NCBI GenBank assembly: GCA_965222805.1 | Contig: CBDCUX010000005.1 | Coordinates: 2,978,777 to 3,042,776 of the forward strand | Direction of reading: 5' to 3' | DNA length: 64,000 nt | Source: Candidatus Poribacteria bacterium | Lineage (GTDB): Bacteria; Poribacteria; WGA-4E; PCPOR2b | Shown here: in pieces, positions 1 through 64,000 of the stretch | How positions within the stretch are numbered: position 1 is the first letter of the stretch | Layout of the letters: every line of letters starts with the position of its first letter | Notes under the pieces: generated by a model | Database searches by the model: none | Told to the model about the DNA's origin: nothing | The model's input: only the letters and a program-made list of their open reading frames with translations | Made by a program: the position numbers and the translations under genes

Positions 1-800
1 GGTATCCATCTAGTGCTTATTTGATTGTCGAAATCTTCTACTGCATAATCTTCCATCTCAGAGACTAATATTTTTTTAGGAATTATTGCTTCTACAAAAG
101 GCACTGATGGTAGAAGTTTAATTGAAAAATCATACACAGGCTTGGGGTGTAAAAGACCTACAATTTCAGATTTGATTCTTGTATGTATATAAAATAGCAG
201 CACCGCTGAAATACTTTCTCGGCAAAAGACTATCCTCCCATTTTGAAATTCAAAAAATAAAGAGTCTTCTAAGTATGTTACATTATTTCCGCCTGGGACA
301 CTTAGTTTTGGTGGGCTTGTTAGTAACATTTTTGGTCCAAACGCGTCTTTGTCATGGAGAATATCTGCATACTCTGGGTGTTCACAGGCAATCACCAGAA
401 TTGTAGGACAGTCATATCCTGACATTTGCTTTGCTTTGTCAAATGCTTCATGTCGTATTTGACGAGCTACTCCATACAAATCCACGTGGTAACCTTTACC
501 TGATATGGGGCTCTCTGGGGCTCCAGAGCGTTTAGTAAAAGTTTCTTGAAGAATAGAAGTCACTTCAACTACAAAATCCGTATTTTCTGTTTGTACTCGA
601 AAGTCTACCCCGCCTCTACCCGGAATTTCCTCCACACGAATATCGTAACCATTCCACTTAAAAAAAGAGTATACGACTGCCTCAGCTCGCGCAGCTGCAG
701 GCTGATTATTACACCTTTGATGGAAAGAGTTAGAGTGTTCGGGCTGATTAGCATCCAGAAACTGTTTATATTCATCAAGTAAATTATCAACTGTTCTCAT
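1..800 (-). CDS. Hypothetical protein, N-terminal 266 aa; gene continues beyond window start
   Basis: Uninterrupted minus-strand reading frame from ATG at 800-798 to position 1. It is missing from the supplied ORF track because it has no stop inside the window. About 35% GC versus about 55% for the contig. The start overlaps the stop of the DUF433 gene (ATGATATGA arrangement). No recognisable family motif. Confidence 0.45.
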   Translation of the reverse strand, partial: MRTVDNLLDEYKQFLDANQPEHSNSFHQRCNNQPAAARAEAVVYSFFKWNGYDIRVEEIPGRGGVDFRVQTENTDFVVEVTSILQETFTKRSGAPESPISGKGYHVDLYGVARQIRHEAFDKAKQMSGYDCPTILVIACEHPEYADILHDKDAFGPKMLLTSPPKLSVPGGNNVTYLEDSLFFEFQNGRIVFCRESISAVLLFYIHTRIKSEIVGLLHPKPVYDFSIKLLPSVPFVEAIIPKKILVSEMEDYAVEDFDNQISTRWI

Positions 801-801
801 A

Positions 802-1011
802 TCATCGTTTTTTCCATGTATTAGCATAAGCGAGGCATGCTCGAATGTCTTTGATTACAATACCGGGGTAATTTTCGAGAATTTCTGCCTCGCTCCACCC
901 GCGCGCTAGTAGGTCAATAATGAACTCGACGGCTAAACGGGTGCCTTTAATAACAGGTTTTCCGGTCAGAATTGCTTCGTCAATAACGATTCGGGCTGTC
1001 CAATTTTGCAG
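802..1011 (-). CDS. DUF433 domain protein (antitoxin-like); start codon uncertain (no in-frame ATG, possible CTG)
   Basis: Translation ...IVIDEAILTGKPVIKGTRLAVEFIIDLLARGWSEAEILENYPGIVIKDIRACLAYA matches the conserved DUF433 core (KGTR..V..I......G.S.EEI...YP.L...DI.A.L.YA). Stop TGA at 804-802, in-frame TAG upstream at 1023-1021. Confidence 0.5.
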   Translation of the reverse strand: MQNWTARIVIDEAILTGKPVIKGTRLAVEFIIDLLARGWSEAEILENYPGIVIKDIRACLAYANTWKKR

Positions 1012-1076
1012 GGGTTCGGGCTACATACGTTTACAATCCTTCATCAGCCAAGAGAACTGAACCGTTACATAAACAT

Positions 1077-1295
1077 CGTTTTATACACATGTCGCCCCGC
1101 TGGGGCTTTAGTCACTTGGCTGCTCATTTTCTATAAACATGTCGCACCTCTGGTGCTTTAGGGGGTTTGGGTTAGGCATGTGCTGCTATACACATAGCAC
1201 TCCTCTGGAGTGTGGAGATTAGATGTATCGCTTTTCTATAGACATATCGCTCCGCTGGAGCGAATGGATTTTCAATACTTACCAACTTAGGTTAA
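1077..1295. repeat. Tandem array of four roughly 55-bp hairpin units (family C), ending in ATGGATTTTCAATAC
   Basis: Units share the pattern TATA-N-ACAT-N-TCGC-NCC-NCTGG-NGC. The stem sequences differ between units (CCCC/GGGG, CACC/GGTG, CACTCC/GGAGTG, CTCC/GGAG) while pairing is kept. A homologous array occurs at about 11286-11663. Confidence 0.6.
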
Positions 1296-1330
1296 TAAAT
1301 ATAGGTTACGAGCAGTGAATCATTCAGAAC

Positions 1331-1480
1331 CTAACCATCGAGCCACGCTTGTAGTTCCCGCGTTATCCGTTGATACACCTTGATCGTGTTTTCACTCACG
1401 CCAGACACAACCAACGCCTTCGTATCCTCACTGATAGCCAGTCCCATATCCTGTTCCTGTGTTGTAACCAATTCGTTCAT
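1331..1480 (-). pseudogene. Short ORF (49 aa) resembling the N-terminal core-binding (SAM-like) domain of a tyrosine recombinase/integrase; probably a gene fragment
   Basis: MNELVTTQEQDMGLAISEDTKALVVSGVSENTIKVYQRITRELQAWLDG. The segment SENTIKVYQRITRELQAWL resembles the XerC/XerD/phage integrase N-terminal motif (..NTLRAYRRDL..F..WL). Good RBS (AAGGAG, 7 nt upstream), but the ORF stops after 49 aa with no catalytic domain. Confidence 0.3.
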
Positions 1481-1495
1481 ATTGATGCACTCCTT

Positions 1496-2182
1496 TCATT
1501 CCACGATATAAGGACTGAACGTTTGAAAGCCTTCAATGCCGTTTGACAGCCTCCAGATCGCTGTTATCGAGTGTGAACCTTTCGGCAGGTTGACGACCGC
1601 AGACCACTCGGTAGACCACTCGTCTTTAGATTCAGTAGCAGGGATGCCATGAATGGTGGCATCAATGACATCTACATCGCCAGACTTGTCAGGCTTTATA
1701 AACTCTAATGAGAATCGCTGGTCTGACGGAATGATGCTGCCGGGGACAGGTTTTATTAAGACCCCCGAAAAAACACCAAAAGTCCAACCACTTAGTGGAA
1801 AGGGGTCAGAAAATTTCTTTTTCCCGCCATCCCACACAACACTTATGTCCTCGTCCCGTTCTTTGACGACTATACGCAGTTCTGCGCCTAACAAAGTATA
1901 TTCTTCGGCATTTGTAACCTGTAACGCCTGTGGCGGTTTGTCGAACCGAATCGTCCAATTTAGCATAACATCATCAATTGTGTCATAGTGTGCTGCGACA
2001 ATTTCATAGCTTGCTTCGAGAAACTGTGCAGGCATATGATCAACCATTTCCCCATGTTCGTGAGGCGGTATCTCATGTTCGTGGGAACAGCCTGCTATGA
2101 TGAGAAACTGCCCGATCCCGATTCCGACCGCCAGAACTGATGCTCCTAACGCCATATATCGCAACTTCGGCCTGTTATTCAT
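1496..2182 (-). CDS. Hypothetical lipoprotein
   Basis: Signal peptide followed by a lipobox-like LIIAGC, then HEHE/HEHG His-rich motifs. Complete 228-aa ORF. Confidence 0.6.
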   Translation of the reverse strand: MNNRPKLRYMALGASVLAVGIGIGQFLIIAGCSHEHEIPPHEHGEMVDHMPAQFLEASYEIVAAHYDTIDDVMLNWTIRFDKPPQALQVTNAEEYTLLGAELRIVVKERDEDISVVWDGGKKKFSDPFPLSGWTFGVFSGVLIKPVPGSIIPSDQRFSLEFIKPDKSGDVDVIDATIHGIPATESKDEWSTEWSAVVNLPKGSHSITAIWRLSNGIEGFQTFSPYIVE

Positions 2183-2273
2183 GACCTACTCCAGTTCCCC
2201 CCAGGGTGAACACCAACACGCCGGGGACAAAGCGTGAACAGCGATAACATTCATTAAACGGAATTATCGAACC

Positions 2274-3101
2274 TTAGAAAAAAGGATTATGTGCTTTTTC
2301 TTCGCCGACTGTTGTGGCGGGCCCGTGTCCGGGAAAGAGCTTTACGTCGTCGGGAAGCGAAAGCAGGTAATTTTTGACCCCGGAGAGCAGATCGGTATAC
2401 GAAATGTTCGCACCCCCGACCGACCCTGCAAATAGTGCGTCACCGACAATCACTGTGGAACGGGTGTGGAAGCTGCAACCGCCGGGCGTGTGTCCCGGTG
2501 TGTCGAGCGTTTTCACGGAGAGTTGACCGACCGACACGTCATCCCCATGATTGAGGAGCCGAAGCTGTTGGGTGCTACGCGGCTGTGGCTCCCGTGCGTG
2601 GATGTATGTCGGGCAGCTCGTCGCCCGTTCGATCTCCATCAAACCGTTCGCATGATCACCGTGTGCGTGCGTCAGCAGAATCATGGTCGGCTTGACGCCG
2701 GTCTCTTCCACCTTCTGCAGCACATCATCTGGATGCGCAGCGGTGTCGATGATAGCAGCTTCGTTGGTCGCTTTGCACACTAAGAGGTACGCATGAACGG
2801 GCCATCCACCGACATCGGCTGTGATGGTGACGACCTCCAGCGCGTCGTCGTATCCTGGTGGGACCGGTTCGGGGCCCCAGCGTTCCATCGCAATATCCGC
2901 CAACCTTTCGCCGTTGAGATTGAGGCACACTGCGATTTTGTGGACCTGTTCCTCTGTCGGTTTCAGCGTGTAGTCTTCCATCTGGGACAGTTGTGCCTCT
3001 GCGAGTCCTGCTTGGGTTGCAACTTCACCCACGCTCAGACCGTTCCCTCGCCTTGCTTTTCCGATGATGTCGCCAAATTCGTCTTCAAGTGTGTAAGCCA
3101 T
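2274..3101 (-). CDS. MBL-fold metallo-hydrolase with N-terminal XRE-type HTH domain
   Basis: N-terminal GLSVGEVATQAGLAEAQLSQME (HTH). C-terminal part carries the metallo-beta-lactamase motif LLTHAHGDHANG plus TPGHTPG. RBS AAGGAG upstream of ATG at 3101. Confidence 0.75.
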   Translation of the reverse strand: MAYTLEDEFGDIIGKARRGNGLSVGEVATQAGLAEAQLSQMEDYTLKPTEEQVHKIAVCLNLNGERLADIAMERWGPEPVPPGYDDALEVVTITADVGGWPVHAYLLVCKATNEAAIIDTAAHPDDVLQKVEETGVKPTMILLTHAHGDHANGLMEIERATSCPTYIHAREPQPRSTQQLRLLNHGDDVSVGQLSVKTLDTPGHTPGGCSFHTRSTVIVGDALFAGSVGGANISYTDLLSGVKNYLLSLPDDVKLFPGHGPATTVGEEKAHNPFF

Positions 3102-3126
3102 TGTTGATTATCTCCTTTGTTAGGGA

Positions 3127-3354
3127 TTATGGTAGATTTTAGAATTACTTAGACCCTCCCAATGCACAGCCAACCCCCTAAATCCCCAACTCCCCTGACA
3201 AGGGGACTCCCCCTGATAAGGGGGTAGGGGGGTTAGGGGAGCTTCTCCTCTTGTCTTTCCCCTCTTATCAGAGGGGTTCAGGGGGACTTTGGAAACTTCG
3301 CTAGGGTCGGAGTTATTGGCAAATGTCTACTTATTTCTCTAGTTCACCATAAAT
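3127..3354. repeat. MITE-like element, family A copy 1 (about 228 bp) with imperfect terminal inverted repeats
   Basis: Left end TTATGGTAGATTTTAGAA, right end TTCTCTAGTTCACCATAAAT (reverse complement TTTATGGTGAACTAGAGAA). Internal C-rich/G-rich hairpin modules CCCCTGACAAGGGG and CCCCCTGATAAGGGGG. Near-identical copies at 7463-7722 and 26177-26383, variant at 24848-24975. Confidence 0.8.
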
Positions 3355-3414
3355 AAAAAACCGAAGAAACCGAGTTTTGCCGAAAAAACTCGGTTTCTCT
3401 GAGCTGCTTTTCGC

Positions 3415-6261
3415 TTATTTTGGTTCACTCAACCCAGAAGTGTGCTCGTGTATGCGCTGACGCTCGAGATTCGCATATGGGTCAGCGCGACGGGTGATGC
3501 CGGTGATAGCATCAACGGATTCATCTGCCTTAAACCGCAGATACAGTTTCTGTTCCTTCGCAGCCATCACCTCATTTCTGAGTGCACGATAGCACAGCAT
3601 CATGTTGTAGTGAGCATCTAGATCCTCCGGATCGACCGCTAGCGTTTTCTGGAATTCGGTGAGTGCGGCTTCATACTTCCGCTGAAGGTAGAGCAGTCTG
3701 CCCATCTCGTTGCGAACCCGTCGATCTCGCGGGAATTGGAGAGTAGCTGCCCGCAGGTGTTCAAGCGCGTCGTCATATTTTCCGTACGCCTTTTGGACCA
3801 GTGCGTAGAGGTAGTGCACCTTCGCTCGATGCGGATTGTCGGGGGAAAGTTGTTTCTGGAGGGTCATCGCTTTTTCAAGCATCTCCTCAGCCCCGTTCAT
3901 ATCGCCCTCCTGAATGCGACACCGTGCGACGTTGACCCACCCGTCCATATAGGTCGGTTCAATCTCCGTGACCTTCAGGAATACCGCTTCCGCGCCCTTG
4001 AGATCGCCTTGAAGGAATAGCCCGATACCGTAGTCATTCCAACGTTCACGGTGGTTCGATTGCGGGTTCTCACCTGAACCTCCGATTGCCGGTTCATTTG
4101 GTTCACCCCGGTCGACCACCCGCAAGGTTGCTATATCCTCTGCCATGGGAATAATTGGCAGGTTAGGAATTTCCTTAATTTTCCCAGCGACATCCGATGT
4201 ATCTCCCGTGAAGACCCAACGCCCATTGTCATACCCTTTACCAACCTGAAAATCGGCATCCTCCGGATCTCGCACCCCTGCATAAGCCCACTGCGTATGC
4301 CACCAGTTGAATTTGCGGTAATTCAACTTTGCGTGCAGATGAACCTCATCCCCACAATCCGGTGGAATGAAGAGGCGGTAGTGGACGGTATCCGCAGCAC
4401 CGGGGGGAATGGTGTTCGCATAGAGGACAGTCCGCGCCGCCCACGCATTGCGTTTATTAATAAGATTTCCGTGTTCGTCCAACATATACGCCCGATAAAA
4501 GTGTGCCCCCGGATCAACGGGTCCGTTTCCATCTTCCGCTTCAATCCGCCCACTCCAGAAGATTACCTTTCCGTTTTCATCCGTCGCCTTCAATTCCAAC
4601 CAGATATCGAAGGCATCAATTGTACCGGCGGGGAATCGGTGCCCCACTTCCCTTGTACGAACAACTACATCAACCCGAACCTCCTCACCACGCTGAACCG
4701 TTGGGTTGGAACCGTTGATAGGTGCGACAAGCTTTGTTATGTCGGTTACCGTGCCGATAGCGTGCCCCTGATTTCCGCCATCCATCATGCTAAAGGTGCG
4801 GAGTTGAGAGCTGGAGGACGCGCTGACACCGCCTTCTAACCCACCATGGGATTGGATCGGTGTTGCGGGACTTAGCGCGAAAATATCCACGCTCACTTGG
4901 TTATTCTGGAGAAATTCAGTGGTCACCTTGAGTTGTTCGTCGTGCTTGTTCACGAAAGGAAGCGCCGTATTCGCCGCGGGAAAGCGGTGGCTATGAACCT
5001 TGCCGTCGATATTCGCCGCATCTTTCGAGGAAATTAGTGGCATGTGGCAATCGGTGCACTTCTTCGGTTCTTCAGGGTAGTAGAAAGACAACGCCCCCTG
5101 ATGAGAGACCCCGCTGGTCTGCCACTGATCGTAGTCGTCAAAGCCACGGAACCATCGGAAATTGTTGACCGGCACATCGAGGTGCACCTTGTGACAGGTG
5201 GAGCAAAACTCTGCGGTGTTCTGGCGATGGAATGGCTTGAGGAAACTTTTTTTGTGGGGTTCTGGATCTAGGCGGATAAGGTAATTATGGAGTGTGCGAA
5301 TTGCAGGATTTTCGCTAGCGGCCATCTCATGTAGGGGTGGGTACTTGATGACGTATCCGCTGTTTCCCATCGTATCTTTGACCTTTTCCATTGAGTGGCA
5401 CGCCGTACACGCGAGCCCGGCTTGGGCGGCAGGCGTATGCAAATTCTCCCGGATCGGTCGATCCATCACGCCGTTCAGCAAGATAGCAGGGTCGTGACAG
5501 CCACCGCACCATTTGGAGGGTTGAATCCCATTGACATCCTGCATATACATGATCGATTTGCGATACCACTGATTGTTAAAGGAGGCGAAGTGATGCGCCG
5601 ATTCGTGCCACTGTTTGTAGATGTCCGGGTGGCAGCCGCTTTCAGCACAGGTTTGGGAGGTCAAGAAGAAATCGGTGGGAATCAGATCGCCGGTATAGGT
5701 CTCGACGGAAGCGGGGAAGAACGGTCCATCGGTGCCGCCGCCTTCCTCATACATACTAGTCGGCGGAGAGAGTGGATTTTTTACGAGATAGTCGGGGTTG
5801 GGTCGATAGTGTTGGATTAATCTTGCCCCAACGGGAAACAGCAGGCTGATAAGGAGAACGATTCCGGCGATTTGCGCTGCTTTGCGTGAAAACTCCGTCT
5901 CCGCTCGTCTCCCCAAAATCAACAGGTGTCCGACAAATAGGATTGTACCGAGCGTCACTGCCACGATATGGAGGATGAGCAGCCAGCGGTTGGGGGTCGT
6001 GGCACCGACGAACATCAGGTACACGCCTGAAATCGCCCCGACTCCCAGAGAAACCACCCCGCCTTTGCCGATAATTGACATGCCGGCGAAGCGCTTGTAC
6101 AGATAAACAATAAACGGGATAATCAGTGCAGCCCCGAGGACGATGTGGATCAGGACGTTCCCGATATAAAATAGGGTCGGCTCTCCGAAGCTGATTAGAT
6201 ATGCACTGTTAATCAGCAGGATTAGGAAACCGAGCAGTAGGAGTTTTGTCCAGAGTCGCAT
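3415..6261 (-). CDS. Multiheme c-type cytochrome with N-terminal transmembrane segments and C-terminal TPR repeats
   Basis: Four canonical CxxCH motifs (CGGCH, CTACH, CSTCH, CTDCH) plus one CX4CH. Hydrophobic N-terminal 150 aa. C-terminal third has TPR-like helices (AHYNMMLCYRALRNEVMAAKE..). Confidence 0.7.
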   Translation of the reverse strand: MRLWTKLLLLGFLILLINSAYLISFGEPTLFYIGNVLIHIVLGAALIIPFIVYLYKRFAGMSIIGKGGVVSLGVGAISGVYLMFVGATTPNRWLLILHIVAVTLGTILFVGHLLILGRRAETEFSRKAAQIAGIVLLISLLFPVGARLIQHYRPNPDYLVKNPLSPPTSMYEEGGGTDGPFFPASVETYTGDLIPTDFFLTSQTCAESGCHPDIYKQWHESAHHFASFNNQWYRKSIMYMQDVNGIQPSKWCGGCHDPAILLNGVMDRPIRENLHTPAAQAGLACTACHSMEKVKDTMGNSGYVIKYPPLHEMAASENPAIRTLHNYLIRLDPEPHKKSFLKPFHRQNTAEFCSTCHKVHLDVPVNNFRWFRGFDDYDQWQTSGVSHQGALSFYYPEEPKKCTDCHMPLISSKDAANIDGKVHSHRFPAANTALPFVNKHDEQLKVTTEFLQNNQVSVDIFALSPATPIQSHGGLEGGVSASSSSQLRTFSMMDGGNQGHAIGTVTDITKLVAPINGSNPTVQRGEEVRVDVVVRTREVGHRFPAGTIDAFDIWLELKATDENGKVIFWSGRIEAEDGNGPVDPGAHFYRAYMLDEHGNLINKRNAWAARTVLYANTIPPGAADTVHYRLFIPPDCGDEVHLHAKLNYRKFNWWHTQWAYAGVRDPEDADFQVGKGYDNGRWVFTGDTSDVAGKIKEIPNLPIIPMAEDIATLRVVDRGEPNEPAIGGSGENPQSNHRERWNDYGIGLFLQGDLKGAEAVFLKVTEIEPTYMDGWVNVARCRIQEGDMNGAEEMLEKAMTLQKQLSPDNPHRAKVHYLYALVQKAYGKYDDALEHLRAATLQFPRDRRVRNEMGRLLYLQRKYEAALTEFQKTLAVDPEDLDAHYNMMLCYRALRNEVMAAKEQKLYLRFKADESVDAITGITRRADPYANLERQRIHEHTSGLSEPK

Positions 6262-6294
6262 GGCTGGGGCTTTCTTTCGACTTCAGTTTTCGGT

Positions 6295-6323
6295 TTGACA
6301 AGCGTTTGGAAGGGTTGTATAAT
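6295..6323 (+). promoter_or_regulatory. Sigma70-type promoter (TTGACA, 17 bp spacer, TATAAT) upstream of 6379 gene
   Basis: TTGACA at 6295-6300 and TATAAT at 6318-6323 with an exact 17-nt spacer, about 55 nt upstream of the start codon. Confidence 0.5.
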
Positions 6324-6378
6324 TTTATCAGGTTTTTCCGGCGGTTTCAACTGGAAAGTTTGTACGAAGAGATAAGCT

Positions 6379-6717
6379 ATGGAAAAAGCGGTAGCGCATC
6401 AGCAAGATCCGGATTTACTTGATGAATATGATTTCAGCGAAGGGATTCGGGGTAAATATACCCAGAAACACCTCATTAAACTATTCGATAGCGTTGCTCT
6501 CACAGACGATTTGCCTGAATATAATCTCAGGCGTGGGCAAGTCGGCACAGTAGTTGAAATTCTTGCAGATGGCAAAGCGTTTGAAGTTGAATTCAGTGAC
6601 CGTAACGGACGCACTTATGAGTCAGTTGGTTCGCGCCCTGATCAGATCATGGTACTCTACTATGAACCGATAAAAGTCCAGCCAATGTCTGCCGTGGAAC
6701 AGACATCCAATACCTAG
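6379..6717 (+). CDS. DUF4926 domain protein with N-terminal EYDFSEGIRGKY motif
   Basis: C-terminal two thirds (LFDSVALTDDLPEYNLRRGQVGTVVEILADGKAFEVEFSDRNGRTYESV) follows the DUF4926 pattern. The N-terminal motif YDFS.G.RGKY is typical of small antitoxin-like proteins. Confidence 0.5.
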   Translation: MEKAVAHQQDPDLLDEYDFSEGIRGKYTQKHLIKLFDSVALTDDLPEYNLRRGQVGTVVEILADGKAFEVEFSDRNGRTYESVGSRPDQIMVLYYEPIKVQPMSAVEQTSNT

Positions 6718-6780
6718 CCCGTTGTTGTAGTTGACAACGGGAGCTACCATTAGGTTAATGGCGTGAAGGAGCAATGAACT

Positions 6781-7272
6781 GTGTCTGATACACCCAAGTG
6801 GCGAATTCGGCAGGCTTTGCCGAGTGAAGTCGAGCATTTGAGTGAACTCGCATTCCGCTCCAAGTCATACTGGGGTTACTCGGATCGGTTTATGCAAGCA
6901 TGCGTTAAGGAGTTGGCCCTTGATCAGCAGTACATTGAGACCAATTCGACTTTTGTGATTGAAGTTGAGAGAAACATCATTGGATTCTATTCGCTGGAAC
7001 ATGTTTCCGCTTCCGAGGTAGAGCTAGGTTACCTATTTGTCGAACCCACGTTTATCGGAAAAGGCTATGGACGAAAACTAATGACACACGCGCAACAAGA
7101 GGCACGGCACCTCGGATACGACCAAATAATCATTCAAGGGGATCCAAACGCTGAACAGTTCTATCGCGCAGCGGGTGGTTCAGTGGTCGGCACAAGGAAG
7201 TCCACAAGCATTCCTGACCGTGAACTCCCTGTGCTCTGCATCGATCTGAGAGAATCAGAAGAAGAAACCTAA
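6781..7272 (+). CDS. GNAT family N-acetyltransferase
   Basis: 163 aa. Acetyl-CoA binding region LFVEPTFIGKGYGRKLM (Q/RxxGxG/A motif) typical of GNAT. Confidence 0.75.
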   Translation: MSDTPKWRIRQALPSEVEHLSELAFRSKSYWGYSDRFMQACVKELALDQQYIETNSTFVIEVERNIIGFYSLEHVSASEVELGYLFVEPTFIGKGYGRKLMTHAQQEARHLGYDQIIIQGDPNAEQFYRAAGGSVVGTRKSTSIPDRELPVLCIDLRESEEET

Positions 7273-7462
7273 CAAGCCGTTGCAGTCTTTTTAATCTCAA
7301 TTTATTGGGGTGACAGCTGACTCTCTTGGGTTTAGCAATGATGATAATCAAGGGTAGGTAACGTAAACTAAAAAGAGTGATAGAGGTCCGTTTATGTAGA
7401 TGGTTTTTCGGTAACGAATCCAAAACAGGCGGGGATGCTCCGACAAGCATCAGACCCGCATA

Positions 7463-7722
7463 CTATGGGAGATTTTAGAATTACTTAGACACTTCCAATG
7501 AACAGCCAACCCCCCTAAATCCCCCTTATCAGGGGGACTTGATAATTAATCCCCCAACTCCCCTGACAAGGGGACTCCCTCTGATAAGGGGGCAGGGGGG
7601 GTTAGGGGAGCTTCTCCCTTGTCTTTCCCCTCTTATCAGAGGGGTTCAGGGGGACTTTGGAAACTTCGTGAAGGTCGGAGTTATTGGTAAATGTCTACTT
7701 ATTTCTCTAGTTCACCATAAAT
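7463..7722. repeat. MITE-like element family A copy 2 (about 260 bp, carries an extra internal hairpin module)
   Basis: Same termini and core as 3127-3354, plus an inserted module CCCCCTTATCAGGGGGACTTGATAATTAAT shared with family B. Its right end abuts the RBS (AAGGAG) and ATG of the PhyH gene at 7741. Confidence 0.8.
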
Positions 7723-7740
7723 TACAAGGAGATAACCACT

Positions 7741-8613
7741 ATGCACTTGACAGAAGCTCAAATTTCCTCGTTCCACGAGGACGGTTACTTACGGTTGGAA
7801 AATGTGTTGGATACGGACGACTTACAGCCGGTCATTGACGAGTATTCTGATATTATTGACGGACGCGCACAGCAGCTGTACGCCGAAGGGAAGGTGAGTT
7901 CGCTGCATGAGGACGAATCGTTTACGCGGCGGTTACTGCTTCTAGCGAAGGAAGTTCCAGAAGTCGCTGGTAATCTGGATATTATGCAGGCGCGCGGCGA
8001 AGCAACCTTTAACTTCCTGAAAAACCCGAAGATTCTGGACGTGGCGGAATCGCTCTGCGGTTCGGAGATTGTGTGCAACCCCATCCAGCACATTCGGGCG
8101 GTCCTGCCGCACCGTGTGACCGGCGGGTCTCCGACCCACTTCCATCAGGACGTCGGCGTGTGTTGGCCCGATACCGACTCCTACTTTATGCTGACCGTCT
8201 GGGTTCCGGTTGTGGACGCAACGCTAGAGAACGGTTGTCTGGCGGTGCTGCCCGGCAGCCATAAATATGGTCTCCGGCAACATGCGTATACGCCCGGATT
8301 GGACGTGCCCCCGGAAGAACGTCCAGCCATCAAGTCTAAGCCGCTTCCCGTACCCGCAGGTGGGCTTATTCTATTCCACAACTACACGCTGCATCACGCA
8401 CTCGCCAACGAATCGGACGAAGTTCGCTGGAGTTTTGACCTGCGCTATCATGACGCCTATCAGCCGTCGGGACGCCCATTTTACCCGACGTTCCTCATGC
8501 GCAGCAAATTCCGTCCAGATGCGTTACAGACCGATTATGAGACGTGGTGTGAACGGTGGGAATTTGCACTGATGGCGGGGAAAGACGCCGTGCGCTATCG
8601 CTGGAAACGGTAA
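7741..8613 (+). CDS. Phytanoyl-CoA dioxygenase (PhyH) family protein
   Basis: 290 aa. PhyH-family 2OG-Fe(II) oxygenase hallmarks (HFHQD iron-binding region, C-terminal H...R). RBS AAGGAG 8 nt upstream. Confidence 0.75.
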   Translation: MHLTEAQISSFHEDGYLRLENVLDTDDLQPVIDEYSDIIDGRAQQLYAEGKVSSLHEDESFTRRLLLLAKEVPEVAGNLDIMQARGEATFNFLKNPKILDVAESLCGSEIVCNPIQHIRAVLPHRVTGGSPTHFHQDVGVCWPDTDSYFMLTVWVPVVDATLENGCLAVLPGSHKYGLRQHAYTPGLDVPPEERPAIKSKPLPVPAGGLILFHNYTLHHALANESDEVRWSFDLRYHDAYQPSGRPFYPTFLMRSKFRPDALQTDYETWCERWEFALMAGKDAVRYRWKR

Positions 8614-8646
8614 ATTTTCGCTTTACTAGGCGCATTTGAGACAGTA

Positions 8647-8741
8647 TTTTGGGCAACCACAACGGTTACCCCTATATTGGGTCAATTTCTCTAGGGGTTG
8701 GGTTTCCCAACCCCTAGGGCGAGGGAACCTCGCGCCTACAA
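8647..8741. repeat. Cluster of three REP-like palindromes ending in CTAT/CCTAC
   Basis: GGGCAACCACAACGGTTACCC-CTAT, then CTAGGGGTTGGGTTTCCCAACCCCTAG (12-bp perfect stem), then GCGAGGGAACCTCGCGCCTAC. Confidence 0.65.
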
Positions 8742-8830
8742 TAGAGAGTTATCGGCGAATTATGGACACGCCTCACATAAACGTCAACACGCCCTACATA
8801 CCTTAAATTTTTGTAAGGAGAACAGTAGAA

Positions 8831-10246
8831 ATGGGACCAGGGGACTCGTTTTTTGAACAGATTAATCTCAACTTCGACAGAGCCGCTCAGCTCACCGACT
8901 ACCCGCCCGGTCTACTTGAGCAGATCAAAATCTGCAATAGCGTCTGTCACATGACATTCCCGCTCAGAAGAGATGATGGAGAGATTGAAGTCATCCATGC
9001 GTGGCGAGCGGAACATAGTCATCACAAACAGCCGACAAAAGGTGGAATCCGTTACAGTACGTTGGTCAATGAGGACGAGGTGATCGCGCTCGCCGCCCTG
9101 ATGACATACAAATGCGCGATCGTCGATGTGCCGTTCGGTGGGGCAAAAGGGGGGCTTCAAATCGATATCAAGAAGTACTCCGCCGCGGAATTGGAACGCG
9201 TCACCCGCCGCTATACGTATGAATTGATTCAGAAGAATTTCATTGGTCCCGGGATAGATGTTCCCGCCCCGGACTACGGTACCGGGGAACGTGAAATGGC
9301 ATGGATTGCCCACACCTATAACTCATTCACTCCAGACAAGTTGGACGGCTTGGCATGTGTGACGGGGAAGCCGGTGGATCAAGGCGGCATTCACGGACGT
9401 GCAGCAGCAACGGGTAGAGGCGTGTATTTTGGCATCCGAGAGGTGTGCAGTTTCGCAGAAGATATGAAGGTGCTTGAGTTGACGCCGGGCCTAGAAGGTA
9501 AATCGGTTGTCATTCAAGGATTTGGCAACGTCGGGTACCACAGTGCCAAATTTTTAGAAGAAGGTGGGGCGGTGATTGTTGGATTAGCAGACATGAGCGG
9601 TGCCATCTACAACCCGAAAGGATTAGCTATCAAGGAAGTTTACCAGCATCGACAGGAAAAGGATTCTCTTCTCAATTTTCCCGGGGCGACTAATCTCCCA
9701 AACTTAGCTGATGTCCTCGAACTGGAATGTGACATCCTCATTCCAGCGGCACTTGAAAATCAGATTACCCGCGAGAACGCTTCTCGAATCAATGCCAAGA
9801 TTATCGCGGAAGCCGCAAACGGCCCAACAACCCCCGAAGCAGATGACATCCTCAAGGCGAACGGGGTGTGGGTTATTCCCGATGTGTATCTAAATGCGGG
9901 AGGCGTTACCATCTCTTATTTTGAATGGCTCAAGAATCTTTCGCATGTGCGGTTCGGTCAGCTGCAAAGAGGTTTTGAGGAAAATAGGGACAGAAATCTT
10001 TTGACGGCAATGGAAGGCGTGTCGGGTCAGCAGTTTTCAAATGCAGAACGGGATCGGTTGGCACATGGCGCTACGGAAGAAGATTTGGTGGATGCGTCAC
10101 TTGAGGAAACGATGGTGACTGCATACCATGAAATCAGAAGGGAATCAGAAGCACTTGGAAAAGAGGCGGACTTGAGAACCGCGGCGTTGGTCATCGCTAT
10201 CCATCAGATTGCTCGATCTTATATGCAATCAGGAATCTTTCCGTAG
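8831..10246 (+). CDS. gdhA: Glutamate dehydrogenase (Glu/Leu/Phe/Val dehydrogenase family)
   Basis: 471 aa. Catalytic motif VPFGGAKGG and Rossmann GFGNVG present. Colinear with bacterial GdhA/RocG. Confidence 0.8.
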   Translation: MGPGDSFFEQINLNFDRAAQLTDYPPGLLEQIKICNSVCHMTFPLRRDDGEIEVIHAWRAEHSHHKQPTKGGIRYSTLVNEDEVIALAALMTYKCAIVDVPFGGAKGGLQIDIKKYSAAELERVTRRYTYELIQKNFIGPGIDVPAPDYGTGEREMAWIAHTYNSFTPDKLDGLACVTGKPVDQGGIHGRAAATGRGVYFGIREVCSFAEDMKVLELTPGLEGKSVVIQGFGNVGYHSAKFLEEGGAVIVGLADMSGAIYNPKGLAIKEVYQHRQEKDSLLNFPGATNLPNLADVLELECDILIPAALENQITRENASRINAKIIAEAANGPTTPEADDILKANGVWVIPDVYLNAGGVTISYFEWLKNLSHVRFGQLQRGFEENRDRNLLTAMEGVSGQQFSNAERDRLAHGATEEDLVDASLEETMVTAYHEIRRESEALGKEADLRTAALVIAIHQIARSYMQSGIFP

Positions 10247-10283
10247 TACATGTTACTGTGAAAAGGGGATCGACAGCGCTTCA

Positions 10284-10316
10284 AACCACCCGAAGGTTTC
10301 GCACCTTGGGGTGGTT
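10284..10316. terminator. Hairpin between convergent genes (gdh and epimerase), likely bidirectional terminator
   Basis: AACCACCC-GAAGGTTTCGCACCTTG-GGGTGGTT, an 8-bp perfect outer stem. Confidence 0.4.
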
Positions 10317-10358
10317 CTCTCCATAGCCACTCAATATCTTTAGTCCGCAGAGAAACCA

Positions 10359-11276
10359 CTAATTCTCAAGCACACTTCGTTCAGGCACAAAGCCGAGTTC
10401 TTCCTCGATTCGGTTGATCTCGTACACTGGATCTCTTTCATGTCCGGGGCGTGTGTAGTGGGAAAGATCTATCTGATCGGCATCCGCACCATACCATCCA
10501 CGAATAATATCGGGGACAGTATCCTCGGCGCAGGCTTGTGCTCCCACCGCGTTCAGGATGCGAACCCCCGGTTTATGCGAGGCTTCGGCGGCAAGCGTCA
10601 AACAGCGCACCGTATCGCTGAGGTACATGTATGAAATCGACCCCATCGACCACTGTCCTACCGGTCCCACCTTTCTGGGAGTCAATTCACGGTCGTCGGG
10701 GGCAATGCTCGCTAGGCGGATGTTAATAAAGTCCAGATCCTCATTCTGACGCGCCAGATAGCGCGAGACCTCCTCCATCATATACTTCGAGAAGCCGTAT
10801 CCCACGCGATCGAGACAGGGGTGTTCGTCGGGCATCGGTAATTGCAGGGGTCTGAACAGGGGAGACTGAAATCCGACAGCTGCAATCGAACTGGCGAGAA
10901 CGAATTTCTTGCAGCCGCCATCCACAAAGTATCGCACGAGTTGGTGTGTGCCCATAACATTGACCCGGAGTTGTTCCGCTTCGGTTCCGCCCCCCGTTAC
11001 CGCCGCGAGATGAACTACGACATCAACCCCGTAGGGATCTAATTTCTGTAGGTCGTCGGGCGATGTAAAATCGCCTTGCACTGCTGTTACGCCCTCTACT
11101 TCTGTCTCTTGCCTAGAGATACAGAAAACTTCGTGGCCTTTCGCCATTGAACCCGCGAGTGCACACCCGATAAATCCGCTGGTGCCAGTGATTAGGACTC
11201 TACTCATCTTACACTCCTTCTTTTGAACTTGTTCAGGTTGCAGGGAGTCCGTAGGTCGAGTTTCCATACTCGACAC
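10359..11276 (-). CDS. NAD-dependent epimerase/dehydratase family (SDR) protein
   Basis: N-terminal ITGTSGFIGCAL glycine-rich NAD(P)-binding motif. 305 aa. Confidence 0.7.
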   Translation of the reverse strand: MSSMETRPTDSLQPEQVQKKECKMSRVLITGTSGFIGCALAGSMAKGHEVFCISRQETEVEGVTAVQGDFTSPDDLQKLDPYGVDVVVHLAAVTGGGTEAEQLRVNVMGTHQLVRYFVDGGCKKFVLASSIAAVGFQSPLFRPLQLPMPDEHPCLDRVGYGFSKYMMEEVSRYLARQNEDLDFINIRLASIAPDDRELTPRKVGPVGQWSMGSISYMYLSDTVRCLTLAAEASHKPGVRILNAVGAQACAEDTVPDIIRGWYGADADQIDLSHYTRPGHERDPVYEINRIEEELGFVPERSVLEN

Positions 11277-11285
11277 TTACTAGAG

Positions 11286-11663
11286 ATAACGCAAGTTGCT
11301 AGGCAATCTATAGCTCGCGTTTTGATACCCGACACCTATCAGAAATAATCAAATTTACGACACACCTGTTGCCCCTCTGGGGCTTTTTGGATCGGGCAAA
11401 TTTGAGAAGATCCCGTGCCCGGGGATGCCCGACCTACGGGAGTGGTGCGCTTTGATACACACGTTGCCCCGTTGGGCTTTATGACTTGGGTGAGACACCC
11501 TCTGCTATGCATATTGCGCTCCTCTGGAGCACGGAGACTGGGTATATCTGCATTCTATAGACATATTGCTCCGCTGGAGCGGAAGGTAGGGCACTTGACG
11601 GGCGGTGGGACCTCGCCCCTACAGTCAAATCGATGGATTTTCAATGCCTAGCAGCTTGAATTA
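11286..11663. repeat. Family C tandem hairpin-repeat array, copy 2, preceded by an inverted REP (GTAGGTCGAG..CTCGAC at 11259-11285)
   Basis: Units ..GATACCCGACACCTATCAGAAATAA.., ..TTGCCCCTCTGGGGC.., ..TTGCCCCGTTGGGC.., ..GCGCTCCTCTGGAGC.., ..TATAGACATATTGCTCCGCTGGAGCGG.. The last unit and the trailing ATGGATTTTCAATGC are near-identical to the end of the array at 1077-1295. Confidence 0.6.
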
Positions 11664-11671
11664 CAATAACA

Positions 11672-11842
11672 GGACTTACGCAAATTTAGTATGCGGCACG
11701 AGATTTTTCTGTTTTTAACCCCCTAAATCCCCCTTATCAGGGGGACTTGATAACTAACCCCCTAACCCCCCTGCCCCCTTATCAGGGGGAGTCCCCTTGT
11801 CAGGGGAGTTGCAGGGGACTTATGAACCAACTGCGTAAGTCC
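11672..11842. repeat. MITE-like element family B copy 1 (terminal inverted repeats GGACTTACGCA)
   Basis: Left GGACTTACGCAAATTTAG, right GAACCAACTGCGTAAGTCC (reverse complement GGACTTACGCAGTTGGTTC). The core shares CTAAATCCCC, CCCCCTTATCAGGGGG and CCCCTTGTCAGGGG modules with family A. Second copy at 37866-38006. Confidence 0.75.
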
Positions 11843-11849
11843 TAAATAA

Positions 11850-12863
11850 TCAATCTTCCGACCATCGTATGACCGCACCGACCACATCCTTGACGCTGTT
11901 ATTGTTGATAGCGTCATACAGGGCTGGTGATTCCTCCCCTTCGGCGCGATGTGTAATCGTATGAGACCACGGCAAGACACCTGTCGCCATGTTCTTGAGC
12001 ACCGCGCGTCGGCAAGGCGCGAAGCCGTCGTCGCACGGGTAGAACATCGTCAACCGTTTGCCGTGGGGCGGTGCAAATTGATAGGAGAGCGGGGCTGTGC
12101 CGTAATGCCCCTGAAGCACAAACTTACCGTGCCTCCTACACAGTTCAATTGCCGGATCGATACACGCAGGAACACCGGTGGATTCAAAGACCACATCGGC
12201 ACCGTCAGGCGCAATTTTCTGTAGTTCCTCCACCACGTTTTGGGTGGAACCGTTGATCAGGAAATCCGCGCCGAGTTTTCGGGCGACTTCCAGTCTGTTC
12301 TGTTCGAGGTCAACGGCAACGACGACGCAGCCCCGATGGCTGCAGGCAGCGATGACCCCCAACCCGACCAATCCTGCGCCGTACACCGCGACGACATCTC
12401 CCATCCGCGGGTTTGCTGTATCGACGCCGTTCAAGCCGACCGCCGGCATCACAAACAGGCTCGCAGCGTCGGTGGGAACACCTTCGGGCAGCAGTTCCAA
12501 GCCGTGCGTTGTTTGCGGGCGGACGACAGCAGCGGAACAATGAACACCGGCCGCGGCTGAAACCTTCGTCCCATCGGGCAGCTGCATCCCCTCCCGGTTA
12601 TCCCGGTAATAGACCTTATCGCCGACTTTGAACGCATCGACCTTATCGCCAACGTGTTCGACAACACCGACCCCTTGATAGCCGGTACACAGTGGATACT
12701 GCTGCCCAGCTATCTTGTTGCGGATCAGGGCAAACTCCGTTCCAATGCTAACCCCGCTGTACAACGCCCGTATCAGGAGATGTTCCGGTCCCGGATCGGG
12801 CAAGGTGATATCGGCATAGCTAAAGTTCTGATTTTCGTCACAGATAAGCGCTTTGGCGTGCAT
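11850..12863 (-). CDS. MDR-family (medium-chain) alcohol dehydrogenase-like oxidoreductase
   Basis: 337 aa. Rossmann VYGAGLVGLGV. GroES-like N-terminal domain. Confidence 0.65.
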   Translation of the reverse strand: MHAKALICDENQNFSYADITLPDPGPEHLLIRALYSGVSIGTEFALIRNKIAGQQYPLCTGYQGVGVVEHVGDKVDAFKVGDKVYYRDNREGMQLPDGTKVSAAAGVHCSAAVVRPQTTHGLELLPEGVPTDAASLFVMPAVGLNGVDTANPRMGDVVAVYGAGLVGLGVIAACSHRGCVVVAVDLEQNRLEVARKLGADFLINGSTQNVVEELQKIAPDGADVVFESTGVPACIDPAIELCRRHGKFVLQGHYGTAPLSYQFAPPHGKRLTMFYPCDDGFAPCRRAVLKNMATGVLPWSHTITHRAEGEESPALYDAINNNSVKDVVGAVIRWSED

Positions 12864-12888
12864 TTTTTAACACCTCATGTAAATATTT

Positions 12889-12916
12889 CGTCGAGATATA
12901 AATCTCGACCTACAGG
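12889..12916. repeat. REP-like palindrome GTCGAGATATAAATCTCGAC followed by CTAC
   Basis: Near-identical to 42388-42412 (GTCGAGATATGAATCTCGACCTAC). Confidence 0.6.
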
Positions 12917-12933
12917 TTCTGTTGACGTTTGAC

Positions 12934-15900
12934 TTAAAAACGCGGCAGTTCATGCGTCACGTGGCGTGTGTTGTATTCAAGTTGATAGCGGAGGTACGCG
13001 GGATCCTGTGGGTAATTTTCCGCATCGGGATACGGATAGACAGACATGTCGTGGAATGGTAGGGGTCCAACTGTCTGCGAAGACAGTGTATTGATATCGC
13101 CATCTTTATCCCATCCGTCGCTGTAGAGGATGAAATCTCGCTCCCAACCCTCTTCCAATGGCGGCAGGTTGTCGGCATCGAACTCGACAGTCATCTCGTC
13201 GCCTGCGTTCAAGATGACATACATATCGTCAATCTCCTCCAGCAGGGGTGTCACTTCTCCGTGCCGGGTGTAATACCCCGCCAGATCTCGCCACTGCTTC
13301 GTTGTTACAACTTCATTGTAATCAAACAGATGCGGCGCGTGAGGGGTCGGGCGATACATCTTAGAAAAGCCGCGGTAGTGGAGGTCTGCGTGATTCGGAA
13401 GCAGCGTCGTGATACGGGTCGGCACGTCCTGCTCGCCGATTGTGAAAAACGCTGAATCCCAGTAAATCTGCATATCGGTTGTAATTTTTACCTCCCGATC
13501 CTCCGACAGGAATTTGCCCGTTAGATCGATGCAGATAGTCTTGTTTTTACCCGCCGGAATGCCAATGGGGTCGATGACTGTCTGCCACTCTCCATTTTCA
13601 TCACGAACTTGTAGGTAAGGAAAAATAGGGTTAATTGATGGATTCTGCGAGAGTGCTACATTGATACTGGTATCAGTTGGGAAGATCCAGCCGGTGAGGA
13701 ATAAAGTTAGCTGCAGGTCATCACGCACGTCCCCTAAATCGAGAACGATGAAGTGGGGATCAACGACACCTTGGAATGCCCCCGGTTCGTGTTCAATCGC
13801 ATAGCGATAATCGGTCGCTTTGAGTGCATCGGAGATATCGTATCCATGGTGGTCGAGTGCCGTGTATGGACGATGAATCTCTTTCGCCGCGTAGATCTTG
13901 AACTCTGGAAACGGCGGTGGGGTATACTTCTCATCGACGAAGATTTGTGTCCCGGCGGGATGGTCTATGGCAAGCAGCTTGACCATATCAAAATAGGCGG
14001 TCTCCCAGAGTTCCTCTGTAATCTGAAGCGAATAGACTCCTGCCTTCGGCTTCATGAGTTCACCGGGAATTTTGACGTAATCTGCGGTTTCAGCGGGTGC
14101 GAGAAATCCCATTGGTGTGACCATCCCAAGCGGGCTGCGCCACAGCAGATCTGTTACGAACTGATAACCACCACCGTCATAAACGTAGAGGAATGGACAC
14201 GACCCTTTTAACACCTGCTTTTCGAGGATGCGCTGGTTTGACTTGGGGGTGATGACATTTTGTGGAACGCCGTTTGTCCAGACAACCCGCAGTACATCTG
14301 CCTGTTGCTCTTTTCCCAAACCGAAATGCGTTATCGGGTCGGTAATGTATTTTATCTGGTAGAGTTCCCCAACCTTGAGTTCCACTTTGGCACCAATACC
14401 GTCAATGTTGTTCTTGTTGTTACCGGCGTTGACACCCTCTAACTTCACTTGCAGCCAACTGTTTTGATCCCCACCCTCGTTGCGCAGCACTACCACTCTA
14501 CCATCGAGGTCAATCAGGAAGAGGTCAAGGTCTCCGTCGTTGTCATAATCGCCAACGGTCCCGTCACCGCCGCTCCGAATTGTATCAGGCAGGAGATTTG
14601 AGGCGTCGGTGAAGCGACCTGTCCCATCGTTCCGAAACAGGAAAACGCCACGCCCCTCCGCTTCTCGTGGCACACCGATAAGCCACAGATCCAAAAAACC
14701 GTCGTTGTCATAATCGAGGAAATGGACATCTGAACCGCGCACACCTTCTGCGGCGTTAATAGCCTCCTCAGACGAACGCACATCGGGGGCAAAGGTGCCA
14801 TCGCCGCGGTTTCGATAGAGCTGATGAGGAGTTTCACCATCGGTTGTTAGAACCAGGTCAATATCGCCATCGTTATCGTAGTCACCGACTGCAACCGCTG
14901 TGAAAGAATAGTTTTGGGATAACCCTATTTCATCGGTCAACGCCTCCATTTTTCCTTGACGTAGGTTTGTGTAGAGGGTACAGCCACTCCCGTCATTTAT
15001 GATCAGCAGGTCAGTATCGCCATCATCGTCAAAATCGCCGATCCCTGCATCCCGTGCACCGGGGCGTTCCGGTGGGATAAAGGTCTGATCGCTGACATCG
15101 CTGAAAACACCATCCCCATTGTTGCGACGCATTTCCACCCGGTCGTCCGTTGCGAACAGATCCAGATCGCCGTCATGGTCATAATCGACAAACAGGGTTG
15201 GTTTGCTGTTCTTTGAATCCTGATCCGGTTGGGCGACGGTAGACTCTGTCATCTCGGTAATTTCCGTGAAGCTGCCCGCTCCATCATTGCGGAGAAAGAT
15301 AGGTCCCTTGTCTCCGGACAGACAGAGATCCGGGTCGCCATCCTTATCGATATCAGCGAAGGCGGCGGTGCCTCCCCGGTGCCCGATTTGTGCAGCGGGG
15401 ACAAATTCTCCACCTTCGTTCCGAAAGAGATTAGGTGTAGCGTTTAATACAACGGAGGGGATATACAGATCGAGATCGCCCTCGTTATCGTAGTCTGTCA
15501 GGAGAATGTTGGAACGTTCTCCGTTCAGGTCGGCAAGCCCGATTTCCTGAGTCAAATCGGCAAAGCTAATCTCGATTGGTGGTGTCTGCTTTGCTTTCAC
15601 TCGTGCCTTGAACCCGGGGCTGAATTCTTCGATTGGATGCCCCAAGATGTTCGTCACTAACTCTCCGATCCCCTGTTGATAGCGGGGACTTCGCTTTTGG
15701 ACGTTCTCAAAAATTTGAATATATCGGGCTGCCCCTTTGGCGTCGCCTTGGTCTATCAAAACCAGCCCCTGTTTCAGATACTTCAGGAACTCTTCATCGG
15801 CGTCCCACAGCAGGGCATTCAGCTCCATGCAGATCCGCTTCGCTTCCTCAAGTTGTTCCCGCCGTAAAAGTGAATTTGCCAACTTGAGCACCACCACCAC

Positions 15901-16443
15901 ATTCGCTGGGGTCCTCCCACGCAACGCCCGCAGGTGGGAAATCGCTTTATCCGTTGCCTCCGGGCTATCCCGCTGACCCAGATAGTGGCGCACCAGTTCA
16001 TAGCGCACTTCGAGGTCGTCGGGTGCAAGTTTCACTGCCTCCAGAATAGCGGCAACTGCTTCCGCCGCTTTCCCTTGCGATTGATAGATCTCCGCCGAGA
16101 TGAAATGTAACCGGCTATCCATCGGTTCAACCTCAAGCCCATGTTTGACCCACGTTTCCGCTTCCTCACGTTGCTTGAGGCGTAGATGCGCGACGGCGAG
16201 GTTGCCGTAACCGATCGATTCGTCGGGTACTAAGTTGACAAGTCCCTGAAATTGCTCAATCGCTTGATGCGGTTGGGATTCTTCGAGATAAGCCAATCCA
16301 AGGTTCTGGTGACGAATCGCGGATGTGACGATTTCGTCAGCGGTCTGTTGCGAGTTGGCAGTTGGGATGCATAGGAGCAGTAAAACGTGAAGTATGAAAC
16401 ATGATAAGAGAAGATTGATTGGTTTAGGAGTAGAGAAGTTCAT
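12934..16443 (-). CDS. CRTAC1-family protein: signal peptide, TPR repeats, FG-GAP/VCBS repeats, ASPIC/UnbV C-terminal domain
   Basis: 1169 aa. Repeated DYDNDGDLDL / GDFDDDGDTDL calcium-binding FG-GAP-like motifs. N-terminal TPR helices. The C-terminal roughly 400 aa is beta-rich, as in ASPIC/UnbV. Confidence 0.7.
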   Translation of the reverse strand: MNFSTPKPINLLLSCFILHVLLLLCIPTANSQQTADEIVTSAIRHQNLGLAYLEESQPHQAIEQFQGLVNLVPDESIGYGNLAVAHLRLKQREEAETWVKHGLEVEPMDSRLHFISAEIYQSQGKAAEAVAAILEAVKLAPDDLEVRYELVRHYLGQRDSPEATDKAISHLRALRGRTPANVVVVLKLANSLLRREQLEEAKRICMELNALLWDADEEFLKYLKQGLVLIDQGDAKGAARYIQIFENVQKRSPRYQQGIGELVTNILGHPIEEFSPGFKARVKAKQTPPIEISFADLTQEIGLADLNGERSNILLTDYDNEGDLDLYIPSVVLNATPNLFRNEGGEFVPAAQIGHRGGTAAFADIDKDGDPDLCLSGDKGPIFLRNDGAGSFTEITEMTESTVAQPDQDSKNSKPTLFVDYDHDGDLDLFATDDRVEMRRNNGDGVFSDVSDQTFIPPERPGARDAGIGDFDDDGDTDLLIINDGSGCTLYTNLRQGKMEALTDEIGLSQNYSFTAVAVGDYDNDGDIDLVLTTDGETPHQLYRNRGDGTFAPDVRSSEEAINAAEGVRGSDVHFLDYDNDGFLDLWLIGVPREAEGRGVFLFRNDGTGRFTDASNLLPDTIRSGGDGTVGDYDNDGDLDLFLIDLDGRVVVLRNEGGDQNSWLQVKLEGVNAGNNKNNIDGIGAKVELKVGELYQIKYITDPITHFGLGKEQQADVLRVVWTNGVPQNVITPKSNQRILEKQVLKGSCPFLYVYDGGGYQFVTDLLWRSPLGMVTPMGFLAPAETADYVKIPGELMKPKAGVYSLQITEELWETAYFDMVKLLAIDHPAGTQIFVDEKYTPPPFPEFKIYAAKEIHRPYTALDHHGYDISDALKATDYRYAIEHEPGAFQGVVDPHFIVLDLGDVRDDLQLTLFLTGWIFPTDTSINVALSQNPSINPIFPYLQVRDENGEWQTVIDPIGIPAGKNKTICIDLTGKFLSEDREVKITTDMQIYWDSAFFTIGEQDVPTRITTLLPNHADLHYRGFSKMYRPTPHAPHLFDYNEVVTTKQWRDLAGYYTRHGEVTPLLEEIDDMYVILNAGDEMTVEFDADNLPPLEEGWERDFILYSDGWDKDGDINTLSSQTVGPLPFHDMSVYPYPDAENYPQDPAYLRYQLEYNTRHVTHELPRF

Positions 16444-16456
16444 ATTTCTATTGCCT

Positions 16457-16546
16457 GAGAAGGACGCAGATCCGCGTTCTCTACGAATTGCCTACGTTGC
16501 GCTAACCCGCTTAGACTTTGGGTCGGGCAAGATGTCCGACCTACAG
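16457..16546. repeat. REP-like palindromes (GGACGCAGATCCGCGTTCT-CTAC and GTCGGGCAAGATGTCCGAC-CTAC)
   Basis: Same CCTAC-terminated hairpin architecture as the other REP copies. Confidence 0.6.
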
Positions 16547-16647
16547 TATGGTGTTGGGTTACACTCAATCTATCTATAAGCGGGTGTTATCACAAAGCAC
16601 AGATTCTATTGTCATCAATCGGGATTCGCTTTTGCCGTTCAACCCAA

Positions 16648-17685
16648 CTATTTGCCTTCCAACTCGGCGCGGACGATACGCGTCCCGGCGACGAGATTTT
16701 GCAGCTTCAGACAGCAGAGCCAGCGCGGAAGCTGGAAGAAGCCACAGTCAGGCGAAATACTCAATCGTTCGGGGGGACAGTGTTGTAAAATTTGGCGGAT
16801 GCGGCTGGCAATCTCCTCAGGCGGTTCGTTCCAAAAACTCTTGATGTCCACGACGCCCGCCATAAAGTCGAACTTTCCCTCGAATCTACTGTAGATGTCG
16901 TGCTCAACCATTTCGCGGTTGGCGAATTCCATTGATAGGCATTCAACGTTCATATCCAGCAGTGCTGGGAACATCCAGTCGTACCGGCGTTTGCCACGGG
17001 GCCGTGATCCCAAATTGCCAAAGCAGATGTGCAGGTTCTTTCGCACCGATACCCCATCAAGAGCACGGTTGAGCAGTGCTACCCAATCTTCAAATTTGCC
17101 GGGGATGATGCCGAAGCTCGGCTCGTCAAGTTGGACTTCGGTACATCCCTCCGCTTCAAGGGCTTTCAATTCACTGTTGATGACTTCGGCAAACTCCCAT
17201 CCAAGTTCGACTCGATCTTTGTATGGGTCGCCTTCGCGGATTTGGATGTGCATGGTCAGCGTCAGGGGACCTGGGCAACACGCCTTGATCCGCTGCCCTT
17301 CGCCAGCGTTTGCTTTCAGGAATCGGAATTCATCCACAATCCCCAAGCCTGCGGGGATACTCACCTGATCTTCAATATAGTAACGTGGGACGCTGTCGTA
17401 GGCATACAGTCCGGCTTGGCGGAGGACCGGTCGTTCAATTAATCCCTCCATCCGTCCGTAGAAGTTTTGCACGAAGTACCAGCGACGCATTTCACCGTCC
17501 GTGATGGTATCGATGCCAGCTTCCTTCTGATCCCAGATTGCTAGCCGGACGGCATCATCGTAAACTTCTCTTTCGTCGGTGGGTCCATACTCACCACGTT
17601 TTTGTGCATCCATCGCGGTCCAAAACCAGCCCGGCATCGCATGGGAACCGATCACTGTAGTAGGAAGCAATTGTTCGTATGGCAT
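16648..17685 (-). CDS. Cobalamin-independent methionine synthase (MetE) C-terminal-domain-like protein (UROD/MetE-like superfamily)
   Basis: MPYEQLLPTTVIGSHAMPGW resembles the MetE catalytic-domain start (LPTTTIGSFPQ). Start placed at ATG 17685, which has GAAGGAG 6 nt upstream. The longer track ORF from 17757 lacks an RBS. Confidence 0.6.
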   Translation of the reverse strand: MPYEQLLPTTVIGSHAMPGWFWTAMDAQKRGEYGPTDEREVYDDAVRLAIWDQKEAGIDTITDGEMRRWYFVQNFYGRMEGLIERPVLRQAGLYAYDSVPRYYIEDQVSIPAGLGIVDEFRFLKANAGEGQRIKACCPGPLTLTMHIQIREGDPYKDRVELGWEFAEVINSELKALEAEGCTEVQLDEPSFGIIPGKFEDWVALLNRALDGVSVRKNLHICFGNLGSRPRGKRRYDWMFPALLDMNVECLSMEFANREMVEHDIYSRFEGKFDFMAGVVDIKSFWNEPPEEIASRIRQILQHCPPERLSISPDCGFFQLPRWLCCLKLQNLVAGTRIVRAELEGK

Positions 17686-17917
17686 GAATGCTCCTTCATA
17701 ATTAAGGTGTCTAAAGTGTATAGTGAGTTTTAGAGTTACGGTTTCTAACTTTAGCATATTTGACTTACTTTAGCAACACTTTATCACGGCTGCCTATGAA
17801 TTATCCCTTGACAATATCGCCGAATTAAGATAAATTGTTCACTGTTTATGAGCAGATTTATCCGCAAAAAAAATCAAAAACCCGTTACCATCTGCGGGAA
17901 AGTTACTGGAGGACTTC

Positions 17918-18670
17918 ATGAAATTTGTTCGATACTTATCTGATGGGAACGTAAGTTACGGAACACTTTCGGACAACACGATCAACGAATTAGATGGCGA
18001 TCCGATCAGTGGATATAGTGAAACCGGGAATACAGTCGCACTGGGGGCAGTAAAACTACTTGCGCCGGTCACACCGGGGAAAGTCTTAGCGGTTGGACTG
18101 AACTATAGGAGCCATCTCGACGGCGCGCCGGAGCCCGCGAATCCAGAGATTTTCATCAAGACACCGACTTGCCTAAACGATCCGGAGGAAGACATTGTGC
18201 TGCCCGCTGGCGACGATAACGTTCACGCGGAAGGCGAATTGGTTGTGGTCATCAAGAACCGCACCAAAGGAGCAACCCCGGAAGAAGCTGCAGCAAATAT
18301 CTTGGGTGTTACCTGCGGCAACGATGTGAGTGCTCGAACATGGCAAAGCAACGACATGCAGTGGTGGCGTGCAAAAGCCTCCGATACGTTTGGGCCCGTC
18401 GGTCCTGCCGTTGTGACCGGTCTCAACTACAATGCGCTCCAATTAGAAACCCGAATCAACGGTGAGGTTGTGCAGTCGCAGACCACCGGCGATCTGATTT
18501 TCCCGGTAGAGGCAATTGTCAGTTTCGTTTCGCAGGCAATGACGCTTGAACCGGGGGATGTTATCTTCACCGGAACCCCCGGCACAACATCAGCTTTAAG
18601 GGCGGGGGATGTGGTCGAGGTAGAGCTTGAGGGGATTGGTATCCTGAAAAACAGTGTCGTTGATGCGTAA
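17918..18670 (+). CDS. Fumarylacetoacetate hydrolase (FAH) family protein
   Basis: 250 aa. FAH-family blocks GLNYRSH, E..VVI, GTP.G. Confidence 0.7.
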   Translation: MKFVRYLSDGNVSYGTLSDNTINELDGDPISGYSETGNTVALGAVKLLAPVTPGKVLAVGLNYRSHLDGAPEPANPEIFIKTPTCLNDPEEDIVLPAGDDNVHAEGELVVVIKNRTKGATPEEAAANILGVTCGNDVSARTWQSNDMQWWRAKASDTFGPVGPAVVTGLNYNALQLETRINGEVVQSQTTGDLIFPVEAIVSFVSQAMTLEPGDVIFTGTPGTTSALRAGDVVEVELEGIGILKNSVVDA

Positions 18671-18776
18671 CGCAGCATATACGGGGCAACCAAAGAAGAT
18701 AAGCGAACCAAGTTGTATATTCCTGTAATCGCAGCGGACCTGCCAACTCCATTTCAGGGGTTGAGCAGCACCAATT

Positions 18777-19313
18777 ATGAACGACCTGAATTCAGCAAAT
18801 TCTTATTTTACTTTTCAGGACGATTTTGTCCCGGTGAAGATACTCGCTGGCAACCATATTTTTGAGCGGCTTGCGCCGCAGCGGACGGGTATCATCTTTG
18901 GGGTAACAGAGCTGCCGTGGGCTGTGGCTGCTTATCGGATTGATGGGCTCATTGTACAGCTAGAACCCAATCTAGACGAAGTGGACGCAATCGCTCTCGA
19001 AGATTCAGGGAAAGCACGACTTATCCGTGATAATGCAGTCATTTATGAGCTGGATTACATCATCCCGCCAGATATTACGGGACTGCACTCCAATTTCTTC
19101 TACCGTTGCCCCGAATGCAATGGGCATATCTACGAATGCACCCATCTCCGAATCGGTACTCACAATCCGCATGAACCGCCGTCCTTACCGTCTGTCGTTT
19201 CGGAGTTAACAGACTGCCCCACCTGTGGCGGCAAGATTCAGAACCTCGCATTGGGAGTGAGTTTTTGCCTCGACTGCGATTGGGAGCACGGCTTGGAACC
19301 GATTACCCGGTAA
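18777..19313 (+). CDS. Hypothetical protein with C-terminal zinc-ribbon motifs
   Basis: CPECNGH..C and CPTCGG..CLDC cysteine pairs. Confidence 0.45.
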   Translation: MNDLNSANSYFTFQDDFVPVKILAGNHIFERLAPQRTGIIFGVTELPWAVAAYRIDGLIVQLEPNLDEVDAIALEDSGKARLIRDNAVIYELDYIIPPDITGLHSNFFYRCPECNGHIYECTHLRIGTHNPHEPPSLPSVVSELTDCPTCGGKIQNLALGVSFCLDCDWEHGLEPITR

Positions 19314-19361
19314 GGCAAAATGACTGATAATCAGCTTTTGAAACGGAGGACACCATCGGTT

Positions 19362-20453
19362 ATGAAAATCACCCGCATCAAACTCTATATCGTCAATGTA
19401 CCTGAACGAAAATGGTGGTGGTCTGACGACTTTTACGGTCAGCCAACACATCAGCGATCGGAGCACGGCATCGCGGAAGTCGAAACCACTGAAGGATTGA
19501 CAGGTCTCACCCAGATAGGGCGTGGTACGCCAATGGCAACGATAGAGGAAACGTTAAACGGCTGGTTGGGACAGGATGTGCTAGGGATTAATCTTGCCAC
19601 CCCGACACCGCCAATGGTGGACGCGTTTGAACAGGCGATACTCGATCTGCGCGGTCAGGCACTCGGCGTTCCGATTTGGAGTTTGCTCGGCGGTAGACTC
19701 CGGGATCGCATCTTTGTCACTCAGTGCACCGGCTACAAGACGCCGGAGCATACAGGGGAAGATGCAGAGTGGGGCTGGGAACACGGCTTTCGCGCCTATA
19801 AGATGAAATGCATTACCAGCAGAGAAACGACGCCAGAGGAACGCATCCGCTATGTCACTGACCGTGTCGAAGCTATCCACAAAGCCCTGCCGGATATGGC
19901 GGTACGCCCCGATATTCGCTGGCGGCTTCAGGAGGTCTGGGTGGCACAAGAACTTGCCCGTCGCCTACAGGGACATCGGATGGAGAGCCTAGAGAGTCCA
20001 ATAACTAAACGCGCGGCAGGCGGCACCTTTTCCGAATGGCGTCGTCTACGGCAAACCATTCACCTACCTGTGGGGGACCACGTCTATAACAACGAAGATC
20101 TTATCCAGCGGTTCCAAGCGGAGGCACTTGATTACGCGATTGTTGGGGGTCAGAGTGCCTTTGAAACAATTAACCACTCACGCCTCGCTCATGAATTGGG
20201 CATGGGCGGCTGGTCACAAACGGTAGCGTACGGACCGGGTGCAGCTATGGGGTTGCATGTGGCTGCGTGCATGCCTCACCTAACTCAGCCTTACGATATG
20301 GTTGGACCTATGGCTTGGGAGGATACTTTGGTCAATGAGGACTTCCCGTTAGAAGATGGGTGTTTTCTGGTGCCGGATCGCCCTGGGTTGGGATATACTC
20401 TGAATCACGATGCAGTTAAAAGGTATTTGGTTACGGAACGAAATTTTGAATAA
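19362..20453 (+). CDS. Enolase-superfamily enzyme (mandelate racemase / muconate lactonizing enzyme family)
   Basis: N-terminal capping domain MKITRIKLYIVNVP plus C-terminal barrel. Start moved to ATG 19362. Overall MR/MLE pattern. Confidence 0.55.
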   Translation: MKITRIKLYIVNVPERKWWWSDDFYGQPTHQRSEHGIAEVETTEGLTGLTQIGRGTPMATIEETLNGWLGQDVLGINLATPTPPMVDAFEQAILDLRGQALGVPIWSLLGGRLRDRIFVTQCTGYKTPEHTGEDAEWGWEHGFRAYKMKCITSRETTPEERIRYVTDRVEAIHKALPDMAVRPDIRWRLQEVWVAQELARRLQGHRMESLESPITKRAAGGTFSEWRRLRQTIHLPVGDHVYNNEDLIQRFQAEALDYAIVGGQSAFETINHSRLAHELGMGGWSQTVAYGPGAAMGLHVAACMPHLTQPYDMVGPMAWEDTLVNEDFPLEDGCFLVPDRPGLGYTLNHDAVKRYLVTERNFE

Positions 20454-20522
20454 ACTATATCTACAACTCACCATCACTGAAAAATAGTATTACCCCAAAC
20501 GGAAGAAGGCAAAGACACATCA

Positions 20523-23500
20523 ATGAAATCTGACGAAAAAACTGAAAGCGGGAATCTCCCGTATTTGCGGCAGCCCTCCCTCTCACCGGATGGGAGTACA
20601 ATTGCTTTCTGTTATGCGGGGGATGTCTGGATTGTCCCTGCAGATGGCGGACAGGCTAACCGCATAACATCTCACTCAAGCAACGATTCGCACCCAATAT
20701 TCTCTCCCGATGGAACACAATTGGCGTTTGCCTCTGAGCGCACAGGCGGCGGAAATATCTATACTATCTCCCTCCAGTCGGATCGTCCGCCGAAACGCTT
20801 GACTTATCACAACGAATCAGTTCCACCCGCTTGTTGGTCCCCGGACGGGCAATGGGTCTACTTCACCTCCGATTATGATGGACTTCGCGGTGCGAGTTAT
20901 AAGGTTCATATTGATGGGGGCACACCAATCCAAATCGCTGGAGATCCGCGCGAAACACACTACAATTTAGCGATCTCTCCTGATGGCAAGACACTGGCTT
21001 TTAACAACAATGGGGGTCCATGGTGGCGGCATGGGCAGCATCCTCCTGGGCATTCCGATATCTGGGTGGTCAGTGAGGCAGTTGGAGCGAACGACCACCA
21101 TCGATTGACGCAATATCTGGGCAAAAATCTGAGACCGATGTGGAACGCTGGTGGCACTGGACTTTATTACCTGAGTGACCGCGATGGTGAGGAGAACATC
21201 TGGCATATGCCGCTAGCAGGTGATGCGGAACCTGAACAGTGTACTCACTTTGCCGATGGGCGGGTGCTGCGCCCCTCCATCTCTGCCGATGGGAATTGGA
21301 TTACTTTTGAACGTGGTTTTCAGATCTGGCGGCTGAATCTTGAAAGCCGAGCGGTTGAGCCGGTAGAGATTATCCTTCAGACTGACGAAAAATCGAATCC
21401 AATCCGGCATCATAGCTATACCTCTGGCATCAACGAATTTGAGCTTGCCCCTGACGGCAAGAAGGTCGCCTTTATTGTTCGCGGCGAGGTCTTCGCAGAT
21501 TTAGCGGACAAAGGGGATAAGATCAAAAAGGGAGGAGATTCGTTCAAGGTTACAGCCACGCCTTCTCGCGAGAGCCAGTTGCAGTGGCACCCGGAAAGCG
21601 AGCGTGTCGTGTACATCTCGGATCGGACAGGGCACAACGAGGTCTTTCAATATCACTTCCAAGAACGGGTGGAAACGCAACTGACAGATTCGCCGGAGCA
21701 GAAGTACACACCAAAGTTCTCGCCCAATGGAAAGTGGCTTGCTTACATTCAAGTTCCATTGCATTCGGATACAACCGGGGTCAAAGACGAAATCTGGCTG
21801 ATGGATACAGAAACGGAGGAGCAACGACCTTTCATTATCGATCAAGCTTTTATAGGTGTGCCCGAACCAACAGAGTTCGAGTGGTCGCCGGATAGCCAAT
21901 GGCTAGCGTTCATTGCAACGGATACTAACTTCTTCAGCAACCTCTATGTCCAACATATCGAATCGGATACCCCTAAGCAACTGACCTTTTTGAGCAACAT
22001 TAGCACAAATGATATCCTTTGGTCTCCCGACGGAAAATTTATCATATTTAACACGGGCCAGTATCGCACTGAGTCACAAATTGCGCGGGTAGACCTAAAG
22101 CCGATTCGACCGGTTTTCAAGGAAGATGATTTTGATCGGCTATTTCAGGTCGAAGCCCCGGGGAACGGAGAGGAAAAGCAGGACAAGTCGCAGCCGCCGG
22201 AAGCTGAGTCCAGCGAAACGGAGGAATCCGATCCAGCGACCGAAGACTCGGACGAATCAGAAAATGAACAGGACGCTGAGAGCAAAAAAGCAAAAGATAA
22301 GAAGCCCGAAAAGAAGATTGAGCCAGTTGAGATTGAGTTTGAAGGGATTAAACATCGACTCCGTTTCCTCACTGACTTCAAACTCAACGCTCGCGCTGAA
22401 AGCATTCGGCCGAACAGCAAGACCCTCATCTTTCGCGGTGTTACAACTGGGCAGCCGAACCTGTGGAGCATGTCCCTTGAGGAGGATAAGCCCGGTGAAC
22501 TCCCCAAGCAATTGACAGGAACTGCGAGTGGAAAAGGTAACGTGCATTTCATACCAAACGGCAAGAAATTTTATTATACTGATGGAGGACGCATCCATTC
22601 CGTGGGGATGGGTGAAGATGGAGCGAAGGAGGGGGAGGCAAAAGCGTTAGATACGAGAGCAGAAGTTGAGGTCAACTTTCATCTCGAAAAGATGCAAGCC
22701 TTCGACGAGGCGTGGCGGTTGATTCGGGATGGATTTTACGACCCACAATTCCACGGTTGTGATTGGGGACAGATACACCAAACGTTTCGTCCGATGGTGC
22801 AAGAAGTGCAAACGCAGGCGGACTTTCGCGAGCTTTTGAATCTCATGGTTGGAGAGTTGAACGCTTCCCACCTCGGTGCCGGCGGCTGGACTGACAACGC
22901 GCCGGATAGCTTTCTCGGTGCGGATTTCGATCGAGAGACATTGGAAAGGGATGGGCACTTCAAGATTTCCGAAATCATCCTTGACTCTCCATTAACGTTT
23001 CCAGAAGAATCCGCACAGGTTGGGGAATATCTGGTTGCTATTGATGGAGATACCCTCCACCGACAGGTCAACCTACCCGAACAGCTTCAGCGAAAACAAG
23101 GAAAACGGGTGATTCTGAAACTCAACGCTACGCCCCAACTTGAGGGTGCCCGAGAAATCATAGTTCAGCCCATTGACAGTGGCCAGCACCGAAACCTCCG
23201 TTACAAGGAATGGGTACGTTGGAATGAGGCGTACGTCCACGAAAAGAGTAGTCAACGGCTTGGATATGTTCACATCCGTGAGATGTCCTACGAAGCCTAC
23301 CTTCGGTTCATTGCCGACCTCGACACTGAAACGCACGATAGCGAAGGGGTTGTGATCGATGTCCGATTTAACCCAGGCGGGCATATCGCGCCGTTCATCC
23401 TTGATGTTTTGCACCGCAGAGCCTACACCCAATCGAATTATCGTGGTTTAATAAGTACGGCCGACACAAACCTCGCAGGCAATCGCATCTTAGAGCAGCC

Positions 23501-23834
23501 TGTTATCCTTATCACCAATGAACATTCTGGGAGCAATGCGGAGATGTTCAGCGAGGGTTTCCAGAAATTGGGACTTGGTAAAGTGGTCGGTATGCCGACA
23601 GCCGGGGCAGTCATCTGGACTTGGGGTTGGGGTTTACTTGATGGCACAGTCTTTCGTTTACCCCGGTTAAGGGTCTCAACCTTGGAAGGCGAAAATACGG
23701 AGGGCACCGCCCGTCCGGTTGACGTTCAGGTTGATCGCCCACTTGGAGAAGCTGCACAGGGCATAGATAGCCAACTCGACGTTGCCGTTGAGCAATTGTT
23801 GGCAGAAATTGCTGGCAATGGCGGGATCACATAG
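20523..23834 (+). CDS. Tricorn protease homolog (TolB-like beta-propellers + PDZ + S41 peptidase domain) with internal acidic low-complexity insertion
   Basis: 1103 aa. Repeated SPDG..IAF propeller blades. C-terminal S41-type region NEHSGSNAEMFSEGF. Architecture and length match tricorn core protease. Acidic segment at about aa 540-600 (SETEESDPATEDSDESENEQDAES). Confidence 0.7.
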   Translation: MKSDEKTESGNLPYLRQPSLSPDGSTIAFCYAGDVWIVPADGGQANRITSHSSNDSHPIFSPDGTQLAFASERTGGGNIYTISLQSDRPPKRLTYHNESVPPACWSPDGQWVYFTSDYDGLRGASYKVHIDGGTPIQIAGDPRETHYNLAISPDGKTLAFNNNGGPWWRHGQHPPGHSDIWVVSEAVGANDHHRLTQYLGKNLRPMWNAGGTGLYYLSDRDGEENIWHMPLAGDAEPEQCTHFADGRVLRPSISADGNWITFERGFQIWRLNLESRAVEPVEIILQTDEKSNPIRHHSYTSGINEFELAPDGKKVAFIVRGEVFADLADKGDKIKKGGDSFKVTATPSRESQLQWHPESERVVYISDRTGHNEVFQYHFQERVETQLTDSPEQKYTPKFSPNGKWLAYIQVPLHSDTTGVKDEIWLMDTETEEQRPFIIDQAFIGVPEPTEFEWSPDSQWLAFIATDTNFFSNLYVQHIESDTPKQLTFLSNISTNDILWSPDGKFIIFNTGQYRTESQIARVDLKPIRPVFKEDDFDRLFQVEAPGNGEEKQDKSQPPEAESSETEESDPATEDSDESENEQDAESKKAKDKKPEKKIEPVEIEFEGIKHRLRFLTDFKLNARAESIRPNSKTLIFRGVTTGQPNLWSMSLEEDKPGELPKQLTGTASGKGNVHFIPNGKKFYYTDGGRIHSVGMGEDGAKEGEAKALDTRAEVEVNFHLEKMQAFDEAWRLIRDGFYDPQFHGCDWGQIHQTFRPMVQEVQTQADFRELLNLMVGELNASHLGAGGWTDNAPDSFLGADFDRETLERDGHFKISEIILDSPLTFPEESAQVGEYLVAIDGDTLHRQVNLPEQLQRKQGKRVILKLNATPQLEGAREIIVQPIDSGQHRNLRYKEWVRWNEAYVHEKSSQRLGYVHIREMSYEAYLRFIADLDTETHDSEGVVIDVRFNPGGHIAPFILDVLHRRAYTQSNYRGLISTADTNLAGNRILEQPVILITNEHSGSNAEMFSEGFQKLGLGKVVGMPTAGAVIWTWGWGLLDGTVFRLPRLRVSTLEGENTEGTARPVDVQVDRPLGEAAQGIDSQLDVAVEQLLAEIAGNGGIT

Positions 23835-23848
23835 GGGGTGCCCGGTAA

Positions 23849-23872
23849 GGAACGCGGGTCCGCGTTCCCTAC
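23849..23872. repeat. REP-like palindrome GGAACGCGGGTCCGCGTTCC followed by CTAC
   Basis: 8-bp perfect stem, located between convergent genes. Confidence 0.6.
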
Positions 23873-23885
23873 TAGTCACACTTTC

Positions 23886-24647
23886 CTACCCAAGTGTCTG
23901 CCAAAAGAGCCGAATTGCAAATGCCGACACAGCGATAACAAGAACAACCCGAATCCACTTATCCCCTTTGGCAACTGCCCAATGACTACCGATCCAAGCA
24001 CCGGTGGCATTACCGACGGCAAGGGTCAATCCAAGAAACCAATTGACGTTTCCACTCTTAATAAAGACAATCAGCGCGATAAAGGTATAAAAAAAGACTA
24101 CAAACAGCTTGATTGCATTGGTGCGAACCAGATCGAAACCGTTCGTCGACGTCAGTGCTGCAATAATGATGAAACCTGCTCCTGCCTGAATAAAGCCACC
24201 GTAAATACCTACGAAAAAGAAGACAAGCATCCCGATGATTTTGCGAAATAGGCTAAGATTTTCAATCCCACTTTGCCATCTTTTGGTTGGATTAAAAAGG
24301 GTCAAAAGTAGCACTGCGAGCATGATGCCAGCGAGAACGCGGTTGAAGATTACTTCATTCATCTCAACAGCAATCTTCGCGCCGAACCACGCCCCGACAA
24401 GCGCGGGCAGGGTGAGGAGCGCACTATAGCCAAAATCAGAAACGCCTTTACGGCGGAATCCGATAATTCCGCTGGCATTCTGTACGAAAACCGCAACTCT
24501 GTTGGTACCGTTTGCTGTTGCCGGAGGTAAACCGAGAAAAATTAGAACAGGAAGGGTGAGTAGTGAACCACCGCCGGCAACGGTGTTGAGGAAGCCGGCG
24601 AAGACACCGGTAACGAGAATTAACGGGATTTCCCAAAGATTTTCCAT
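23886..24647 (-). CDS. Sulfite exporter TauE/SafE family membrane protein
   Basis: 253 aa polytopic membrane protein with duplicated G-rich TauE motifs (VAGGGSLLTLP). Confidence 0.7.
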   Translation of the reverse strand: MENLWEIPLILVTGVFAGFLNTVAGGGSLLTLPVLIFLGLPPATANGTNRVAVFVQNASGIIGFRRKGVSDFGYSALLTLPALVGAWFGAKIAVEMNEVIFNRVLAGIMLAVLLLTLFNPTKRWQSGIENLSLFRKIIGMLVFFFVGIYGGFIQAGAGFIIIAALTSTNGFDLVRTNAIKLFVVFFYTFIALIVFIKSGNVNWFLGLTLAVGNATGAWIGSHWAVAKGDKWIRVVLVIAVSAFAIRLFWQTLG

Positions 24648-24847
24648 GTGTTGCTTTTGTAACTCCTCGTTGGTTGGATTAAGAGACTATAACCACGATT
24701 ATATCAGTTTCCATTCAGTTGATCTAACAAAAAACTGAGGTCCTTGGGCACAAATTACGCAGGTTGACTTATTTGGGGCGAATGTGCTAAATTAAGGAGG
24801 TCTATTCTAGATTCACGCTATTTAGGATGAGCGGATGTAAATCCCGT

Positions 24848-24975
24848 TTATGGTAGATTTCAGAATTAATTAGACACCGTGGACAAGCGAGGTCAGTAAC
24901 CTTGTACGCAGAGTTACGGCACACGGAGTGTGCCTACTACTTTTAATGTCCATTTATTTTTAGAATTCACCATAG
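24848..24975. repeat. MITE family A variant copy (about 128 bp) with internal REP-like module
   Basis: Termini TTTATGGTAGATTTCAGAATTAATTAGACA ... TTTAGAATTCACCATAG match family A. The interior is replaced by GTTACGGCACACGGAGTGTGCCTAC, related to the 35178-35198 REP. It is followed at 24982-25006 by REP GGAACAACGATCGTTGTTCC-CTAC. Confidence 0.7.
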
Positions 24976-25071
24976 AAGCAAGGAACAACGATCGTTGTTC
25001 CCTACAGCCTCCCATCTTATTGGGGCGAATCCCTTGCTAATTGGTTGTTTTAGAAACAGGAGGAGAGATAT

Positions 25072-25542
25072 ATGTTAGCCGTTAAAGAACTGGGCCATGT
25101 GGGGATCTACTGCACCGACCTGCAACGGTCCAAAGATTTTTACACCCGTATTTTGGGACTCACAGTTACCGACGAAGACCCTGACGGTAACATCACCTTC
25201 CTTAGCGCGCAGCCGGATGAGGAACACCATGAAGTGGCTCTCTGTCCGGGCAGGGACGTGGCGCCAGGGGCAAAGGTTATTCAACAAGTATCCTTCATCG
25301 TGGAAGATCTGTCAACCCTGAAGCAGTTTTATCATCGGCTGAAGGAAGAGGAGGTGCGTTTCCGTAGTATTGTCAGCCACGGTATCGCCCTTGCCATTTA
25401 CTGCTACGATCCCGATGACAACGTTGTTGAGATCTATGCAAAGACGCCGTACAAGATAGCGCAGCCGCTCGCTGAGCCGGTCGATCTTGAGTTGTCGGAC
25501 GAGGAGTTGCTCGCCATCGCAGAAGGGGGTAAAAAATCTTAG
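25072..25542 (+). CDS. VOC family protein (glyoxalase/bleomycin-resistance/extradiol dioxygenase fold)
   Basis: 156 aa. N-terminal LGHVGIYCTDLQRSKDFY is typical of VOC. Confidence 0.65.
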   Translation: MLAVKELGHVGIYCTDLQRSKDFYTRILGLTVTDEDPDGNITFLSAQPDEEHHEVALCPGRDVAPGAKVIQQVSFIVEDLSTLKQFYHRLKEEEVRFRSIVSHGIALAIYCYDPDDNVVEIYAKTPYKIAQPLAEPVDLELSDEELLAIAEGGKKS

Positions 25543-25566
25543 TACCGCTACGAAAAGGAGAGTGTC

Positions 25567-26169
25567 ATGAGTTTAGAATATTCGTCGACAATTGCAGGTA
25601 TTGTACAGAAATTAGAAACCCGCGACCCCTTGCCGCCGCTCGCCCCAAGGGAGGAGTGGGACAGCGAACTGACCTATCGGATTAAAAATATTTCACTAGA
25701 GACACTCTTTGATGGTCAATCCATTGAGGATTCAACAATGGGAAACGCTATGCAGAGCGGTTTGCTGCTCTGGAACGATGCGCTTGATGTGTCACACACA
25801 ATCTCGCAGGATATCGAAAGCAAAACGGGCAGCTATTGGCACGGCATTATGCACCGCCGTGAGCGTGACTATGGCAACGCGAAGTACTGGTTTGGTCGCG
25901 TTGGGGTTCATCCCACCTTCCCTGAACTTCGGGAACGAGCGTTAGCACTGCTCCAAGAGCATTCGACTGAATCGGACTCGCTCGCGCATTATGCCGAGGC
26001 AATCGAGAAAGTGGAAGACTGGGAGGCCTTTGGGTTCGTTGACTGGTGTCAGGCTGCAGATGGGGATAGGTCAACGCCGGAAGCCGTGAAAGCGTTTTTA
26101 CAAGCTGTGCAGGTTGAAGAGATTAAACTGTTGCTGAATTACTCCTATCAACACGCACTCGCTCAATAG
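25567..26169 (+). CDS. Hypothetical protein
   Basis: 200-aa ORF co-directional with the VOC gene, 25 bp downstream. No recognisable motif. Confidence 0.5.
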   Translation: MSLEYSSTIAGIVQKLETRDPLPPLAPREEWDSELTYRIKNISLETLFDGQSIEDSTMGNAMQSGLLLWNDALDVSHTISQDIESKTGSYWHGIMHRRERDYGNAKYWFGRVGVHPTFPELRERALALLQEHSTESDSLAHYAEAIEKVEDWEAFGFVDWCQAADGDRSTPEAVKAFLQAVQVEEIKLLLNYSYQHALAQ

Positions 26170-26176
26170 AAGTGAC

Positions 26177-26383
26177 TTATGGTAGATTTCAGAATTAATT
26201 AGACATCCCCAATGCACAGCCAACCCCCTAAATCCCCCAACTCCCCTGACAAGGGGAGAAGATAAGAGGGGAGCTTCTCCCTTGTCTTTCCCCTCTTATC
26301 AGAGGGGTTCAGGGGGACTTTGGAAACTTCGCTAGGGTCGGAGTTATTGGTAAATGTCTACTTATTTTTCTAATTCACCATAG
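26177..26383. repeat. MITE-like element family A copy 3
   Basis: Same termini and core as 3127-3354. Its 5' end (TTATGGTAGATTTCAGAATTAATTAGACA) is identical to the variant copy at 24848. Confidence 0.8.
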
Positions 26384-26436
26384 TTACGCTATGTCATCGA
26401 AATATACCCCAATCAAATCGAACAGGAGGTATTACT

Positions 26437-27447
26437 ATGCGTTCTCACAATGACTTCCGCCGCTACCCCTTACTCATCGTGGTTGGTTGCATACTCACGA
26501 TGTTTTGCATCTCTTCCATCAATGCGGCTTCAATCAAGACCAGCTACAAGTATCAAGAGATTAAGCGGCTCCATAAAATGGTTGCCCAAAACAGTGAACC
26601 GGCAGGGATTAAGATGCTGATTCAGAAATCGCGTGCCTTTATCGCGGAGCATCCAAAATACAAACGGATTGATCAGGTCTACTACATCTTTGGTAATGCA
26701 CTGAACCAAGCAGGAGATACCGAGGAAGCGGCTAAGGCTTATCGACAACTTGTAGAGAATTATCCAAAAGCCACTTATTTCGCTGCTGCTCTGTTAGAGA
26801 TGGGATTAGCCTACGACCGGCTGGGGCAGCATGACAAAGCAGATGCAGCGTATCGTCAATTGGTTGAACACCCAAAATATGGCTCACGCGCGCCTGCGAA
26901 GACGGCGAAGCGGTTACTGGAACTAAAAAAGGAGGATCGTACCGGCGAGATTCATGCAAGATCCTCACCCAGAAATCGAGCGGATGGACTGGTTGGCAAA
27001 AAGGCAATCGCTTTTAACGTGACAGACCTCAACGGCAACGACCTGTCGTTGGAGAAATATCGCGGCGAGGTAATCTTGCTTGATTTCTGGGCGGTTTGGT
27101 GTGGACCGTGCATCGCTGAAATGCCTAACGTGAAACAGGTTTACGAGAAATATAAGGATGCGAACTTCCAAATTATTGGTATTAGCCTCGATCAGCATCG
27201 GAATACACTGGTGCGTTACCTAGAACAGCAGGGGATTACTTGGCCCCAGTTTTTCGATGGAAACGGCTGGCGGAATCAGGTGGCGGAGATGTATGGCATC
27301 AGTGCTATTCCACACACCTACCTCATTGATGGTGAAGGCGTGGTTCGTAAGGCAAATGTGCGAGGGAGAGCCCTTGAACCGGCGGTTGCCGAACTAGTCC
27401 GAGAAAACAACGCGAAATTGAAGGACGCCGATCCTACCGGGAAATAG
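26437..27447 (+). CDS. TlpA-family thiol-disulfide oxidoreductase with N-terminal TPR domain
   Basis: Signal peptide, TPR helices, then a thioredoxin fold with WAVWCGPC active site. Confidence 0.75.
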   Translation: MRSHNDFRRYPLLIVVGCILTMFCISSINAASIKTSYKYQEIKRLHKMVAQNSEPAGIKMLIQKSRAFIAEHPKYKRIDQVYYIFGNALNQAGDTEEAAKAYRQLVENYPKATYFAAALLEMGLAYDRLGQHDKADAAYRQLVEHPKYGSRAPAKTAKRLLELKKEDRTGEIHARSSPRNRADGLVGKKAIAFNVTDLNGNDLSLEKYRGEVILLDFWAVWCGPCIAEMPNVKQVYEKYKDANFQIIGISLDQHRNTLVRYLEQQGITWPQFFDGNGWRNQVAEMYGISAIPHTYLIDGEGVVRKANVRGRALEPAVAELVRENNAKLKDADPTGK

Positions 27448-27468
27448 TGTTAAAGAAAATCATAAATG

Positions 27469-28362
27469 CTAAGAACCTGTTTTAAAAAGAAAAACACTAC
27501 TCAAGCGTTAATGTTTACGTTTAATCATTGGAGGAGTCCATACTGACCCAATGAAAGGCATAAACATGACCCGAACAAACTATCCCACGGATTTGACCGA
27601 TGCCCAGTGGGAAAACCTATTACCCTATCTGCCAAAACCTTCACCATTAGGCAGACCTCTCAAGTGGGAGATGCGCTCAGTTATCAACGCTATGTTTTAC
27701 ATAGTCAAGTCAGGGTGTCAATGGCGAATGCTTCCTTATCAGATGCCACCGTGGCAAACGGTCTATTCCCACTTTAGAAAGTGGAAAGCCTTAGGTACAT
27801 GGCTTATGATTCATCAAGCACTTCATGAACAAACCCGTTGTGATATTGGCAAAGCACCCTCACCGACAGTAGCTATCATTGACAGTCAATCGGTCAAGAC
27901 GACTGAACTGGCAAATAGTAGGGGGTTTGATGCGCATAAGAAAGTCAAAGGCCGTAAACGTCATATAGTCACCGATACGATTGGCATTCCATTGGGAGTC
28001 GAGGTTACTGATGCCAATGTCAGTGATAACCAAGTCGCAATAGAGTTACTGACAGAAATCTTTAGTTGGCACATAACGATTCAGTTAGTCTGTGCTGATG
28101 CTGGCTATCGTGGCGAATTAGGCGACTATTTATACTTGACGCATCAGTGTCGATTGGAAATCGCTCCACCTCTTGGGCAATCGGGGTTTGTGGTTGTCCC
28201 ATTGCGCTGGATTGTGGAACGCACCTTTTCTTGGTTCGGTTGGTTTCGCCGATTGACTTTGGACTATGAACGCTCGGCTGAGACCGCTGAGGCGATGGTG
28301 TACATTGCTTCCATTTACTTGATGCAAAATCGTATCAAATGACTTTTAAAACAGGTTCTAAG
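27469..28362 (+). mobile_element. IS5-family insertion sequence (about 894 bp) with 19-bp terminal inverted repeats
   Basis: Left inverted repeat CTAAGAACCTGTTTTAAAA (27469-27487) and right inverted repeat TTTTAAAACAGGTTCTTAG (28344-28362) are exact reverse complements. Single transposase ORF inside. Confidence 0.8.
27551..28342 (+). CDS. IS5-family DDE transposase
   Basis: DAQWE..LLP...GRP.....V.NA..Y....GC.WR.LP, ..IDSQSVK.., ..ADAGY.. are conserved blocks of IS5/IS4-type transposases. 263 aa. Confidence 0.8.
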   Translation: MKGINMTRTNYPTDLTDAQWENLLPYLPKPSPLGRPLKWEMRSVINAMFYIVKSGCQWRMLPYQMPPWQTVYSHFRKWKALGTWLMIHQALHEQTRCDIGKAPSPTVAIIDSQSVKTTELANSRGFDAHKKVKGRKRHIVTDTIGIPLGVEVTDANVSDNQVAIELLTEIFSWHITIQLVCADAGYRGELGDYLYLTHQCRLEIAPPLGQSGFVVVPLRWIVERTFSWFGWFRRLTLDYERSAETAEAMVYIASIYLMQNRIK

Positions 28363-28406
28363 TGAATCATACCCTCAAAAATTTGTGTGCAGAGGAGATC
28401 TCACTA

Positions 28407-29489
28407 ATGAAATCGACCCAATTTCCCATACTAATTGTTTTGGTCCTTTCAATTGTAATAGTCGTCCTAGTTATTTTGACTATAGCTCGACCATCTCTAT
28501 TTCAGCCAGACATTTTCGTCCAAGATTCTCAGGAATTGAGTTTGCCTGAAGGTGCTAGAGCCCACCTCAGTAAGGGTGAAATAAATGAGATAGCCTATTC
28601 TCCCGATAGTAGTCGTCTCGCAGTTGCCAGTTCTATCGGGGTTTTGATACATGATGCACGAACCGGTGAAGAACTGAGGCGACTCAAGGGACATAGGGCA
28701 GAGGTCTATAGCGTCGCGTTTAGCCCGGATGGCAGCATCCTCGCCAGTGGGGCTGGAGACGATACCGTCCGTCTGTGGGATGCAGTCACGGGTAAGCACA
28801 AACGAACACTCAAAGGGCATTCAGCCTATAGTGTGGCATTCAGTCCAGATGGTAGCACGCTTGCAAGCGGGAGTGCGGACCAAACCAGCCGTCTGTGGGC
28901 TGTTCTGCGACAACTTCTCAGTTACAACGGGGGAATGGGTGCGGACCAAACCATCCATCTGTGGGATGTCGCCACAGGTGAATCCAAGGGGGTGCTCACA
29001 GGACATGCAGCACAAGTTACGAGCATCGCTTTCAGTCCAGATGGCGGGACTCTTGCGAGTGGGGGTAGTGACGGCAGAGTGCGGTTGTGGGATGGCATCA
29101 CAGGGGAGCATCTCAAAAATCTCACTGGTCATGGTCAGCTGTGGTTCATCTGGGACTTAGCGTTCAGTCCGGATGGCAGCACCCTCGCATGTGCAACCTT
29201 TGACGGGGTGAAATTCTGGGATGTTGTCACAGGACAGGCCACAACTTCATTTGCAGGGGAGGCTGTGATGGGTATTGCGTATAGTCCAAATGGCACTACC
29301 CTTGCAAGTGGGGGTGACGACGACGACCCCACCATCCGTCTGTGGGATGTCGCCACAGGCGTTCACAAGCAAACACTCACTGGTCATGGTCAGTGGTTCA
29401 TCTGGGACTTAGCGTTCAGTCCGGATGGCAGCACCCTCGCAAGCGGGTCACGGGACGGAACGTTGCTCCTGTGGGACTTGCACCGATAA
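28407..29489 (+). CDS. WD40-repeat beta-propeller protein, paralog 1 (N-terminal signal anchor)
   Basis: Repeated AFSPDGS.LASG..D.T.RLWD units. Start set at ATG 28407 (GAGGAG RBS), because the longer track ORF begins inside the IS right inverted repeat. Contains an in-frame partial duplication (GCGGACCAAACCAGCCGTCTGTGGG / GCGGACCAAACCATCCATCTGTGGG). Confidence 0.7.
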   Translation: MKSTQFPILIVLVLSIVIVVLVILTIARPSLFQPDIFVQDSQELSLPEGARAHLSKGEINEIAYSPDSSRLAVASSIGVLIHDARTGEELRRLKGHRAEVYSVAFSPDGSILASGAGDDTVRLWDAVTGKHKRTLKGHSAYSVAFSPDGSTLASGSADQTSRLWAVLRQLLSYNGGMGADQTIHLWDVATGESKGVLTGHAAQVTSIAFSPDGGTLASGGSDGRVRLWDGITGEHLKNLTGHGQLWFIWDLAFSPDGSTLACATFDGVKFWDVVTGQATTSFAGEAVMGIAYSPNGTTLASGGDDDDPTIRLWDVATGVHKQTLTGHGQWFIWDLAFSPDGSTLASGSRDGTLLLWDLHR

Positions 29490-29638
29490 AGGGCGTCAAC
29501 GAGGAGGGGATTATAAACCTCCTCGATTTTGGTGCTGTAATAACCCAAGCTGTTCTAACCTACACCCATTCACAATCGAAGTTGACTTACCCATTCCAAG
29601 TACCGGCGTGGCATTTTTGCGACGGCGGTGTAGCATAG
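29490..29638 (+). pseudogene. Out-of-frame remnant of dockerin-like repeat and T9SS-type tail downstream of WD40 paralog 1
   Basis: The frame after the stop reads GVNEEGIINLLDFGAVITQ..., homologous to DVNRDGVVNAQDLVIVAARFG of paralog 2. It is separated from the WD40 ORF by a stop codon. Confidence 0.4.
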
Positions 29639-29882
29639 TTTCGACATCCTCTTTGTAAATACAACCCTCCCTTTGAAATCACAACGCATGTCAAAAGTAG
29701 ATGCAAAGTTGCCCGGAGAGCGGATTTGCCGACACACGCGGTTTTTTGCACAATACGCTTCGCATGATTTAGGATAATTGTGGTATCGAAATTGCGTATG
29801 GTTAATGTACCAATTGAATTTCGCTCGGCAACGATTCGCGTTAATCTTATCCAGTGCCATTAAAATGTCAATAGGACCTATA

Positions 29883-31367
29883 ATGAAAACAATGCAATTT
29901 TCTATACTCACGCTTATCCTTGGGATGATCCTGTTTTTACCAAACACCTTTGCCCAAGATTACACGCGATGGGGTCTACCTGAAGGTGCCAAAGCCCGTC
30001 TTGGTAAAGGACGGATATCTGGTAATATTGCGTATTCTCCTGATGGTGCTCTGCTCGCTGTTGCCAGTAGTATCGGTATTTGGCTCTATGATACGGGGAC
30101 CTATCAAGAGGTTGCCCTGCTCACTGGGCATACGAATCGGGTCTATAGTGTTGCGTTTAGCCCGGATGGGAACACACTCGCAAGTGGTGGAGGGAGGCAG
30201 GCCATGACATCACTACGGCTGTGGGATGTTACTACAGGACAGTCCATAGCCACACTCACAGGGCATGAGTGGGTGATCTATAGCGTTGCGTTTAGCCCGG
30301 ATGGGAACACACTCGCAAGTGGGAGTGGGGACGATACCATCCGCCTATGGGATGTCGTCACGGGCGAACACAAGCAGACACTCACCGGGCATACGGGTTC
30401 GGTCAGGAGCGTTGCGTTCAGCCCGGATGGAAACACGCTGGCAAGTGGGAGTTCGGACGATACTATCCGTCTGTGGGATGTCGTCACAGGCGAACACAAG
30501 CAGACACTCACCGGGCATACGGGTTCGGTCAGGAGCGTTGCGTTCAGCCCGAATGGGAACACGCTCGCTAGTGGAAATACGGACGGAACTATCCATCTGT
30601 GGGATACCGTGACGGGGGCAAATCAACGGACCTTCACTGGACATACAAGGCTGGTCAGGAGCACCGCGTTTAGCCCGGATGGCACCACACTGGCAAGTGG
30701 GAATGAGGATGGCACGGTGCTTCTGTGGGAACTTAGCCCCACAGCGGCACCACAACTGCTCGGGGATGTCAACCGCGATGGTGTGGTGAACGCCCAAGAT
30801 TTAGTGATCGTTGCTGCGCGGTTTGGGCAGAGGGAACAGAATGGTGCTGATGTCAATGGGGATGGAGTTGTCAATATTTTCGATCTTGTCATGGTCGCTG
30901 GGCTGCTTAGCGATACGGCAGCCGCGCCTTCGGCGCATCCACAGTTACTGGCAAGGCTCACCGTTGCGGAAGTCGAGGATTGGATCAACCAAGCGCAGGG
31001 GTTAGCCCTCACGGATGCAACTTTGCAAAGAGGAGTTCTCTTTCTTGAACATTTGCTCGCGGCGTTGACCCCGACAAAGAATGCCCTGTTGCCTAACTAC
31101 CCGAATCCGTTCAATCCAGAGACGTGGATGCCGTATCAACTCGTTCACGCTGCCGATGTCCAAGTCACCATTTATGACACAAAGGGCGCGATGGTGCGTC
31201 AATTAGATTTGGGGCATCAGCCTGCAGGATATTACACGGATCGGTCAAAGGCGGCGTATTGGGACGGGTACAATGGGAGTGGTGAATCGGTGGCAAGCGG
31301 GGTCTATTTCTATCAACTCCGGGCGGAGGATTATTCAGCCACGAGACGGATGGTAATCGTCAAGTAG
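29883..31367 (+). CDS. WD40-repeat protein paralog 2 with C-terminal dockerin-type repeats and T9SS C-terminal sorting domain
   Basis: Signal peptide (MKTMQFSILTLILGMILFLPNTFAQ), WD40 repeats, two DVN(G/R)DGVVN..DL dockerin-like repeats, then NYPNPFNPETW...GVYFYQLRAEDYS..RRMVIVK matching the Por/T9SS C-terminal-domain consensus. Confidence 0.75.
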   Translation: MKTMQFSILTLILGMILFLPNTFAQDYTRWGLPEGAKARLGKGRISGNIAYSPDGALLAVASSIGIWLYDTGTYQEVALLTGHTNRVYSVAFSPDGNTLASGGGRQAMTSLRLWDVTTGQSIATLTGHEWVIYSVAFSPDGNTLASGSGDDTIRLWDVVTGEHKQTLTGHTGSVRSVAFSPDGNTLASGSSDDTIRLWDVVTGEHKQTLTGHTGSVRSVAFSPNGNTLASGNTDGTIHLWDTVTGANQRTFTGHTRLVRSTAFSPDGTTLASGNEDGTVLLWELSPTAAPQLLGDVNRDGVVNAQDLVIVAARFGQREQNGADVNGDGVVNIFDLVMVAGLLSDTAAAPSAHPQLLARLTVAEVEDWINQAQGLALTDATLQRGVLFLEHLLAALTPTKNALLPNYPNPFNPETWMPYQLVHAADVQVTIYDTKGAMVRQLDLGHQPAGYYTDRSKAAYWDGYNGSGESVASGVYFYQLRAEDYSATRRMVIVK

Positions 31368-31423
31368 AACCATCAAGGCTTACCTGAATGGTAAACAAAT
31401 TTTCAGAAAAGGAGCACTTTAAG

Positions 31424-33253
31424 ATGAAAACAGTTGTGGCTTTGTTTATTCTTTTTGTCCTATTTCATGCAAGCACTTTCGCCCAAGATTCCCCACAATG
31501 GAATTTACCCGAAGGTGTCAAAGCACGCTTTGGTAAGGGTAAGATATTTGAACTTCAATATTCGCCGGACGGTACTCTGCTCACCGTCGCTAGTGGTATC
31601 GGTATTTGGCTCTATGATACAACGACCCTTCGAGAGGTTAGCCTACTTACTGGGCATACGGGTTTGGTCAAGAGTATAGCGTTCAGCCCGGATGGACGGA
31701 CGCTTGCCAGTGGAAGTTCAGACAGCACAGTGCGCTTGTGGGATGGTGTGACGGGTAGACACAAGCGGACACTTAAAGGGCATACGGGTTCAGTTAATAG
31801 CATCGCCTTTAGCCCGGATGGGAAAACCCTTGCCAGTGGAAGTGGGGACGGGACGTTGCGATTGTGGGATGGCATGACGGGTATATATAAGCAAACGCTT
31901 ACGGGACATATCTCTGGGGTCAGTAGCATCGCTTTCAGTCCAGAAGGCACCACGCTCGCGAGCGGAAGTTCGGATAGCACAGTACGGCTGTGGGATAGTG
32001 TGACGGGTGAACATAAGCATATACTCACAGAGCATACGCGGAGAGTTACTAGCGTTGCGTTCAGTCTAAATGGGAAGACCCTCGTCAGTGGTGGGTATGA
32101 CACGGTACGGATGTGGGATGGCGTAACGGGTGAACACAAGCGAATACTCATAAGACATACGTGGGGTGGTACTAGCGTCGCGTTCAGTCCGGATGGAGAT
32201 CTGCTCGTTATTGGCGGGTCGGATGGCATAGTGCAACTACGGGTTGCTGCCACGGGTGTATACGATCAGACACTCAGAGGACATACGGAGGAGGTCAATA
32301 GCATCGCCTTTAGCCCGGATGGGAAGACCTTGGCTAGTGGGAGTGAGGACAGCACGGTGTGGCTGTGGGATGCTGCCACAGGGCATCCCATAGCTACGCT
32401 GATTGGACATACGGAGGAGGTCACTACTGTTGCGTTCAGCCCGGATGGGGACATACTTGCAAGCGGGAGCGTAGACAAGATGGTGAGGCTGTGGGATGTT
32501 GCCATGGGGTGGCACGAAGCCACACTTGCTAAGCATACAGAGGAGGTTTACGATATTGCGTTCAACCCGGATGGAGGCACACTCGCAAGTGGGAGCCGGA
32601 AAGGCGCGGTGCACCTGTGGGATGCTGTCACAGGACAACACAAAGCCACATACTGGAATCGAGGATTAGTTAAAACTATAACGTTCAGTCCCGATGGATA
32701 CACATTCACAAGTGGAGGCAGAGATGGCAAGAGGCACCTGTGGGACGCTGTCACGGGACGGTACAAAGCCCCACTCGGAAAACATATATCCCGTGCCTTC
32801 AGCATTGCGTTCAGTCCGGATGGCAGCCTCCTTGCAACTGGAAATAAGAACGGCACAGTGCACCTATGGGATACACGCACGGGGGCACGTCTCAAAACAC
32901 TCACAGGCGATGACCAAACGTCTTGGATCTATAGCCTAGCATTCAGTCCTGATAGCACTACCCTCGCAAGTGGGACCCATACAGGAGTGCATCTCTGGGA
33001 TGTCGTCACCGGACAGTCCACAGCTACATTTGCAGGGGGCAATGTGACCAGTGTTACGTTCAGTTCGGATGGCAGCACACTTGCAGCTGGAGGCTTTGAT
33101 GTGTGGCTATGGGACGTTGCGACGAAACAGCTCGTAACTACGTTCACAGGGCATACGGGCGTTGTCAACAGTGTTGCCTTCAGCCCAGATGGGGACATAC
33201 TTGCAAGTGGGAGTCGAGACGGTACAGTGCTCCTGTGGGATTTGCGTCGATAG
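31424..33253 (+). CDS. WD40-repeat beta-propeller protein, paralog 3 (signal peptide, about 14 WD repeats)
   Basis: Start ATG 31424 with AAAAGGAG RBS. Repeats of AFSPDG.TLASGS.D.TVRLWD. Downstream of the stop an out-of-frame DVNKAGVANVLDFSDV dockerin remnant is visible (33256-33330). Confidence 0.75.
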   Translation: MKTVVALFILFVLFHASTFAQDSPQWNLPEGVKARFGKGKIFELQYSPDGTLLTVASGIGIWLYDTTTLREVSLLTGHTGLVKSIAFSPDGRTLASGSSDSTVRLWDGVTGRHKRTLKGHTGSVNSIAFSPDGKTLASGSGDGTLRLWDGMTGIYKQTLTGHISGVSSIAFSPEGTTLASGSSDSTVRLWDSVTGEHKHILTEHTRRVTSVAFSLNGKTLVSGGYDTVRMWDGVTGEHKRILIRHTWGGTSVAFSPDGDLLVIGGSDGIVQLRVAATGVYDQTLRGHTEEVNSIAFSPDGKTLASGSEDSTVWLWDAATGHPIATLIGHTEEVTTVAFSPDGDILASGSVDKMVRLWDVAMGWHEATLAKHTEEVYDIAFNPDGGTLASGSRKGAVHLWDAVTGQHKATYWNRGLVKTITFSPDGYTFTSGGRDGKRHLWDAVTGRYKAPLGKHISRAFSIAFSPDGSLLATGNKNGTVHLWDTRTGARLKTLTGDDQTSWIYSLAFSPDSTTLASGTHTGVHLWDVVTGQSTATFAGGNVTSVTFSSDGSTLAAGGFDVWLWDVATKQLVTTFTGHTGVVNSVAFSPDGDILASGSRDGTVLLWDLRR

Positions 33254-33329
33254 AGGATGTCAACAAGGCTGGAGTTGCGAACGTCCTCGATTTCTCAGAC
33301 GTTATGCGGATGGGGCATCCTACCTCCTA

Positions 33330-34988
33330 CTAGTTTGATTTTACGTTCCCCTCTACCAACGTGAGAATTTGATTTGCTTCAATCGCTTCAAGCTGTTCCT
33401 GTAGACCGCTGGGCCAGTGGATTTCAATCCGATTGATTTGGCGGTGTTTCCCTAATCCAAAGTGCAACCGCATGTCATTCTGCGATAGGTAGCTTGAACC
33501 GCTCCGAACTTCCCGTATCTGTGTTAGGTTTCCGGTTGTGACCTTAACCCGTGCCCCAATCGCATCCCGATTGCTGCGCGTACCAATTAGTTTGAGGGTT
33601 AACCATGTATTCTGTCCTCCCCTATTCTCCAATAGGTCTGGCGTACCCTTCAGGTTCGTCACGAGCAGGTCGAGATCGCCGTCATTGTCGTAATCAGCGT
33701 ATGCGAAACCGCGACTAACCTTCTCCAAGCGCAGACCAGAACCTGAGTCGATAGCTATCTCGTCAAAGGTGCCATCTCGATTGTTGCGGAAGAATAGATT
33801 GGACTGTTCATAAAAGCCAGTCGGATTGAATGCCTGAACATTCTCGTCCAGATGTCCGTTGGCAACGAATAGATCCTGATAACCGTCGTTGTCGTAGTCG
33901 CAGAAACCCACCCCCCACGCCAAGTAGGGCAAACTCATTGTCCCAATCTTTGATGCATAGCTCACATCCGAAAATAGCCCATCCCGCTCGTTGTGATAGA
34001 GGGTGTTTGTCTGATCCTGGAAGTTGGTGACGATAAGGTCTAAGTAGCCATCGTTATCGTAATCTCCGAAGTCAGCGCCCATGCCGTTCTCTGCTTCCCC
34101 ATCTTCGCTGAACCCAACGCCTGCGGCCAAACTGACATCGGTAAAAGTGCCATCGCTGTTGTTGCGGTAGAGGAAGTTTTGGTCGGCGTCGTTGGCGATA
34201 TAGACATCCATGTCACCGTCGTCGTCGTAATCCCCCCAAGCGAGGGCGAGTCCGCGCCCTGTTGCCTCAGAAAAACCTGCGGATTCCGTCACATCGGTAA
34301 AGGTTCCGTCGCCGTTATTGTGATAGAGGATATCCAATTCCCCCTCATAGAGGCGCGGGTCACAGTAAACACGCACCCCTTTATCCATGCAGACCTGATC
34401 CGATTCGATTGCATACTTCACATAGTTTGTTATATAGAGGTCTAAAAAGCTGTCGTTGTCGTAATCGACGAAGGCGCAGCTTGCCCCCCAGCGCGTGTCT
34501 CCGGTGCCTGTGTGTGTTGTGACATCGGTCAACGTGCCATCCCCATTGTTACGGAAAAAGGCGTTTGCCCCGAAGTTTGTCACGTATAGATCGGGAAACC
34601 CGTTGTTGTCGTAATCTCCAACTGTGCACCCCATACCGTAGCCTGCATCGGCGACGCCTGCTGCGATTGCGACATCGGTGAACGTACCATCCCCGTTGTT
34701 GCGATAGAGCGCGTTCCGCGGTGGTTCGCTCCCATCTGATTGTCTCTCCGTAAGCGGAGAGAGTTCCGTCCCATTGACGAGGTAGATGTCTTGGAGTCCG
34801 TCGTTGTTGTAATCCAGAAACGCTGCGCCCGCACCGAGAGGTTCGATGAAGTATCGCTGCCCGCGCCCACCGTCGTGGTGTTTGAAGTGGATACCTGCTT
34901 CCTTTGTGACCGATTTAAACTTGATTGGGTCTGTGGAGGCAGCGCTGCTGATGAGAAGCAGTAGGAGAGATATAAAAAAAAGGTTCAT
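33330..34988 (-). CDS. CRTAC1-family protein (FG-GAP repeats + ASPIC/UnbV domain), secreted
   Basis: Signal peptide, repeated DYNNDG..D / GDYDNNGFPDL / DYDNDGYLDL motifs, C-terminal UnbV-like beta domain. Confidence 0.7.
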   Translation of the reverse strand: MNLFFISLLLLLISSAASTDPIKFKSVTKEAGIHFKHHDGGRGQRYFIEPLGAGAAFLDYNNDGLQDIYLVNGTELSPLTERQSDGSEPPRNALYRNNGDGTFTDVAIAAGVADAGYGMGCTVGDYDNNGFPDLYVTNFGANAFFRNNGDGTLTDVTTHTGTGDTRWGASCAFVDYDNDSFLDLYITNYVKYAIESDQVCMDKGVRVYCDPRLYEGELDILYHNNGDGTFTDVTESAGFSEATGRGLALAWGDYDDDGDMDVYIANDADQNFLYRNNSDGTFTDVSLAAGVGFSEDGEAENGMGADFGDYDNDGYLDLIVTNFQDQTNTLYHNERDGLFSDVSYASKIGTMSLPYLAWGVGFCDYDNDGYQDLFVANGHLDENVQAFNPTGFYEQSNLFFRNNRDGTFDEIAIDSGSGLRLEKVSRGFAYADYDNDGDLDLLVTNLKGTPDLLENRGGQNTWLTLKLIGTRSNRDAIGARVKVTTGNLTQIREVRSGSSYLSQNDMRLHFGLGKHRQINRIEIHWPSGLQEQLEAIEANQILTLVEGNVKSN

Positions 34989-35075
34989 GTTAAAAAATGA
35001 AACGAGGAGAGTGTGAAGCGTGATGCATGAAACGTGAAAAGCATTGGTTCATTAGTTCATTGGCACCGCAAGTTC

Positions 35076-35198
35076 GGGCGGGGGAACCCCGCCCCTACGG
35101 TTTCTGTGCGCGGTTTCTTGGCATGAGATACAACAATATGTAGGCATGTCCGTATGCCGCAATTTTCACAAGGGTTACGGCATACGGAGTATGCCTAC
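35076..35198. repeat. REP-like elements: GGGCGGGGGAACCCCGCCC-CTAC plus an inverted REP pair (GTAGGCATGTCCGTATGCCG ... CGGCATACGGAGTATGCCTAC)
   Basis: 8-bp perfect stem at 35076-35100. A roughly 20-bp arm inverted repeat at 35140-35198 with a GTAG head and CTAC tail. Confidence 0.65.
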
Positions 35199-35204
35199 GT
35201 GCGC

Positions 35205-35905
35205 CATGATGTAATGTAATATACAACAGACTTTGATTCTGTCATGGAAACTTACTCCATATGAGTCTTACCCTAACCGCGTTGCTGGAAACAGCAGGGT
35301 AAAAAGCAAGGGAAAATGGCTTAGAAAACAATGAATGTAGACATCGACTATGAGCCCGACTAAACTGGCATGGTGAGTCAACCAACTGATGTCTGAAGCC
35401 TCGTGAACTCCAAACAGGTGAATCTACAAAGGGGACAGGCTTGGAAACCTGTCTGACAAGCCTGTAGCCAAAAGGCATGAGCTGATGATACTACATTGTA
35501 GGTATGTAGTGTTAGTAAGTCAATCGCTTCGGGGTAAAGTCAGCACCTAATCCAGTTATTGTGTATTACATGAGAATCATGGAGTCCCTAAGTCGTCTCA
35601 TTTGAGAAGATAAGGGAGAGGAGGACAGGTAGGTAGCTGAGTCCGATACTCACCTGTGCGATATGTAATGTATTAAACAGTTTACCAAGCATGTCCAGTA
35701 TTGTATACAGCATGGCTTGTATCAGTAAGACAGCAACAGGCGAAAATACCAGAAGGCTGGGTCGCTTTTGTTTTACAACCAGCAAGGCAAACTCTATACA
35801 ATAGGGAAAGCCGTGTGCGGTGAAAGTCGAACGCACGGTTTGGAAGCAGGGAAAATGCCGTGAGGCATCTACCTATGCTTACTACTATAAAGTTATTGTG
35901 ACGCG
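35205..35905. other. Roughly 700-bp ORF-free, lower-GC intergenic segment with several stable hairpins; candidate structured ncRNA or decayed gene
   Basis: No ORF of at least 60 aa on the plus strand; the minus-strand ORFs have implausible sequences. Hairpins include UACCCU..GCUG-GAAA-CAGC..AGGGUA (GNRA tetraloop) at about 35268-35312 and GACAGG-CUUGGAAA-CCUGUC at about 35434-35454. Confidence 0.3.
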
Positions 35906-35907
35906 GG

Positions 35908-36666
35908 TTAATCAATCTTTACATACGTATGCGTCAACGGTTCCCAACCGAGCAGTCGCTTGGCTTTTGATAGATTAATTTCTTCCTGTTCCTCGTCACC
36001 GGCAATGAATACGGCGTCAAAGCCTGTATGCTCGACGGAAAGCCCCGCAAGATAAGCCCGCGCAAGGTCTTCCTCATCGGTTACCCAGATATGGACCTGA
36101 TCGGACCTAGGCTGCCCGCGTTGTTCAATCCACTGCTGGCGGGTCCTAGGACCGGTGATTCGTAGGGCGATGATCGACATACCGTGTTCACGGCAGAAGT
36201 ATCGACAGATCCGCTCCCCAAAACCTTTTGTCAAGCCGTACACACCGGGGTTATCAAGGGGCACCTCTTCCTCAGACGGAAATTTATTGCGTGTCCGTTC
36301 ATGGACGGTGAACGTGCTCGTGTGCACACCGTGGGTGATACCCTCTTCTTTCGCCGCGTGTAACAGGATATGAAGTCCCATTGTGTTGACTTGATAGTTG
36401 GCGATGACATCATCAAAATCTGCTGCTGATGAGGCGTGATCGGTGGGACGACGCATAACCATGTAGATAAATGCGTCCATTCCCTTAAGCGCCTGCTGGA
36501 CAATCTCCGGGTCGGTTACGGAACCTTCGACATATTCGACGGTTGAATCTTTGGGCGGAGAGAGGTCAAGGATGCGAAACTGGTGGTGTGGTTTCATGTA
36601 GGGCAGCGTCATGGTTCCAACATGCCCTGCTCCTCCAACGATTAATACTTTCATAGCGAGTCTCAT
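35908..36666 (-). CDS. NAD(P)-dependent epimerase/oxidoreductase (SDR family)
   Basis: VLIVGGAGHVG glycine-rich Rossmann motif at the N-terminus. 252 aa. Confidence 0.65.
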   Translation of the reverse strand: MRLAMKVLIVGGAGHVGTMTLPYMKPHHQFRILDLSPPKDSTVEYVEGSVTDPEIVQQALKGMDAFIYMVMRRPTDHASSAADFDDVIANYQVNTMGLHILLHAAKEEGITHGVHTSTFTVHERTRNKFPSEEEVPLDNPGVYGLTKGFGERICRYFCREHGMSIIALRITGPRTRQQWIEQRGQPRSDQVHIWVTDEEDLARAYLAGLSVEHTGFDAVFIAGDEEQEEINLSKAKRLLGWEPLTHTYVKID

Positions 36667-36667
36667 T

Positions 36668-37462
36668 CTATTTCTTCACAATCTCACTGAGCGGACGAGC
36701 ATTGATGAAGAGTTTGGCACCGTGGCTGACATCTGGGGTTGTGTCCACCCCACATAGCCAGTTCCATGTGCGCTGGCGACGCGCGAGGTCACGATAGGAT
36801 TCCACTTCGGTGACGTAGGAATGTCGCTCCCGGTTGGTGTAAGGCGGTATCTCCTCTGACTCTATCAGCCAGTCCCGCTTCGGTGACAAGTTTCGGAAGT
36901 ACGAAAATTTAATCATCCCACGACGCTTCGCGTTCAACTTTGGTCCCGCTTTGTGCCAGATGCCGTAGTGGGTCAAAACAACCGTTCCGGCGGGGACAGT
37001 CAAGGAGACTTGGCCCAGAATGTCGCCGTAATGGGCGATTGCCTCTCGATCGACCAATCGATGATGGGAACCGGGAAGCACCATTGTGGGACCATCTTCA
37101 AGTGTAACGTCTCGCGGGTAGTAGTAGCACTGCAGATGATTGACGCCGTAACCGTATTCGGAGAGACCATCGGAGTGCCATGTCTGTCCGGGGTGTGCAT
37201 CTTCATATAGGTGATGGTGTGCGGTTATGGGGATGAAGAAATTTCGTCCGAGCAGCGAGCGAGCGACGCCAGCGACTTCGGGGTGCAAAAGTACTTCTTC
37301 CCGAAATCCGGGTGTGCAAGCGAATTCGGCGATTCTGCCCCCCGGCAAAGTTTCGCATTGACGATTAAACTCATCAGAGACAACTCCTTCGAGAACCACG
37401 GAACCCCCTGAAACAAAATCCATCACCTGGCTGTCGTCCATGGTGGGTTGAATATCGATCAT
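36668..37462 (-). CDS. Phytanoyl-CoA dioxygenase (PhyH) family protein
   Basis: 264 aa. WHSD and H..G..VLTHYGIWH-type 2OG oxygenase motifs. The stop and start almost abut the downstream epimerase (operon). Confidence 0.7.
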   Translation of the reverse strand: MIDIQPTMDDSQVMDFVSGGSVVLEGVVSDEFNRQCETLPGGRIAEFACTPGFREEVLLHPEVAGVARSLLGRNFFIPITAHHHLYEDAHPGQTWHSDGLSEYGYGVNHLQCYYYPRDVTLEDGPTMVLPGSHHRLVDREAIAHYGDILGQVSLTVPAGTVVLTHYGIWHKAGPKLNAKRRGMIKFSYFRNLSPKRDWLIESEEIPPYTNRERHSYVTEVESYRDLARRQRTWNWLCGVDTTPDVSHGAKLFINARPLSEIVKK

Positions 37463-37474
37463 CGTTTCCTCCTG

Positions 37475-37843
37475 TCATAGGTCTAAAGTCGATTTTTCCA
37501 AGATGAATTCGTAGCCCAGATAAGCGTTGTCAATGTCCGAAAATTGGTAGAGTTCCGCCCTTGGAAATTGAACAATCCGCCATCCATCGTTGACCGCTTC
37601 GATAACTGAGTCGTATGGCGCGTCCTGTGACGGTAGTGTGGGTTCATAGGACACCGTTGGGTCATACAACGCCCAACTAGCAATCGCTGAACGCATGCTT
37701 GTCGACTTTGAATAGAGATACAGCACCATCTGTCTTGGCGCAGTCAGAAGTACCTCTAGCCGTTGAAAATCGGCTTCCGTGAAGTTTCCCGCTTGAAGTT
37801 TTTTGCGGTTTTCGTCCAGCCATCCTTTGACTGTAGTTTCCAT
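37475..37843 (-). CDS. Hypothetical protein
   Basis: 122-aa ORF, no recognisable motif. Confidence 0.45.
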   Translation of the reverse strand: METTVKGWLDENRKKLQAGNFTEADFQRLEVLLTAPRQMVLYLYSKSTSMRSAIASWALYDPTVSYEPTLPSQDAPYDSVIEAVNDGWRIVQFPRAELYQFSDIDNAYLGYEFILEKSTLDL

Positions 37844-37865
37844 TTTATTTATCCTTACCTCTTCA

Positions 37866-38006
37866 GGACTTACGCAAATTTAGGACGCGGCGCAAGATTT
37901 TTTTATTTTTAACCCCCTAAATCCCCAACCCCCCGGCCCCCTTATCAGGGGGAGACCCCTTGTCAGGAGAGTTACAGGGGGACTTATGAACCAACTGCGT
38001 AAGTCC
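37866..38006. repeat. MITE-like element family B copy 2
   Basis: GGACTTACGCAAATTTAGG ... GAACCAACTGCGTAAGTCC. Lies directly 3' of an MDR alcohol dehydrogenase gene, as does copy 1. Confidence 0.75.
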
Positions 38007-38020
38007 TACCCTTAAAATTG

Positions 38021-39025
38021 CTAATCCCAGTCGAATACCACTTTGCCGCATCTCGATTCGTCAGCGACGCGGAGTGCTTCGACACCGTCATCAACACGAA
38101 AATGATGTGTCACCGCAGGCTCAAACGTTAGTCCCGTCTGGGCGCAATACCTCACAAAATCCTTCAGCCATGCAATCGGAAATACAACGGATCCCATCAG
38201 GGTAATTCGGCGATAAACCATGTCGCCCGGATTGATAACCTTGTCATCGCTCCCGACACCGACAAGCGCGGCTTTCCCCTCACGACGGAGCGACGGGATG
38301 ATGCTGCTACGTCCGCCGGCGCTGCCGGAGGTTTCGACAACGTAATCAACACCTTCCGTTCCACTGAACGCGACCACAGCATCAACAGGATCTTCTGTTG
38401 CGGCATTGACGGCGGCATCCGCACCGCATTTCTTCGCGACCTCAATACGCTCCTCCATGACATCGACCCCGATAACCCGTGCCCCCATCGACTTTGCAAT
38501 GCGCACAGTGCTCAGCCCAACAGGTCCCAGACCGTATACGGCGATCGTCTGCGGGAAATACTGTTCCACCCCCAATCGCCTCAAAGCGGCATACGCTGTG
38601 GTTCCGACACAGGCGAAAAAGGGACCGTCGATGAAGTCTATCTGATCGGGAAGTACCACACAATTCCGCTCATTTGCCACGACATACTCACCAAATGCCC
38701 CACTGACCACCTTATCCTCCGGGCACCACACAAAATCTCCCAATGAACAGTAGTAGCACTGCCCACACCCTTGATGGTGATGGACGGTCACCCGGTCACC
38801 CACCTTGAGATTGGTCACATTCGGTCCCAATTTTTCAACAATCCCGGACGATTCGTGCCCTTGGACCCAATCTCTCGGTTCCGCAGGTCGATACACGTGG
38901 AGATCACTGCCACAGATCCCGGATACCTTCATCTGAATCCGAACTTCTCCATTTCCCGGTTCCGGGGTGGGGACCTCTTTGACAACACATCGGCTATTAC
39001 CTAAAAAGACGATACCTTTCATCAT
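38021..39025 (-). CDS. Zinc-dependent alcohol dehydrogenase (MDR family; threonine/sorbitol dehydrogenase-like)
   Basis: GICGSDLH, GHESSG, catalytic Zn ligands and the structural Zn motif C..C..C (GCGQCYYC) present. Start ATG 39025 with GGAG RBS. Confidence 0.75.
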   Translation of the reverse strand: MMKGIVFLGNSRCVVKEVPTPEPGNGEVRIQMKVSGICGSDLHVYRPAEPRDWVQGHESSGIVEKLGPNVTNLKVGDRVTVHHHQGCGQCYYCSLGDFVWCPEDKVVSGAFGEYVVANERNCVVLPDQIDFIDGPFFACVGTTAYAALRRLGVEQYFPQTIAVYGLGPVGLSTVRIAKSMGARVIGVDVMEERIEVAKKCGADAAVNAATEDPVDAVVAFSGTEGVDYVVETSGSAGGRSSIIPSLRREGKAALVGVGSDDKVINPGDMVYRRITLMGSVVFPIAWLKDFVRYCAQTGLTFEPAVTHHFRVDDGVEALRVADESRCGKVVFDWD

Positions 39026-39068
39026 AAATGCTCCGATCAATCCGTTGGTTTGTAGTAACCCAAGTAAA

Positions 39069-39091
39069 GGACAACGATCGTTGTGCCCTAC
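39069..39091. repeat. REP-like palindrome GGACAACGATCGTTGTGCC-CTAC
   Basis: Same family as 24982-25006 and 60524-60548. Confidence 0.6.
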
Positions 39092-39105
39092 AATTCTTTT
39101 CAAGA

Positions 39106-40521
39106 TTAAGTCGAGTTTGAACTGAGCCAGTAAGCGTAAAAACGCCCATTTCGCAGGGTAAAGCGGAGGCGGATGGTTCGTCCCAGAAATTGAGCGATAT
39201 TGCTCTCAGACCATGCAATCCGTGCAGCGGGGTAATCACCGTGAAGTCGGGCGGAGGCGGCGAGGGTATCACCATCGGTGGAAAGTATTTCAACGCCCAA
39301 CTCGCCGGTGGGCACATCGACATTGACGAAGAGCGAGTCGCCGGTCAGCCTAAAGGGCTGCGTGCAAATAACCCCAACTGCATTCCCGGCGTCAAGCGAG
39401 ATGAACCCATCACGCCGCAGCACCGCCAAACAGACCGCGCCGGTATCAGGATAGTAGTCGTCATATCCCGGCACTTCGCCGGAGGTGATGAAGGCATACT
39501 GTTTGGTGCCTGTGTAGTAGAACCATAGCTCGTCACCTCGCACGACAGCGTTGGAGGGACCGAGCAGCCCTTGCAAATCGTAAGCACCGCCACCCAACGT
39601 TGAGGTTTCGATGAACGGCTTGCGTTCACCAACGCGTATCCAGTTTTTCAAATCACGGCTACAGGCTACCTGAATGTTGTAGAAGCCGGTATAATCTCCG
39701 TACTGCCTAACACACTCCAGGATATATGGCGACAGGCGCAGCCTGTCAAAACCGGGCCAATCGGTAGGGACTTTGCCGGTGTGGTGGTACATGGACGGCA
39801 ATCCGATGTATATCCCTTCGTAGCGAAATACGCCCATATTGTAGATTTGTACGCTGTAATGTTCAGGTGTGTTGTATTCCGTTTGCCGGAGGTTGGGATT
39901 GGCGAGCCGTGCTTCGATGACATCTTTGCCCATTTCCTGATCCACTTCGTCGGCGTGAAAAACAACCCCATAGTCATCCCAGTTCTCAAAGTCCGTGCTA
40001 GTTGCCACGGCAAGCGACCTGCCGTAGGGACCGGAACGTTTCACTGTGTGGATGAATAAACCTTCCTTTTCGTTGTAGGAGAAGTTTCCTTCGTCTGAAC
40101 TTTGCACAGCGGGCACATTTAGTTTTGTCCAGTTCACGCCGTCCGGTGAGACCGCGAAACCCGCGTTGAGGAGTGCGGATTTATATCGCCTGCTCGGATC
40201 CGGATCGCTTGCGTCACGAACCGCCATTGGTCCCCCAATGTTTGGTCTGGGACCCGGCGTCCAGTGCAGCCCATCCGCACTGATGCGGTAACCATCGTCC
40301 GTCCCGATGACCCAGAACTTGTAAACCGATTCCTCCGGATCCCAAGTCGGTGCGGTGCGCGTTTGGATCGTCTGGTTCGGATCGGCACTCCGAACCACCG
40401 CGCCCCTCTTGGAGGGCTGGTGGAGCGTCCGGGTGAGGTTCTCCAAGCGTTCAATCCCGACATCGTCGAGAAATAGCTGCCGCTGGTCACACGGGATATT
40501 GAATTGCGCTGCATCGTTCAT
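39106..40521 (-). CDS. Putative glycoside hydrolase, beta-propeller fold (GH32/43/130-like)
   Basis: 471 aa. Start moved to ATG 40521 (AAGGAAG RBS). Asp/Trp-rich blocks (WDPEESVYKFWV, WDDYGVVF, GDELWFYYTG) typical of five-bladed propeller glycosidases. Family assignment uncertain. Confidence 0.45.
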   Translation of the reverse strand: MNDAAQFNIPCDQRQLFLDDVGIERLENLTRTLHQPSKRGAVVRSADPNQTIQTRTAPTWDPEESVYKFWVIGTDDGYRISADGLHWTPGPRPNIGGPMAVRDASDPDPSRRYKSALLNAGFAVSPDGVNWTKLNVPAVQSSDEGNFSYNEKEGLFIHTVKRSGPYGRSLAVATSTDFENWDDYGVVFHADEVDQEMGKDVIEARLANPNLRQTEYNTPEHYSVQIYNMGVFRYEGIYIGLPSMYHHTGKVPTDWPGFDRLRLSPYILECVRQYGDYTGFYNIQVACSRDLKNWIRVGERKPFIETSTLGGGAYDLQGLLGPSNAVVRGDELWFYYTGTKQYAFITSGEVPGYDDYYPDTGAVCLAVLRRDGFISLDAGNAVGVICTQPFRLTGDSLFVNVDVPTGELGVEILSTDGDTLAASARLHGDYPAARIAWSESNIAQFLGRTIRLRFTLRNGRFYAYWLSSNST

Positions 40522-40590
40522 GCAAAGCTTCCTTTCGTCCCTGCACATCGCAGGAGATCACAAAGAATAGATAACTCCACCTTCACACAC

Positions 40591-41580
40591 TTATGATGGA
40601 GATTCGTTAATCGCCTGCATCAACGCATGGATATAACCGAAGCAATACCCGAAACCGACGCCGCCGGGATTCTCACCGGAAATCCCTGGCACATGGTCTG
40701 GCATCACCATGTAGGGGTAGTCAACCTCCTTAAGGACACGCAACGCCTTGAGCATATTCACATCGCCCTCGTCTGGAAACACCTCGACAAAATCGAGGAG
40801 ACCGCCCTTGATGTTACGGAAGTGGATGTTAAACAGTTTCTTCCGCTCGCCGAAGTAGCGGATGACATCGTAGATATCTTGACCCGGATTCTCCAGCGAT
40901 TCCGACATCGTTCCGATACAGAAGTTCAACCCGTGGTAAGGGCTCTCGTGCATCTCAATGAATTTCTTGAAGCCTTCAACGGTGCCCATGACTCTGGCAA
41001 CGCCCCGATATAGCCGATCACCGATGCTCGGATCCTGTGGGTGGCAAGCCAATCGTACTTTGTACTCCTCAGCCACGGGGACAACCCGCGACAGGAAGTA
41101 GTCGATTCGCTCCCACATCTCGTCCGCATCGGCGGGCCCGTCTTCAAACTCGCTCAGCGTTTGGTCAAGTTTATGGTACTCAAACGACGACAAACTTGCG
41201 CCGCCCCGTCCAAACCGCCTTCCCGTGCGTAGATGACCAAGAATCGTGATGTTGTACCGTCCGGCTGGAATTCCTGCCCGCGCCATGTTGCGGAGCAGGT
41301 CGCAGATTTGGTCAAGCTCCCGGTCCCGTTCCGGACTGGGCCCGAGGAAGACGTGAGGTGCGCCTTGTGTCCTCGCGGGTCCTGACGCCAGCGGTAGGAT
41401 CATCATATCAAGTGAAATGTCTAGTGCTGCCAGTTTCTCCTTAAACTGCGATAGAACATCTACATCCCAATCCTGCCATTCGCCGGGGGGATTGGATGAA
41501 ACATGATTCACACCCAACTGAGGCAGTACCTTGTAAGCATCCCAGTTATCTCCTGAAAGGTTCTGTGTACCAACGTGCAT
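40591..41580 (-). CDS. uxuA: Mannonate dehydratase
   Basis: VVPVAEEYKVRLACHPQDP, NIHFRNIKG and MVMPDHVPG match UxuA conserved blocks ([34 protein letters not shown]). Confidence 0.75.
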   Translation of the reverse strand: MHVGTQNLSGDNWDAYKVLPQLGVNHVSSNPPGEWQDWDVDVLSQFKEKLAALDISLDMMILPLASGPARTQGAPHVFLGPSPERDRELDQICDLLRNMARAGIPAGRYNITILGHLRTGRRFGRGGASLSSFEYHKLDQTLSEFEDGPADADEMWERIDYFLSRVVPVAEEYKVRLACHPQDPSIGDRLYRGVARVMGTVEGFKKFIEMHESPYHGLNFCIGTMSESLENPGQDIYDVIRYFGERKKLFNIHFRNIKGGLLDFVEVFPDEGDVNMLKALRVLKEVDYPYMVMPDHVPGISGENPGGVGFGYCFGYIHALMQAINESPS

Positions 41581-41720
41581 TTTGAACTCCTTTGATTGTG
41601 GAAGATTCCGATATTATCGGGGTGGTTTCTGTAAATTCTGTACTCTTTGTAAGGGTGACCTCTTCATCAAATTGCACCAAAAACTAATAACTCATGGTGT
41701 ACTGAAAATCTCAAATCTTA

Positions 41721-42233
41721 TTACTTTCTATCTTTATTATTGAAACGTTGGACTACCCAATAGTCTCCATGATTTTTGGAAACTTCGGTTGATTCTTCGT
41801 AGTCCCCTGATGTATATTGTGCGATGACTTTTCTCCAAAACATTTGTGCGACTTTATGAGATAGGGCTTGCATCACTTCCCAATTCCCTCTAAATCGATC
41901 AAATATGTATTGGGCGACATATGTGCCAACCCCTTTACGTCTGCACTTCTGAAGGATAAAGAATTCGGCAATGTTATAATCCACCAAAGTGTTTACACCG
42001 ACGTTGTCGATAAGCACAAATCCGGCGAGGTGACGATCTACTCTTACGACAAAGGCATATTCGTCATCATCTTTCCAAAATCTAGATAGATCGCCGAATG
42101 CATATCCTTCAAATAATCCACTTTCCGGACAATTCCAATCTGTAACCGTTGATAGGTCATAGTAATACAATCGGAATAAATTGTTAACCACTGGTAAATC
42201 CTTTTTTTGAGCTTCTATAATTTCAATTCTCAT
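41721..42233 (-). CDS. GNAT family N-acetyltransferase (AT-rich, likely horizontally acquired)
   Basis: 170 aa. GNAT core FFILQKCRRKGVGTYV. About 38-40% GC versus about 55% in the flanks. Inserted between uxuA and the ManD-like gene. Confidence 0.65.
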   Translation of the reverse strand: MRIEIIEAQKKDLPVVNNLFRLYYYDLSTVTDWNCPESGLFEGYAFGDLSRFWKDDDEYAFVVRVDRHLAGFVLIDNVGVNTLVDYNIAEFFILQKCRRKGVGTYVAQYIFDRFRGNWEVMQALSHKVAQMFWRKVIAQYTSGDYEESTEVSKNHGDYWVVQRFNNKDRK

Positions 42234-42286
42234 CAGACAATTTCAGATTTCAGCGGTCTGCGACCTAGGAGTTTCGTCCGTATTTT

Positions 42287-42413
42287 GGGCAGGCACAAGA
42301 CCTGCCCCTACATTTGGTCCATTCCTATAGGGGCATCCCTTATGGTTGCCCTACTGTAGGTCGATTTTCCAAAATCGACAGTTTTGTGTCGAGATATGAA
42401 TCTCGACCTACTA
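42287..42413. repeat. Cluster of REP-like palindromes, including a head-to-head CCTACTGTAGG pair
   Basis: GGGCAGGCACAAGACCTGCCC-CTAC; CCCTACTGTAGG (two opposed GTAG heads); TCGATTTTCCAAAATCGA; GTCGAGATATGAATCTCGAC-CTAC. Confidence 0.65.
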
Positions 42414-42469
42414 GTCCTGTTGACATTTGATAGATTGAACTGCAAGCGAGAAGAATTGGTATCGGATGA

Positions 42470-43672
42470 TTAGGGACGCGTTGGGCTGCCATCCGGCAAG
42501 CGGGTCTGTGTCCACCACTCGACCTGATCCTCACACGGGTATTTCGCCGCCAAGTCCTCATTGATGTCGATTCCCAGCCCCGGTTTGTCGCTGGGATACA
42601 TGTACCCGTTGCGAACTTCTGGCGTACCGGGGAAGATTTCATACACATGTTCAGGGAAGTTACACCATTCCTGAATTCCAAAGTTCGGTGCCCATAGGTC
42701 TAAGTGCAGGTTTGCGGCGTGTCCCACCGGCGATGTGTCGCCGGGTCCGTGCCACGCGGTGCGGACGCCGTACATGTTGGCAAACGCCGCGACATGACGC
42801 GCGGGAGTCAGTCCGCCCATCTGGCTGACATGCATCCGGATAAAGTCGATTAGGCGATCGGCGATTAGTGGTTGCCACTCGCGGGGATTATTGAACAGCT
42901 CACCCATCGCGATTGGGGTGCAACACTGTTGGCGCATATTGGCGAACCACTCCAGATCCTCTGGCGCAAGCGGGTCCTCCAAAAAGAAAAGATTGAACGG
43001 CTCTACATCCTTGGCGAACTTGACCGCATCAATGGGATGCAGCCGCTCATGGATATCGTGCAACAGTTCAGCCTCATCCCCCACTTCGGCTCGAACATGC
43101 TCAATCATCCGCAACATATTTAACATGTACTCCCGTGGGTCGAAATACGCTCCGTCAGGCGCGCCTTCCGGTTTAACGATTCGGCTCGCTTCCCCACCAT
43201 AGCCGCCCATTTGAATCCGAATGTAGCGGTAGCCGTTTCCCATGAATTGCCGGACGCTGTCAGCGACGGCTTCGGGCGAGCTGCCTCCCGCATGACCGTA
43301 GACCGCAGCCCCCTCACGACATTTCCCACCCAAAAGTTCATAAACCGGCATCCCTGCCTGTTTCCCTTTGATGTCCCATAGTGCTTGATCGGCACCAGAG
43401 ATTGCGTTGCTCAGAACGGGTCCATTACGCCAGTAGCTATGCACCATCCCCATCTGCCAGACCTCCTCGATGCGGGAGACATCGCGCCCGATCAGGAAAG
43501 GTTTCAGATGTTTTTCCATCGCGGTGACAACGGCGTGGAATCGCTGTGTAAAGGTTGCACATCCCAAGCCGTACAGCCCTGGCTCCGAGGTGATAATTTT
43601 GACGATAACCAACCGTGAACCAGCCGGTTGGGTTGTGATTGTCTGAACATCTTTAATCGTTACTGTAGCCAT
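42470..43672 (-). CDS. Enolase-superfamily D-mannonate/D-galactonate dehydratase-like protein (ManD/RspA-like)
   Basis: 400 aa. N-terminal MATVTIKDVQTITTQPAGSRLVIVKI.. and C-terminal barrel typical of the ManD subgroup. Confidence 0.65.
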   Translation of the reverse strand: MATVTIKDVQTITTQPAGSRLVIVKIITSEPGLYGLGCATFTQRFHAVVTAMEKHLKPFLIGRDVSRIEEVWQMGMVHSYWRNGPVLSNAISGADQALWDIKGKQAGMPVYELLGGKCREGAAVYGHAGGSSPEAVADSVRQFMGNGYRYIRIQMGGYGGEASRIVKPEGAPDGAYFDPREYMLNMLRMIEHVRAEVGDEAELLHDIHERLHPIDAVKFAKDVEPFNLFFLEDPLAPEDLEWFANMRQQCCTPIAMGELFNNPREWQPLIADRLIDFIRMHVSQMGGLTPARHVAAFANMYGVRTAWHGPGDTSPVGHAANLHLDLWAPNFGIQEWCNFPEHVYEIFPGTPEVRNGYMYPSDKPGLGIDINEDLAAKYPCEDQVEWWTQTRLPDGSPTRP

Positions 43673-43707
43673 TTAAGTCCCTTCTCTCCACTTGGGGTAA
43701 GCGTATG

Positions 43708-43735
43708 GTAGGGAGCGCAGATCCGCGTTCCCTAC
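43708..43735. repeat. REP-like palindrome flanked by GTAG and CTAC (GTAGGGAGCGCAGATCCGCGTTCCCTAC)
   Basis: Both strands present the GTAG head. Confidence 0.6.
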
Positions 43736-43874
43736 CTTTACCTAGCGAACCTTTTTCGTGAAGACGTGATTTTTTATGTTGCCCAAGTTAGACAGATTTG
43801 CTAAAATTCTCTCACTACCGCACAATCATACTGCACCGAGAACAATAACACTACACCAAAGAAAGGAATGAGAT

Positions 43875-44939
43875 ATGTTGAGCACCCAATCGCTTCAATT
43901 CAAGTGTTTCTGTTTTGCGTTTGTCCCGATCGCTAGTTTCATCGTCACTACCGCGGCGATAGCTGACCAGCATTCGTCAATGCCGAGCGGAGATGCAAGT
44001 ATCGTCTCCCCAGATGCCAAGCTAGAGCTATTGTTTAGCGACGCGTTCTTCACAGAGGGAGCTGCTGTGGCACCGGATGGTAGCGTCTATTTCAGTGACA
44101 TTACCTTTACGCATGGGTCAGACATGCAGGCGGGACACATCTGGAGATATGACCCCAAGACCGGAACGGCTTCCGTTTATCGCTCACCAAGCGGGATGTC
44201 CAACGGCATCAAGTTTGACGCCCAAGGACGAATGATCGTCGCCGAAGGCGCGGACTTCGGTGGACGCCGCGTCACCCGGACGGACATGACGACAGGCAAA
44301 AGTGAAATCATCGCCGGTCTGTATGAGGGACAACCGTTTAATGCGCCCAACGACATCACCATTGATGAAAAAGGGCGAATCTATTTCAGCGACCCACGAT
44401 ATCTGGGGCATGAGCCGATAGACCAACCCATCATGGCAGTATACCGAATTGATCCGGACGGCTCGATTCACCGCATTATCACCGACGCGGGCAAGCCGAA
44501 CGGCGTAGCGGTATCGCCCGACCAGAAATCACTATACGTGGTCAGTAATGACAACGGGATGACCGGCATTGGTCGGATGCCCGACGATACGCCGCTTCAT
44601 AGAGGACGTATGGCGTTGCTAGCATACGATTTAGCGGCAGACGGAACTGCCACGTTTAGGAAAGTGTTGGTTGACTACACCCCACAAGATGGTCCGGACG
44701 GACTGGTCGTTGATGCTGAAGGAAACCTTTATGTCGCCGTGCGCGATACCACTCGACCGGGCATCTGCGTTTACTCACCCGAAGGGACGGAACTGGCGTA
44801 TATCCCAACGACGCCGGAACTCCCGACCAATGTTGCGTTTGGTCGTGGGGCTGAGAGCAAGACGCTGTATGTTACATCGGGAAACAGCCTCTACCAAATC
44901 AAGGTGATGAAGGACGGTTATCATCTGCCGTCAGAATGA
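43875..44939 (+). CDS. SMP-30/gluconolactonase/LRE-like region protein (secreted)
   Basis: Signal peptide. Six-bladed propeller blocks (PNG.A.SPD...LYV, DG..VD..GN.Y) typical of gluconolactonase. Confidence 0.65.
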   Translation: MLSTQSLQFKCFCFAFVPIASFIVTTAAIADQHSSMPSGDASIVSPDAKLELLFSDAFFTEGAAVAPDGSVYFSDITFTHGSDMQAGHIWRYDPKTGTASVYRSPSGMSNGIKFDAQGRMIVAEGADFGGRRVTRTDMTTGKSEIIAGLYEGQPFNAPNDITIDEKGRIYFSDPRYLGHEPIDQPIMAVYRIDPDGSIHRIITDAGKPNGVAVSPDQKSLYVVSNDNGMTGIGRMPDDTPLHRGRMALLAYDLAADGTATFRKVLVDYTPQDGPDGLVVDAEGNLYVAVRDTTRPGICVYSPEGTELAYIPTTPELPTNVAFGRGAESKTLYVTSGNSLYQIKVMKDGYHLPSE

Positions 44940-45051
44940 AGCGTGAAGCGTACTTCCACCGCAGAGACACGGAGAAAAACAATAACTCAAGTTGCTATTT
45001 ATCAAACCTGCTCGGCTTGGATAGACATATTCAAGCCGTCCTCGCAGATGT

Positions 45052-45075
45052 GCAGTGGATTTGTCAATCCACTGC
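45052..45075. terminator. Perfect 10-bp-stem palindrome GCAGTGGATT-TGTC-AATCCACTGC between convergent genes
   Basis: A near-identical copy at 52094-52116 sits in the equivalent convergent position. Confidence 0.45.
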
Positions 45076-45205
45076 GAGCATAAGTGGCAACTTGCGTAAC
45101 GATAATAAAAACTCTGCGTCTCTGTGGTCGGTTTTCCCGTTTTCTGCTTTTAGCGCGGGTCGGGTCTTTAGCGAAACGAGATCACGCCAGCAGGGTGATG
45201 CGTGA

Positions 45206-46705
45206 CTATCCAACTCCAAACAGTTTCCCAATCAACCCCCAGCCGCTGATTCCTGCGAAAACAATCAGAATCCCCGCCGACACAATCGCGCCGAGCAGCA
45301 TCGGAAACCGTGTCCGATAAGCGGCGGGCAGTTTGAAGTTCAAATATATCGCGCCAATCATCATCAGGGCAATTGATAGGTTCGCCAAGATAAATCCGGC
45401 AATCTGCGTGAGGATGTCGAACGGAATATTGAGCCAAACGATGACAAATGTGGTTATGAAAATATAGAGACAGACGTAGCGTCGAATTTTATCATAATCC
45501 CACTCCCGGTTGGGCCAAATTGCTTGGAAAAATTCCTGTGACACGCGGGCGTAGATTTCGGGGAGCGCTTGCAAAGTTCCCCAAAGTGCCGCGATAATGC
45601 AGATGTAATAGACCCAGATCAGCTTATCGTGGATTTCACTCCAGACATGGCGTTGCTCGGTGAGCAGGCTCCAGCCCTTAAACTCACTTTCCTTTGGGTA
45701 CAGAACGGCGGCACCGGATAACATAAACGCGGCCGTTACAATGAACAGAACAATTGCCCCCATGCCGACATCCCATCGCAACGGCGCGACAATTTTTCGC
45801 AATCGAGTGACCTGTTCCGGATCATCGGGCAGGTAGTCAATCTTATCGTGTGCGAAAGCGTGTTGACGGATCGCTTCAATTTTTTGGTGCCCCGTCATCC
45901 CCCAACGGTGGATTCCAACCCAGTTGGCATAGACAATGTACCCCATCACCGAACCGCCCACGTAAGCGAATGCCGTTGCCATCGTTAGGAGTGGGTTTTG
46001 AACGGTATCTTGAGGGGTCCACTCAGGAAACTCCGGCAATCGTCCAAAGCTAAGACTTCCGATAAACGCTTTTCCCAAATCTGGACGCACCATCAGGGTT
46101 CCGATGATAGTCCCCACAACAAGGATGGTGCAAATGATGAGCTGCTGTCTCTCTAACTTTTCAAACGAAAGTCGTAAGCCAAATCCGAGGGCAATGCCGA
46201 TGAAGCAGCAGGTGATAATGTTCTCATAAGTCACTTCCGAGATAGATGTCGGCAACATGCCACTGAGAAAAAGGTGGAACAGATCCCCGCACGGCTTTGC
46301 AATCGGCACCCAAGCCAGCGGTGCGCCGATCATCTCCATCAACATGATTGCAATCAGCAGCCAGCCGCGCGGTCCCGGCAGCCGCACAAGCCGATGCCCG
46401 ATATATTCGCCGCTGACCGCTGTGTATCGTCCGAGCAGGTAAGTAACGAAGACACCCTTAACCACGCAGCTCAAAAGCACAAGCCATAGCAGTCCATAGC
46501 GTGCCCACGCGCCTGCTCTGACGACGACAATCGTTTCACCGGCACCGATGCTGACCGATGCCACAATCGCGGCAGGTCCAAAAACGGCGAGCAATCCGAA
46601 CACTTTGTTCATTGACCACGGTTGAGAAAACACGCCGCTGACAGGTGGTACGCCAACTTTGCCGATATCTTCTTCGGGCTCCTGAACTGTTTCTCTATTG
46701 TCCAT
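45206..46705 (-). CDS. NRAMP-family divalent metal cation transporter-like membrane protein
   Basis: 499 aa, about 11 TM helices. FGPAAIVASVSIGAGE region resembles the Nramp DPGN/consensus transport motif region. Assignment moderate. Confidence 0.5.
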   Translation of the reverse strand: MDNRETVQEPEEDIGKVGVPPVSGVFSQPWSMNKVFGLLAVFGPAAIVASVSIGAGETIVVVRAGAWARYGLLWLVLLSCVVKGVFVTYLLGRYTAVSGEYIGHRLVRLPGPRGWLLIAIMLMEMIGAPLAWVPIAKPCGDLFHLFLSGMLPTSISEVTYENIITCCFIGIALGFGLRLSFEKLERQQLIICTILVVGTIIGTLMVRPDLGKAFIGSLSFGRLPEFPEWTPQDTVQNPLLTMATAFAYVGGSVMGYIVYANWVGIHRWGMTGHQKIEAIRQHAFAHDKIDYLPDDPEQVTRLRKIVAPLRWDVGMGAIVLFIVTAAFMLSGAAVLYPKESEFKGWSLLTEQRHVWSEIHDKLIWVYYICIIAALWGTLQALPEIYARVSQEFFQAIWPNREWDYDKIRRYVCLYIFITTFVIVWLNIPFDILTQIAGFILANLSIALMMIGAIYLNFKLPAAYRTRFPMLLGAIVSAGILIVFAGISGWGLIGKLFGVG

Positions 46706-47030
46706 GTCCTTCCTTTCATTTCAAAGGCAACGTTCCCGCTTCCTTCTTTTTCTTTTATTATGTAGAGAGAGTTTGCCTTGGGGATTTTGGAAAAAACGCT
46801 TGGCTATATTAGCATACATCCGAAACCGTGTCTATTAAAAAAGAATCCTGAGTCCTGTGTTGACAGGGTCAAGTTTTGGGGTCGATTTTAGGCACAGCTT
46901 GTGCTAAAATAGGGTTATTATTTGAGCATGTCCGGGTGAACCCTGTTCCCAGATAGCGCTTTCGGGGGTGGGCTAAACACGTGCATGGCGCATATCAAAG
47001 AACGAGCATTACACAGATAGGAGAAGATTT

Positions 47031-48131
47031 ATGAACTGTCCTACTTATGAATCGATTGGTGTGCGGCCACTGATCAATTGTCGTGGCACTTTTACAATTA
47101 TAAGCGGCTCGGTCATTCTTCCTGAAGTTCGCGAAGCAATGGTCCTCGCTTCACAACGCTATGTCAATATCGACGAACTGATGGAAGCTGTCGGGGCACG
47201 GATCGCTGAGTTGATGGATTGTGAATGGGGATTGATCACTGATGGCTGTGCTGCGGCGTTGTGCCAAGTGACAGCAGCTTGTGTGGCAGGGAGCGACCCC
47301 GAGAAGATGATTCGGCTTCCCGACACCGCCGGTATGAAAAACGAGGTTATCGTCCAAGCCTGTCATCGGAACGTCTACGACCACGCAATCCGTATGGTCG
47401 GCGTCAAGATGATTGAGGTTGACACGAAAGCCGAGCTCGAAGCGGCTCTCAACGATCGGACGGCGATGCTCTTCATTTTTGGAGATGCCGAAGAACGGGG
47501 TCAAATAACGACGAAGGAGATGGCTGATATTGGCCACGAACATGGCGTCCCGACCTTTGTTGACGCGGCAGCAGAACGACCCGATGTGCCCAACTGGTAT
47601 CTTGAGCAGGGTGCCGATGCCGTCGCCTATAGTGGTGGCAAATGCCTTCGAGGACCTCAAGCTTCTGGCTTGGTTTTAGGACGCAAGGATTTACTTCAGG
47701 CGGCTTTTCTCAATGGCGCCCCCCATCACGCGCTAGCGCGTCCAATGAAAGCTGGTAAAGAGGAAATTATGGGGATCTTGGCAGCGGTGGAGCAGTGGAT
47801 AAAAAGAGATCATAAAGCAGAATGGAAAGAATGGGAGCGACGGTTGGGAGTTATTACGGACACTGTGAAAGATTTTGACTCTGTGACGACTACAATCCGT
47901 GAACGTGGTAGCAGATCGAATGTCGCGCCGGTGCTTGAGATTAACTGGGATGTTGAGACAGTAGGAATCAGTGGCACAGCGGTCGCAAGTCAGTTATCGG
48001 CAGGTGAGCCGCGCATTGAACTCAACGGCAATGCGAACGGTATTTCTATTATGCCGTATATGATGGAAGGAGGCGACGATAAAATTGTCGCAGACCAGCT
48101 AGGTGCGATACTCAATTCATCGCAGAAATAA
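47031..48131 (+). CDS. SelA-like PLP-dependent enzyme (DgaE / L-seryl-tRNA selenium transferase-related family)
   Basis: AVAYSGGKCLRGPQASGLVLGRKDLL matches the SelA/DgaE lysine region (FSGDKLLGGPQAG.I.G.K.LI). Confidence 0.6.
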   Translation: MNCPTYESIGVRPLINCRGTFTIISGSVILPEVREAMVLASQRYVNIDELMEAVGARIAELMDCEWGLITDGCAAALCQVTAACVAGSDPEKMIRLPDTAGMKNEVIVQACHRNVYDHAIRMVGVKMIEVDTKAELEAALNDRTAMLFIFGDAEERGQITTKEMADIGHEHGVPTFVDAAAERPDVPNWYLEQGADAVAYSGGKCLRGPQASGLVLGRKDLLQAAFLNGAPHHALARPMKAGKEEIMGILAAVEQWIKRDHKAEWKEWERRLGVITDTVKDFDSVTTTIRERGSRSNVAPVLEINWDVETVGISGTAVASQLSAGEPRIELNGNANGISIMPYMMEGGDDKIVADQLGAILNSSQK

Positions 48132-48142
48132 GGAGCAGGACG

Positions 48143-48445
48143 ATGTATAATTTGAATGGTAAGTGGGATATGCGGATTCAATTCCTTTCGGGAGAGGCGC
48201 AGCACAGTCTACGATTCGAGCAGGAGGGTGAAGTATTAAGCGGAACTTATCGCTCTCAATACAGCGCGGAACCATTACAGGGAACTGTGCAGGGAAATGT
48301 AGTGCAGCTGCAAACAGACATTCGCTATGAGGGCCAGGGGGTGGGGTATCGCTTTGAAGGCATCGTCAACGGCGATGAAATTGAGGGAGACCTAGACCTG
48401 GGTGAGTATTGGCAGGCGTCATGGAAAGCCAAGAAGCGGGAATAA
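48143..48445 (+). CDS. Hypothetical protein (100 aa)
   Basis: Complete ORF, GGA RBS, no motif. Confidence 0.4.
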   Translation: MYNLNGKWDMRIQFLSGEAQHSLRFEQEGEVLSGTYRSQYSAEPLQGTVQGNVVQLQTDIRYEGQGVGYRFEGIVNGDEIEGDLDLGEYWQASWKAKKRE

Positions 48446-48480
48446 TTGTATCGGCAACACACTCAACGAACGAGGCTGCT

Positions 48481-49830
48481 ATGGTTGAACATCCACAACG
48501 TTTCATTTGGTTCTGTAGCACAGAATACGTTGCCCAACACCCTGATTCATTGAAAAAACTCAGGGATGAAATCGGGCTTACCACCATTATGCCGGAGAGT
48601 TCGGTTTGTCACACATCAGGATTTCGTGCGTCGGACGAGATCGTTCAGCGGGGACCGTTTGAAGATTGGCGCTCCCGCGGGGCGTTGTGGGAGAGGGCAA
48701 AAGACGGCATCTACCCGCCGGTAGCCGGCACGGTAGGCGGCTTTGATGACACGGCGTTGCTGCGTGTCATTGAAGCGTGCCGTGAGACTGGCATTGAGGT
48801 GTGGGGACATCTCGGTTTGTGGAGCTACGGTGGTGATGTCTATCCAGAATACGCCATGAGGGACATCTTTGGCAGGTCACTCGACATGCGGTACAAGCAG
48901 TGGGGCATCGGCCTATGTCCGAGCGGCAGACTGATCAACGAGTGGACCCGTGATTGCCTGGTGGACGTGATCCGACGCTATGACATAGACGGGTTTGACG
49001 TAGACCATGCGCGCTATCCCGCGCCAGCCAATATATCCGGACTTTTCGCATGTGCGTGCGAGGCGTGCGAAGAGGAGGCCGTCCGACTTGGCTACAATTT
49101 TCGTGCAATAAAAAAAGGGCTGCTCCAATTTCATCGAGCCTTGAATAGTCTGACGAAGGAGCAGTTGCTCGCGGCTTTGGACCTCAATCTGAGTTTCTGG
49201 GATTTCCTATCCTACCTTGGCGATGATTACGCGGTGCTGGACTGGCTGAGATTCCGTGCGGTTGTTTTGGCGGAGCGGATGCGGGAGTTTCGAGACGCGG
49301 TGCAGCGTGTCGCGGGACCAGAGAAGGTGTTTGGTAGCGATGTATTTCCTCCCTCTATCGCGCTCTTGGGTGGGCATCTCTACGCCGAATGGGAAGCTGC
49401 AACGGATTATCTCACCGGCGGAAGTTCGTTTGGCGGAGTCGTTGGGTGGGCGACAACGGTGACCAATCTAGCAACCGAATGGGCACCAGCATTATGTCAG
49501 ATCGTGTCGGGCTTGGAAGAGGGGGTAGCACTCCAATTGATCTATCAGATGTTTGGATATGACGATTTGGCGTTACCGCTTTCAGTTGCGGGGATTCAGC
49601 AGGAACCTCTGCCTCTGTTGGAGATGTACAACCGCGAGGTGACAAAGCTGAAGGTGCTGACTAGTGGTAAGACACCTCTCTATCCACCGGTGTCTGCTTC
49701 TGGAGATCCGCAATTGGTGCAGGAACTTTGCACTGTTGTTGTCGAAAACCGATGCGATGGTGCCCTGTTTACGTTGAATCCGGAGGGAGACGAGAACCTC
49801 AAGGTGATTCGGGAGGTTTTCGGTCAATAA
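48481..49830 (+). CDS. Hypothetical protein, possibly TIM-barrel glycoside-hydrolase-like
   Basis: Start moved to ATG 48481 (GAGG RBS). No confident family. Embedded in a sugar catabolic cluster. Confidence 0.4.
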   Translation: MVEHPQRFIWFCSTEYVAQHPDSLKKLRDEIGLTTIMPESSVCHTSGFRASDEIVQRGPFEDWRSRGALWERAKDGIYPPVAGTVGGFDDTALLRVIEACRETGIEVWGHLGLWSYGGDVYPEYAMRDIFGRSLDMRYKQWGIGLCPSGRLINEWTRDCLVDVIRRYDIDGFDVDHARYPAPANISGLFACACEACEEEAVRLGYNFRAIKKGLLQFHRALNSLTKEQLLAALDLNLSFWDFLSYLGDDYAVLDWLRFRAVVLAERMREFRDAVQRVAGPEKVFGSDVFPPSIALLGGHLYAEWEAATDYLTGGSSFGGVVGWATTVTNLATEWAPALCQIVSGLEEGVALQLIYQMFGYDDLALPLSVAGIQQEPLPLLEMYNREVTKLKVLTSGKTPLYPPVSASGDPQLVQELCTVVVENRCDGALFTLNPEGDENLKVIREVFGQ

Positions 49831-49896
49831 TGCGCCTCGCTGACAGAGGAGAGTCTTGCCTCCAACTTTCATCTTAACCTTCAGGGGGTCAATCCA

Positions 49897-50940
49897 ATGC
49901 ACGAGACAGATCAGGACCTGTGGACAGATTCGCGTTGTACTTTGCTTGCGAGTGAAAGGTTCGGACCGTTTATTAAGCTTGGCGACGGGAAGATTTTGAC
50001 GATTGAAGACAACGCAACTGTTATCAGTGCGGACAAAGGCGAGACTTGGTCGGCACCGCGCCCTATATACGATGGTTCAGGGCCCGGTAAACCTAGCAGT
50101 AGCGGGGTGATGGTTCGGACAAGCGAGGGTCCCATCGTTTTCGTTTACATGGATATGGAAGGTTTCAAGTGGACTTGGGATGACGACCTCCACCAAGCCG
50201 CCGAAGATGTGAACCTCAATGTGTGGGCAATTCGTAGCGAAGATGAGGGACTGACTTGGTCTGGACGGCAGCAGATTTTTGAGGGCTATTGCGGGGCACT
50301 GATCCATATAATTCAGACCTCCACCGGCGAGGTTGTTGTGCCGATTCAGCGACTGTTACGCGATCCGGACCAGCACGGTATCTGTGTTTACGTCTCCGCC
50401 GATAGTGGTGAGACGTGGTGTCACAGTAATATCATCGATCTCGGTGGACACGGGCACCACGATGGCGCAATGGAACCGACGTTGGTCGAACTTACCGATG
50501 GGCGATTGTGGCTACTGATACGGACCAATCTCGGCAAGTTTTGGTCGGCATATTCATCGGACAAGGGTTTGTCGTGGCGCGTGATAAAACCGACCGATAT
50601 TGACGCTAGCAGTGCGCCGGCGGCGATGCTTCGTCTTGCCAGCGGTAGATTGGCGTTGGTGTGGAATCGCTTTTACCCTGAAGGCGCGACAAGTTATCCA
50701 CTCCGCGGCGGTGACAACAATTTGTCCTCGGTATCAACGAGTTGGCATCGCGAGGAGGTGTCGCTTGCGTTTTCGGAGGATGAGGGTGAAACTTGGTCTG
50801 ATCCGGTCGTTATCCTACGTATGAAAGACAGAGGACCGTCGTATCCGCATATTTTTGAACCCGAACCCGGCGAACTTTGGGTGACGACGCAGTTCAGGGA
50901 TAAGACAGCGATACGCTTGCGAGAATCCGATTTTGTGTAG
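49897..50940 (+). CDS. BNR-repeat (sialidase/exo-alpha-sialidase-like, GH33) protein
   Basis: Five BNR/Asp-box motifs S-x-D-x-G-x-T-W: SADKGETWS, SEDEGLTWS, SADSGETWC, SSDKGLSWR, SEDEGETWS. Confidence 0.7.
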   Translation: MHETDQDLWTDSRCTLLASERFGPFIKLGDGKILTIEDNATVISADKGETWSAPRPIYDGSGPGKPSSSGVMVRTSEGPIVFVYMDMEGFKWTWDDDLHQAAEDVNLNVWAIRSEDEGLTWSGRQQIFEGYCGALIHIIQTSTGEVVVPIQRLLRDPDQHGICVYVSADSGETWCHSNIIDLGGHGHHDGAMEPTLVELTDGRLWLLIRTNLGKFWSAYSSDKGLSWRVIKPTDIDASSAPAAMLRLASGRLALVWNRFYPEGATSYPLRGGDNNLSSVSTSWHREEVSLAFSEDEGETWSDPVVILRMKDRGPSYPHIFEPEPGELWVTTQFRDKTAIRLRESDFV

Positions 50941-51019
50941 TGTTGTGCTATTATAAAAGTAAAAAGGATGGGGGTGACAAGCCCTTGTCTGAATCCCTTT
51001 AGTGAGGTGAGGAGAATAG

Positions 51020-52000
51020 ATGAACGACAATAGACCGACGCGCATCGCCGATGTAATTGGTGGGCACATTCATCCGGCGCTCTGTGGCACGCAGAGTGGG
51101 GCACTACTTGCTGTCTACAATAAAGAGGGCGGCGGTGGGAAGGAACTCCTATTAAGCCGCTCCACCGATGGCGGCGTGACGTGGAGTGATTCAGTCCCTA
51201 TTCCTGCTATCCGTAACTGCTCAATCTATCCCGGCTCGCTGGTGACATTAAGCGATGGACGGATTCTACTCAATTGGTCCTGCTATCACAAAGCGGGCGA
51301 GAAACTCTGGCGGGAACCTCAATTTTCGGTCAGCGGCGACGAGGGTGAAACTTGGTCCGAATCGAGGGACTATCCTATCACCGACCGCACCAACTATACC
51401 TGTATGCGCCACGCGCCGGTCGAATGGTCTACGGATACGTGGGTGTGTCCATTTTATGACCGCACCGTTCTGTACGATATGGGAGCGGATCAGATTACGA
51501 CTTTTGGGGATGGACGAAATCATGGCATGGTGCCGATTGTGCGCACATCCAAAGGAACGTTAATTAGCGGTGCCCCGCAGACGGTTGCACCCGTGCCCGT
51601 GGGTGTGCCGGGGAATATGGTAAGAGGGCTCCGTTCAACAGATGACGGTAATACTTGGCACGCGTTGAACGTCTTTCCGCACTTTGGGGTTGCTGGGTAT
51701 GATCTAACTGTGTTGACGAACGGGTGGATTGTTTTAACCTACATCGTCTACGGCGTCGGTGTCGATGGGGAGTTTAGCTACGAACTGGTTGTATCACGCG
51801 ATGATGGGGTAACGTGGGACCCCGAGGGCACAATTGAAGTCCACAATCCGGGCAGACGCATCATGGGGCGGGGTTGGCCCCGCACGGTGCAGATTGATGC
51901 CGAGACCCTTGGCACTCTCTTTTACGATCTCGATCAAGATCAGCCAGGAGGGCCGGGGGTGTTCTTTGTTCGGACACCATTGGCGCGATTGGGCGGTTGA
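51020..52000 (+). CDS. BNR-repeat (sialidase-like) protein, second paralog
   Basis: Asp-boxes STDGGVTWS, SGDEGETWS, STDDGNTWH, SRDDGVTWD. Confidence 0.7.
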   Translation: MNDNRPTRIADVIGGHIHPALCGTQSGALLAVYNKEGGGGKELLLSRSTDGGVTWSDSVPIPAIRNCSIYPGSLVTLSDGRILLNWSCYHKAGEKLWREPQFSVSGDEGETWSESRDYPITDRTNYTCMRHAPVEWSTDTWVCPFYDRTVLYDMGADQITTFGDGRNHGMVPIVRTSKGTLISGAPQTVAPVPVGVPGNMVRGLRSTDDGNTWHALNVFPHFGVAGYDLTVLTNGWIVLTYIVYGVGVDGEFSYELVVSRDDGVTWDPEGTIEVHNPGRRIMGRGWPRTVQIDAETLGTLFYDLDQDQPGGPGVFFVRTPLARLGG

Positions 52001-52159
52001 AGGCAACGGATCCGATCCCTGAATAACTCGGCTACCGGCATTGATGACCAAGCCTTGCTCGGCTTGCCAAATCCAAGTCATACCCTACTGTGTGCAGTGG
52101 ATTTGTCAATCCATTGAGAGCAATAATTTGCTCACTTTAGCTTCGGGACTGCCCATAAA

Positions 52160-52209
52160 ACACAAAAGCCGTAGAGACACAATATACTGTGCCCCTACGG
52201 CTTTCTTGT
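52160..52209 (+). terminator. Rho-independent terminator-like hairpin AAGCCGTAG..CTACGGCTT followed by TCTTGTTT
   Basis: 9-bp perfect stem and a T-rich tail. Lies between convergent sialidase-like and leuA genes, next to palindrome copy 52094-52116. Confidence 0.4.
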
Positions 52210-52224
52210 TTATGGATTTCTCTT

Positions 52225-53760
52225 TTACTCTTCGTAGCGCAGGTGGACAATCTTGTTGATGGCATCAATGTAGGCTTTCGCACTCGCCTCAATAATGTCC
52301 GTGCTTGCACCATATCCAACGATTACATTCCCGTTGTCCTGCACCTTGATCGTGACCTCACCGATGGCATCCTTCCCCTCGGTCACAGCCGTGATGCTGT
52401 AGTCTGTGAGTAGGAGGGGCAGCTTGGCGACGCGGTCAATTGCCTTGTAGGATGCATCAACAGGACCATCGCCGGTGGATGCTTCTTCAACGACGCCTGC
52501 TTCGGTACGGATGCCCACCGTCGTTGTTGGAGAGATTTTTGTCCCGCTGACCACCTGAATATACTCCAATTGGAAGGTCTCGGGAATAGAACGGACTTCG
52601 TCTCTCATGATCGCCTCAAGGTCGGCGTCGTGGACCTCTTTTTTCTTATCGGCAACTTCGAGGAATCGTGCATAGATTTTGTCAATCTGTTCCGGTGTTA
52701 CCTCATAGCCGAGTGCACCCAGACGGTGCCTGAGTGCGTTACGCCCGGATCTCGGGCTGAGGATAATCTGACTTTCCTGCCAACCGACATCTGCCGGATC
52801 AATAATCTCGAAAGTATTTCGCTGCTTGATAACACCATCTTGATGGATACCCGAACTGTGTGCGAAGGCATTAGCACCAACAATCGCTTTGTTCGGTTGA
52901 ACAGGTATTCCCATCGTCCGACTGACGCGGCGGCTAATCGGAACAATTTCTTTCGTATTGATGTCCGTGTAATAGTCGCTGAAATAGTCTCGACGGGTTT
53001 GGATTGCCATCACAACCTCTTCGAGTGAGGTGTTGCCAGCGCGTTCACCAAGTCCGTTCATTGTGCATTCGATCTGCCTTGCCCCATTCTCAACCGCTTC
53101 GAGACTGTTGGCAACAGCGAATCCGAGATCATTATGGCAGTGGACGCTGATGACTGCTTGATCGATGTTCGGGACATTCGCTTTGATATCTGCAATAAGT
53201 TTTCCGAATTCAGCCGGCACAGTCCAGCCGACCGTTTCGGGGATGTTCACAATCGTCGCACCCGCCGCAATCGTCGCCTCGACCACTTCATACAGATAGC
53301 TTAGCTCCGTGCGTCCAGCATCCATCGGCGAAAATTCGATAGCTGCACCGGGGTGTCCGGCGGATAGACTCTTCGCGTAGATGACGGCATCGATTGCCAT
53401 TTGCAGCGTCTCTTCGGGAGAGGTGCGTGTGATCCGTTCTCGGTGAATGGGTGATGTGCCGACAAATGTGTGAATACGAGGTTTCCGTGCGTCCTTAATC
53501 GCTCCCCACGCCGCGGTGATATCCTTCTCAATCACGCGTGAAAGTGCGCAAATTTCTGGTCCCTCGACTTCATTCGAGATGCGCGTCACTGCGTCAAAAT
53601 CGCCGGGTGATGAGACCGGGAAACCGGCTTCGATAATATCGACTTTTAGTTTAGCTAGATGTTTCGCTATTTCCAGTTTTTCTGCAAGGTTTAGCGCGGC
53701 ACCGGGTGTTTGCTCGGCATCTCGCAGGGTTGTATCAAAAATGTAAACTTTCTCAGGCAC
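52225..53760 (-). CDS. leuA: 2-isopropylmalate synthase
   Basis: KVYIFDTTLRDAEQ, VHCHNDLGFAVANSL (HxH) and a C-terminal LeuA-dimer regulatory domain. Start set at GTG 53760 (AAGGAG 9 nt upstream), giving 511 aa. The 61-codon in-frame upstream extension lacks an RBS. Confidence 0.75.
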   Translation of the reverse strand: MPEKVYIFDTTLRDAEQTPGAALNLAEKLEIAKHLAKLKVDIIEAGFPVSSPGDFDAVTRISNEVEGPEICALSRVIEKDITAAWGAIKDARKPRIHTFVGTSPIHRERITRTSPEETLQMAIDAVIYAKSLSAGHPGAAIEFSPMDAGRTELSYLYEVVEATIAAGATIVNIPETVGWTVPAEFGKLIADIKANVPNIDQAVISVHCHNDLGFAVANSLEAVENGARQIECTMNGLGERAGNTSLEEVVMAIQTRRDYFSDYYTDINTKEIVPISRRVSRTMGIPVQPNKAIVGANAFAHSSGIHQDGVIKQRNTFEIIDPADVGWQESQIILSPRSGRNALRHRLGALGYEVTPEQIDKIYARFLEVADKKKEVHDADLEAIMRDEVRSIPETFQLEYIQVVSGTKISPTTTVGIRTEAGVVEEASTGDGPVDASYKAIDRVAKLPLLLTDYSITAVTEGKDAIGEVTIKVQDNGNVIVGYGASTDIIEASAKAYIDAINKIVHLRYEE

Positions 53761-53945
53761 TGTGTGATTCTCCTTTTTAGTAATTGTGCGATATTCAGTC
53801 CTTTGTTCTAACGATGTCAAATTGTCTTCGGTATCACGTAAATCCGGTTCTTCGGTAACCGTCAACCCCACCTCCATCACCTCCTTTCGTGAAACGTGAT
53901 GGGTAACTTCCTTTTGACGCTTTGCCTTGCTTCTTTCAGACATAT

Positions 53946-54719
53946 TTATGTTTCATGCCGTTTTTCAGCCAAAACAATCATCCGCCTTGAATCCCATGTG
54001 TACTCGCTGCTATCATAATCGCCGAAGACTTGAATCGGCGTAAGACCAGCACAGTTGAGCATCTTTGCTAACTCAGGATAGAAATACAGCCGCCAAACTA
54101 GGTGAACTTCGCGCTTGCTTCCGTCAGGAGCGATGTAGGTGCGAAGTTCTTCGATGTTCCCCGTCAGGAGATTGTAGTCTCGTTTAGTGAGAACAGATGT
54201 CCCATCTGGAAGTTCTTCCCAACTTTGAGCAAGAAAATTACGAATTATCCGCAGGGTGTTGAGGAGATCGATGAGGAACTTACCTCCCGGCTTCAACGCT
54301 CTCGCGACGCCGTCAATGACTTTCTGATTCTCCGCATCGTCGTCAAAGTAGCCGAAAGCGGTGAACATATTGATGATCGCATCAAACTCAACTTCAAACG
54401 GAATCTCCCTCATATCGGCATGGACGAACCGAATTTGAAGATTGCGCGCTGCGGCAGCATCTTCCGCAAGATCGAGGAAGGTGGCTGAGAGGTCCTGTCC
54501 GACCATCGAATAGCCTGCTGCTGCGAGTTCAACTGTGTGCCTACCGTGCCCGCAGCAAAGATCCAAGATCCGTGCACCCCCGGTCGCATCGGGAGCAGCT
54601 TGTGGAAGATTCAACGTACTGCTGATGAAGTCCACTTCTCTCCGGGCTCGTTCAGGCGTAAGGCAGCTCGCATACTCCTTGAAATAGTTTTCATCAAAAA
54701 AGGTTTCATACCATGCCAT
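53946..54719 (-). CDS. Class I SAM-dependent methyltransferase
   Basis: Motif I ILDLCCGHGRH and post-I acidic residue. 257 aa. Confidence 0.7.
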   Translation of the reverse strand: MAWYETFFDENYFKEYASCLTPERARREVDFISSTLNLPQAAPDATGGARILDLCCGHGRHTVELAAAGYSMVGQDLSATFLDLAEDAAAARNLQIRFVHADMREIPFEVEFDAIINMFTAFGYFDDDAENQKVIDGVARALKPGGKFLIDLLNTLRIIRNFLAQSWEELPDGTSVLTKRDYNLLTGNIEELRTYIAPDGSKREVHLVWRLYFYPELAKMLNCAGLTPIQVFGDYDSSEYTWDSRRMIVLAEKRHET

Positions 54720-54762
54720 AAGGAGATGCTCCTTACCCCTTCCGAATGGTCTTTCAGATTAT

Positions 54763-55827
54763 TCAAGCTAGGCTTTTATGTCCAGCCTCAAGCAATGAAA
54801 CGGTTGTTTCCAAGTCGATACAACTATCGGTGATGGAAACGCCATATTCAAGCGTGGATTGATCGAACCCGGTTAAGTCGGAAGGTATTTTCTGGCTCCC
54901 AGCGTTAATATTTGATTCCAGCATAATCCCCACAATCCTATCATTTCCATCATGAATCTGTTTTAACACTTCCTCAAAAACGATGGGTTGCTTGCTGTAA
55001 TCTTTCTCCGAATTTCCGTGACTGCAATCTATCATAACATTCGGAGGCAGGTCCGCTTCCATCAGCATCGCTTGAACATCGTGAACGCTTTGAGAGTCAT
55101 AATTTGAACCTGTATTGCTTCCCCTTATTACAATATGGGTGTATGGATTACCCGTTGTTTTCACAACAGAGGGAGCACCATATCCATCGATTCCGAGAAA
55201 AGAGTGTTCACCATTTGCAGATAGGATTGCATTGACCGCGACGGAGATGTCGCCCTGAGTGTTGTTTTTGAAGCCAACCGGCATTGAAAGGCCCGAAGCG
55301 AGTTGTCTGTGTTGTGGCGACTCAGTTGTTCGCGCCCCGATTGCTGCCCACGAAACCAGATCAGAATTATATTGAGGTGTGAAAGTTTCAAGATATTCAG
55401 TGGCGCACGGCAACCCGATTTCAAGATTATCCATTAATATCCTTCGTGAGATATATAAGCCATCCTTGATATCACCTGCTCCATTTAGATGTGGGTCGTA
55501 GATTAAGCCTTTCCAGCCTAAATTGGTGCGCGGTTTTTCAAAATAAGACCTGACCATAACAACTAAGCGGTCTGAGACAGCATCTGCAACCTCTTTCAAT
55601 TTTGCCGCGTAGTCATGAGCGACCTCTACATCATGGATGGAACAAGGTCCAACAATGACAAATTTTCGTGGATCGGTGCCGTCCAAGATGTTTCTGATGC
55701 TTGTTCTGCCGTATTGGACTGACTGCGTCATCGCATCTGTCCTTGGAAGATCCGTTAGCAACTGTCTTGGACTCATCAAAGTTTGATAGTCTTTGACATT
55801 TCTATCAATCGTACCGTTGGTCTGCAT
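54763..55827 (-). CDS. aroG: 3-deoxy-7-phosphoheptulonate (DAHP) synthase, class I (AroG/F/H type)
   Basis: KFVIVGPCSIHD, VMVRSYFEKPRTNLGWKGL, GARTTESPQHRQLASGLSMPVGFKNNT are colinear with E. coli AroG. Start ATG 55827 with AGGAGG RBS. Confidence 0.8.
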   Translation of the reverse strand: MQTNGTIDRNVKDYQTLMSPRQLLTDLPRTDAMTQSVQYGRTSIRNILDGTDPRKFVIVGPCSIHDVEVAHDYAAKLKEVADAVSDRLVVMVRSYFEKPRTNLGWKGLIYDPHLNGAGDIKDGLYISRRILMDNLEIGLPCATEYLETFTPQYNSDLVSWAAIGARTTESPQHRQLASGLSMPVGFKNNTQGDISVAVNAILSANGEHSFLGIDGYGAPSVVKTTGNPYTHIVIRGSNTGSNYDSQSVHDVQAMLMEADLPPNVMIDCSHGNSEKDYSKQPIVFEEVLKQIHDGNDRIVGIMLESNINAGSQKIPSDLTGFDQSTLEYGVSITDSCIDLETTVSLLEAGHKSLA

Positions 55828-56119
55828 TACTTTGCTGCCTCCTATAGACAAAAAAAACGCCCACCATCGAACCTATTTCCGATGATGGGCATGAATGAAC
55901 AACCGAATGAGGGAAAATCTCTACATCTTCGATGTGAGGTCTACCCGCCCACCATCACAGCACAAATACAACAAAAAGAGATAGAGATAAAGGAAGTACA
56001 GCGGTGTTTGATGTGCGATGTGGGTGTGTGGTGGGTAGAAGCTTTTCATAATCCTCTTATTATGTTCCTATCTTGACATACTGTAAGCCTAAATAAGGGC
56101 ATTTCGTGTAATTTTAACA

Positions 56120-56160
56120 AATCCGTTGACAAGATGTCAAGGCAATTTTCGTTGACAACC
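56120..56160. promoter_or_regulatory. Palindromic operator-like site TTGACAAGATGTCAA flanked by additional TTGACA boxes
   Basis: CGTTGACAAGATGTCAAGG then CGTTGACAACC, about 120 bp upstream of the 56273 gene. A similar TTGACAGGGTCAA lies upstream of the 47031 gene. Confidence 0.3.
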
Positions 56161-56272
56161 TTTTTTCTGGGTGTTATAGTTATATTTTGGAACGTCGATG
56201 AAACAGATTTAATCGGGATTCGAGGATTAAAGAATCAGGAGAATCCGACAATCCTGATAAAGGAGCAGTCGC

Positions 56273-57688
56273 TTGAACGCTGAAGAAAAATGTCTATTCA
56301 TTAACAGTCAGATTCCCAAAGGGGGGCTCTTCACCGGCGAAAAGAAGACCCTTCACCCCGATAGCAACGTAACGTGGCGGATTTCGCCGGAGCCATTTTG
56401 GATTCTCCAAGAACATTTGGACTGGCTTGAGGAACTTGGGCCGCATCTATTGCGGTTCTACAAAGCCTGTAACTTGCTCTACTCGCAGAGCGTACGCGGC
56501 ATTCAGCCGGATTGGGTCGCAGCGTATCTTGATCAGGGAAAGCCTGAGTCTATAATAGAGCTCGGACGGATGAATCGGTTCAAGAGTCAACTGCCGCAAG
56601 TGATTCGTCCTGACATCTTGCCGACCCCCGAAGGCTTTACCATCACCGAGTTGGATTCTGTCCCCGGCGGTATGGGATTTACGGGCAGTCTATCAGCGCA
56701 GTATGCCAAATTGGACTACGACATTATTGGCGGCAGCAACGGGATGCAACTCGCTTTTGCGGAGATGGTCAGGTCGCTGGCGAAGGTTGAACACCCGACG
56801 GTAGCGATCGTTGTGTCCGATGAATCTGCGGATTATTGGGACGAGATGAAGTGGTTAGAATCGGCACTGCGAGAGGTAGGATTGGCTGCTTACACCATCA
56901 AACCCCGCGACGTGATCTTTACGGAAGATGCGCTGTTCCTTGAGTCGGACGAAGGAAGGGTCCAAATCGATGTCCTCTACCGCTTCTTTGAACTCTTTGA
57001 TCTGAAAAATATTCCCAAAGCCGAATTGATGCTCTACGGTGCCAAAAGGCGAACCGTGGTGATGACCCCGCCGCCAAAGACATATCTTGAAGAAAAGCTG
57101 CTATTTGCCCTGTTTCACCACCCATCTCTCCAACCCTTCTGGCAAAGAGAACTCGGGAAGAAAACCTACCAATTCCTACCGAACGTTATCCCACAGACAT
57201 GGCTGCTCGATCCGCGTGAACTGCCACCACACGCAGTCATTCCGGACCTTGAGATCGATGGACTGCCGGTCACAAACTGGGGGCAAATCACCTCTGTCTC
57301 GCAACGCCAACGTAAACTAGTCCTTAAGCCATCGGGATTCTCCGAATTGGCGTGGGGAAGTCGTGGGGTTTCAATCGGGCATGACATGCCCACTGAAGAT
57401 TGGGAGGCGGCGGTGGAAAACGCACTTACCAGTTTTGGTCAAACCCCCTATGTCCTGCAAAAATTCCACAGAGCGGAACGCCTCACCATGACCTACTACG
57501 ACTTCGAGCGGAGTGAAGTTCAAAGAATGCCGGGGCGAGCGATAATTCGTCCCTACTACTTCGCGATGGGCGACAAGGTGCGTCTTGCTGGAATTCAAGC
57601 GACCGTCTGTCCCGAAGACAAAAAAGTGCTACACGGGATGGTCGATTCGATTATCGCGCCGTGCGCGGTCAAACCGGAGACATGGTAG
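56273..57688 (+). CDS. Hypothetical protein (471 aa)
   Basis: TTG start with AAGGAG RBS 8 nt upstream. No family-defining motif recognised. Confidence 0.45.
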   Translation: MNAEEKCLFINSQIPKGGLFTGEKKTLHPDSNVTWRISPEPFWILQEHLDWLEELGPHLLRFYKACNLLYSQSVRGIQPDWVAAYLDQGKPESIIELGRMNRFKSQLPQVIRPDILPTPEGFTITELDSVPGGMGFTGSLSAQYAKLDYDIIGGSNGMQLAFAEMVRSLAKVEHPTVAIVVSDESADYWDEMKWLESALREVGLAAYTIKPRDVIFTEDALFLESDEGRVQIDVLYRFFELFDLKNIPKAELMLYGAKRRTVVMTPPPKTYLEEKLLFALFHHPSLQPFWQRELGKKTYQFLPNVIPQTWLLDPRELPPHAVIPDLEIDGLPVTNWGQITSVSQRQRKLVLKPSGFSELAWGSRGVSIGHDMPTEDWEAAVENALTSFGQTPYVLQKFHRAERLTMTYYDFERSEVQRMPGRAIIRPYYFAMGDKVRLAGIQATVCPEDKKVLHGMVDSIIAPCAVKPETW

Positions 57689-57724
57689 ATGTGTCCGATT
57701 TTTTGTCAGCACTGCTGCTTTGCA

Positions 57725-58660
57725 TTACTCCCTGCGATAAGGTAAGGCAAGCGCGGCGGGTGGTCTGGCCTGTCCGACAAATCCAGCCAACACAAGAAGC
57801 GTCAAAACATAGGGGAGCATTAGGAAGAATTGGTAGGGGATAAATCCGAGGTCCGCGATTGCCTGTAGACGGTCGGGCAGGGCATTGGCAAGCCCAAATA
57901 GTAGCGCTGCGCCACACGCCTTGACCGGATGCCACTTCCCGAAGATGACGATCGAGAGCGCGATAAAGCCGCGTCCAGCGGTCATCTCCGTGCTGAAGAA
58001 CGGCACGTCCACTAACGAGAGATACCCACCAGCAAGTCCCGCCATGAACCCGCCGAAGAGAACGCATCTCGCCTGTAACTGGAGCACGCTGACACCGACC
58101 GTATCCGCCGCCTTTGGGTGTTCACCGCAGGCTTGGATGGCAAGACCTTGATGGGTGTGAAAGAGATAAAAATAGACGGCGGGAACAGCGAGAAATGCGA
58201 AGTAGACTAGAAGATTTTGCTGAAACAGGATAGGACCGATAAACGGAACAGTGGACAGCAGCGGGATATGGAGCGGCTGGAAGATTGCCACCTTCAGCGC
58301 GTCCCCGGTTGCACCAAAGATGCGCCGGTACAACACTTCGACGAGCCCGAATGCCAAGAGGTTAATACCGGTGCCCGTCACCACCTGATCGGTCTTTAAC
58401 CACAAGATTAAGGTCGCAAAGATACTGGCTAAGATTACGCCACTCAATCCACCGCACAGGATACCGAACCATGGAGCAAGCGCGGGACTCATGCCTTGGA
58501 TGTAAAAAGACCCGAGCCAGCCGGTAAACGCCCCCAGAATCATCATGCCTTCCAACCCGATATTGATGACCCCAGCACGTTCAGCGATAATCTCTCCGAG
58601 AGCGACAAGCAGAAGCGGGGTTGCGTAGCGAACTGTTGCTTCGAGAATGTGTTCAATCAT
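57725..58660 (-). CDS. ABC transporter permease (BPD_transp_2 / branched-chain-amino-acid or simple-sugar type inner membrane translocator)
   Basis: 311 aa, about 8-10 TM helices. Typical LVALGE.I.ER.GV.NIG.EG.M N-terminal block. Confidence 0.65.
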   Translation of the reverse strand: MIEHILEATVRYATPLLLVALGEIIAERAGVINIGLEGMMILGAFTGWLGSFYIQGMSPALAPWFGILCGGLSGVILASIFATLILWLKTDQVVTGTGINLLAFGLVEVLYRRIFGATGDALKVAIFQPLHIPLLSTVPFIGPILFQQNLLVYFAFLAVPAVYFYLFHTHQGLAIQACGEHPKAADTVGVSVLQLQARCVLFGGFMAGLAGGYLSLVDVPFFSTEMTAGRGFIALSIVIFGKWHPVKACGAALLFGLANALPDRLQAIADLGFIPYQFFLMLPYVLTLLVLAGFVGQARPPAALALPYRRE

Positions 58661-58693
58661 GTTGCGTGAAATGTCCGTTAAGGTCGGAGCAAA

Positions 58694-59935
58694 CTACAAT
58701 TTCGAGGAGAGTACTTCGTCGATTTCCTCCTGATATTCGTAAACCTCACAGTTCTCCACCTCGCTTATTTGTACGGCTCGCCCGGCTCTGGCTGACTCAA
58801 ATATCGCGTAGAGCACTGCCACATCCTTCAATCCGCAGACGCCATCCACCTCAATCTCCCGTCCGTTGAGGATAGACTCCCCCAGTTCGTAGTATTCAAG
58901 CGCGATGAGTTTCCAGTCCACCGCAGGATCCCCAACAGAAACGCCCGACGGAAAGAGATATTCCGCCAGCGGCTCTAGAGAGAATCCATCTATGGATGCC
59001 AGAATCTCCTCTTGGTTCATCACTTCCTGCGCTCTCCGCTGCATGCTGATCCTGCCACCGCGTGTCCCAAAGCCGTTGATGGTCCCCCCATCACCGAAGA
59101 TGAGTTCGCCGCCGCAACTGCCGTGCCCCGCAAGACCGACCAGCCAGTTGACGGTCGCCCCGTTCTGCATTTTGAACATCGCCAGCGAGGTGTCCTCTGC
59201 CGTCGCTGGAACTTCCGCTTCCATCGCCTGAAAACGGTTCTGGTAGAAGGTGTAGGTGTCACCGATGCTTTTGGGCTTTCTCCTTACCGGTTCGACCAAC
59301 CGCACATCCCCGTAGACTTCTGCTATATCACCAAGTTGATACCGGATCATGTGGGTGAAGTGAACCGCCATGTCGAGGAGTGCTCCGCCGCGTTCTTTAA
59401 GGTGCCGCCAAGGTGTGATGAAGATTCCATCGCCCGGACTTAGCGCATGGAACAGCGCCATATAAGGTGTTCCTATCGCGCCTGTCTCCAACAGATAGTG
59501 GACGATTCGAGCGGAGGGATCTCGTCGGAAGTTCTCCGCCACCGACAGATGACGGTTGTTCCGTGCTGCGGCTTCGATCATTTGTCGGCACGCCTTTACG
59601 GTGATTGCCATCGGCTTTTCTACCATCACATGGAGCCCTAGGTCTAGTGCCTGACACACGACATCGTGATGCACCGACGGATCTGTCACCACGTCTACGG
59701 CGGCAAGGTCGGGTATGGCACGCGCCATCTCCTCCAAGTCGGTGAAAATTTCTGGGCGGATACCTATCAGTTTCTCCGCTTCTAGGGCGGCAAGCTCGGC
59801 ATTCTCCCGGCGAATGTCACACACAGCACAGAGTTCCACGTTGGAGAAAGGACTCTGCACCAACTCCCGCAAACCGTACAGGTGCCGCGTCCCCATCCCG
59901 CCGCAGCCGACCAGCCCAAGTCTAATTTTGTCCAT
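58694..59935 (-). CDS. Gfo/Idh/MocA family oxidoreductase
   Basis: IRLGLVGCGGMG Rossmann N-terminus. Start ATG 59935 with GGAGGA RBS. The 61-aa Arg/Gly-rich upstream extension in the track ORF is rejected. Confidence 0.7.
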   Translation of the reverse strand: MDKIRLGLVGCGGMGTRHLYGLRELVQSPFSNVELCAVCDIRRENAELAALEAEKLIGIRPEIFTDLEEMARAIPDLAAVDVVTDPSVHHDVVCQALDLGLHVMVEKPMAITVKACRQMIEAAARNNRHLSVAENFRRDPSARIVHYLLETGAIGTPYMALFHALSPGDGIFITPWRHLKERGGALLDMAVHFTHMIRYQLGDIAEVYGDVRLVEPVRRKPKSIGDTYTFYQNRFQAMEAEVPATAEDTSLAMFKMQNGATVNWLVGLAGHGSCGGELIFGDGGTINGFGTRGGRISMQRRAQEVMNQEEILASIDGFSLEPLAEYLFPSGVSVGDPAVDWKLIALEYYELGESILNGREIEVDGVCGLKDVAVLYAIFESARAGRAVQISEVENCEVYEYQEEIDEVLSSKL

Positions 59936-59949
59936 GTCTCCTCCGCGAT

Positions 59950-60471
59950 CTACGAGGTATAATTTCCCATATCCGGCTCGATGGCTAGTCCTTGCTCCAG
60001 ATCGAAATCGACTTCGACCGAATGGGCGTGATAGTCCTGATCGCCACGAACCGTTTGATAGACATCGCCCCCCTCCACGCAGATAGGCATGGTATGCCAG
60101 ACCTTGAGACCCAAACATACCCCCACGCTTCCGTCCGAATAGAAGGCGCGTACATCTTCAGCCTCTAGGGTGTCCTTGATAGGACCTACCAGAAACACTG
60201 TTGGTTGGTGCAGGCTTGGATAGAACGCCTGACCCGCGTCGGTATGAAAGGCGAAGTGCGCCCGTTGTAGCCCTTCAGAAAGCGGCGTTTTTTCGGGTTC
60301 GGAGCCTGCTGGCGCCTCAGAAAGATCTGCGGTCACGGGATACGCAGCTGAACGGAGTCCCCCTTTTGCTATCTCTGGTTCGGCTTCCTCAAACGATTCA
60401 ATGACTTCCCCGAATGGCGCGAAGGCTTCGGGGGTCAGCGGCTCAACTTCGACTTTGAAGCTTTTCCACAT
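59950..60471 (-). CDS. Ureidoglycolate lyase (AllA)-like cupin protein
   Basis: LTPEAFAPFGEVIE .. RAFYSDGSVGVCLGLKVWHTMP resembles AllA-family blocks (LS.EAF..YG.VIE, RAF...G..V.YH...WHH). Start ATG 60471 with GAGGAGGG RBS. Confidence 0.55.
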   Translation of the reverse strand: MWKSFKVEVEPLTPEAFAPFGEVIESFEEAEPEIAKGGLRSAAYPVTADLSEAPAGSEPEKTPLSEGLQRAHFAFHTDAGQAFYPSLHQPTVFLVGPIKDTLEAEDVRAFYSDGSVGVCLGLKVWHTMPICVEGGDVYQTVRGDQDYHAHSVEVDFDLEQGLAIEPDMGNYTS

Positions 60472-60523
60472 GGTTCTAACCCTCCTCAAATCATTAGCTG
60501 TTGATTATTGAAAATGGTAGGTA

Positions 60524-60548
60524 AGGAACAACGATCGTTGTTCCCTAC
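60524..60548. repeat. REP-like palindrome GGAACAACGATCGTTGTTCC-CTAC
   Basis: Perfect 20-bp palindrome identical to 24982-25001. Confidence 0.65.
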
Positions 60549-60556
60549 TGCCCTTG

Positions 60557-61564
60557 CTATAGCCGCATTGTTGGTGGTAAGCCAAATTCCTCGGCGATGT
60601 GGTTAAGTCGCTCGATATCTGTGGAGCTGATAGGCGCGCCATCGCGTTTGTATTCCTGTTCCCTGCGCGATTCGGGGGTTCCGGGCAGCGTCGCCTCATC
60701 ATAGCCCCGTAACGGTGCCATAGTCTCCCGGACTCCGCGCACCAAGTTATCGACTCCGGCGCGAAATTCTTCTGGATCGGCGAATAGCCCTATATCCATA
60801 ACCACAATCATACCGCCGGCTTGTCCGCGGGGCCATTTCTCTTTTACCGCTTTCGCCCGTGCACTGTCCGCGCCAACAAAGGGGCCACCGAGCCCTCTAG
60901 CGACACCGGTGTATCCCATAGATTTGAAGAAGGCAGCTGGAATCATTTCCTGCAAGGCATCAAATTCTTCACCGCGCTGGTAGTCGGCGAGGATGCAGGT
61001 TGCCATATCGGGGATAAGCGGGGGTTCGTCCCCACCGGGCAAGCCGAAGCAGAGTGGGGGATTGCCCCAATAGGCGGAAGGGGGGCGGTTGTTTGGATCT
61101 GGGGGACCAAATTCACTTGAACCGCCCTGAACGGAAAAGGCGGTACACCCATCCTGCATCGCTCGACGGACGTAGTGCCCTGCCGAACCGTAGTGGCCGA
61201 TGTGACAGGTCGCACCGACAGCCACGCCGCTCGCCTTCGCCTTGGTGATAGCACTTTCGGTCGCCATCATCATAGGCGCGTAGCCCAATCCGCCATCGCC
61301 GTCGATCAGGATAGCGGTAGCGGTTTCTTTGAGGACTTGACAATTGGGGTTGGGATTAATCAGTTTGTCTCGCAAACTCTCACAATAACCGGGGACCTGT
61401 CGGAGACCGTGGGAATGTATCCCTCGCAGGTCGGAGTTGGTCAATAACTGGGCGAGTTGCTCCGCGTGATCCCCGCGTAAACCTGCAGCTTTGAAACAGG
61501 CTCCAGCGAAGTCACGGAGCTGCGCTTCTGAAATACGTTTGGATTCTTGGGGTGGACGGTTCAT
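60557..61564 (-). CDS. Ldh_2-family oxidoreductase (malate/L-lactate/ureidoglycolate/sulfolactate dehydrogenase type 2)
   Basis: 335 aa. Conserved RGIHSHG block and overall Ldh_2 pattern. GGAGG RBS. Confidence 0.65.
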   Translation of the reverse strand: MNRPPQESKRISEAQLRDFAGACFKAAGLRGDHAEQLAQLLTNSDLRGIHSHGLRQVPGYCESLRDKLINPNPNCQVLKETATAILIDGDGGLGYAPMMMATESAITKAKASGVAVGATCHIGHYGSAGHYVRRAMQDGCTAFSVQGGSSEFGPPDPNNRPPSAYWGNPPLCFGLPGGDEPPLIPDMATCILADYQRGEEFDALQEMIPAAFFKSMGYTGVARGLGGPFVGADSARAKAVKEKWPRGQAGGMIVVMDIGLFADPEEFRAGVDNLVRGVRETMAPLRGYDEATLPGTPESRREQEYKRDGAPISSTDIERLNHIAEEFGLPPTMRL

Positions 61565-61575
61565 TACATATCCTC

Positions 61576-62745
61576 CTATCCCTCTTGCTCTTTCTCGTTT
61601 AGTATTTTCATAACTTGATGGTGCCCCATGCCCTGACTTTTCAGTTCGGCATAGGCTTTTTCGTCAATGGCGTCACGCTTGAGAAAGCCGCGGATATCGT
61701 AGCGACCTGGCTCTTCCACCGGCAGCTTCCCCTCATCTACCATCAACTCCAAGGGATGGCCCTCTTCCTGCAGGGGAAGGTTGACAACACGGTGCTGTCG
61801 AGCGGATTCGTAAAGCGCCATCATGATCTCCACAGTCGCGCGCGCTTTTTTGCCGGTGCCACGGTGTTCGGGACCGCCTTCGATCCAAGCGATAAGTTCA
61901 CGTACCTGTGCGGCGTTGGTCTGCCCACCGATTGCTTGAATCTCTTCTGCTTCTACGCGGAGGGGAACCTGTTCCCACCCATCGGAATTGGCGTTAAATA
62001 ATTTAACTTGGGCTTCGCTGACATCGAGCATACCCTCCGTGCCTCGGATGAGAAAGCCTCCCGCTGCTGCGCCCTCCGTGTACAGGTCCGACTGTATAAA
62101 GAGCTGCAGTCCACCTTCCATCTGCACCAGCGCCATGCAGCTGTCTTCGATCGGCGTATCCCTCTCATACCGATCTGTTCCTCGCTCTACCGCGCCCATC
62201 ACCCAGAGTGATTGCGGATCTCCCAAGACGAAGCGCGAGCCGTCGATCGCATGCGTGCCACAATTGAGCAATCCCTGCACGATCTTGCAGTTCACCCAGA
62301 GCGGATCGCCGATAGCCTTCTGTTGAATCAACTCACGCGCCTTCTCCCAACCGGGCGTAAAGCGTCGCTGATGGCTGATTATCAACTTAGTGCCGCTCGC
62401 GTCGCAGGCATCGACCATGCTGTTTGCTGCGCCTAAGCTGGTCGCCATCGGTTTTTCGCAGATCACGGCTTTGACACCGGCTTGCGCCGCTGCGATGGTC
62501 GGTGCTGGGTGCAGCGGATGCCAGGTGCACACACTGACGATGTCCGGCTGCGCTTTTTCTAGCATCTCTTCAACAGTGGGATAGCCCTGCGGAATGTCAT
62601 ACTTCTCCATATATTCCTCGCGGGCAACTAACAGTGGATCAGCGACTGCCACCACCTCCACATTGTCATTCAAACTATAGCCAGCCATGTGAGCATTGCC
62701 GATAGATCCACAGCCGACAATTGCTGCGGTATATTTTTTGGACAT
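61576..62745 (-). CDS. Gfo/Idh/MocA family oxidoreductase
   Basis: AAIVGCGSIGNAH Rossmann N-terminus. 389 aa. Confidence 0.7.
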   Translation of the reverse strand: MSKKYTAAIVGCGSIGNAHMAGYSLNDNVEVVAVADPLLVAREEYMEKYDIPQGYPTVEEMLEKAQPDIVSVCTWHPLHPAPTIAAAQAGVKAVICEKPMATSLGAANSMVDACDASGTKLIISHQRRFTPGWEKARELIQQKAIGDPLWVNCKIVQGLLNCGTHAIDGSRFVLGDPQSLWVMGAVERGTDRYERDTPIEDSCMALVQMEGGLQLFIQSDLYTEGAAAGGFLIRGTEGMLDVSEAQVKLFNANSDGWEQVPLRVEAEEIQAIGGQTNAAQVRELIAWIEGGPEHRGTGKKARATVEIMMALYESARQHRVVNLPLQEEGHPLELMVDEGKLPVEEPGRYDIRGFLKRDAIDEKAYAELKSQGMGHHQVMKILNEKEQEG

Positions 62746-62795
62746 CTATTGTTTCCTTTCTTTTTAGGGTGAGCACATCCGCTAATCTACGCTAA

Positions 62796-63548
62796 TTATG
62801 ATTCGCGGGAACACCTCGGTAGTTTCCGCATTAACCGTTTCTCACGTTCCGAAAGCCCTCTCCAGACATATTCAGGAATCGGGTTCTGTTCTCGGTGTTC
62901 TCGCTGCATCCAACCGCGGAGACAGGCAAATACCGCAACGGGACGTGGCGTGTCTGTGCGATTCGGTGTCCCTCGATGCAGACAGCGTGGGTCTCGGATG
63001 AGGACATCGCCAGCGTTCATCAACAGCGGTTCAAGCGGGATTTCACCATCTTCAATCCGACGCAACGCCTCCGTTTTTGGAAACAGATGTGTTCCGCGTG
63101 CAACTTCAAAGGGTCCGTGCGCCGGCGTGACATCAATAAACGGGAAGTTCACAGCAAGGATTGCGGGCGGATGTTGTAAATCGGGGTTTTCAGGGAAGAG
63201 GAGACCAACATCGCCGTGGATTTCTTGATACACCGAACCCTTGAGCGGTGTGTCGCTGGCATACTGGTCAATCACGAAATCCTCCCCTAGCACTTGGCTT
63301 GCGATGGCGATGATTGTATCGTCATCGAAGAAGCAGGGGTTATACAACGGCGGCTCGAAAGACAGTGTGATATAATGCCTCGACGGTCCGCGGTTCGGGT
63401 TGTCGGCATGTTCGGCGACATAATCACGCAGGATTGGTGCAAACGCTTCGTTGCAAGCCTCAATAGCAGATATAGGAAACCGATCTTGCAGAATGCAGAA
63501 ACCGTCTACCAGAATTTGCTCCACCTTTTCCTGAATATCCACCGACAT
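62796..63548 (-). CDS. Phytanoyl-CoA dioxygenase (PhyH)-like 2OG-Fe(II) oxygenase
   Basis: Start ATG 63548 (AAGGAG RBS). H..D iron motif region (YQEIHGDVG) and C-terminal RCLHRGTPN. Confidence 0.6.
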   Translation of the reverse strand: MSVDIQEKVEQILVDGFCILQDRFPISAIEACNEAFAPILRDYVAEHADNPNRGPSRHYITLSFEPPLYNPCFFDDDTIIAIASQVLGEDFVIDQYASDTPLKGSVYQEIHGDVGLLFPENPDLQHPPAILAVNFPFIDVTPAHGPFEVARGTHLFPKTEALRRIEDGEIPLEPLLMNAGDVLIRDPRCLHRGTPNRTDTPRPVAVFACLRGWMQREHREQNPIPEYVWRGLSEREKRLMRKLPRCSRES

Positions 63549-63579
63549 TGTGTGATTCTCCTTGTTCTCTGTCGTGCCC

Positions 63580-64000
63580 TCAGATCTGTGTCCGCCCTTG
63601 ATAGATGAGGGGATGAACGATCCCAATCTCCTCTATGGCAGCGTTGAGGTCGTCCGGAAGTGTTCCGCGGAGTGCAGCAGACAGATTCAATTCGACCTCT
63701 CGGAGATTACTGAAACCGACGACGATGGATTGTTGCCGTTTTTCTGAAAGCATCCAACGGATGCAGAGATCTGCCATAGGAATGCCAGCCTCCGCATGGA
63801 TATCAAGGAACCTGAAATAGGACGCCTTGAAAGTTTCGTCCATCCAATCGGGAGGACTCTCGCGCCACGCCTTTTGGGGAACGGCAAGCCAGCCTTTCAT
63901 CAGTGGCGCACCAATCACAACACCCACCCGCAGGTCCTGAGCGGTCGGAAACAGGAACTCAACGGCATTCCTAAAGACCGGGTTGAACTGATGCGCTGCC
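63580..64000 (-). CDS. Aldo/keto reductase, C-terminal part (gene starts beyond window end)
   Basis: The frame is open through the window end. The C-terminal FSNLREVELNLSAA..GTLPDDL matches the AKR tail (..EQLEENL.A....L..E). Confidence 0.55.
   Translation of the reverse strand, partial: AAHQFNPVFRNAVEFLFPTAQDLRVGVVIGAPLMKGWLAVPQKAWRESPPDWMDETFKASYFRFLDIHAEAGIPMADLCIRWMLSEKRQQSIVVGFSNLREVELNLSAALRGTLPDDLNAAIEEIGIVHPLIYQGRTQI

Follow-up and report, generated by a model that had tools for sequence, protein, structure and literature searches.

What kind of element fills the longest intergenic spacer of a 64-kb stretch of DNA (hereafter the window) from a Poribacteria-like genome is the question addressed here. 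On a greedy ORF map, the non-coding gap at 34989-35907 spans 919 bp, compared with a median spacer of 97 bp in the window, and it is bounded by two genes of the same orientation:

33330-34988, minus strand: FG-GAP/UnbV gene, one flank of the spacer
35908-36666, minus strand: NAD-dependent epimerase-like gene, the other flank, co-oriented with the FG-GAP/UnbV gene

An initial annotation had described this spacer as long, free of open reading frames, lower in GC and devoid of REP-like hairpins past position 35200, and had interpreted it as either a structured RNA (a large ncRNA or riboregulator) or the relic of a deleted gene. The descriptive part of that annotation is borne out. No ORF inside the spacer exceeds 82 aa or matches a Pfam family, the GC content across 35200-35900 is 0.425-0.445 relative to 0.51-0.575 in the flanking genes, and the last REP-like hairpin stops at 35198. 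Of the two gene arrangements that had been offered, convergent or co-oriented on the minus strand, the second is found. A 687-nt stretch of the spacer also folds more stably than shuffled controls (z = -4.6).

Several other properties of the window were recorded. The encoded LeuA protein shares 92-93% identity with sequences from sponges and 83% with Ca. Poribacteria, which identifies the host as a Poribacteria-like sponge symbiont. No tRNA genes were found within the 64 kb. The remaining long spacers (11277-11849, 7273-7740, 60119-60556, 24648-25071 and 55852-56272) measure 421-573 bp, and none of these five has an Rfam match at gathering thresholds. A GC-rich REP-like palindrome, TTCGGGCGGGGGAACCCCGCCCCTAC, is located at 35073-35098; it has no second copy in the window at up to three mismatches.

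Identification of a group II intron

The element at 35199-35882 (plus strand) is very probably an ORF-less, non-autonomous group II intron from a lineage of the IIB, chloroplast-like type, for which an RT/maturase would be provided in trans. This form of retroelement is already known, though uncommon in bacteria, and what is new here is a copy in a Poribacteria-like genome. The cmscan search against Rfam that the initial annotation had recommended identifies the element directly. When the whole window is searched, the sole match above its gathering score is to RF00029 (domains V and VI), which aligns over the full model to 35806-35882 (plus strand) with 55.3 bits against a cut-off of 40. The GC content of the intron is 0.444, relative to 0.513 for the whole window.

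Group II introns comprise six domains, including a large domain I that is shut by a long-range helix and that carries the EBS1-IBS1 and alpha-alpha' pairings. Domain V is a helix of about 34 nt with an AGC catalytic triad, a 2-nt bulge and a GNRA loop. The intron begins with GUGYG, ends with AY and has a bulged branch-point A located 7-8 nt before the 3' splice site. The window intron displays the general hallmarks of the class, namely domain V, domain VI with its branch-point A, the characteristic ends, six domains, EBS1-IBS1 pairing and precise insertion. Its features are as follows:

35199-35882, plus strand: ORF-less group II intron with all six domains, 684 nt, delimited by empty sites, the Rfam end at 35882 and nhmmer
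35199-35203, plus strand: 5' end GUGCG, directly after the inverted repeat at 35140-35198
35204-35582, plus strand: domain I, 379 nt, from the RNAalifold consensus, pair counts and a single-sequence fold
35204-35210 with 35576-35582, plus strand: closing helix of domain I, from the consensus fold
35251-35256, plus strand: alpha, CUUACU, partner of alpha'
35269-35301, plus strand: GAAA-capped helix of Ic type in domain I
35434-35453, plus strand: copy-specific hairpin in domain I
35490-35510, plus strand: EBS1 hairpin (Id3 type), with EBS1 GUAGGU at 35498-35503
35514-35519, plus strand: alpha', AGUAAG, just 3' of the EBS1 hairpin
35585-35617, plus strand: domain II hairpin with a CCUAAG...UAAGG receptor-like motif, from helices 16-17, the fold and the alignment
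35623-35695, plus strand: domain III region, with a helix at 35623-35659 and a second hairpin at 35660-35695, from the fold
35699-35803, plus strand: domain IV, a 105-nt stem-loop without a reading frame, from inverted repeat I1 and the fold
35808-35841, plus strand: domain V, 34 nt, from RF00029
35809-35811, plus strand: AGC triad of domain V
35822-35825, plus strand: GAAA tetraloop of domain V
35832-35833, plus strand: two-base bulge of domain V, C35832-G35833
35817 and 35830, plus strand: G35817.A35830 mismatch in domain V
35845-35879, plus strand: domain VI, from the Rfam alignment
35875, plus strand: bulged branch-point A, 7 nt from the 3' splice site (C35882)
35880-35882, plus strand: 3' end ...UAC, where the Rfam match stops at 35882

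The domain III region is preceded by a conserved J2/3 sequence, GAGGAG. The register of the domain III helix is peculiar to this copy, with weak comparative support, and domains III and IV are too diverged to be aligned with those of the relatives described below. The model for domain I elements RF02012 (group-II-D1D4-7) gives a partial match of 15.2 bits at 35264-35312, which does not reach its gathering cut-off of 34; at the homologous place, two relatives score 34.0 bits (L050) and 32 bits (L012). No further copies of the intron are present within the 64-kb window.

Relatives and lineage assignment

A strict domain V pattern with AA fixed, applied to genome contigs, retrieved only an unrelated Acidithiobacillus intron fragment (L001; loci are designated by L numbers). 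This pattern was too narrow because its AA includes a mismatch that is private to the window intron. A blastn search of the intron against plasmids gave only generic matches to the domain V region. Domain V pattern scans led to an ORF-less intron in an IMG/VR contig (L012, 4403-5318, 916 nt) and to 21 metagenomic loci. By nhmmer, the window intron has homology over domains I-III to L040 (E 1e-19) and L038 (E 6e-15), and also to the IEP-containing introns L041, L042 and L044.

The L040 intron carries in its domain IV a 589-aa ORF with RT, maturase and HNH domains that matches TIGR04416 at 353 bits, and homologues of this protein lead to the full-length introns L041, L042/L043, L044 and L050/L051. 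The IEPs of the relatives are TIGR04416 group II RT/maturases. The closest relative found, L050, resides in a Candidatus Poribacteria MAG (GCA_009840785.1, VXNB01000200.1); it is 2372 nt long and encodes a 587-aa RT-maturase-HNH protein. Its domain I matches that of the window intron at E 2e-21 with ~60-65% identity, and its domains V and VI are identical at 75 of 77 positions. Alpha, EBS1 and alpha' occupy the same positions in both introns, whereas the EBS1 sequence (GCAAAC in L050) and the target differ, and L050 has an extra hairpin before EBS1. The initial annotation had named absence of conservation outside this genome as an outcome that would speak against a structured RNA; homologues are present both in metagenomes and in this MAG.

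The IEPs of L040 and L050 align end-to-end with the TeI4h RT (PDB 6ME0_C) at E 1e-82 and 6e-99, respectively, and are far weaker matches to LtrA (IIA) and to IIC RTs (E 1e-34 to 1e-49). Because of this difference, the lineage is probably IIB, chloroplast-like in type. This assignment is made through the IEPs of the relatives, as the window intron has none, and is set at a level above CL1, CL2 and class B.

Several neighbouring features were observed among these loci. L022 (922-4858) contains a related intron of ~3.9 kb with a 580-aa IEP and additional intron ORFs of 139 aa (1335-1754) and 138 aa (3948-4364). The L012 contig has at 8771-8954 a sub-threshold match (44 bits, cut-off 83) to HEARO RNA (RF02033, the IscB-associated omega-RNA). 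A tRNA-Sec gene (RF01852, 76 bits) is located at 4362-4451 of L041, ~830 bp downstream of the intron.

Covariation and exon contacts

The initial annotation had also proposed a homology search followed by covariation analysis. Domains I-III of the window intron, L040, L038, L041, L042 and L044 (n = 6) were aligned with MAFFT to give alignment A2. The RNAalifold consensus on A2 contains 103 pairs, and 48 of these show compensatory changes. Standard pairs are formed in 95.1% of the cells, compared with 34-40% after a shift of the 3' partners by 1-3 columns, and the covariation score is 0.438 compared with 0.06-0.09 in these shifted controls. None of 500 shuffles reaches the observed number of paired cells, compensatory pairs or compensatory cells, or the observed covariation score, and a single shuffle (1/500) reaches the observed count of further pair types. 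As the same alignment had served to predict the structure, the test is in part circular, although the margin is still very large. The evidence from EBS1-IBS1 and alpha-alpha' is independent of this structure prediction.

Three hairpins had been singled out in the initial annotation, and they fare differently. The first, UACCCU..GCUG-GAAA-CAGC..AGGGUA at 35269-35301, corresponds to a helix of domain I that is conserved and shows covariation. The second, GACAGG-CUUGGAAA-CCUGUC, is present at 35434-35453 as an insertion specific to this copy that occurs in no relative. The third, GCC-UGUAGCCAAAA-GGC, can be located at 35460-35476 but probably does not form natively, since in the consensus its CCUGU is engaged in helix 13 with an ACAGG located upstream. 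Covariation is neutral on helix 13, since ACAGG and CCUGU are invariant among the six A2 sequences.

Alpha lies in the Ib loop at intron nt 50-54 in every sequence and is complementary to alpha' in eight of eight introns, which represent seven different sequence pairs (CUUACU/AGUAAG in the window intron). In the window intron, EBS1 GUAGGU (35498-35503) pairs over six bases with IBS1 GCCUAC (35193-35198). Six-base matches between the homologous loop and the intron's own 5' exon, each with a different sequence, also occur in four relatives:

L050: EBS1 GCAAAC, IBS1 GUUUGC
L042: EBS1 AAUCUC, IBS1 GGGAUU
L044: EBS1 CGUACA, IBS1 UGUACG
L012: EBS1 UCGUUA, IBS1 UAACGA

The EBS1 loops of L038 and L041 fail to match their own exons. 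Inspection of the window intron and its relatives for an EBS2-IBS2 interaction did not reveal a convincing pairing. The candidate UACUCC/GGAGUA was rejected because UACUCC is the alpha element, which pairs with alpha'.

Insertion site and empty sites

The intron directly follows a REP-like inverted repeat, and a second, unoccupied copy of its target is present ~10 kb away:

35140-35198, plus strand: REP-like long inverted repeat with arms at 35140-35160 and 35178-35198, the 3' arm of which is the 5' exon (DNA target)
35193-35198, plus strand: IBS1 GCCTAC, the last six exon bases
24909-24945, plus strand: unoccupied paralogous target ...CGGCACACGGAGTGTGCCTAC/TACTTTT, with the sequence at 24917-24944 and the junction at 24937/24938

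Here and below, a slash within a sequence marks the insertion junction. The occupied site reads CGGCATACGGAGTATGCCTAC-intron-TACTATAAAG, and the predicted ligated exons are ...GGAGUAUGCCUAC joined to UACUAUAAAG, giving the junction GCCUAC/UACUAU.

Syntenic loci in close relatives were reached through homologues of the epimerase-like protein. This protein is 95% identical in L046, where the gene is 87% identical in DNA, and 93% identical in L047, a 5.9-Mb genome. The gene order ADH, 122-aa ORF, PhyH, epimerase and FG-GAP/UnbV is common to L046, L047 and the window, and the orthologous spacers of 204 bp (L046) and 266 bp (L047) are without intron signal. The palindrome TTCGGGCGGGGGAACCCCGCCCCTAC, located just upstream of the target hairpin in the window, is kept in the L046 spacer. 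The site in L046 is uninterrupted and reads ...GGAGTATGCCTAC/TACTATA... (with a fuller left flank of ...CGGCATACGGAGTATGCCTAC, ...GGGTTACGGCATACGGAGTATGCCTAC), and over 27 + 7 nt it is identical to the window sequence with its exons joined. Thus, the intron is a precise 684-bp insertion with no target-site duplication. The comparison indicates that it was acquired after the lineage of the window and the L046 and L047 relatives split.

In a local alignment, the paralogous target is identical to the intron-excised locus at 32 of 37 positions across the junction. The right arm of the target is repeated at 24917-24937, the paralogous site reads GGAGTGTGCCTAC/TACT, and GCCTAC is intact there yet unoccupied. 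This site is found in a spacer between a minus-strand and a plus-strand gene, and its right arm forms the hairpin GGCACAC-GGA-GTGTGCC. Because a second copy with a hairpin exists at 24909-24945, the intron target belongs to a short dispersed repeat. At the empty site of L046 the right arm of the target is kept, and the left arm of the target hairpin is not. A clean natural example of insertion is provided by this set of one occupied site, one empty orthologue and one empty paralogue.

As the intron abuts a hairpin, targeting of terminator hairpins in the manner of class IIC introns was considered. This assignment was rejected in view of the large, IIB-like domain I, the En+ IEPs of the relatives and the lack of conservation of the left arm in L046.

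ORF loss and condition of the intron

Searches by tblastn detected no IEP similarity in the intron, for which three related IEPs served as queries, or elsewhere in the 64-kb window, and the intron is therefore ORF-less and non-autonomous. Neither a deletion junction nor an ORF relic was found in its domains III and IV. ORF loss recurs in the lineage. L012 keeps IEP relics corresponding to aa 2-59 and aa 540-559 fused in domain IV, L037 keeps an N-terminal IEP relic, and L038 (939 nt), L032 and L029 are further ORF-less relatives. L038 and the IEP-containing L042 come from the same metagenome (Ga0209515).

Compared with its family, the window copy has several lesions. A35830 faces G35817 in the upper helix of domain V, which results in a G.A mismatch. 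Among 29 related domain V sequences, the position of A35830 is C in 26, the pair is CC in two, and only the window intron has A. The search pattern had left this position free, so the unique A is not an ascertainment effect. The receptor-like motif of domain II is UAAGG in this copy compared with UAUGG in the relatives, and one domain II pair is broken. In the consensus structure 12 of 99 cells are unpaired, relative to 1-3 in the IEP-containing relatives; this excess stems partly from alignment register (the EBS1 hairpin and domain III) and partly, perhaps, from real decay.

A scan for promoters and terminators yielded nothing that exceeds shuffled expectation, with a promoter-like count of 4 compared with 1.7 +/- 1.2, and no promoter-like site was found on the plus strand upstream of the intron. 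Two sigma-70-like matches (10/12 each) lie on the minus strand inside the intron, at 35523-35495 and 35245-35218, and insertion could have changed the upstream region of the FG-GAP gene. Judged from its sequence, the copy is probably weakly active or decaying, because it is antisense to its neighbours, has no convincing promoter, carries the domain V mismatch and the altered domain II motif, and has left the paralogous target unoccupied.

Some of the relatives are interrupted by other sequences. A ~25-nt palindromic MITE-like unit (TTGTCTTTTAGAAACCTAAGACAAC and variants) is located inside domain V of L042, near 2460-2490, and the same unit has three insertions in the ORF-less L038 and one in L037 near 440-465. 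A second small mobile element, absent from the window, is breaking up these intron copies. L037 1-572 is composite, consisting of a domain V (with an insertion in its loop) and domain VI that end at ~nt 101, followed by domains II-VI of another ORF-less copy. This second copy bears the N-terminal IEP relic, and the arrangement is a nested or tandem intron fragment.

Proposed mechanism and alternative explanations

Precise, duplication-free insertion at a site that matches IBS1 is what reverse splicing into DNA and subsequent reverse transcription characteristically leave behind. In the proposed mechanism, a full-length relative located elsewhere in the genome would have provided the RT/maturase in trans; full-length relatives with RT-X-HNH proteins exist in Poribacteria. 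Intron RNA bound by this protein would have reverse-spliced into the top strand at GCCTAC/T and then been copied into DNA. A plus-strand transcript of the resulting locus would fold, branch at A35875 and splice out as a lariat. These steps follow the general biology of group II introns (review PMC4424553) and the precedent from Thermosynechococcus elongatus (PMC2882425).

It is possible, though rather doubtful, that the intron instead arrived full-length and lost an ORF of ~1.7 kb by deletion in place, never having been mobile as an ORF-less RNA. ORF loss is a recurrent event in this lineage, as seen from the relics in L012 and L037 and from the ORF-less L038, L032 and L029, and the insertion is not very recent, given a DNA identity of 87% between the adjacent gene and its counterpart in the empty-site relative. 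Against deletion in place, domain IV is a tidy 105-nt stem-loop in which an IEP relic is undetected, and ORF-less copies in T. elongatus do move (PMC2882425). The 6-bp EBS1-IBS1 match fits either course of events. The intron's own reverse-transcriptase ORF may be the sole gene ever lost at this locus.

A broader proposal is that the compact RNAs of this ORF-shedding lineage persist as functional, protein-light elements, either as trans-mobilized 'MITE-like' introns or even as protein-free, DNA-targeting ribozymes of the IIB type. The recurrently ORF-less members that prompt this proposal are the window intron (684 nt), L038 (939 nt), L012 (916 nt), L037 and L029. The proposal is improbable. 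If it were true, 'MITE-like' introns would be spreading on repeat-borne targets in Poribacteria, and IIB-type DNA-targeting ribozymes would have a longer guide than the class IIC HYERs.

For the window intron itself, a protein-independent, HYER-like hydrolytic ribozyme that is kept for RNA-only cutting or invasion of guide-matched DNA is very unlikely. The intron is ORF-less and compact, its catalytic triad, tetraloop and branch site are intact, ORF-less derivatives recur in its lineage, and protein-free DNA hydrolysis and reverse splicing have been reported for a IIB1 intron as well as for class IIC HYERs (PMC11754743). However, HYERs belong to class IIC (PMC11754743), and the window intron has a large IIB-type domain I, alpha-alpha' pairing, a 6-bp EBS1 and relatives whose IEPs contain an En domain. 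A single copy in 64 kb, the domain V mismatch and the unoccupied paralogous target are further points against such a ribozyme, and the MITE insertions that riddle other ORF-less relatives resemble decay rather than selection.

The structured RNA envisaged by the initial annotation is thus real, but as a mobile retroelement, a group II intron ribozyme, and not as a riboregulator or a new large ncRNA. Domestication by the host, as a structured ncRNA or as a cis-regulator of the flanking genes, is highly improbable. The stable fold between two co-oriented genes and the two minus-strand promoter-like sites are compatible with it. Yet the intron is missing from the same spacer in the closest relatives and so is not a conserved part of the locus. 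The strand that is conserved runs antisense to the flanking genes, promoter-like sites are no more numerous than expected from shuffles, and every conserved feature is a feature of mobile introns. The other suggestion of the initial annotation, the relic of a deleted gene, here taken as a host protein gene that was deleted or frameshifted, accounts for the length and lower GC of the spacer and can be dismissed almost entirely, as the internal ORFs lack Pfam matches, the short orthologous spacers (204-266 bp) are without this DNA and an RNA whose helices covary accounts for the sequence base by base.

Comparison with known systems

The spacer, although anomalous in its window, holds a member of an ordinary class of mobile elements and can be taken off the list of candidate new ncRNAs. 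Among bacterial ORF-less introns, C.te.I1 of Clostridium tetani is an independent example that resides in a gene and makes mRNAs by alternative splicing (review PMC4424553). It shares with the window intron the absence of a nearby IEP. In contrast to C.te.I1, the window intron is intergenic and antisense to its neighbours, so its splicing would have no obvious host role.

HYERs (Liu et al. 2024, as described in PMC11754743) are ORF-less introns of class IIC that recognize very short target sequences. Both HYERs and the window intron are compact ORF-less group II intron RNAs from bacteria. They differ in class, as HYERs have the small domain I of IIC introns, whereas the window intron has a 379-nt domain I, a 6-bp EBS1, alpha-alpha' pairing and relatives with En+ chloroplast-like IEPs.

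The window intron is most like the TeI3 ORF-less introns of T. elongatus, which belong to the IIB, chloroplast-like lineage and are mobilized by the IEPs of related introns (Mohr et al. 2010, PMC2882425). In each case a bacterial intron without an ORF derives from a lineage whose full-length members encode an RT-X-D-En protein, and the IEPs of the window intron's relatives align end-to-end with the TeI4h RT. A single deletion with clear remnants of the ORF termini is common to the TeI3 copies, whereas domain IV of the window intron has no such remnant. The window intron also differs in its domain V mismatch, in that an EBS2 pairing was not found and in that its mobilization in trans is inferred. 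Moreover, it is present as a single copy in the 64-kb window, and its host, a Poribacteria-like sponge symbiont, belongs to a different phylum. The relatives that have independently become ORF-less form a small family in which compact IIB ribozymes could be sought.
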